DNA of 32,248 nucleotides from an archaeon. Its GTDB lineage: Archaea > Iainarchaeota > Iainarchaeia > Iainarchaeales > 1-14-0-10-31-34. Position numbers and translations under genes: made by a program. The stretch covers positions 1 to 32,248 of the forward strand of contig JBDRFE010000032.1 of NCBI GenBank assembly GCA_043819075.1, read 5' to 3'. Position 1 is the first letter of the stretch. The number at the start of each line of letters is the position of its first letter. Below, one piece after another: positions 1 to 32,248 of this stretch. The notes beneath the pieces are model-generated. The model was not told where the DNA came from and did no database searches. It saw only the letters and a program-made list of their open reading frames with translations.

Positions 1-141
1 TCTTATTCTATTAACAACTACAACAAGTTTGTTGTAGGCCGTTTAATTGCAGAAGATGAAAACTTTTTGACTATTTTAGCTCGTGACAACAGAACATACA
101 GAGTGAGCAAAGACACAATCACAGAGGACGTGAGAGAATGA
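1..141 (+). CDS. 3' end of a small protein, possibly Sm/LSm-like fold (partial, ...KFVVGRLIAEDENFLTILARDNRTYRVSKDTITEDVRE*)
   Basis: Frame 1 is open from base 1 to TGA 139-141, overlapping the helicase ATG (ATGA). The G-x-L-x-x-x-D-x-x-F-h-x-h pattern resembles the Sm1 motif. Confidence 0.55.
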   Translation, partial: SYSINNYNKFVVGRLIAEDENFLTILARDNRTYRVSKDTITEDVRE

Positions 142-1469
142 GCGAAAGAACAGAATTGTCTTTTAAGTGCCGCAAGTATTTCAATGACAAAGGAAGTTTT
201 GAAGTAAAAATTGTAGGTGATGAACTGCTAAAAAAATATTATTTTAAGACAATTAAAGGAACGGATGAAATTTATTTCTTTGAAAACGGAATTTACAAAA
301 AATCAGGTAAACCTTTGATTGAAGAAGAAACAAACAGTTTATTGGATTATAAAGTAAAAAACAATTATGTTGCTGAAGTAATTGGTTATATTCGCAGGTC
401 AACTTTTTCTGATCCAAATGAAATCAAGTCAAATAAAAATTTGTTTAACTTAAAAAATTGTTTGTTTGATTTTGAAAGCTTTACTGTTCAACCACATGAT
501 CCTGAATATTTTATTATTTCTCAGTTGCCAGTAGAATATGACGCCGAAGCAAGTTGTCCTAAAATAATTAAATTCATTGAAGAAGTTGTTGGAGAAAGTA
601 ATGTCCCTTTAATTCAGGAAATAATTGGATATTGTTTGTTAAGAGATTACCCTATTCAAAAAGCAATAATATTTTATGGAGATGAATCAGCAGGAAAAAG
701 CACTTTATTAAAGTTAATTGGAAGCTTTTTAGGACAAGAAAACATAAGTGGTGTTTCTTTGCATGAATTACACAAAGACAGATTTTCTAAAGTAGATTTT
801 TATGGGAAACTGGCAAATATTTTCGCTGATTTATCAAAAGAGGCGGTTTCAGACAGCACAGATTTCAAAATGCTTACAGGAGGCGACTTAATGACAGGTC
901 AAAGAAAATTCGGCCAACGTTTTACGTTTCATAATTACGCAAAACTTATTTTTTCTGCAAACAAATTGCCGGAATCATCTGATAAATCTGGAGCTTTTTT
1001 CAGGAGATGGATTTTAGTTTATTTTCCAAACAAATTTCAAGGAACAAAAGAAAAAGTTGATTTAATAAAAGAATTGACTTCTCCGGAAGAATTAAGCGGA
1101 TTGTTTAATTGGGCGGCACAAGGGCTGAAAAGGTTATTAGACCAAGGTGGTTTTTCTGATTCAAAGACGACAGAAGAAATCAAAGAGGAGTATTTGGGGG
1201 AAACTTCAAGCATTTTTAATTTCAAAGAAGACTGCGTTAGAGAAAATATTAACACTTATGAAATAAAGGAAAAAGTATATGAAGAATATGTCTTGTATTG
1301 CAATGAAAGAGAAATAATCCCAAGACATTATAATCCCTTTTGCCAAGAGTTCCCAAAATTTGTTAATGTTAAACCAGCTCAAAAGGTTTTAGGAACAAAA
1401 GCGCCAAGAGTATGGGAAGGAATTGAACTAAAAAAAAGAGGTGAAAATAAAATTATCAACTGGATTTAA
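138..1469 (+). CDS. D5-like / P4-family SF3 helicase (D5_N + SF3 ATPase + C-terminal wHTH-like region), no primase domain
   Basis: FNLKNC...PHDPEY..I.QLPVEYD..A.CP (D5_N); Walker A GDESAGKST; LANIFADL (Walker B region); motif C KLIFSANKLP; AFFRRW arginine finger. Confidence 0.92.
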   Translation: MSERTELSFKCRKYFNDKGSFEVKIVGDELLKKYYFKTIKGTDEIYFFENGIYKKSGKPLIEEETNSLLDYKVKNNYVAEVIGYIRRSTFSDPNEIKSNKNLFNLKNCLFDFESFTVQPHDPEYFIISQLPVEYDAEASCPKIIKFIEEVVGESNVPLIQEIIGYCLLRDYPIQKAIIFYGDESAGKSTLLKLIGSFLGQENISGVSLHELHKDRFSKVDFYGKLANIFADLSKEAVSDSTDFKMLTGGDLMTGQRKFGQRFTFHNYAKLIFSANKLPESSDKSGAFFRRWILVYFPNKFQGTKEKVDLIKELTSPEELSGLFNWAAQGLKRLLDQGGFSDSKTTEEIKEEYLGETSSIFNFKEDCVRENINTYEIKEKVYEEYVLYCNEREIIPRHYNPFCQEFPKFVNVKPAQKVLGTKAPRVWEGIELKKRGENKIINWI

Positions 1470-1557
1470 TAACAAGGATAACATGCATTCATCTACCTTT
1501 ATTTTATATACCTCACTCTAGGAAGTAAAGGATAGTAAACGCCTGTTATGCCTGTTA
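1470..1557. repeat. Imperfect inverted repeat with 9-bp iteron-like units; candidate replication origin
   Basis: TAACAAGGATAACATGC (1470-1486) matches the reverse complement of GCCTGTTATGCCTGTTA (1541-1557) at 14/17 positions; the inner arms CTACCTTTATTTT / GAAGTAAAGGATAG also pair; starts directly after the helicase stop. Confidence 0.55.
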
Positions 1558-1609
1558 TAAATGGTGATTTTTAACTTATGTGAAAGGATAATGAAGGAGA
1601 GATGAGTAA

Positions 1610-1924
1610 ATGGTTTTATCTAAAAGTAATATTAGCAGAGGACGAGGACTAAATTTTCCTGCGCCCTTGCGTTGCAGTGAGTGCGATGCAATTATATCTG
1701 GGACAGGACATTTTTTATCCAAGAACTCACAAGAGCGCCTTAGTTTCATGGACGTTCTCTGCTTTAAATGCTATGCGCAAATAAAAGGATTACCACGAAA
1801 AGACTGGGACAAACGATATCAAGTCAAATCCAAACCTCGACCTGAAATTAAAAAGAACAGGAATCCTTGGGCAGATATAATAGAAAGACACAATAAAAGA
1901 AAAGAAGTGACCTCCTCCCTCTGA
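1610..1924 (+). CDS. Small zinc-finger protein
   Basis: CSEC...CFKC; AGGAG Shine-Dalgarno-like sequence upstream. Confidence 0.65.
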   Translation: MVLSKSNISRGRGLNFPAPLRCSECDAIISGTGHFLSKNSQERLSFMDVLCFKCYAQIKGLPRKDWDKRYQVKSKPRPEIKKNRNPWADIIERHNKRKEVTSSL

Positions 1925-2064
1925 AGCAACGGTTAACCCCCTCTAAAACACTTTCTTCGCTCTCTCAGAAAAAAAAATAATACCACCCCACCCTTTCCGA
2001 ACTCATGTTCATGGTAACATCCAGAAAAATGTGATTTTCAAAACATAAAAAGGAGGAAAAAAAA

Positions 2065-2208
2065 ATGAAGTGTTGTGAATGTGAAAAAAAAGGCATCCAC
2101 GAGTGCGTTATTAAAGGAAAAAAAGTTTTTCTTTGCCAAGAGCACAACGAAATGTGGGAAGACTTCAAAAAAATATGTGCAGAAGATTTTGTGCAAAAAA
2201 AAAAGTGA
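2065..2208 (+). CDS. 47-aa zinc-finger protein (MKCCECEKKGIHECVIKGKKVFLCQEHNEMWEDFKKICAEDFVQKKK), not in the ORF track
   Basis: AGGAGG upstream of ATG 2065; CxxC...CxxH; TGA 2206-2208, 6 nt before the next ATG. Confidence 0.7.
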   Translation: MKCCECEKKGIHECVIKGKKVFLCQEHNEMWEDFKKICAEDFVQKKK

Positions 2209-2214
2209 TTCAAA

Positions 2215-2454
2215 ATGCAATGTAATACATGCGGAAAAGCAGTCAAGACTGCTCATATCTGCGAGATTGTGAATAACCAAAGAATACTGCGCTGTGATGA
2301 GTGCTATTCTATTTGGTCTGACGCATGGGAAAAGAAGCGACCAAAAGAAGGGTTAGGAATTGGCGGAATACTTTGCCCTAAATGCAAGAATCACACACGA
2401 GTGTTCTCTGCCACAACAGGATTATGCCCAAAATGTCAAGAAGAAACAAAATAA
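2215..2454 (+). CDS. Small double zinc-finger protein
   Basis: Four CxxC pairs (CNTC, CDEC, CPKC, CPKC). Confidence 0.7.
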   Translation: MQCNTCGKAVKTAHICEIVNNQRILRCDECYSIWSDAWEKKRPKEGLGIGGILCPKCKNHTRVFSATTGLCPKCQEETK

Positions 2455-2460
2455 ATTAAA

Positions 2461-3525
2461 TTATGGATGTGAGCAGTTCTCTAAATCCATGAACTCGTAA
2501 CAGGATTTTTTTGCGTCGCCCGGCATTCCATTACATGTTTCCAGCAAACTTTCACAACTTGTTTCTTTGTTTCCTTGTATTTGTTCTTGAGTGAAAATAA
2601 TTTTAGTTGATATTGTTTGTTTTTCTTCTCCTTGACTTTCAATGTAAAATTTCAAGTTTCCTGTGAAGAGTTTAGCTTCTCTTATCAGCTCTATGCTTAA
2701 ATCACTTTTCAAAGTAACCCATAAAATTATTTCTTCGTTTGGTTGCATTACCATTTTATCGCCGTAATAATAACCCCCTTGTTCAATTTCTTGTGCATTT
2801 GTTGTAATGGATTCCGTGAACTCGTACCATCCGGCATCTGCTTCAAAGTCTTCAATGTACTGGGAAACTTTTATTAAGTCGCTTGAAATATTTTTTAATT
2901 TTAAGATTATTCTAATTGGTTTTTTGTTTCCACTTTCTGCTTCGTATTCCACGTTATTAAAGTTTAAAGTCATTTTTTCAAACTTGTGGGTTTGCCCTAA
3001 AATTAATTTTGATTTATCCGCCCACCCACAATCTAAGCTATTAATATCTGTTTCAGTTTTTTTAGTGCAGCCTTCTTTTTGGTCGCAGTAAAAAGTTTCT
3101 GTTATTTTTGTTGTTCCCACACATTTTTCTATGTTTTTTGAAGTGCATTCAGTTTCATTGCATTCTGCAATATACCCACAATAAATGCTGTTTTCATCTG
3201 TTTTTAATTCAGAAATGCATTCTTCATTTTTGCATGAATAATTGTATACTTGTTTTGTTGTTCCATTACATTCAAACCTATCTTTTTCATCGCAGTCAAA
3301 AATATTACATTTTTTGACGCATTCCCCTAAAAAACATTCTTTTCCTTCACCACAATTAGTTCCATCTTGAACTGCTTTAGAAATGCATTTTCCTGTTTCA
3401 CATGAATAGTTCATGCAAGGAGCATTGTCTTCTTTGCAATCATCATTAACAACACAGCCGTTTTGGGTGCAACCTAAAAAAAATAAAAACAATGTAATTA
3501 AAGCAAAAACTTTTTTCATTTTCAA
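2461..3525 (-). CDS. Cys-rich secreted lipoprotein with internal repeats and a probable Ig-like C-terminal domain
   Basis: Basic N-terminus, hydrophobic core and lipobox FLGC; two related ~40-aa Cys repeats (C...C.GTTK....Y.C....C.....D.NS..CG[YW]). Confidence 0.75.
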   Translation of the reverse strand: MKMKKVFALITLFLFFLGCTQNGCVVNDDCKEDNAPCMNYSCETGKCISKAVQDGTNCGEGKECFLGECVKKCNIFDCDEKDRFECNGTTKQVYNYSCKNEECISELKTDENSIYCGYIAECNETECTSKNIEKCVGTTKITETFYCDQKEGCTKKTETDINSLDCGWADKSKLILGQTHKFEKMTLNFNNVEYEAESGNKKPIRIILKLKNISSDLIKVSQYIEDFEADAGWYEFTESITTNAQEIEQGGYYYGDKMVMQPNEEIILWVTLKSDLSIELIREAKLFTGNLKFYIESQGEEKQTISTKIIFTQEQIQGNKETSCESLLETCNGMPGDAKKSCYEFMDLENCSHP

Positions 3526-3639
3526 TCATTTTTTTCAATTTTAACTAAATCAATATACTACTATCAAACAACAAAAGCATTATAAAACTTCTACAACAAT
3601 TCTACACTTTTATTTAAGTGACAATTCAGACACAAATAT

Positions 3640-3888
3640 ATGGACTGGCACGAAATAATTTTTATTAAAAGCAGCAAGAACAGGAGAGCAATATTAAAAG
3701 CACTGCAAAAAAAGCCAATGACCCCAACAGAATTATCAAAGGAGCTGAACAATCACAGGTCAACAATAAGTCAAAACTTAATAAAGCTGGAAAAGAAAAA
3801 AATAGTTGAATGCTTGACGCCAAAAAACAAAAACTATCGGGTCTACTGCATTACAGGAAAAGGGCAAAAGCTTCTGAAAAAAATCTAA
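3640..3888 (+). CDS. ArsR-like winged-helix transcription regulator
   Basis: SKNRRAILKAL...MTPTELSKEL...STISQNLIKLEKK.IVEC...YRVYCITGKG is a typical archaeal wHTH; TATA-like AAAAGCATTATAAAA upstream. Confidence 0.85.
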   Translation: MDWHEIIFIKSSKNRRAILKALQKKPMTPTELSKELNNHRSTISQNLIKLEKKKIVECLTPKNKNYRVYCITGKGQKLLKKI

Positions 3889-4069
3889 AACCTATTATTT
3901 GTTAAATTTACCTCTGCTTTTCTATTAACAGAAAAAAATTAGTTCCCTTTAGATGGCCGGTCAAGCCGACCACCCAAAAAGAATGTTCGTATGTCTATAA
4001 TACTGCGTTATAGTATAAAAACTTTCTTCTTTGGAATTCGAACTAATTTTTTCTTTTGGAGGTCTCAAT

Positions 4070-4231
4070 ATGAGAAATGCGACAAACATAAATATAGACG
4101 CAAGATCCTTCCCTGCAATTGCAATTGTTTTAGGATTTCTAATGCTGGTAGCAAACATTGTAACTGGGTGGGTCTTTGTTGGAATCGGTGCAGTAAGCCA
4201 AGGCATCTGGCTATTGACTACACGACGTTAA
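4070..4231 (+). CDS. 53-aa two-TM membrane protein
   Basis: GGAGGT SD before ATG 4070 (preferred over TTG 4031); two hydrophobic segments. Confidence 0.6.
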   Translation: MRNATNINIDARSFPAIAIVLGFLMLVANIVTGWVFVGIGAVSQGIWLLTTRR

Positions 4232-4279
4232 ATACAGTCAGAAAACTGATTCCTTAAAAAAACTAAAGTTGGCTGGAAG

Positions 4280-4723
4280 TCACTTTCCAGCTAACTTTGC
4301 TGCTTCTTCTATTCTGATTGCTAATTTTTCTGAATCCACATACTTGTAAACTTTGAACCCATTTTTTTCAATCTGTGAGGGAACGCCTCCCGGAAGATCA
4401 ACTTCACTTTTATTATTCTTAAGGTGGTGAATCTGAATTCCGAGAAGCCCATTGCCTCTTTCAAGAGATTTGTCAATTTCATAATTAATGTATTTTCTGC
4501 CTGCTGTTTTATTGCCCAAACAAATCACAGTGACTGATGTTCCTTCAAGTGCTTTGTCAATCATTCTTTTTATTTCTGCATCCCCTTTTTTAAGTGCTTC
4601 TTCCCACAACGAAGCATCTTTAAAACCCGCTGCGGCCACGCCTACAACATTATGGACATTCCTAATTTGATTAACTCTCCAAATATCCCTTTGATAATGA
4701 AAACTAAAAAACACATTTCTCAT
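4280..4723 (-). CDS. TIR-domain protein, Thoeris ThsB / DUF1863 (MTH538)-like
   Basis: VFFSFHYQRDIWRVNQIRN, D.SLWEE..KKGD..IKRMID, TSVTVICLG..TA.RKYINYEI with the catalytic Glu retained, GNGLLGIQIH. Confidence 0.9.
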   Translation of the reverse strand: MRNVFFSFHYQRDIWRVNQIRNVHNVVGVAAAGFKDASLWEEALKKGDAEIKRMIDKALEGTSVTVICLGNKTAGRKYINYEIDKSLERGNGLLGIQIHHLKNNKSEVDLPGGVPSQIEKNGFKVYKYVDSEKLAIRIEEAAKLAGK

Positions 4724-5167
4724 TTATACACCCCCAAGTTTAGAAAAATGCAAAACACCAAACAAATAAATAATTATTAATGCTCCAATGCCTCCATAAA
4801 ACAAAGCAAATGTTTTTGAAAACATAATAGTTTTTATTGAGTCCACTTTTCTTTCAAATCTTTTTGTACTCAAGTCAAGCATATGTTCCGAAGTTTTCAG
4901 TCTGTTTTCAATAACCCATTCATAAAGTTTTCTAAAAAGTTTTTCTTGCCTCAAATAATAAGCATCCACACACCAAAAAACCACCAAAGGAATAAAAGCA
5001 ATATAAACTTGCCAAATGTTTCCCTTCAATAACAAGGTTGCAACAACCAAAGTTATTGTCCATGACTTTATCTTGAATGAGTTTGAAGCCATACGATTTA
5101 TTATTCCTTGAATTGTGTCAACTTCTTTAAACAAGCATTCTTTCAGCATTCCCTTAGAATCTGTCAT
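4724..5167 (-). CDS. Small 3-TM membrane protein, putative effector of the TIR gene
   Basis: IQGIINRMASNSFKIKSW...FWCVDAYYLRQEKLFRKLY motifs; three hydrophobic segments; TAA directly abuts the TIR ATG with a GGGGGTG SD; start ATG 5167 (alternative TTG 5176). Confidence 0.8.
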   Translation of the reverse strand: MTDSKGMLKECLFKEVDTIQGIINRMASNSFKIKSWTITLVVATLLLKGNIWQVYIAFIPLVVFWCVDAYYLRQEKLFRKLYEWVIENRLKTSEHMLDLSTKRFERKVDSIKTIMFSKTFALFYGGIGALIIIYLFGVLHFSKLGGV

Positions 5168-5209
5168 ACTAATCAAATATAATGGGAAAAAGTGTTATTT
5201 TAAACTTTT

Positions 5210-6130
5210 TTAATTTGGAATGGGCTCAATACAAGTTCTATTAACATTAACAGTTATGCCAGGAGTTTTGTTTATTACCAAAGAGTTTATATCCGGTTGA
5301 TTGAATTGACGCCCGTATTTTTCTGTTAAATCTTTTTTTATTCCACAAGAATAGTGAGCAATGTATTCAATTACTTTTTGTTCCTTTGACCAAACTTCTT
5401 TTTTGAAAGCTTGTTTATTTATGTCTTCATTTGCAGTAGTCCAAGTATATTGAGTATAATCAATTGCATTATTTACTCTTGAAGTGAACTGGTCTAAAGC
5501 AAGTAGTCCAGCAACTGTTTTGTCATCAGAAATTCTCAGTAATTCAATATACTGCTCAAATCCCTCAGGAAATTTTGTTTGGAAATAATAATCTGGTCCC
5601 TCAAGGTAAGTTGAATTATTGTCCAAAAAAACTATTGCGTTAGCAAAACTTGCATCTAATTTGGTGTTTAGACTTTCAAACAAGCTTTCTTGAATGTTTT
5701 TGTCTAGCTCTACTGTTCTGTTATAGTCTTCTTTCGCTAAATTCAATGCATCCGTTGTTGCGTCAAGAGACTGCTGGGTAAAATGTAAATTCCAAACCAT
5801 AATTCCAAGAGTCATAATTGTCAAAAAAATCATTATATTATTTGTCGTTTCTTTTCCAAAATTAAAATAAACATGTGCTGAAAATAACATTCCGCCAAGC
5901 ATTACAATTGCTGCCGTAGTTTTCAAAAATTGAGATATACTAGGTTCAAATATAAAAGGGATGAACCATAAACCAATCAAAATAATCACAACAACAAAAA
6001 AAATGTAACGCCATTTACTTATTTTTTCTTTCTTGCATTCATGACAATTTTTTGTTGGTGTTCCATCAACATTTAATGCAACATTTTCTTGTCCACATAT
6101 TGGACACTTATCAAACTTCTTTTTTGCCAT
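5210..6130 (-). CDS. Membrane protein: N-terminal Zn ribbon, three TM helices, large C-terminal soluble domain
   Basis: CPIC...CHEC followed by three hydrophobic stretches. Confidence 0.75.
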   Translation of the reverse strand: MAKKKFDKCPICGQENVALNVDGTPTKNCHECKKEKISKWRYIFFVVVIILIGLWFIPFIFEPSISQFLKTTAAIVMLGGMLFSAHVYFNFGKETTNNIMIFLTIMTLGIMVWNLHFTQQSLDATTDALNLAKEDYNRTVELDKNIQESLFESLNTKLDASFANAIVFLDNNSTYLEGPDYYFQTKFPEGFEQYIELLRISDDKTVAGLLALDQFTSRVNNAIDYTQYTWTTANEDINKQAFKKEVWSKEQKVIEYIAHYSCGIKKDLTEKYGRQFNQPDINSLVINKTPGITVNVNRTCIEPIPN

Positions 6131-6169
6131 GCTTTTATTTGTTTGGAAAAGTAATTAAAAAACAAGCTT

Positions 6170-7714
6170 TTATTCTTGGCTTGTTGTGTTTGAAGCAACA
6201 GTGACTTTTGGGCGTTGCTCAGCCAAAAAAGAACCGTCTGCATTACTTACATTCATTTTTGCGGTTTTTACTTGTTGTTCTGTCCAACCCCTTCTCTTTC
6301 CAGTTCTTTCTATTGCAATATAATATTTTTCCCTAAATGTTTTGTGTCTAAATTCATCTGAAGGAGAAGCCAGTAATGCAAAAACTTCTTTAGTGATTTC
6401 TTTCATTTCCTTTAAGTCTCTTAGCTCATCTGCTTTTTTTGCTAGTACTGCTTTATTTTGTTTTGTGATGTCTTCTGCACAATGAAAGCATTTTGTTTCA
6501 GAATTAAATTTTAAATTCCAGCATTCAAGACAAATTCCTGTTGGGGTATTAAAGTCTTCAAACTGGCTTATGTCTTTTCCTTTTTTTAAAGCGTCTTCTT
6601 TTGCTTTTTTTAATTTTACTGCTTTTTTAGAAAGATCAACATAGTTTCTTCTCAAAGAAACACTTCCCCTTGCTCTTCCTTGAATTGTATTAATTTCGTC
6701 TTCAGAACTTCCCTCAGACAACTGTTGGGTAGAACTTAGGCCTCTTAAAACATGAGCTCCATACAAAGCATTTTTTGCTTTTTCTGGTCTGTTAAGTTTA
6801 TCTAAAGGAATTGAATATAGCTTATTTGCTTTTCTGATATAATTTCTGAAAAGTGCTCTAAAGTCTCCATCTGTGAGTGAATTAAATAATCTTGATTTTT
6901 TTGATTTTGTTGGAAAAAACGGGGCATCTGGATTCCCTTGATACATTTTTTTTATTGTTTTCCAGTAATCCAAAAAGTCTTCAAAGCCATTTTCTATTCT
7001 AACTTCAGATGACTTTCCGCCTTTTTGTGGTTTAAATTTTATGTCAAAAGCTGTTGGATCAAGTTCTCTGTGCTCTTTTGATGCTTTTTCTTCATCTTCT
7101 TTTTTGTATCCCTCATATTTGGGGGCAACATCCCCAAACTTTAATCCAGTTATCTGTGACCCTCTGTGTCCAAAGTCAATTGCAAGTCGGAATAATATTA
7201 AATCTCTTTTGTTTCCATGCAATAAAGGGCCAACTGCAGACATAATCCAAATCATATCGTCATAGTCTTTGTCATCATATTTTGGTTCAACGTTTTTCAT
7301 GTTATTATCTATTTTTTTAATAATATTGCAGATTTGAGTCAACTTAAAATGGAGTTCTTGGTTATCTGCATCAAGCAGTTTACTTCTATAATAAGCATGA
7401 ATCAAGCGACAGACAGTTTTTTTTCCACCAATTTTTCTTTCTTGTCCATAACAGGTAGGGGAATTAATCATTTCTGTTAATAATTTTGTAAATTCACTTG
7501 GAAGTATGTCTGTTGTTTTTTTCCCCTTGAATGCCCCTGTTTCTGAATACGGGCGAATGAACATTTCAAAATTAGTTCCCCAACTAGCCTTCTTTTTGCT
7601 TTTCAAATAAGCAATAAAGTCTTCTTGGTTTTCTTTGGACAACGGTAGACTCCTAATAGTAGTAAAATAATCAACTGTCCCATCAGGATTGTAGGCATAT
7701 CTTTTTTCCTTCAT
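6170..7714 (-). CDS. Tyrosine recombinase/integrase with C-terminal Zn ribbon
   Basis: R box FGHRGSQI..L, K in PQKGG, HxxR (AHVLRG), catalytic Tyr (RRNYVDL), CLEC...CFHC; adjacent to a tRNA gene. Confidence 0.88.
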   Translation of the reverse strand: MKEKRYAYNPDGTVDYFTTIRSLPLSKENQEDFIAYLKSKKKASWGTNFEMFIRPYSETGAFKGKKTTDILPSEFTKLLTEMINSPTCYGQERKIGGKKTVCRLIHAYYRSKLLDADNQELHFKLTQICNIIKKIDNNMKNVEPKYDDKDYDDMIWIMSAVGPLLHGNKRDLILFRLAIDFGHRGSQITGLKFGDVAPKYEGYKKEDEEKASKEHRELDPTAFDIKFKPQKGGKSSEVRIENGFEDFLDYWKTIKKMYQGNPDAPFFPTKSKKSRLFNSLTDGDFRALFRNYIRKANKLYSIPLDKLNRPEKAKNALYGAHVLRGLSSTQQLSEGSSEDEINTIQGRARGSVSLRRNYVDLSKKAVKLKKAKEDALKKGKDISQFEDFNTPTGICLECWNLKFNSETKCFHCAEDITKQNKAVLAKKADELRDLKEMKEITKEVFALLASPSDEFRHKTFREKYYIAIERTGKRRGWTEQQVKTAKMNVSNADGSFLAEQRPKVTVASNTTSQE

Positions 7715-7824
7715 AAACCCCCGCCAATACTAGATTTATATGTATATCCGAATTTAAACGGATACTATTAAGGTTCATGTAATCTGCCTTAATAATAAAC
7801 GAACTAAGGTATTTAAGTGTTTCT

Positions 7825-7984
7825 CAACCGTCACGCTCGGTTGGTGTGCGGGCACTATCTTCGCTTTCAGCTCGATAGAGCTTGCTTCACTTAACATAAT
7901 CCTTTTTCTACTTTTTTGCCTAAAGTTTTTTTGTAAAGCCGCTTGACTGAGCGAAGCGAATGTCATGCTTCGTGCTCAAACGGC
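7825..7984 (+). other. GC-rich hairpin cluster between integrase and tRNA
   Basis: CAACCG/CGGTTG (7825-7843); GCGGGC-A-CTATC/GATAG-A-GCTTGC (7848-7885); TGAGCGAAGC/GCTTC-GT-GCTCA closed by GCCG/CGGC (7938-7984). Confidence 0.5.
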
Positions 7985-7993
7985 GAAACGTTT

Positions 7994-8066
7994 GGGGCCG
8001 TAGTCTAGCTTGGTAGGATTCAGCGTTCGGGACGCTGTGGCTTGGGTTCGAATCCCAACGGTCCCA
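7994..8066 (+). tRNA. tRNA-Pro(CGG), no intron, CCA not encoded
   Basis: Acceptor GGGGCCG/CGGTCCC + discriminator A; anticodon arm CAGCG-TTCGGGA-CGCTG; T arm TTGGG-TTCGAAT-CCCAA. Confidence 0.96.
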
Positions 8067-8146
8067 TTTCGCGATTTCGCTCGCGAGTGACGAAATATGT
8101 CGCCGTGTTTACAACACGGCAGTAATATTCAATTACTCAGACAGCT

Positions 8147-8344
8147 GGACTGAACAAGAGGAATTTATTCCTCGTTTTCGCAAGCCTGCCTGCAAAGGCT
8201 TAAAGTGAATGTCCTGCACTGGTGTCAAACAGCCTTTCACTAGGCTGGCGCGTGTGCACTGCGTAAAGCAGTGCTAGCACGACCTTGAGTCGTGCGCAAG
8301 TGCCAGCTGATTGAACAGCTGACTGACATTGGCAGTTGTTGTCC
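8147..8344 (+). ncRNA. Putative multi-branched structured RNA of unknown class
   Basis: Closing helices GGAC/GTCC and AACAA/TTGTT enclose six hairpins and two internal long-range helices; GC-rich in an AT-rich genome; no plausible ORF. Confidence 0.55.
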
Positions 8345-8426
8345 AAAAGAAAAAGGGAAAAATTTCTGCAGTTTCGTTGTTTGACGAATTAATTGAATAA
8401 AAAGCTTTTTCTTTCTTCAGCGTAAT

Positions 8427-8840
8427 ATGAAAAGAGTTTATCTTGACGCAAATGTGTTTATTTCTGCACACAAAGAAGAAATGGGACGTAATGCCAGAGG
8501 CTTGTTCATTGAAGCAGAGTCATTTTTTAACAGAATGCAAAATAACTTCATTCTGATTTTATCAGAATTCTTTTTTGCAGAAGTCAAAAAACACAGTTAC
8601 CTAAGCATGGAAGAAGTGCTGAAATATTTTAATGACAGCCGGATTAAAACAGAGATAGTTGGGCTGAAAGAAAAATTACTGGTAAAAAAGTACTTGAAAA
8701 AAGGAATTCATTTTAGTGATGCACTCCACGCAGCAGCCGCAATAGAAAATAAATGCGACTGCATAGTTACTTTCAACACAAAAGATTTTGAAAAAATAAG
8801 CAAGGAAATTCTTGTTCTAGAACCAAATGAATTTTTCTAA
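8427..8840 (+). CDS. PIN-domain (VapC-like) protein
   Basis: VYLDANVF, E in AEVKK, DALHAAAA, IVTFNTKDF. Confidence 0.9.
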   Translation: MKRVYLDANVFISAHKEEMGRNARGLFIEAESFFNRMQNNFILILSEFFFAEVKKHSYLSMEEVLKYFNDSRIKTEIVGLKEKLLVKKYLKKGIHFSDALHAAAAIENKCDCIVTFNTKDFEKISKEILVLEPNEFF

Positions 8841-9121
8841 AGAAAACCTTTTTCTTTCATAAATTCAATTGCAAACTTGTCCCTTTCTTTTTTAGTTGGC
8901 ATTCTGCCTGTGTTGCCTCTTTTCTTTGATAATTCAGCAAGCTTTTTCATCCCTAGATGAATTTTTCTTAAACTTTCATCAGATTTCAGCATTTCCTCAA
9001 AATTCTTCCTGATGGCATCTTTCATAAACTCGCTTCTAGAAGAATACATCCCAGAAGAATCAATCAGCCTGTCAATAGCATCTACAAAACGTTCATCAAC
9101 TGCAACAGACAGCATTTTCAC
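8837..9121 (-). CDS. Ribbon-helix-helix (CopG/MetJ/NikR-like) protein, probable antitoxin
   Basis: MLSVAVDERFVDAIDRLI..G.YSSRSEFMKDAIR; GTG start with GGTGG SD. Confidence 0.85.
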   Translation of the reverse strand: MKMLSVAVDERFVDAIDRLIDSSGMYSSRSEFMKDAIRKNFEEMLKSDESLRKIHLGMKKLAELSKKRGNTGRMPTKKERDKFAIEFMKEKGFL

Positions 9122-9136
9122 AAAAAACCACCAAAA

Positions 9137-9157
9137 TAATATATTAGTAATATATTA
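9137..9157. promoter_or_regulatory. Tandem palindromes TAATATATTA-G-TAATATATTA, candidate RHH operator
   Basis: Two perfect 10-bp palindromes 16-36 nt upstream of the RHH start. Confidence 0.55.
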
Positions 9158-9178
9158 ATAAAGCTATTTGATGGTTTT

Positions 9179-9919
9179 TTATTCAAGTTCCTTTAATTTC
9201 CCAAAAAAATATGTTTTGTCTGCAACAATCCAGACTTCAAATGAATCAAGGTTTTGCTGCAGAAAAGGGCTTAACAGTTTTTCTTTTAACACATCAGTTC
9301 CCTCTGTTGTAAGATTAAAAGACGGGACAACAATCAAGTCTTTGGAATTAAATTTTCCTTTTAAAAAGCACTTGAATTTTTCTTTTTTAACGCCTTCAGA
9401 CAAGGTTACTGCAGGATGTTCATGGCCTATTACAAGAATTTTTGCTTTATTGAATTCCTGTGAAACAGGAATTTTGTCGCCGTGCAAAAAAAGAATTTTT
9501 TCTTTTTCAAGAAAAAAATAATCCTGAATACTGAGCTTATTCCATTTAGCGATTGGCCCCAAAACATTATCATGGTTTCCTTTCAAAAGAATTATTTTTT
9601 CAGAGTTTAAGTTAAAGAATGCAAGCATTCTTGAAACCTCACTCCATTCCTGCTGGGAAATTAATCCAAACTCGTGTTTTAAGTCGCCTAAAATAATTAT
9701 TTTTTCCACTTTGCCTGTAACAGAAAAAATTTTGTTCAGTCTTTTAATCGAGTCATTGAAATTAAATTTTGGCACTGCAACGCCTTGTTTCATTAAAGCT
9801 TCTTCAAAACCTAAATGCAGGTCAGTTAAAACCAGAATTCCTTTTTTTGGAAAAAACAGGCTTAAGTCAATGATTTCTGCTTCAGCCAGGATTTTCTTGA
9901 TTAAAATTTTTGGCTTCAT
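9179..9919 (-). CDS. Calcineurin-like metallophosphoesterase (COG1407, Lhr-associated type)
   Basis: DLHLG, GDLKH, GNHD, HGD, GHEHP motifs. Confidence 0.9.
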   Translation of the reverse strand: MKPKILIKKILAEAEIIDLSLFFPKKGILVLTDLHLGFEEALMKQGVAVPKFNFNDSIKRLNKIFSVTGKVEKIIILGDLKHEFGLISQQEWSEVSRMLAFFNLNSEKIILLKGNHDNVLGPIAKWNKLSIQDYFFLEKEKILFLHGDKIPVSQEFNKAKILVIGHEHPAVTLSEGVKKEKFKCFLKGKFNSKDLIVVPSFNLTTEGTDVLKEKLLSPFLQQNLDSFEVWIVADKTYFFGKLKELE

Positions 9920-9944
9920 AATAAAACAATCTTTTTTGTTGTTA

Positions 9945-10037
9945 TTAATTTTTTTCCTTAAACCATTCTTTTAGCAACGGGTTAAGCGTTGAGTAAATCT
10001 GTTCATCAGAATATTTTTCTTTTTGTGTTTCAATCAT
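9945..10037 (-). pseudogene. lhr: 30-codon N-terminal remnant of archaeal Lhr helicase (MIETQKEKYSDEQIYSTLNPLLKEWFKEKN*)
   Basis: Matches my recollection of archaeal Lhr N-termini (Y.DEEI...L.P.V.EWF..KF); lies directly upstream of the COG1407 gene that usually follows lhr. Confidence 0.7.
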
Positions 10038-10140
10038 TTAACCACGCAAAAAAATAATGAAATAAAAATAAAACCAATTAGTTAGGCAAGCATTACAATT
10101 GTGGCTGAAAAGGATTAAAATAGTATTCAGTAAGCTGAAC

Positions 10141-11115
10141 TCAGACTAACTTGACTTGTTTGTCTATTTTGAATAACTCTGAAACTGACTGGGAAGTGTG
10201 GATGTTCTGGATTGCTTTTGCCAAAAGCTCTGCAATCGGAAGCACCTTGATTTTTTTGCATTTAGCTGCTTTTCCGTTCAATGGAATTGAATCAGTTACA
10301 ACTATTTCTTCTATTGCAGACTTGTTTATTCTTTCAACTGCATTGCCTGAAAGCACTGCGTGAGTTACATAAGCCCTTACGCTTAAAGCGCCTTTTTTCT
10401 TTAATTCTTCTGCTGCAGCACACACTGTTCCCGCAGTATCAATTATGTCATCAACTAAAATGCAGTTTTTTCCCTTAAAGTTTCCGATTAAATGCATTAC
10501 CTGGGATTTATTCGGCTTTTCCCTGTACTTGTCTACTATCACTAAATTTGCGTCAAGCATTTTAGATAAATCTCTTGCCCTTCTGACTCCCCCTATGTCA
10601 GGCGAAACAATGCTTAATTTTGAAAGATTTTTTGCCTTAATATGGTCTGCAGCCAAAAGCTTTGTGGTAAGGTTATCTAATTGAATATTAAAAAAGCCCT
10701 GTATTTGGGCTGCATGCAAGTCAACTGCCAATACTCTGCTTGCGCCTGCAACACTGATTAAATCTGCAACAAGTTTTGCACTGATTGGAGTCCTAGGAGA
10801 GCTTTTTCTGTCCTGCCTTGCATAACCATAATATGGAATTACTGCAGTAATTCTTTGAGCTGAAGCCCTTTTAGCTGCATCCAAAAACAACAGCAGTTCC
10901 ATTAAAGTTTCATTTGTAGGAAAACAGGTTGACTGAATAAAATAAACATCATGGCCTCTGACTGATTCATCTATTTCAAGGTTTATTTCCCCGTCACTGA
11001 ACTTTGATATTTTGATTTCGCCGAGGCTTTTTCCAATAAAAGAAGCAATGTTTTCTGAAAGAATTGGGTTGGAGGTTCCGCTGAAAACCTTGAGGTCAAA
11101 TTCTTTTTCTAGCAT
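10141..11115 (-). CDS. prs: Ribose-phosphate pyrophosphokinase (class I, bacterial-like)
   Basis: FSDGEI, PYYGYARQDRK, DLHAAQIQGFF, VSPDIGG, LVDDIIDTAGT; start likely ATG 11115 (in-frame upstream ATG at 11184). Confidence 0.96.
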   Translation of the reverse strand: MLEKEFDLKVFSGTSNPILSENIASFIGKSLGEIKISKFSDGEINLEIDESVRGHDVYFIQSTCFPTNETLMELLLFLDAAKRASAQRITAVIPYYGYARQDRKSSPRTPISAKLVADLISVAGASRVLAVDLHAAQIQGFFNIQLDNLTTKLLAADHIKAKNLSKLSIVSPDIGGVRRARDLSKMLDANLVIVDKYREKPNKSQVMHLIGNFKGKNCILVDDIIDTAGTVCAAAEELKKKGALSVRAYVTHAVLSGNAVERINKSAIEEIVVTDSIPLNGKAAKCKKIKVLPIAELLAKAIQNIHTSQSVSELFKIDKQVKLV

Positions 11116-11187
11116 TAAACCACTCGAAGAACCCACAAATAATATTAACACCAAAAACCTTAAAAACAAAATTTTGTTTTGCATCAG

Positions 11188-11340
11188 TCACGCTTTAGTG
11201 AAAGAAATCACCAGGCCTTTATCTGTTTTTTTTATTTTTTCTATTGCAATTTTCTGGCCTGATTTCTTGCCGGCTGGCTGGTTTCCTTGTTTCATTAAAA
11301 CACCTTTCCTGTCCTTTAACTGGTTTTTTTCAGGTTTCAT
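11188..11340 (-). CDS. Small basic hypothetical protein (35-50 aa; ...KIAIEKIKKTDKGLVISFTKA)
   Basis: In-frame ATGs at 11340 and 11295 (the latter with an AGGTG SD); TGA 11188-11190. Confidence 0.4.
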   Translation of the reverse strand: MKPEKNQLKDRKGVLMKQGNQPAGKKSGQKIAIEKIKKTDKGLVISFTKA

Positions 11341-11415
11341 GTATACTTTAAAGTTGTCTTTCTTTAAATATTTTTTGGATTTTTATAATACATACACTAT
11401 CAAAGGGGGGTTGTT

Positions 11416-11904
11416 ATGGGAACAATTGGAAAAAAAATTGTCGGAATGGATGTAACCAATTTAATTGCTTCACTCAACAAGGCTTTAGCAGATGAATGGC
11501 TTGCATACTACCAGTACTGGGTCGGGGCAAAAGTAGTGAAAGGGCCGATGAAAGACGCAGTAATAGCTGAATTAAACCAGCATGCAGCAGACGAATTAAG
11601 GCATGCAGGAATGCTTGCTGACAGAATACTGCAATTAGGCGGAAACCCATTGCTTCATCCAAAAGAATGGCTTGAAAAAACAGGTTGTGGTTATGCCGAG
11701 CCAAAAGACTTTTTTGTGAAAAAAATTTTAGAGCAAAACATTAAAGGAGAGCAATGCGCAATTTCTTTCTACCAGAAACTATCAGAAGAAACAAAAAACA
11801 ATGATGTAATAACATTCAATATTCTTGTGTCAATTCTCACAGATGAAGTTGAACACGAAGAAGACCTGCAGAATTTAGAAGAAGACCTTAAGTCAATGAA
11901 ATAA
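11416..11904 (+). CDS. DPS-like (DPSL) ferritin-superfamily protein
   Basis: ADEWLAYYQYW, DELRHA, GEQCAI, DEVEHE di-iron ligands plus the Cys pair characteristic of DPSL. Confidence 0.9.
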   Translation: MGTIGKKIVGMDVTNLIASLNKALADEWLAYYQYWVGAKVVKGPMKDAVIAELNQHAADELRHAGMLADRILQLGGNPLLHPKEWLEKTGCGYAEPKDFFVKKILEQNIKGEQCAISFYQKLSEETKNNDVITFNILVSILTDEVEHEEDLQNLEEDLKSMK

Positions 11905-11931
11905 TGCATTAAAACAAAAAGAGGTAATTGC

Positions 11932-13194
11932 ATGAAAATAGATTTCATTAAAGGAAGACAAGTATTTGATTCAAGGGGCAATCCTACAGTTGAAGCAGAA
12001 GTCAGGGCAGGAAAAATAACTGAAAAAGCAATTGTTGCAAGCGGTGCATCAACCGGAAGCAATGAAGCAATAGAGTTAAGGGATAAAGGAAAAGCTTTCA
12101 GTGGAAAAGGCGTTTTAAAAGCAGTTGAAAATATTAATAAAAAAATTTTTCCAAAACTAAAGGGAATGAATCCAGAAGAACAAAAAGAAATTGACAACAC
12201 ACTGATTGAATTAGACGGAACAGAAAACAAAAGCGTTTTAGGGGCAAATGCTGTTGTCTCGGTCAGCATGGCTGTGGCAAGGCTTGGGGCAAAAGCAAAA
12301 GAAATTCCATTATATGAACATTTAGGCGGGTTAGCGGGAAACAAAAAATTTGTTTTGCCTGTTCCGCAAATGAATGTATTGAACGGGGGAAAGCATGCAG
12401 GATTAGAAAATGATATTCAGGAAAGAATGATTTTTCCTTCAAAAGCAAAAACTTTTTCTCATGCAATGCAGATGTCAACTGAAATATACCATGAATTAAA
12501 GGCTTTAATGAAAAAAAAGTTTGGTGATTTAGCCGGCTTAATCGGAGATGAAGGCGGTTTTGTTGCAAGAATACAAAGTGAAGAAGAAAAATTAGAGTTA
12601 ATCCTTAAAGCAATAGATGAAACAGGCTATTCAAGGGAAGTTGATTTAGCAATTGATTGTGCGTCAAGCGAGTTCTACAAAAACAAAAAATACTTTTTGG
12701 GAAACAAAAGTTTTTCTGCAGGAGACTTAATTGACTTTTATTCTGATTTAAGCGGAACATTCAGGATTAAATCAATTGAAGACGGCATGGCAGAAAATGA
12801 CTGGAGTGGCTGGAATCAATTAACATCCAAGCTTGGAAAAAAAATCCAGATAGTAGGAGACGATTTACTTGTAACAAATATTAAGTTCATTGAAAAAGCT
12901 GTAAAAGAAAAATCATGCAATTCGCTTTTGCTGAAAGTGAACCAGATTGGCTCTGTGACAGAATCAATTGAATCAGCTCAGCTTGCATTCAAGAATAACT
13001 GGAGTGTTGTTGTCTCGCATAGAAGCGGTGAAACAGAGGATTCTTTTATTGCAGATTTAGCTGTTGGATTAGGATGCGGGCAAAGCAAGTTCGGTGCCCC
13101 GGCAAGAAGCGACAGGAACTCAAAATACAATCAATTGTTGAGAATTGAAGAAGAATTAAATGAAAAAGGAAAAGCGGTTTATGGAAGAAAATAA
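11932..13194 (+). CDS. eno: Enolase
   Basis: DSRGNPTVE, SGASTG, GDEGGF, LLLKVNQIG, VSHRSGETED. Confidence 0.98.
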   Translation: MKIDFIKGRQVFDSRGNPTVEAEVRAGKITEKAIVASGASTGSNEAIELRDKGKAFSGKGVLKAVENINKKIFPKLKGMNPEEQKEIDNTLIELDGTENKSVLGANAVVSVSMAVARLGAKAKEIPLYEHLGGLAGNKKFVLPVPQMNVLNGGKHAGLENDIQERMIFPSKAKTFSHAMQMSTEIYHELKALMKKKFGDLAGLIGDEGGFVARIQSEEEKLELILKAIDETGYSREVDLAIDCASSEFYKNKKYFLGNKSFSAGDLIDFYSDLSGTFRIKSIEDGMAENDWSGWNQLTSKLGKKIQIVGDDLLVTNIKFIEKAVKEKSCNSLLLKVNQIGSVTESIESAQLAFKNNWSVVVSHRSGETEDSFIADLAVGLGCGQSKFGAPARSDRNSKYNQLLRIEEELNEKGKAVYGRK

Positions 13195-13197
13195 TTT

Positions 13198-13731
13198 TCA
13201 GTCAAAATCATAATCTAAGTCGTAATCCCTGTCCAAGGTCTCAAATTCTTCCGGAAAGAAAGGGCTTGCCTCTAATTCTTCTACTTCTTCTTCAAAGAAC
13301 TGGATTTTGCCGTCCTTTCTCTTAAAAACTTTTTTTTCTTTCGGCTTTTCTTCTTTTTTTTCCTCTTTTTTTTCAGTTACCTGAATTTTTTTGGAGGCTT
13401 TTGGGGGTGTTACTTTTTTCACCGGTTTTTTCTTTAACTGCATCTTTTTTTCCTTCAATGCATTCTTTTTTTGCTTAAGAGGCTTATTTTTTTTGTCTGA
13501 AAGCTTTTTCTTCGGGGTTTTTTTCTTTGCTGGTTTTTTAGCTGATTTAACTGATTTATTTCTTTTAATCATGTGTTTCCCTGCCTTAAGTTTATTTATT
13601 AATTTCTTTTTTGGCTTTAGCTTAACTTTTTTTCTGGCTGATTTTTTTTTCACTGGATTCTTTCCTTTAAACAATTTTTTTTTAGCCAAAGCTTTTTTTG
13701 CTTTCATTGGTTTCTTCGTATTCTTTTTCAT
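13198..13731 (-). CDS. Lys-rich low-complexity protein with acidic C-terminal tail
   Basis: Histone-H1-like K/A/P-rich body, then FFEEEVEELEASPFFPEEFETLDRDYDLDYDFD; start likely ATG 13731. Confidence 0.7.
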   Translation of the reverse strand: MKKNTKKPMKAKKALAKKKLFKGKNPVKKKSARKKVKLKPKKKLINKLKAGKHMIKRNKSVKSAKKPAKKKTPKKKLSDKKNKPLKQKKNALKEKKMQLKKKPVKKVTPPKASKKIQVTEKKEEKKEEKPKEKKVFKRKDGKIQFFEEEVEELEASPFFPEEFETLDRDYDLDYDFD

Positions 13732-13833
13732 TGAATCATTACATTTTTTCCAGAAAAAATATTTAAACCTTTTTACTGCAAACAAATCCCTTTAATAAAA
13801 CTTCACTTTATAACTATATGGGGGGAACTCTGT

Positions 13834-13971
13834 ATGCCTGTTGGAATAGTCAAACAAAATGTCATGTTCACTGAAAGAATGGAATTATTGGACAAAAAAA
13901 TAAGGGATCTGCAAAACGAGCAAATAAACCTTAATGTAAGATTAAGTTCTCTGGAGAACAAAAAGCATTAA
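13834..13971 (+). CDS. 45-aa coiled-coil protein (MPVGIVKQNVMFTERMELLDKKIRDLQNEQINLNVRLSSLENKKH), not in the ORF track
   Basis: GGGGGG SD, TATA-like TTTATAA upstream, heptad pattern; TAA overlaps the convergent stop. Confidence 0.6.
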   Translation: MPVGIVKQNVMFTERMELLDKKIRDLQNEQINLNVRLSSLENKKH

Positions 13972-14156
13972 AAGTTTGTCCAGAACCTTTTATCCCTTCT
14001 TTTTTCTGCTACTTCCTTTTCAATTTCTTCTTTTGACAGTTTTTCTTTTGGCTGGCTTATCGGAGACCTTTTAGCTTCTTCTTCTTCAACGCAGTCCTCG
14101 CATAATCCACCTTTCAATTCATCTCTTTTATCGCATTTCCTGCATTTTCCCATCAT
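13968..14156 (-). CDS. Small zinc-finger protein
   Basis: CRKC...CEDC followed by a charged helix. Confidence 0.65.
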   Translation of the reverse strand: MMGKCRKCDKRDELKGGLCEDCVEEEEAKRSPISQPKEKLSKEEIEKEVAEKRRDKRFWTNF

Positions 14157-14239
14157 TTTAAATCAAATATAACCTATAAACAAAGTGATTAATAAGTCTT
14201 TTTATTTCATTAGTAACTTGTAACTTCATGCAACCTGCG

Positions 14240-14327
14240 CTTATAAGCCTTTTATTTTATCAGCTCTTTCAGGCTACTGACTCTTATAAGCTTTTATTCC
14301 ATCAGCTCTTTCATGTGGCTGACTCTT
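14240..14327. repeat. Imperfect tandem ~45-bp duplication of the purD 3' end
   Basis: CTTATAAGCCTTTTATTTTATCAGCTCTTTCAGGCTACTGACTCTT (14240-14285) vs CTTATAAGCTTTTATTCCATCAGCTCTTTCATGTGGCTGACTCTT (14283-14327). Confidence 0.85.
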
Positions 14328-15604
14328 TTTTCTATTAAAGCTTTTGTCCCGATATCTTTTCTGAAAAAAACTTTTCCTTGAACTGATTCAACTGCTTTCT
14401 GAGCTTTCTGCTCTGCTTCTTCTAGCGTGTTTCCAATTCCAACAAAAGCAATTGCCCTTGAACCAGTCATTAAATAGTGGCCGTTTTTTTCGTCTATTGC
14501 GCCAAAAAAATGTTTTGCCTCTTTTGACGGGGTGAATTCAATGAACTGGTTTTTTATTGAAGCAATAGGATAGCCTTCTGGCACAACATACTTGCAGACA
14601 GAAGCCTTTGATTCAAACTCCAAAGAAATTTCATTTAACCTTTCCTCAATTACTGCACTGCATACTTCAGTTAAATCTGTTTTCATTAAAGGAAGAACAT
14701 TCATTGCTTCCGGGTCGCCGAATCTTGCATTAAATTCAATTACTTTAACTCCTTTTTTTGTCAGCATAAACCCGCCGTATAAAATTCCTTTGAACCCTGT
14801 TTTTGTTTCTTTTTTTAAAGCCAGAACAGTTTTTTCCATTATCTTATGCGCTTCTTTTAAGTGCTTTTCTTCTAAGAAAGGAAGCAAATGGTTTTCACAG
14901 GAATAAGAGCCCATTCCGCCACAATTTGGGCCCAAATCATTTTCAAACGCCCTTTTATGGTCTTGAACTGGAACAGTGTCTAAAACAGTTTTTCCGTCAC
15001 AAAAAGACTGTAAAGAAAATTCTTCTCCTTCAAGTTTTTCTTCTAGTATTACTTTTCCTTTTCTCAGCAAAGAATCAGCATAACTTAATCCTTCTTCCAG
15101 TGAATCAAAATGGTCGCCCTGGACTTTAACTCCTTTTCCTCCGGTTAAGCCGTCTGGCTTGACTACGATTTCACCTAATTTTTCTGCAAAATCTTTCATG
15201 CCTTTTTGTTCTGAAAAAACCTTGAATTCAGACAGGCCGTCAATTCCGTGTTTTAACATTAATTCTCTTGCAAAGCCTTTGCTTGACTCAATTCTTGCAG
15301 CAGATTTTTTTGGCCCAAAGGAAGGAACATTAATTTTTTCCAGTTCATCTGCTAAGCCTGCTGCAATAGGGTCATCTGGTCCGATAAAACAAAAATCCGG
15401 CTTAATTTTTTTTGCGTAATCAACAATAAAAGGAAAATCCATTACAGAATGAGCAATTAATTGTTTTGCTTTTTGTTTCACGCCTGGGTTAAGAGAAGGC
15501 ATAATCGCATAAAGCTCTGGCTTGCTTTTGCTTTTAACCAATGATTCTGCAACACAGTCTTCTCTTGCAGTTGAACCAATTAAAAGTATTTTCATTTCTT
15601 TCAC
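14294..15604 (-). CDS. purD: Phosphoribosylamine-glycine ligase
   Basis: VVKPDGLTGGKGV, QDHKRA, GPNCGGMGSY, EFNARFGDPE; start may be MKILL at 15595. Confidence 0.97.
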   Translation of the reverse strand: MKEMKILLIGSTAREDCVAESLVKSKSKPELYAIMPSLNPGVKQKAKQLIAHSVMDFPFIVDYAKKIKPDFCFIGPDDPIAAGLADELEKINVPSFGPKKSAARIESSKGFARELMLKHGIDGLSEFKVFSEQKGMKDFAEKLGEIVVKPDGLTGGKGVKVQGDHFDSLEEGLSYADSLLRKGKVILEEKLEGEEFSLQSFCDGKTVLDTVPVQDHKRAFENDLGPNCGGMGSYSCENHLLPFLEEKHLKEAHKIMEKTVLALKKETKTGFKGILYGGFMLTKKGVKVIEFNARFGDPEAMNVLPLMKTDLTEVCSAVIEERLNEISLEFESKASVCKYVVPEGYPIASIKNQFIEFTPSKEAKHFFGAIDEKNGHYLMTGSRAIAFVGIGNTLEEAEQKAQKAVESVQGKVFFRKDIGTKALIEKRVSHMKELME

Positions 15605-15640
15605 CTGAATTAAATAAAATATAACTCCTTAAAACTGTTT

Positions 15641-16411
15641 TTATTTTTTTTCCTGCAGTTCGGTTAAAGTGAACTGTTTTTTGTGTAATCCTTTTATTTC
15701 TGCATGAGGATTGCTTATTTCATAGTCTAACCTGCAGTATTCTAAGCCGTATTTTTCAAGCAATTCCATTGCAGGGTTGCCGATTGATGGCGCACAAAGA
15801 ATGCCTCTTGTCTTTCTTTCTTTCATTGACTGAACCTGATGCATGTAGCTGTGCAGCTGCCGAACAGAATTTAAGTCAGCCCGCCTTCTTTTCACTTCAA
15901 TTACAACTAAATTATTGTTTTTGTCTTCTGCCATAATGTCAACTGTTCCTTTCCTTAAAGCCACTTCATTTTTTAACGGAATCAAGCCTTGTTCTAAAAC
16001 ACTTAAATCCTGCATAAGCAAATCGCTTAACTCTTTTTCAGAGCCAAACAAACGCAGTTCTTTTTCTCCTTCTATTTCAAAGGATTCAGCAAAATCAATG
16101 CTGTAAAAAAAGACGTCAATTTTTTCTTTTGGCTTTCTTTTGGAAGCAGAAATAACCAAAGCATTTTTTTCATTGTCTAATACAACTGAAGCAGTTGCAT
16201 TCATCATGTAATTGATTGGCCTTAATTTGGTGTTCTGGTGGATTGCAAAGCTTTTATCGCCTTTAATTAACAGCATTCTTTTTCCTTCAGCTAGTTTGCT
16301 TCCTGCTCTTCCCTGATACTGCACAAAACAGTTTCCGATTACAATCAGCATTCTGCCAGAGTCAATTGAAGAACAGATTTTTTCTTTTGCCTCGGCTAAG
16401 CGGAAAGCCAT
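15641..16411 (-). CDS. nucS: Endonuclease NucS/EndoMS
   Basis: C.V.Y.GRA.S.L..G.R...IK.D....IH, P.NY, RecB-like D-I...VIEVKR...QL..Y; C-terminal PIP-like QFTLTEL. Confidence 0.95.
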   Translation of the reverse strand: MAFRLAEAKEKICSSIDSGRMLIVIGNCFVQYQGRAGSKLAEGKRMLLIKGDKSFAIHQNTKLRPINYMMNATASVVLDNEKNALVISASKRKPKEKIDVFFYSIDFAESFEIEGEKELRLFGSEKELSDLLMQDLSVLEQGLIPLKNEVALRKGTVDIMAEDKNNNLVVIEVKRRRADLNSVRQLHSYMHQVQSMKERKTRGILCAPSIGNPAMELLEKYGLEYCRLDYEISNPHAEIKGLHKKQFTLTELQEKK

Positions 16412-16455
16412 AATACAAAAATTAGGAGAAAATGAATAAAAAGCGTTGTTGAAAG

Positions 16456-16767
16456 TCAGGTTCTCTTTACAGTTTTTTTAGTTATAACCTTTAAACCCCT
16501 TGTATCCTGGCTGACAGTTCCACCTGCTCTTTTGAAAACATCTCTTGCAAGTACCCTGTCCCTATGCTTGATTTCTTCTGGAGAAACAACTTTTAATCCT
16601 GTTGAAATCGGCCTGTCAACTAAAACACCTGAAGGAAACTTTGCTCTTCTTTGATTAACCACGCTTGTTTTTGTCTTTGACTGGGAATGAATAAAAGTTC
16701 CAGTTGAATCCGCCATCTTAACTATTCTGGCTTTTCTGACAAATCTTCTTGGTTTTCGTGCAGGCAT
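16456..16767 (-). CDS. Basic hypothetical protein (MPARKPRRF...)
   Basis: AGGTGA SD before ATG 16767; open to TGA at 16456. Confidence 0.65.
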   Translation of the reverse strand: MPARKPRRFVRKARIVKMADSTGTFIHSQSKTKTSVVNQRRAKFPSGVLVDRPISTGLKVVSPEEIKHRDRVLARDVFKRAGGTVSQDTRGLKVITKKTVKRT

Positions 16768-16810
16768 GCAATCACCTGATTTAATAGCACAGTGGTTATA
16801 TAAAAAGCTT

Positions 16811-17887
16811 TCATATTTCAGTGATTTTGTTTGGCGCAATTGAAAGCCTTTTGAAACCGGTTTTAGTGATTAAATAATTGTCTTCAATTCTTATTCCGCC
16901 TGATTTTTTATTATAGTAACCTGGCTCGATTGTAACAACCATGTTTTCTTTAAGCAAAGTTTTTTCTCCGAAGTTTTTTTTCGGAAAATCATGCACTTCT
17001 AATCCAATGCCATGGCCAATGTCATGCAATAGTTTCTGGTCCAAGTTTTTTTGAATGAATTTGTCTGCAGCATTAAATGCATCAGCGTAATCTTTTCCCT
17101 GCCCTAACTCTTTTTCTGCAAGAGATTTAGCTGAATTAACCTGAGAATACAGTTCAGCTAATTTTTTCGGGGTTTTGCCTGAAAAAAACATTCGCGTTAA
17201 ATCAGAGCAATAGCCTTTAAATTTCACTCCAAAGTCAATCAGGATTAACTCGTTTTTCATGATTTTCTTGTTTGAAGTATTATGATGGGGCACAGCAGAA
17301 TTTTTTCCTGATGCAACAATCAAAGGAAACGCTAATTCTTCTGCACCGAATTTTTTTGCAGTGAATTCAAGTTCTGCTGCCAGTTCTAATTCAGTCATTC
17401 CGGGCTTAAACAATTTTTTCATCTGAGAAAAAGTTTTTTCAGTGATTTTGCAGGCTTGGCTGATTTTTTTTAGTTCTTCTTTTGTTTTAGTGGCACGTAG
17501 TTCCTGCAGTTGTTCTGAAACATCAATAAACTTCTTTTTTTTAATGATTTTTTTCAGTTTTTTCAGGCTGTTAATTGGCATTAAATCCATGTTCAAGCCG
17601 ATGATTTTTCCTTTAAGCTCTTTTTTCAGGATTTCAATGAATTGTTTTGAATCAGAAGCGGTTTTAACTGAATAGTTTTTTGATGCAGGAATTCCGGCTC
17701 CTTCAAGAGCAGAAGAAATTATTAATGGTTTTTTGTTTTTGTTCAGAATTAAGAAATTGTTTTCGTATTTTTCTCTTGAAAGCCCTGTAAAAAAATAAAA
17801 GTTCGGGTCAGAGAAATTGCCGTGATTCCTGAGCAAAACCGATTCAGTTTTTGTTTTGGAAAAAAGTTGTTTTGCTTTGTTTTGCAT
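16811..17887 (-). CDS. Xaa-Pro peptidase (M24B, prolidase/aminopeptidase P)
   Basis: PHH, IDFG...GYCSDLTR, GHGIGLEVHD, TIEPG.Y, GIRIED. Confidence 0.95.
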   Translation of the reverse strand: MQNKAKQLFSKTKTESVLLRNHGNFSDPNFYFFTGLSREKYENNFLILNKNKKPLIISSALEGAGIPASKNYSVKTASDSKQFIEILKKELKGKIIGLNMDLMPINSLKKLKKIIKKKKFIDVSEQLQELRATKTKEELKKISQACKITEKTFSQMKKLFKPGMTELELAAELEFTAKKFGAEELAFPLIVASGKNSAVPHHNTSNKKIMKNELILIDFGVKFKGYCSDLTRMFFSGKTPKKLAELYSQVNSAKSLAEKELGQGKDYADAFNAADKFIQKNLDQKLLHDIGHGIGLEVHDFPKKNFGEKTLLKENMVVTIEPGYYNKKSGGIRIEDNYLITKTGFKRLSIAPNKITEI

Positions 17888-17907
17888 TCAGTTTTGCCCC
17901 AAAAAAC

Positions 17908-18072
17908 TTATTTTCTTTTCACCATCGGAAGCCCTGTTTTCTGGTTTTCCACTACATCAAATCCTTCCGGAAGGTCAATTGAATCTTCTTCTTTTTTTGA
18001 AAAAAAGTATAATTTGCCTCTTGAATGAAGATAATATGTTATTTCTCTGCTGTTTTTATGGCTGTAACCCAT
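17908..18072 (-). CDS. 54-aa small protein (MGYSHKNSREITYYLHSRGKLYFFSKKEEDSIDLPEGFDVVENQKTGLPMVKRK), not in the ORF track
   Basis: AGGTGA SD; TAA at 17908; resembles a small family I recall from DPANN/CPR genomes (YYLH...YFFSK...IDLP.G..VVEN..TGLP). Confidence 0.75.
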   Translation of the reverse strand: MGYSHKNSREITYYLHSRGKLYFFSKKEEDSIDLPEGFDVVENQKTGLPMVKRK

Positions 18073-18144
18073 TAAATCACCTGTCCATTATGCTGTAATG
18101 CAGGAGGTTTTTTTAAAGCTTTCTTCTTTTTTTTAAAAGGCTGC

Positions 18145-19209
18145 ATGAAAAAAATAAAAGAATTCAATGAATTAATTTTGAAAACAAAAAACAAAAGGAC
18201 TGCAATAATTCATGACACTGACCCAGATGGATTATGCTCTGCAGTAATTTCTTGCATTGCATTGCAGAGAATTACTGGAAGAAAGCCATTGCTTTTGCAC
18301 CAGAATCCAGGCGAAATTGCCTTGACCGAGCATTCAATTGAATTGCTGAAAGAAAATTTTATTGAATTTGTTGTGACAGTTGACTTAAGCGTTGACCAGA
18401 AACCAGAGCCAATAAAAGAAATAGAGGGTTTTGCAGAAATTCTTGTATTAGACCATCATAAGACTTACAATGAAATTAATTCTGAAAAGACTTTGATGGT
18501 TAAAAGCCAGGATTTAACCGGAAAAGAAGGAAGCAGTTATCCTGTCTCAAAGCTTGCATTTGACTTGTTTTCAGGTTTAACTGATTTAAGGGACTTGGAC
18601 TGGATTGCATGCATTGGATTGTTAGGCGATAATGCTTATTTTGAGTGGAAAGATTTTGTTGATTCTGGGATGAAAAAATACAATCAGGGAACTGAAATCA
18701 GGAAAAGCACTTTGTTTAAGGTAACACAATTAATTGAAGCAATTGAGACAATGGATTACAGCAAATTAAAGGACTTAATTCAGGTAATGCTTGCTGCAAA
18801 AAAACCTGAAGATGTGCTGAAAAAAGACTTTTTGATTGAATTAGAGGAACTGGAAAAAGAAGTTGTTTTCTGGGAAAAAAAGTTTGAAAAAGAAAAAAAA
18901 GTGTTTCCGGAAAAACAGCTGGTTTACTTTGAAATTTTTCCCAAGCATTCAGTTAAGTCTGTTTTGATTAACAGGGTTTCAGATAAAATGAAGAATATGA
19001 CTGTAATAATAGTGCAGGATTTTAATGAAGAGCATGTTTATTTGAGTGCAAGAAGGCAGGATCTTAAAGTTAAAGTCAACGACTTGCTTGAAAAAAGCAT
19101 TAAAGGCATTCCTGATTCTTTTGCCGGAGGACACGCCCCTGCTGCAGGCGGAAGAATACCAAAAAAATACCTGAATAAATTCAAAAAACAGCTGGTTGAA
19201 TCTGCATAA
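18145..19209 (+). CDS. DHH/DHHA1 family phosphoesterase (RecJ/NrnA-like)
   Basis: HDTDPDG, LDHH, LSARR, AGGHAPAAGG. Confidence 0.92.
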   Translation: MKKIKEFNELILKTKNKRTAIIHDTDPDGLCSAVISCIALQRITGRKPLLLHQNPGEIALTEHSIELLKENFIEFVVTVDLSVDQKPEPIKEIEGFAEILVLDHHKTYNEINSEKTLMVKSQDLTGKEGSSYPVSKLAFDLFSGLTDLRDLDWIACIGLLGDNAYFEWKDFVDSGMKKYNQGTEIRKSTLFKVTQLIEAIETMDYSKLKDLIQVMLAAKKPEDVLKKDFLIELEELEKEVVFWEKKFEKEKKVFPEKQLVYFEIFPKHSVKSVLINRVSDKMKNMTVIIVQDFNEEHVYLSARRQDLKVKVNDLLEKSIKGIPDSFAGGHAPAAGGRIPKKYLNKFKKQLVESA

Positions 19210-19222
19210 AAAGGGTAAAAAA

Positions 19223-20442
19223 ATGTCTTTCATAGAAAGCAAGGTTTTTTAAACTAAAAAAGATTTAGTAATTATAAAAGATATTAAGGGGTGATTGAAT
19301 GATGAAGAAGATTGTGATTTTTACGTTTTTAGTTGTTCTGGTTATTGCTTTTACTGGTTGTACTGAAACTACCACAAAACCAAAAGCAAAAGATAGTGGA
19401 AATGGAGAAACACCTTCAGAGGAGACAATTCAACAGATTCTTGCTAAAGCAAAAGAACCAAAAAATATGGAATGTGAGCTGGTTATGACACGAAATGGAA
19501 CCCCTATTGAATCTAACATGAAAGTTTATTTGAAAGGTGAAAAATATGTAAGTGAAATAAAAACTGGAGACGTTTTAGTTAAACAAATTTATGATGGAAA
19601 AAAAGTTTATACTTATTCTCCTGTTTATTCAGAGTTTTATTGTGAATCAGATTTTCCATCTTATGCATCTCCTTCAGACTCTATGGGTTTTGAATATATG
19701 GCAGAAAAAGCTTTAGAAGATCCTAATCTTAAAGAATTTGGAAAAGAAACTATTGATGGAATAAAAACCAGAGTTATAGAATTCAGTTATGAAGATTTCG
19801 CAAAACATCAAGTAAAAGCTTGGATTTCAGAAGAACATGGAATTGTAATAAAATCTGAAGATAAAAAAGAACTTCTTAGTGGACAAGGCAGTTACACTGA
19901 GGTTCAAGAATTGAAAAACATTAAATTCAATTCAGTTCAAGATTCAATGTTTGAAGTTCCTGCAGACAAAATCAAACCTCTTGAAGAATGTTAGGATAAA
20001 GGCGATTAGAATTTTTTTAGACAAGCTTTTAGGCAAAGTTCCTGATAAAAGTGTTTTGTATAAAGACGAGGCTTTTTATTTTGCGGGATACATAGATGAA
20101 AAAAAGGATGCAAGAAGACTGATAAGTGTTTTTCAAAAATGGTTAAGACTTGAAAATTCCAAAGCACAGTTTTTTATTGAACCTGAAGATACTTCTTTGA
20201 CTGCTAAAGCAAAACAATATTTTTTGGGGCCAGTGCTTTCAGCAATCCTTATAATCTTCTTTGCAGTTGTGTTGATTGACGTTTTTGTATTAGCTCCAAT
20301 GTATGGAGCAAAATAGACTGTTGAAAGAATGTTTTTGTACATATTTGCCTTTGAAGGATTTTTTGGATTACTTTTTGTTTTAGGAATAATTGGTTCAATA
20401 ATAGGTTTAATTTACAAATACAGAAAGAAAAAGAAGCAGTGA
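19223..20442 (+). pseudogene. Membrane-protein gene split by an insertion (5' part 19223-19244, 3' part 19999-20442) with an internal TAG at 20314-20316
   Basis: ATGTCTTTCATAGAAAGCAAG joins in frame through a shared AAGG to GCGATTAGAATT...; after the TAG the frame continues for 41 more codons encoding a second TM helix and basic tail. Confidence 0.65.
19299..19994 (+). CDS. Lipoprotein, LolA-like/DUF4412-like beta fold
   Basis: Lipobox AFTGC; G.ETIDG..T.VIE and KAWISEEHGIVIK...ELKNIKF....DSMFEVP patterns; GGGGTGA SD. Confidence 0.85.
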   Translation: MMKKIVIFTFLVVLVIAFTGCTETTTKPKAKDSGNGETPSEETIQQILAKAKEPKNMECELVMTRNGTPIESNMKVYLKGEKYVSEIKTGDVLVKQIYDGKKVYTYSPVYSEFYCESDFPSYASPSDSMGFEYMAEKALEDPNLKEFGKETIDGIKTRVIEFSYEDFAKHQVKAWISEEHGIVIKSEDKKELLSGQGSYTEVQELKNIKFNSVQDSMFEVPADKIKPLEEC

Positions 20443-20450
20443 AATGGATT

Positions 20451-20834
20451 TTATTCCATTCCCTTCATTTCAGAATCAATTCTTGTTACTTTGTTGATTT
20501 TTTCTTCAACATTTTTCATTTCTGATTCAACTTTTGTCTTATGTGTGTTTAACTGTGATTCTTTTAAAATCAGTTTTGAAATCCTGTCCCTTAACTGGTT
20601 TTCCTGGTTTTGGGTGTCATTAAAATCTAATGCAAGCAGGTAAAGCTCTCTTTCCATTTGTTTTTTATGGCTTTTAAGCATTTCAAGCTGCTGTTCTATT
20701 TCCCTTAAAGCAGATGAAAGAAATTCTTTGTTTGGTTTTTCCTGTCGGGCAACTGCTTTAATTGTTGTTACCTTCACAGGCTTTTTTGTTTTTTTAGAAG
20801 TTTTTGGAGCTTTTTTCTTTTTAACTTTAGCCAT
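20451..20834 (-). CDS. Coiled-coil protein with Lys-rich N-terminus
   Basis: Heptad repeats; AGGTGA SD. Confidence 0.75.
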   Translation of the reverse strand: MAKVKKKKAPKTSKKTKKPVKVTTIKAVARQEKPNKEFLSSALREIEQQLEMLKSHKKQMERELYLLALDFNDTQNQENQLRDRISKLILKESQLNTHKTKVESEMKNVEEKINKVTRIDSEMKGME

Positions 20835-20906
20835 TCATTCACCTGCTATTATTGTTTTATTATCATAGAATATATTTATTCTCTTTTATAAATCTTTGTT
20901 TTTTGG

Positions 20907-21830
20907 TTATTTTTCTTTTAATTTAGCCATTATCTGGCTTTTCCCTTCTTCAAATGCTTTGCTGCTTATTACCCCTAATTCAAGTGATTTTTTAAGGAGT
21001 TCAAGCTTTTTCATGAGTTTCTGTTTTTCTTCTTCTTTTCTCATCCCCATTACATTCTTCTTTTTTTCTGATTTCTTTTTCTCGGTTTTTTCAGTTTCTT
21101 TTGTTTCAAGGCTTTTCCTTGTTTCTTCTGCTATTTTTCTTGCTTCTTCTCTCACTAACTGGGCAAGGCTTTTCTTTAATTCTTTTACATCCAAAACCTG
21201 TTTTTGTGTCTGGACAACTATTTTTTCTGTTAAAGGCTTGGCTGATGGTTTTGCTGTTGCAGCTGAAACTGTTTTTTTTCCAAGGAATTTTTCTAGTGAA
21301 AGCCTCTGGTCTACGGCTCCTTCAGCCATAACTGAAATGTCATCCGAGGTTTCGTTTGAAATATTAATGAATATTCCTTTGATTCCCTTTGCTTTAAGGA
21401 TTTCAGTGAACTTGCTTATAAAAGAACTTATTTCTTGTTTTGAAAGCAGCAATGAAAGGAATGTAACTGAATCAAAAACAAATACTTGCGGCAAAAAATT
21501 TTTTACTGCAAAAGAAATTGCTTCTTTTAATGAATCAAGCTTCCATTGCGGTTCAAAGCATTTAATGTTTGGTGAAAGGGTTTCATCTTTTATTCCGCTT
21601 AAAACCATAATATTTTGTGTGCTGATTTTTTTGCCCTTGAGCTCTTGAAGCAGTTTTTCCCCGCTTCTTGCAGCGCTTATAACACAGATTTTTGAATTAG
21701 TTTTCTGCAGCAAAGGAATTACCTGTGAAAGGCATAAAGGGTATTCAGTGCTTTTTACGTCAACCAAAAAGTAATCTGTTTTTTGTGTTAAAGGAAACTC
21801 TGATTCCAGTTTTTCAATTAATTTATTCAT
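20907..21830 (-). CDS. Degenerate KaiC/RecA-superfamily (FlaH-like) domain + charged linker + C-terminal SHOCT-like motif
   Basis: Walker-B-like VFVFDSVT with no Walker A; KKLELLKKSLELGVISSKAFEEGKSQI. Confidence 0.6.
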   Translation of the reverse strand: MNKLIEKLESEFPLTQKTDYFLVDVKSTEYPLCLSQVIPLLQKTNSKICVISAARSGEKLLQELKGKKISTQNIMVLSGIKDETLSPNIKCFEPQWKLDSLKEAISFAVKNFLPQVFVFDSVTFLSLLLSKQEISSFISKFTEILKAKGIKGIFINISNETSDDISVMAEGAVDQRLSLEKFLGKKTVSAATAKPSAKPLTEKIVVQTQKQVLDVKELKKSLAQLVREEARKIAEETRKSLETKETEKTEKKKSEKKKNVMGMRKEEEKQKLMKKLELLKKSLELGVISSKAFEEGKSQIMAKLKEK

Positions 21831-21834
21831 GTAA

Positions 21835-22407
21835 TCACTGTTTCATTAATTCCATTGGAATAAAAAATTTCATTTCTCCTTTAATGTCTGTTCCGCCGAC
21901 AACCAAAGAGAATTCAAAAAACCTTCCTTCACCTGAAAGATTTCCTGCAATAAACTCGTTTTCAAAGTCGCTGAAAGAAAAAACAATTTCTGGTTCAGTC
22001 AGAGAAAGCGTTGTAGTGGTAATAGAGTTAAGCGAGTTAATGCTTGCCTTAAACAGGTTTGTTGAAACGTCTTTTAATGGAATAATTTCCTGTGAAGACA
22101 AAAGTTTTGTTGAGCCAAAAGAAGCTCCTTTAATCAGGTCAGCCATTTTAAAAGCGTTTTCTTTGCTGAAAGAAATTACTGCTTTCAGTTTATTGTTTTC
22201 TGCTTTTATTTCAGAGAAAACAAGCACTCTTGTTTCCTGTTTTTTTGGCTTAAGCAAATGAATTGACTCTGCTTTAATGTGAGTGATTTCTTTCACCTTT
22301 AAGTCTATTTCATTGAATATCTGGCTTAAGTTAAAGTCAATTGCTTTTGCAATGCTTTCAGCCAGTTCTTTTTCCTGCATTAATTTTAACCTCTTTTCAT
22401 CAGCCAC
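21835..22407 (-). CDS. CheC/CheX-fold protein, degenerate
   Basis: ..ISFSKENAFKMADLIKG.....KLLS....IPLKDVSTNL..ASINSL......LSLTEPEI...IKGEMKFFIP parallels CheC; the E-x-x-N catalytic motifs are not intact; GTG start. Confidence 0.6.
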   Translation of the reverse strand: MADEKRLKLMQEKELAESIAKAIDFNLSQIFNEIDLKVKEITHIKAESIHLLKPKKQETRVLVFSEIKAENNKLKAVISFSKENAFKMADLIKGASFGSTKLLSSQEIIPLKDVSTNLFKASINSLNSITTTTLSLTEPEIVFSFSDFENEFIAGNLSGEGRFFEFSLVVGGTDIKGEMKFFIPMELMKQ

Positions 22408-22505
22408 TTTAATAAGCTCTTTAAATAAATGAGTTTTCCTCTTAAAAAAGTTTGCTTAGCCAGCACTGTTTTTTAATTATTTTCAGCTTAATTTAATAAG
22501 ATTTC

Positions 22506-23084
22506 ATGAAAGAACACCAAAGAAAGCAGTTTAAGGAAAAAAGGGATTTGCTTAGCTTAGAAGAAATAATGGATAAAAGCAATAAAATAAAAGAAAACTT
22601 TTTTTCTTTGAAGGAAGTGTGGAAGGCAGAAAAAATAATGATTTATGTTTCGTTTAAGTCAGAGGCAAGGACAAGAGAAATAATTTTGGATTTGCTTAAA
22701 AGAAAGAAAACTGTTGTTGTGCCGGTAATTGACTTAAAAAAAGAGAAAATTTATTTAAGCAGGCTGAAAGACTTTCAAAAAGAATTAATTCCAGGCAAGC
22801 TCGGCATATTCCAGCCATTAAAAGAGTTTTTCAGGTCGTTTAATCCAAAAGAACTTGATTTAGTGGTTGTTCCGGGAATTGCTTTTGATGAAAAAGGCAA
22901 CAGGATTGGATTCGGCAAAGGCTATTATGATAAATTTCTTTTAAGCCTGCCGAAAAAAGTGCATGTAATTGGCCTGGCTTTTGAAGAGCAAATCGGAGAA
23001 AAGCTTGCGTGCAAAAAACATGATGTTGTAATGCACAAAATTGTAACAGAAAAAAGAGTGATTAACTGCAAAAAAATTATTTAA
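22506..23084 (+). CDS. 5-formyltetrahydrofolate cyclo-ligase
   Basis: YVSFKSE, DLVVVPGIAFDEKGNRIGFGKGYYDK, HDV.M..IVTE. Confidence 0.96.
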   Translation: MKEHQRKQFKEKRDLLSLEEIMDKSNKIKENFFSLKEVWKAEKIMIYVSFKSEARTREIILDLLKRKKTVVVPVIDLKKEKIYLSRLKDFQKELIPGKLGIFQPLKEFFRSFNPKELDLVVVPGIAFDEKGNRIGFGKGYYDKFLLSLPKKVHVIGLAFEEQIGEKLACKKHDVVMHKIVTEKRVINCKKII

Positions 23085-23937
23085 GCCTTGAAACCAGTTC
23101 AGTGCAATGCAATAAGTTATGCAGGAAAATTTCTTCCACGTTAAGGTTCAGGGAAAGGGAAAGATTTTCTTCTTTTACAAAATCGTTTATTTCAAGCCAG
23201 ATTTTTTCAGCGATTTCAACTGAATTAAAAACAATTTTTTCTTCCTCGCCAAAAAGCTTTTTTTCTGTTTCATCAGGCATTTCAACTCCAAGCCACCTCA
23301 AAAAATAGAGTTCGTTGACACCTGAAACAGGGCAGAAACTCAAAAAAATTTCTGACGGCAAAACATTTTTTTCTTTGCATAATTCACTGTAATCTTTTAA
23401 TGCATTCATTGTGTTCTGTGATTCAAACAATAATTGAGAAGTAAAAAAGTCTGCGCCGGAAAGAGTTTTTGAAAGCATTCTTTCTGCTTCGTTTTCCCTT
23501 GAAGGAATCATAATGTTTCCAATCCTGATTCCCTTGATTTTTTTTGCGTGAGTGTTTGCCTGTGCAACTGAAGGGCCTGGATAAGAAAAGTGGTCAGAAT
23601 TTGCCCCGACAAAAACAAAATCTTTTATGCCTAATTCTTTGATGCTTTTGTTTAGCCAGTCTTGGAGTTCCTGTAATCCATTACAGTAAGTCACAACCTT
23701 ATTTACCACAACTTTTTTTCCTGTTAATTCGTTTAATTTTTTTGCAAAAGTTCTTGCAGAAATATTCCTGTAATAAGGCTTTCCGACACGGTTTTCTTCT
23801 ATTATTTCAGGAACATTAATTAAATCAATTTCTTTCATTTCATTTACTGCATTAGACACATCTGAAAGGACTTTTTCTTTGTATTTTTCCGATGTCATCC
23901 TGCTCGGAGGCACTATTTCAAGCATTAATTCATTCAT
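23077..23937 (-). CDS. Methylenetetrahydrofolate reductase, mycobacterial (Rv2172c/Mfr)-like type
   Basis: LEIVPP, INVPEIIEE, GNIMIPSRENEAERM..K...GADFFTSQLLF, LSF.P...FLRWLG; directly downstream of the MetE halves. Confidence 0.8.
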   Translation of the reverse strand: MNELMLEIVPPSRMTSEKYKEKVLSDVSNAVNEMKEIDLINVPEIIEENRVGKPYYRNISARTFAKKLNELTGKKVVVNKVVTYCNGLQELQDWLNKSIKELGIKDFVFVGANSDHFSYPGPSVAQANTHAKKIKGIRIGNIMIPSRENEAERMLSKTLSGADFFTSQLLFESQNTMNALKDYSELCKEKNVLPSEIFLSFCPVSGVNELYFLRWLGVEMPDETEKKLFGEEEKIVFNSVEIAEKIWLEINDFVKEENLSLSLNLNVEEIFLHNLLHCTELVSRLK

Positions 23938-23945
23938 TCAATCAC

Positions 23946-25127
23946 TCAGGTTAATTCTTTTCTCGCAAGCCCTGCTCCTTTAACCATGTTTTCAAGTTTT
24001 TTGAAAGCAATATCCCATTTTCTTGTCCTTAACCCGCAGTCAGGGTTAACCTGCACTTTTTCCGGGTTGCCGACTAACTTGTTAATAAACAAAATTCTTT
24101 CTTTTATTGTTTCAGGTTCTTCAATTAAGTCAGTGTGAATATCAATTAATCCTGCGCCAATGTTTACATTCATGCTGTATTCCTTGAATAAATTGATTAT
24201 TTTGAATGCTTCTTCGTTGATTTGTTTTGTGTTAAAGCTTTTTCCAGCCGCATGATTAGTGCATTCAATTAAGTAACTGTCTGCAGTGCATTCAGCTAAT
24301 TCAGGAAACAAGGCAGAGTAATTGCTGAAACACAAATGAACTGCTTTTTCAACTTCTTTTGGAACGCCTTTAAATGATTCATTTATTCCCTGAACAACTA
24401 ATTCAGCTTCTTCTTCTTTTGTTGTTGCCGCAGGCTCATCCAACTGGATTACTTTTGCTCCTGCTTTAACGTATTCTTTTACAATCGGATTCAAAACATT
24501 TCTTGCAAAATCAATTACCGCGTCTTTTCTTGCATGCCTTATTGCCTGAATTCCTTTAAAGCCTTTTTTTTCCTGTTCTTTGGCGTAAAATTCAGTGTAA
24601 GACCAGTCAGTCATAGTGTAAGGGCCTGTAAGACAGGGCTTAACTGTTTTTACAGCAATTTTTTTTGTGAAATCAAATTCTTTTTTAAACCAGTTAATTC
24701 CTTCTTCATTAATTGAAATTTTGCCTTCAAGTATTCCTTTGCGGAAATAGTTTGCATCAAAAGAATTCACAAACCCTGCTGTTTTAATGCCGTTAACTTT
24801 TTTTGCCAAAGCATCATACATTTCTGTTCTCGGCTGTTCGCCGTTAAACACTCTGTCTAATCCGGCTTTTTCAAGCATTTTAACCACAAAAATAGTTGAA
24901 ATGTCAATTATTCTCTGCTTTTCTTCTTCAGTCCTTTCAGAACCGTTTTTTTGGAGCAAACCGGTTTTTTTTTCGTTGGCTAACTCTGCTTTTTCTTTTA
25001 CCCCGAATTTTTCTCCCCAGAATAATGCGTCTTTAATCCATGCATTGTTTTTTTCTGCGTTAAGTTTCTGCCTCCAGATTGGCCTCTGGATGCTGCCTAT
25101 TTCCTGTGTCAAAAAAATTTCCTGCAT
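23946..25127 (-). CDS. Cobalamin-independent methionine synthase, catalytic (C-terminal) half
   Basis: TQEIGS..RP, GEQPRTEM, TGPYTMTDWS, IQLDEPA, Zn ligands HLC, E and NPDCGL; start ATG 25127, 1 nt after the upstream stop. Confidence 0.92.
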   Translation of the reverse strand: MQEIFLTQEIGSIQRPIWRQKLNAEKNNAWIKDALFWGEKFGVKEKAELANEKKTGLLQKNGSERTEEEKQRIIDISTIFVVKMLEKAGLDRVFNGEQPRTEMYDALAKKVNGIKTAGFVNSFDANYFRKGILEGKISINEEGINWFKKEFDFTKKIAVKTVKPCLTGPYTMTDWSYTEFYAKEQEKKGFKGIQAIRHARKDAVIDFARNVLNPIVKEYVKAGAKVIQLDEPAATTKEEEAELVVQGINESFKGVPKEVEKAVHLCFSNYSALFPELAECTADSYLIECTNHAAGKSFNTKQINEEAFKIINLFKEYSMNVNIGAGLIDIHTDLIEEPETIKERILFINKLVGNPEKVQVNPDCGLRTRKWDIAFKKLENMVKGAGLARKELT

Positions 25128-25128
25128 T

Positions 25129-26097
25129 TTAATCCAGCTCCCCTGCAATATCTGAAAGCACTTTAATTTTTTGTATTCCTTGTTCGAATGGAACGTCAAA
25201 CAGCCTGTCGTTTGGGCCTAAAAAATAGTTTCCGGAAAACTCTGCTTCTGAAAGAAATCTTTCAGCTGTTTCTTTTATTTGATGAATGGATTCAATGCCA
25301 ATTCTTGCGCCATCGACTGCGCCAAGCAAGACATCTTTTTCGGTTTTTATTTTGCTGAAATCAGAGTAAAGCGCATCAATTCCAAGAAAATCAAATGCTG
25401 TTTCATTGAACAAATGCAGTATTTCAGATGCGTCAGCTAAAGGAAAATTTATTCCAGCAGAAAATTTTTTTTCTTTTATTGGTTCAGCAAACTCCTGGCA
25501 AATAAGGCTTTTGTCAAACACTTTTTTCCTTAAATCAAAGCCAATTGAAGGCTCGGAAAAAAATACTGATGAATATCCTTTTTTCTTTAAAGCCGGAATG
25601 CTTTCAGCTAATGCATTAGAATAATCTGCCAGCATTTCCCCTGAGTTTTTGTAAAAAGAGTTTTGAACAAGCCTTGCAAAAGAATAAGGCCCTAAAAGAA
25701 ATGCAATTCCTTTTTCGAGTTCTGGAAGGAATTCAGCTAACTCGTTTCCGTTACAGGAAATCTTTGAATTAATGTTTGGTTTTCTGTAGAAAGTGTTTGT
25801 AGCATACCATCTTGTTACAGGCCCAATGGAGTCTTCGCCAGAAGAATTTCTTTTCTCAAAGCCTGAAAAAGAGTAAGCAATCGGCCTTAATAAATCAAGC
25901 CAGTTCAGCTGGCCTGCAGAAACAAAAGCAAAATTTTTTTGTGCTTTAATTATTTGTTTTTCGTCTTTTTGGATTAATTTCATGAATTGTTCTTGTGTCG
26001 AGTGCCCGTCCCTTAAAAGCCTGTGCTCCTGGATTGTTGAAGCACTTCTTGAAACAATTCCGTTTAATACCGCTCCGTTAAAACCCATTTTTTTCAC
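25129..26097 (-). CDS. MetE N-terminal-half homologue (split MetE)
   Basis: GQLNWLDLLRP, TRWYATNTFYRKP, GPYSF, EPS, GAVDG. Confidence 0.8.
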   Translation of the reverse strand: MKKMGFNGAVLNGIVSRSASTIQEHRLLRDGHSTQEQFMKLIQKDEKQIIKAQKNFAFVSAGQLNWLDLLRPIAYSFSGFEKRNSSGEDSIGPVTRWYATNTFYRKPNINSKISCNGNELAEFLPELEKGIAFLLGPYSFARLVQNSFYKNSGEMLADYSNALAESIPALKKKGYSSVFFSEPSIGFDLRKKVFDKSLICQEFAEPIKEKKFSAGINFPLADASEILHLFNETAFDFLGIDALYSDFSKIKTEKDVLLGAVDGARIGIESIHQIKETAERFLSEAEFSGNYFLGPNDRLFDVPFEQGIQKIKVLSDIAGELD

Positions 26098-26135
26098 CGC
26101 AATAAAAATAATCCTAAATGAACGACATTATTAAA

Positions 26136-26171
26136 AGAATATTTTAAACAAAAAATATTCTCATCAGAATA
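26136..26171. promoter_or_regulatory. Overlapping inverted repeats upstream of the met operon
   Basis: AGAATATTTT-N6-AAAATATTCT (26136-26161) and TATTCT-CATC-AGAATA (26156-26171). Confidence 0.4.
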
Positions 26172-26189
26172 AGCAATAGCTTAAAGCGG

Positions 26190-26561
26190 CTAAAGCATTA
26201 TTGTTCCTTTTTCTTTTTCAAAATGCCTGTCTCCTGTAACAACAGGCAGGCCATAAGACTTTGATACAGCCAGAATAATTGCATCAACCATGCCGAAATT
26301 TTTATCCTGCTGTTTTCTCAGGTAATTAAGCTTTCCTGCAAATTCCAAAACAGAATTGTCAAGAGAGATTACTGCAGACATGCTTTTAACTGCGGTGATT
26401 ATCTTGTTTTCATCAAGTTTTTCTTTCATTATCCAGTAATTCAGTTCTGCCAGGGAAATAGCACAGGTAAAGCACTGAGATTCAATAAGAAACTTTTTTA
26501 CTTTCACGCCTTTTTTTGTTCCCCTAAAAAATTCAACCCAAGCAAAAGTGTCCAAAAGCAT
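26190..26561 (-). CDS. VapC-type PIN toxin
   Basis: LLDTFAWVEFF, SLAEL, GMVDAIILA, VVTGDRHF. Confidence 0.92.
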   Translation of the reverse strand: MLLDTFAWVEFFRGTKKGVKVKKFLIESQCFTCAISLAELNYWIMKEKLDENKIITAVKSMSAVISLDNSVLEFAGKLNYLRKQQDKNFGMVDAIILAVSKSYGLPVVTGDRHFEKEKGTIML

Positions 26562-26767
26562 TAAATCACTCTGTCTTTTTCTCTTCTTATGAAAGGTCTT
26601 GCTTTCACCGAGCCAAACAATTCTTCAGCCATCTTTGTATTTTCCCTGAGGATTGCAACCCTTATTTTAGAGCCTTCCTTTAATTTGTTTTTTGAAACGC
26701 TTTCAGCCGGAATAAGAAGCCCGAAAGACGTGCCAACTTTTCTTATTTTTGCTTCAAACATATCCAC
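26561..26767 (-). CDS. AbrB/MazE-type antitoxin
   Basis: FEAKIRKVGTSFGLLIP......LKEG; TAATG overlap with the PIN gene; GTG start with GGTGG SD. Confidence 0.88.
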   Translation of the reverse strand: MDMFEAKIRKVGTSFGLLIPAESVSKNKLKEGSKIRVAILRENTKMAEELFGSVKARPFIRREKDRVI

Positions 26768-26775
26768 AACACCAC

Positions 26776-26795
26776 CATTATAATCTATTATAATG
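26776..26795. promoter_or_regulatory. Palindrome CATTATAAT-CT-ATTATAATG, candidate antitoxin operator
   Basis: Perfect 9-bp inverted repeat 9-28 nt upstream of the antitoxin start. Confidence 0.55.
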
Positions 26796-26871
26796 ATGTA
26801 TTTAATCTTATTTATTGAAAAGATAAAAGTTCTTAAAGCTGATTATAAGACAATTGACGAAATTTTTTGAA

Positions 26872-28410
26872 TTAGTGCCTGAAATGCCTTGTTCCAGTGA
26901 AAACCAATGAAATATTTTTTTTGTCTGCTGCAGCAATTACTTCTTTGTCGTTAATGCTTCCACCGGGCTGGATTACTGCAGTAATTTTTTCTGAAAGAGC
27001 TTCAATTGAATCAGGGAAAGGAAAAAACCCGTCTGATGCAAGCACTGCGTTAACCATTTTTTCTTTTGCCTGCTCTAAAGCCTGTTTGACTGACTTTACC
27101 CTGCTTGTCTGGCCTATTCCAAGGCCAATTGTTGCATTCTGCTGTGAAATCACTATTGCATTGCTTTTAACGTGTTTTGCGACAGTCCAAGCAAACAATA
27201 ATTCTTTTAACTCTTTTTCTGAAGGCTTTCTTTTTGAAACAACTTTTAATTCTTTTGCTGAAACCTTTTTTTCATCAAATTCCTGTAACAGCAGGCAGCC
27301 TTTGATTCTTTTAAAGTCAAATCCTTTTGGTTCAGCAAAAAAATGGTTTACTTTAATGACTCTCAGATTCTTTTTTGTTTTTAATTCAGTTAATGCATTT
27401 GAATCAAAGTCTGGTGCAATGACAATTTCATTGAAAAAAGAAGTGATTTTTTTTGCTGTCTGCAAATTAACTTTTTTGTTGAATGCAATTACTCCTCCAA
27501 AAGCTGATTCCCTGTCACATTCAAGTGCCTTGTCAAATGCGTCTTCCTGCCTGGCTGAAACTGCAACACCGCAGGGGTTAGAATGCTTTACTATTACCGC
27601 ACAAGGTTCGGAGAATTCTTTTGCAAGGCTTAAAGCCGAGTCTGAGTCAAAATAATTGTTGAAAGACATTTCTTTTCCGTTCAGTAATTCAGTGTCTGCA
27701 AGGGTTCCGTTTGAATTAAGCATTTCTTTGTATGCTGCGGCTTTTTGATGCGGGTTTTCTCCGTAACGCAGAGAAGAAATTTTTTCAAAAGAAAAAGAAA
27801 TTTTTTCAGGAAAGCCTGAAACAAATTTTTCATTAAAGTAATCTGATACAAGACAGTCATAGGATGCAGTTAATTCAAATGCTTTTGCTGCAAGAAATTG
27901 TTTTGTTTTTTCGCTTAACTTGTTTTTGTTTTTTTTGAGTTCTTCCAGAACTGAATTATATTGTTTTGGCTCTGTTATTACTCCGACAAATTCATGGTTT
28001 TTTGCCGCGCTTCTTATCATTGCCGGCCCGCCAATGTCAATGTTTTCAATGCATTCTTTTAAAGAAGAATTTTTTTGGATTGTTTCCCTGAAAGGGTACA
28101 AGTTTACTGCAATTAGATCAATGAATTCAATTTTATTTTTTTTTGCCTGTTCTAAATGAGTTTTATTGTTTCTTAAGGCAAGAATTCCTGCATGGATTTT
28201 TGGATGCAAGGTTTTTACCCTGCCGTCCATTATTTCAGGAAAGCCGGTGAAATCCGAGACTTCCTGAACTTTTATTCCGGCTTTCTTTAATGCCTTGAAT
28301 GTTCCGCCGGTTGAAATAATTTTTATTCCAAGCTTTTGCAGGCCTGAAGCAAATTCTGTTAAGCCTGTTTTGTCTGAAACAGAAATCAATGCTGTCTTTA
28401 TTGTGTTCAT
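26872..28410 (-). CDS. purH: Bifunctional AICAR transformylase/IMP cyclohydrolase (bacterial type)
   Basis: ALISVSDKTG, GRVKTLHP, IDIGGP, LRYGENPHQ, KHSNPCG, ASDGFFPF, RHFRH. Confidence 0.98.
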   Translation of the reverse strand: MNTIKTALISVSDKTGLTEFASGLQKLGIKIISTGGTFKALKKAGIKVQEVSDFTGFPEIMDGRVKTLHPKIHAGILALRNNKTHLEQAKKNKIEFIDLIAVNLYPFRETIQKNSSLKECIENIDIGGPAMIRSAAKNHEFVGVITEPKQYNSVLEELKKNKNKLSEKTKQFLAAKAFELTASYDCLVSDYFNEKFVSGFPEKISFSFEKISSLRYGENPHQKAAAYKEMLNSNGTLADTELLNGKEMSFNNYFDSDSALSLAKEFSEPCAVIVKHSNPCGVAVSARQEDAFDKALECDRESAFGGVIAFNKKVNLQTAKKITSFFNEIVIAPDFDSNALTELKTKKNLRVIKVNHFFAEPKGFDFKRIKGCLLLQEFDEKKVSAKELKVVSKRKPSEKELKELLFAWTVAKHVKSNAIVISQQNATIGLGIGQTSRVKSVKQALEQAKEKMVNAVLASDGFFPFPDSIEALSEKITAVIQPGGSINDKEVIAAADKKNISLVFTGTRHFRH

Positions 28411-28414
28411 AATA

Positions 28415-29020
28415 TTACTCCAATATTTTTACTTTTCTTCCCTCTACTTTTAATTTGTTTTCACAGAAAAGCTTTATTGCTTTTGGATAAATCTCTTGTT
28501 CTGCTTTCTGGATTTTTTCTTTTAATGATTCAGCTGAATCGGTTTCTGAAACAGGAACTGCTTTTTGCAGTATTATCGGGCCAGAGTCTTTTCCTTCGTC
28601 AACAAAAAAAACTGTTGCGCCAGAGATTTTGCAGCCGTAATCTAATACTTCTTTGTGGACTGACAAATTCATGCCCGGAAAAGACGGAAGAAGGGATGGG
28701 TGAATGTTCATTATTTTATTTTTGTAGGCGTCAAGAAATTCTTTTGAAATTAATTTCATATAGCCGATTAATACAACCAAATCAATTTTCCTTTTTTTTA
28801 GTTCGCTTAAAATTTTTGAGTCAAATTCTTCTCTTGAAGCAAAATCTTTTGGTTCAATGAATACTGCATCAATTTTTCTTTCTCCTGCTTTCAGCAGAAT
28901 GCCTGAATCTTTTTTGTCTGAAATCACAACACAAATTTCTGCATTAAATTTTTTCATTGAATCAAATACAGACGGAAAATCTGTTCCGTTTGTTGAGCCT
29001 AAAACAGCAATTTTTTTCAT
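28415..29020 (-). CDS. purN: Phosphoribosylglycinamide formyltransferase
   Basis: NIHPSLLPSFPG, GATVFFVDEGKDSGPII.Q. Confidence 0.96.
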   Translation of the reverse strand: MKKIAVLGSTNGTDFPSVFDSMKKFNAEICVVISDKKDSGILLKAGERKIDAVFIEPKDFASREEFDSKILSELKKRKIDLVVLIGYMKLISKEFLDAYKNKIMNIHPSLLPSFPGMNLSVHKEVLDYGCKISGATVFFVDEGKDSGPIILQKAVPVSETDSAESLKEKIQKAEQEIYPKAIKLFCENKLKVEGRKVKILE

Positions 29021-29913
29021 TTCAAGTCTCCTTTGCAGTCCGAGTTTACCTCGGACGTTTTGCTCAATCTTTTCTTAAAAGATTGTTTTTCTGCTTTTAA
29101 TGTGTTTTCCATCAGGCAGGCAACTGTTAACGGCCCGACTCCGCCTGGAACAGGGGTAATATAAGATGCAATTTTTTTTGCTTCCTCAAAGTCAACGTCT
29201 CCGGCTAATTTTCCGTTTTCAAGCCTTGTAGTGCCTACATCAATTACTACTGCATTCTTTTTTATCATGTCTTTTGAAATAAGCATGGGTTTTCCTACAG
29301 CTGAAATAAGTATGTCTGCTTTTTTTGTGTGTTCTTTCAAGTCTTTAGTGAATTTATTACAGTAAGTCACAGTAGAGTTTTTGTTTAACAGCATTATTCC
29401 TAACGGCTTGCCAACAATATTGCTTGCGCCGACAATAACACAGTTTTTTCCTTCTAATTCAATTTTAAATTCTTCAAATATTTTCATCACGCCTAAAGGC
29501 GTGCAGGGCTTGAAAGAATTCTGGTCTAATTCGCTTTTCCCTATATTCAGGGGATGAAAGCCGTCAACATCTTTTTCCGGCGAAATCAGGTTAACAATTT
29601 TTTTTACATTAATTTGCGGCGGAAGGGGCAGCTGGACTAAAATTCCTGAAACACTGTTATCTTTGTTTAATAATTCAATTAAATCAGTTATTTCTTTTTC
29701 AGGAGTTTTTTCTGCAAAAAAATGCTGGTCTGAAATAATTCCTGTTTCATTGCAGGCTTCATGTTTTTTTTTCACGTAAACCTGTGAAGCAGGGTCGTCT
29801 CCGACAAGAATAAGCGATAATTTTGGCTTTAAGTTTTTTTCTTTTATTTCTTGTTTTACTTTTGCCTTGATTTTTTCTGAAAGATTTTTTCCTTCAATTA
29901 AAATGGCTGTCAT
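29017..29913 (-). CDS. folD: Methylene-THF dehydrogenase/methenyl-THF cyclohydrolase
   Basis: ASQVYVKKK, GILVQLPLP, KDVDG.HP, PCTP.G, TPVPGGVGP; start likely ATG 29913; ATGA overlap with purN. Confidence 0.97.
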   Translation of the reverse strand: MTAILIEGKNLSEKIKAKVKQEIKEKNLKPKLSLILVGDDPASQVYVKKKHEACNETGIISDQHFFAEKTPEKEITDLIELLNKDNSVSGILVQLPLPPQINVKKIVNLISPEKDVDGFHPLNIGKSELDQNSFKPCTPLGVMKIFEEFKIELEGKNCVIVGASNIVGKPLGIMLLNKNSTVTYCNKFTKDLKEHTKKADILISAVGKPMLISKDMIKKNAVVIDVGTTRLENGKLAGDVDFEEAKKIASYITPVPGGVGPLTVACLMENTLKAEKQSFKKRLSKTSEVNSDCKGDLK

Positions 29914-29971
29914 ACATATTTTACTAAATAAAAGCATTTAAAGGATTTGTCTGGCAGCCTGAATTTTTAGC

Positions 29972-30235
29972 TTAAAAATCCGGAAGCAAGCCTGTTTTAT
30001 TGTATGTTCTCAGTATCTGGCCCAGTAATGCCATGTTAAGGTTTCTTCCTTTTATTATTCCCCATTTTTCAAATACATTAAGGTATCCTTTAATGTAATG
30101 CGGGCTTGTCGGACCGCTTGTATGGCCTGTCAGGCTGACTGACAGCAATAATTCAGCCCATAAAGCAGATTTTTTTCTTAAAAGAATTATATTGCTTTGA
30201 ACAATTTTAGGATTATTTTCTTTTCCTGAAGTCAT
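29972..30235 (-). CDS. Hypothetical protein
   Basis: 87-aa ORF co-oriented with its neighbours, TATA-like sequence upstream; no motif recognised. Confidence 0.5.
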   Translation of the reverse strand: MTSGKENNPKIVQSNIILLRKKSALWAELLLSVSLTGHTSGPTSPHYIKGYLNVFEKWGIIKGRNLNMALLGQILRTYNKTGLLPDF

Positions 30236-30328
30236 AAAATATATATGTAATAACTCTGGTTAATACCCCTGTTTTGGCTTAAACATGGTTAATTCATCAA
30301 TTTTTCAGTTTCAGGATTCTTTAACAGT

Positions 30329-30943
30329 TTAAGCTGCTTTTCTCATCAGCCACTGTGTTCTCCTTAATTTAGGCTTTTTTTGATTTGCAGACAGTCTTAT
30401 TATTCTTGTCCGCTTTTCCTTTGCTTTTCTCGTGTCCTGTTTTATTTTCATTTCAAGTTTTTTTACTGCATCGGTATAGGAATAACTCAAGCTTCCGAAA
30501 AAACCACTGTTTTCTGGAATGACTTTTCTTTTTTTCAGCTGTTTTCTTCTTTTGTCGCGAGCACTTTCATGCATAAAATAGCGTAAATCTGGAAATCTTC
30601 TCTTTAATTCTTTAATTACAATTAATTCAAGTAAGTTTGCAATTCCTTTTCCTGCAAGACTCTCAACATCAGCAAAAGGGGAATAATTTTCCCATTTTGC
30701 AGTACCATTGTTAATGCTTAAAATAATCGTACCTAATTCCCTTGAATCAACAGGATTTACCCCAAATTTTTTTATTGATCTATTAAAAGAAGTTAATTCT
30801 TTTCTGACTGCTTTTCTGGTTCTTCTGTCAGAAACAAATGTTTTTGATTTGAATCCTTTTCCCATAACAAAACGAATTCTGAAATAAGTAGAATTAAAAG
30901 CAGGAAATAATATGTGTATTCCAAAGGTTTCTTTTTCTGCCAT
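30329..30943 (-). CDS. Basic hypothetical protein, possible GNAT-like fold (start could be ATG 30865)
   Basis: LAGKGIANLLE resembles GNAT motif A; Arg/Lys-rich termini. Confidence 0.55.
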   Translation of the reverse strand: MAEKETFGIHILFPAFNSTYFRIRFVMGKGFKSKTFVSDRRTRKAVRKELTSFNRSIKKFGVNPVDSRELGTIILSINNGTAKWENYSPFADVESLAGKGIANLLELIVIKELKRRFPDLRYFMHESARDKRRKQLKKRKVIPENSGFFGSLSYSYTDAVKKLEMKIKQDTRKAKEKRTRIIRLSANQKKPKLRRTQWLMRKAA

Positions 30944-30974
30944 AAAAAATTATGGTTTCTTTGATTTAAATACT

Positions 30975-32213
30975 TTAGTAAATCAAGAAATTTCTGCATA
31001 ATTCTTTTATTTCAGAGAAAACTTTTTTTCTCACTGATTCATCATTTCTGTTTTCAATGACTTTGTTAATCCATTCTCCAATGGTTTTCATTTCATCTTC
31101 TTTGAAACCGCGGGAAGTTAAAGCCGGTGTTCCTAAACGGATTCCGGATGGATTGAACGGGCTTTTGGTGTCAAAAGGAATCATGTTTTTGTTAGTATAA
31201 ATTCCTGCTTCATCTAAAATGGTTTCAGCTTCTTTTCCTGAAATGTTTTTGGTTGTTAAGTCAACTAAAACCAAGTGATTGTCTGTTCCGCCTGAAACAA
31301 TCCTGAAACCATAATCCTGCAGGCTGTCAGCCAAAACTTTGGCGTTTTTTATTATTTGTTCAGAATATTTTTTGAATTCAGGCTTTAAGGCTTCCTTGAA
31401 TGCAACTGCTTTGCCTGCATTAATGTGATTGTGAGGGCCTCCCTGCAATCCGGGAAAAACCGCTTTATCAATTTTTTCTGCATGTTCTTCTTTGCATAAA
31501 ATCATTGCCCCTCTCGGGCCTCTTAAAGTCTTATGGGTTGTGGTAGTAACTACATCAAAAAACGGAACAGGGTTTTCGTGGAAGCCTGTACAGCATAAGC
31601 CGGCAATGTGTGCGATGTCTGCAAAAGAAATTGCGTTAACTTCGTCTGCTATTTCTTTTAATTTTTTGAAATCAATTTTTCTTGGATAAGCTGATGCGCC
31701 AGAAATAATCATTTTAGGCTTTTCCTGCAAAGCAGTTTTTCTTATTTCGTCATAGTCAATTAATTCTGTTTCTTTTGAAACACCATAGCCTATGGCAGAA
31801 TATTGTTTTCCTGAAAAACTTATTTTGTGGCCGTGAGTTAAGTGCCCGCCCATTGCCAAGCTCATTCCCATAAACTTGTCGCCTAAATTAAGCAAAGCAA
31901 AAAACACTGCCTGGTTTGCAGGACTTCCTGAGTAAGGCTGGACATTAACGTGTTCTGCGTTAAACAATTTTTTTGCCCTGTTAATTGCAAGCTCTTCTAT
32001 TACGTCAACAAATTCGTTTCCGCCATAATATCTTTTGTGAGGGTAGCCTTCAGAGTACTTGTTTGTGAAAACAGAGCCCATTGCTTCTAAGACTGCCTTG
32101 GAAACATAGTTTTCTGATGCAATCATTTCTAAGCCGTTCATCTGCCTTTTTGTTTCGTCTTCAATTGCATTAAATACATCCAAGTCTGTTTTCTTCAAGT
32201 CTTCCAAAAACAT
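30975..32213 (-). CDS. glyA: Serine hydroxymethyltransferase (bacterial, THF type)
   Basis: [49 protein letters not shown]. Confidence 0.98.
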
Positions 32214-32248
32214 TTAGTTTCCCCCTGAAAAAGTAATAAAAAAGAAAG

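Follow-up and report, generated by a model that had tools for sequence, protein, structure and literature searches.

An intact gene pair for a ThsB-type TIR protein and a small membrane protein, likely a type V Thoeris system, in a small-genome DPANN-type archaeon

The window analyzed here, a stretch of 32,248 nucleotides, belongs to a DPANN-type archaeon with a small genome (1.24 Mb, 90.6% complete). The named relatives of the NucS protein encoded in the window were Diapherotrites and Micrarchaeota proteins with 54–59% identity. Near the left end of the window, two adjacent genes were found on the minus strand (Table 1). The gene for a membrane protein lies 5' and the gene for a ThsB-type TIR protein lies 3', and the TAA stop codon of the former directly abuts the ATG of the latter. 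Both reading frames are intact, and an in-frame TTG at 5176 precedes the ATG of the membrane gene. Contigs from the sequencing runs of two other studies matched parts of both genes with zero differences, and one of them (4650–4896) covered the junction of the two genes.

The positions of Shine-Dalgarno (SD)-like and TATA-like words were counted over 692 crudely called genes of the host genome. SD-like words peaked at the distance at which GGGGGTG stands before the TIR start (162–224 per 5-nt bin compared to 6–32 elsewhere). The TTTAAA at -37 fell in the enriched zone of the genome between -40 and -26 (33–56 per bin compared to 0–26 elsewhere), and the transcript predicted from AAAAGTTTAAAA would be nearly leaderless. 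However, TATA-like words are frequent in this genome, at 1.85 per kb, and the gene upstream of the membrane gene ends only 42 nt away; therefore, a promoter belonging to the pair itself is regarded only as plausible. The sequence-only reading had described a two-gene unit with stop abutting start, an internal SD and its own BRE/TATA element. The first two descriptions held, and for the third the element is present in the enriched zone, while its role as the pair's own promoter was reduced to a plausible one.

Table 1. Positions of the gene pair, its signals and the surrounding features in the window.
Feature	Position	Strand	Remark
Membrane protein gene, 147 aa	5167 (ATG)–4724	minus	PDC-M50A family; probable ThsF-type effector
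ThsB TIR gene, 147 aa	4723–4280	minus	PDC-M50B / ThsB1
SD-like GGGGGTG	4729–4735	minus	within the end of the membrane gene, -12 to -6 of the TIR start
BRE/TATA-like AAAAGTTTAAAA	5198–5209	minus	5' of the membrane gene; TTTAAA starts at -37
Terminator-like inverted repeat	4256–4298	minus	13/14 pairs, then seven T; spans the TIR stop codon; read by eye
Glu82 codon of the TIR gene	4478–4480	minus	predicted catalytic residue
P4/D5-family primase-helicase	138–1469	plus	TIGR01613, 200.5 bits; context of the element
Cysteine-rich lipoprotein-like protein, 354 aa	2461–3525	minus	further cargo gene of the element
Membrane-anchored protein, 306 aa	5210–6130	minus	N-terminal CxxC...CxxC; just upstream of the pair
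Probable tyrosine integrase	6170–7714	minus	motif-based: R184, K228, H321-x-x-R324, Y358
tRNA-Pro(CGG)	7993–8067	plus	right edge of the element
PIN-domain gene and ribbon-helix-helix gene	8427–9121		just past the tRNA; convergent, ends overlapping

The TIR protein matched PF08937 (ThsB_TIR) with 83.9 bits against a Pfam cut-off of 21.2 and the PADLOC ThsB1 model PDLC00431 at 6e-50, and it was the sole ThsB_TIR match in the host genome. It was homologous to the ThsB of B. cereus MSX-D12 (PDB 6LHY/9B7D) over residues 2–114 (E 2e-24). Glu82 aligned with the Glu of 'WVRYE' in that ThsB, which we take to be the catalytic residue, and it was invariant in 60/60 labelled TIR sequences, the window's own among them. 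The earlier statement that the TIR keeps its catalytic Glu agrees with this alignment.

The hydrophobic segments of the membrane protein lie at about aa 35–48, 52–72 and 117–141, and hydropathy of the family peaked near aa 33–50, 53–70 and 117–143, the first peak being short. A small protein with three transmembrane segments, as first proposed, is consistent with these profiles. The AlphaFold2 model (pLDDT 82.8) consisted of a long helical hairpin (3–46, 51–89) and a C-terminal helix (118–144). Q20, R25, S30, K34, W36, D68, E75 and R79 were conserved in 90% or more of the 117 sequences compared. These polar residues lie on one flank of the hairpin and could form a putative pocket between subunits. 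A homotetramer prediction scored 0.19 against a mark of 0.42 and was counted neither for nor against. Foldseek against the PDB gave no match at E ≤ 0.001, VIA-align returned generic helical hairpins only (best Z 9.3, below the bar for helical proteins), and the family profile had no match among PDB sequences. Neither a Pfam scan nor that profile search revealed a recognizable ligand-binding domain. We infer that this membrane protein may form a pore and that the pore may be gated by a signal.

Two other identities were considered for the membrane protein and were dropped. The ESM Atlas search yielded 30 clusters without a name and one weak lead, 8xMP (PF24838); against an alignment of nine 8xMP sequences, hhalign scored 16.5%, and a literature search on 8xMP brought nothing relevant. 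A match to DUF4395 stayed below the cut-off and was regarded as one that generic membrane segments would give.

The gene pair sits between the primase-helicase and the integrase, and the integrase adjoins tRNA-Pro(CGG). Pfam Phage_integr_3 matched the integrase only at E 0.079, and the gene is present in a single copy in the genome. The integrase gene lies 5' of the tRNA-Pro gene, which is intact, and points away from it. The usual side of integration is the 3' end of the tRNA, and the integrase here is on the opposite side. BLAST queries made from the tRNA region or from the element found no attachment-site repeat, which is explained by the end of the contig, since the element runs off its left end at position 1. 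No clear excision joint was seen in the contigs aligned to the window. Because the element leaves the contig and such a repeat was not found with these queries, the term integrative element is used here as a putative designation, and the gene pair is probably its cargo. The membrane family occurred in 2/151 genomes of the host phylum and in 0/4 genomes of the same genus; the second copy in the phylum likewise precedes a ThsB.

The element carries two further cargo genes. The family-less 306-aa protein just upstream of the pair and the 354-aa protein had no Pfam match above the cut-off. The PIN-domain and ribbon-helix-helix genes past the tRNA are toxin-antitoxin-like, with an unusual orientation. 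Furthermore, tRNA genes in the window (7820–8150) and in at least 12 other contigs were flanked by partly palindromic, conserved repeats of 30–100 nt. One type lies just upstream and another just downstream of the tRNA, and the copies are 75–95% alike. They may represent REP-like elements, or else leader and trailer signals conserved around tRNAs.

The pair is already catalogued. In PADLOC-DB 2.0.0 the membrane protein is PDC-M50A (PDLC04684 at 1.3e-42 and three further M50A models) and the TIR protein is PDC-M50B (PDLC04688 at 5.8e-43). Both components of PDC-M50 were thus matched strongly by adjacent genes, and no difference from the catalogued system was found. PDC systems are predictions (Payne et al., bioRxiv 10.1101/2024.01.29.577857), and M50 is not named in the main text of that preprint. 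A literature search for 'PDC-M50' gave no match.

The neighborhoods of the membrane family were surveyed in the best 80 of 344 GTDB loci. A TIR gene or remnant lay beside the membrane gene in 52/80: a ThsB-clade TIR within 900 nt at 45 loci, another TIR recognized by Pfam at 6 more (47 neighbors scanned), and a frameshifted TIR remnant at 1. The 45 ThsB-clade loci had the gene order of the window in 37 cases, TIR genes on both sides in 4, an upstream TIR in 2 and a convergent TIR in 2. Among named plasmid or phage regions, 7 of the first 8 carried a TIR or ThsB annotation on a neighboring gene. Members of the family also adjoin restriction-modification and DISARM genes, and in Enterobacteriaceae the partners of the family are TIRs of other clades. 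The TIR and membrane families are coupled across bacteria and archaea. The sequence-only reading had described this membrane family as recurring next to DUF1863 genes and had proposed a co-occurrence analysis of the two families; the association is supported by the counts given here, and the coupling was also seen from the side of the TIR, as described below.

At 28/80 membrane-family loci no TIR was found adjacent, and 3 of these run to the end of a contig or close to it. When genomes of TIR-less loci were tested, 7/10 had no PF08937 match at all, in assemblies that are incomplete. About a third of the close membrane-family genes thus lack a TIR alongside, and several of them (three loci) adjoin type I restriction-modification genes. 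They represent either systems in decay or readers of a signal that originates elsewhere.

Several plasmid-borne relatives were also observed. Ten conjugative-type Campylobacter plasmid records carry a membrane gene with 54% identity to that of the window, and on the Campylobacter jejuni plasmid OQ553951.1 (locus 2974–4650) the membrane gene precedes a gene for a 378-aa TIR protein. On the Rhodococcus ruber plasmid NZ_CP129903.1 (locus 2545–3435), a HIT domain (aa 24–110) is fused to a PDC-M50A domain (aa 155–283), and the fusion gene stands directly after ThsB and before DISARM drmD. A Haladaptatus plasmid carries a separate HIT gene beside the TIR and M50A genes.

The relatives of the TIR protein were surveyed at 80 metagenome loci, the best of 242; identity to it was 63–75%, except for one identical copy of the window. 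The partner was the membrane family, counted within 900 nt, at 47 loci (one being the identical copy), a SIR2-STALD ThsA at 14, and neither at 19, many of which are short contigs. No locus carried both the membrane family and ThsA within the fetched flanks (0/80). The closest TIRs by identity included ThsA-linked ones (75, 75 and 74%). The membrane gene occupies the place taken by SIR2-SLOG ThsA beside TIRs that are 71–75% identical. The effector label changed 5 times on the FastTree tree of the TIRs, compared to at least 9 changes in shuffles, with supports near the window of 0.63 and 0.85 and with contigs that are partly redundant. The effector labels are clustered on the tree yet exchanged repeatedly. 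At 23 motif and active-site columns, ThsA-linked and membrane-linked TIRs had the same majority residue. A further ThsB1-type TIR locus had another non-ThsA partner, a 483-aa protein next to the TIR that matched PADLOC phospholipase effector models.

Since the TIR relatives stand beside the membrane family or ThsA and never beside both, these results suggest a swappable effector that reads 3'cADPR. 3'cADPR is the activator of SIR2-SLOG ThsA (Yirmiya et al., bioRxiv 10.64898/2025.12.03.692087); the window TIR may therefore make 3'cADPR, with the membrane protein as an alternative reader of it. From the ThsA-linked relatives, 3'cADPR would be the simplest reading of the TIR product.

Profiles for the effectors of other Thoeris types were searched in the host genome (90.6% complete). 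STALD, ThsA_Macro, SIR2_2 and Peptidase_C14 gave no match, with controls also silent for STALD and ThsA_Macro, and a SIR2-STALD profile built from eight ThsA proteins gave no match in the genome either. A type I SIR2-SLOG ThsA was thus found neither in the window nor in this genome, the element running off the contig end. For type II TM-Macro, the adjacent protein had no Macro match and PF20016 was not found in the genome, the control being silent. For type IV, with its caspase-like effector, PF00656 was not found in the genome with a positive control. The membrane protein had no SLATT match as for type VII, and 1/50 of its homologues matched SLATT_5 at E 0.0036. These profile searches agree with the earlier statement that no SIR2-SLOG, Macro-TM or caspase gene accompanies the pair, within the reach of the silent STALD and ThsA_Macro controls. 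Compared to type I, the window TIR is homologous to the type I ThsB of B. cereus MSX-D12 and the TIRs closest to it are ThsBs of type I. However, ThsA was found neither next to it nor in the genome, and a membrane protein takes the place of an NADase effector. As for type XI, which has a hydrolase effector and an Actinobacteria scaffold (bioRxiv 10.64898/2025.12.03.692087), the window protein lacks a HIT domain, and there is no HIT gene next to it.

The closest known system is type V Thoeris, a validated two-gene system of ThsB and ThsF (Yirmiya et al., bioRxiv 10.64898/2025.12.03.692087). According to the same preprint, ThsF has three predicted membrane helices and is annotated as DUF2270, type V TIRs fall in a cluster common to types I and IV, and the system occurs in 1.2% of genomes with enrichment in Bacteroidota. 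ThsF was activated by 3'cADPR in one system and was modelled as a heptameric channel with AF3, and 3'cADPR was non-toxic with a second type V system and with type IX (Yirmiya et al., bioRxiv 10.64898/2025.12.03.692087). The ligand may therefore differ between members. The window pair resembles type V in its two genes, a ThsB of the type I cluster, three predicted helices and possibly a remote likeness to DUF2270, and the frequency of its membrane family in Bacteroidota is similar. It differs in having no direct PF10028 match and in its archaeal host. Among the matches listed in a literature search for type V Thoeris, ThsF and DUF2270, only Yirmiya et al. (bioRxiv 10.64898/2025.12.03.692087) was relevant. 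Passages of two 2026 preprints, and for one of them the supplement, mention only types VI and VII, passages of PMC13069673 concern type IV, and a single general preprint was among the matches listed for Thoeris in DPANN.

The relation of the membrane family to DUF2270 was then compared by profile. Neither the window protein nor 50 homologues matched PF10028 with hmmscan. With hhalign, the membrane family matched DUF2270 at 42% and 55% (E 1.2e-4), compared to 0.2% for the reversed control and 5.5% in global mode; the match spans 38 columns with two membrane helices. One bridging protein was weakly matched by both profiles. Canonical DUF2270 was over the cut-off in 1/301 Bacteroidota and 9/201 genomes of a second phylum, and a ThsB-clade TIR was found at 0/12 canonical DUF2270 loci in 1.5-kb flanks. 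The PDC-M50A family occurred at E < 1e-8 in 7/301 Bacteroidota, the centre genome included, and adjoined 2/10 ThsB1 loci there. Because canonical DUF2270 is unlike ThsF in these samples, ThsF is by elimination probably the PDC-M50A family. Together with the match in description and the remote DUF2270 link, we hold this identity with ThsF of type V to be quite probable.

Another named system may also overlap with the family. TIR-IV of E. coli consists of two genes, both of which are required together with the TIR active site (Wang et al. 2024, PMC11350192). Its members were listed from Campylobacter jejuni, Priestia, Lactiplantibacillus, Levilactobacillus, Klebsiella and a Methanophagales archaeon (PMC11350192), and these are taxa in which the membrane family occurs. 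Since the taxa overlap, TIR-IV may be another name for some members of the family. No accession was shared by TIR-IV and the membrane family when at most four accessions per member were compared, and a literature search linking TIR-IV with DefenseFinder gave no match.

The reading we favor, and consider probable, is that the pair is a two-gene Thoeris-family antiviral system, PDC-M50 and likely type V Thoeris, with a signal-gated membrane effector. The ThsB TIR enzyme would detect infection and produce 3'cADPR from NAD+. Once bound by this signal, the small membrane protein would breach the membrane as an oligomer, and the infected cell would be stopped. For this archaeon we infer the 3'cADPR signal, the ring-shaped oligomer, the membrane damage and the antiviral activity. 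The proposal that a ThsB enzyme and a minimal membrane effector form antiviral cargo of an archaeal element was supported by the co-occurrence, the exchange with ThsA and the genomic context, while the pore and its gating keep the standing of a prediction. The novelty that had been claimed for the pair stood only in part: it is certainly PDC-M50 and probably the validated type V Thoeris.

The mechanism could be the same and the membrane family nevertheless not ThsF, being instead ThsJ of type IX or one of about 18 predicted effector types of Yirmiya et al. (bioRxiv 10.64898/2025.12.03.692087), or responding to a signal other than 3'cADPR. The missing PF10028 match and the weak profile link to DUF2270 are consistent with this, as are the membrane domain fused to HIT beside ThsB in Rhodococcus and the other TIR clades in Enterobacteriaceae. 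Furthermore, the type IX TIR likewise makes 3'cADPR, and the text neither describes ThsJ nor lists the effectors of Fig. 1C (bioRxiv 10.64898/2025.12.03.692087). We nevertheless consider it rather unlikely, given that the membrane family is the commonest partner of the type-I-like ThsB clade (47/80 in the best 80 of 242 loci), has three helices like the described ThsF, and takes a place beside ThsB where canonical DUF2270 was not seen. In a bolder form, PDC-M50A would be a separate, very widespread candidate Thoeris effector, a 147-aa membrane protein without a known ligand domain that reads 3'cADPR itself, swaps with SIR2-SLOG ThsA beside one TIR clade and, here, acts on the ether-lipid membrane of its DPANN host as cargo of an integrative element, which we regard as doubtful.

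It is very unlikely that the TIR itself is a toxic NADase, with the membrane protein as sensor or anchor and no diffusible signal. Such a TIR was named as a possibility for predicted types (Yirmiya et al., bioRxiv 10.64898/2025.12.03.692087), and the membrane protein contains no recognizable ligand-binding domain. However, TIRs with 71–75% identity serve SIR2-SLOG ThsA and share the majority residue at the 23 columns, and two TIRs around one membrane gene (4/80) mirror the layout of Thoeris systems with several sensors and one effector. The least credible account is that the intact pair is inactive or non-defensive cargo, such as an addiction module. The rarity of the membrane family in the host phylum would fit it, whereas the intact frames, the host-style SD, the TATA-like site and the relatives beside restriction-modification and DISARM genes argue against it.

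As a system, the pair favored here as type V Thoeris is already catalogued and probably validated, and it adds little in this respect. Its contribution is a copy with both frames intact from a DPANN-type archaeon of small genome size, where the membrane family is rare. Should the membrane family prove different from ThsF, it would constitute a large candidate class of effectors, with 3422 clusters at 50% identity. Furthermore, near-identical TIRs paired with either ThsA or the membrane protein provide a clean natural experiment. The signal of the membrane-linked systems is therefore predictable as 3'cADPR, and this prediction can be checked by cross-activation.
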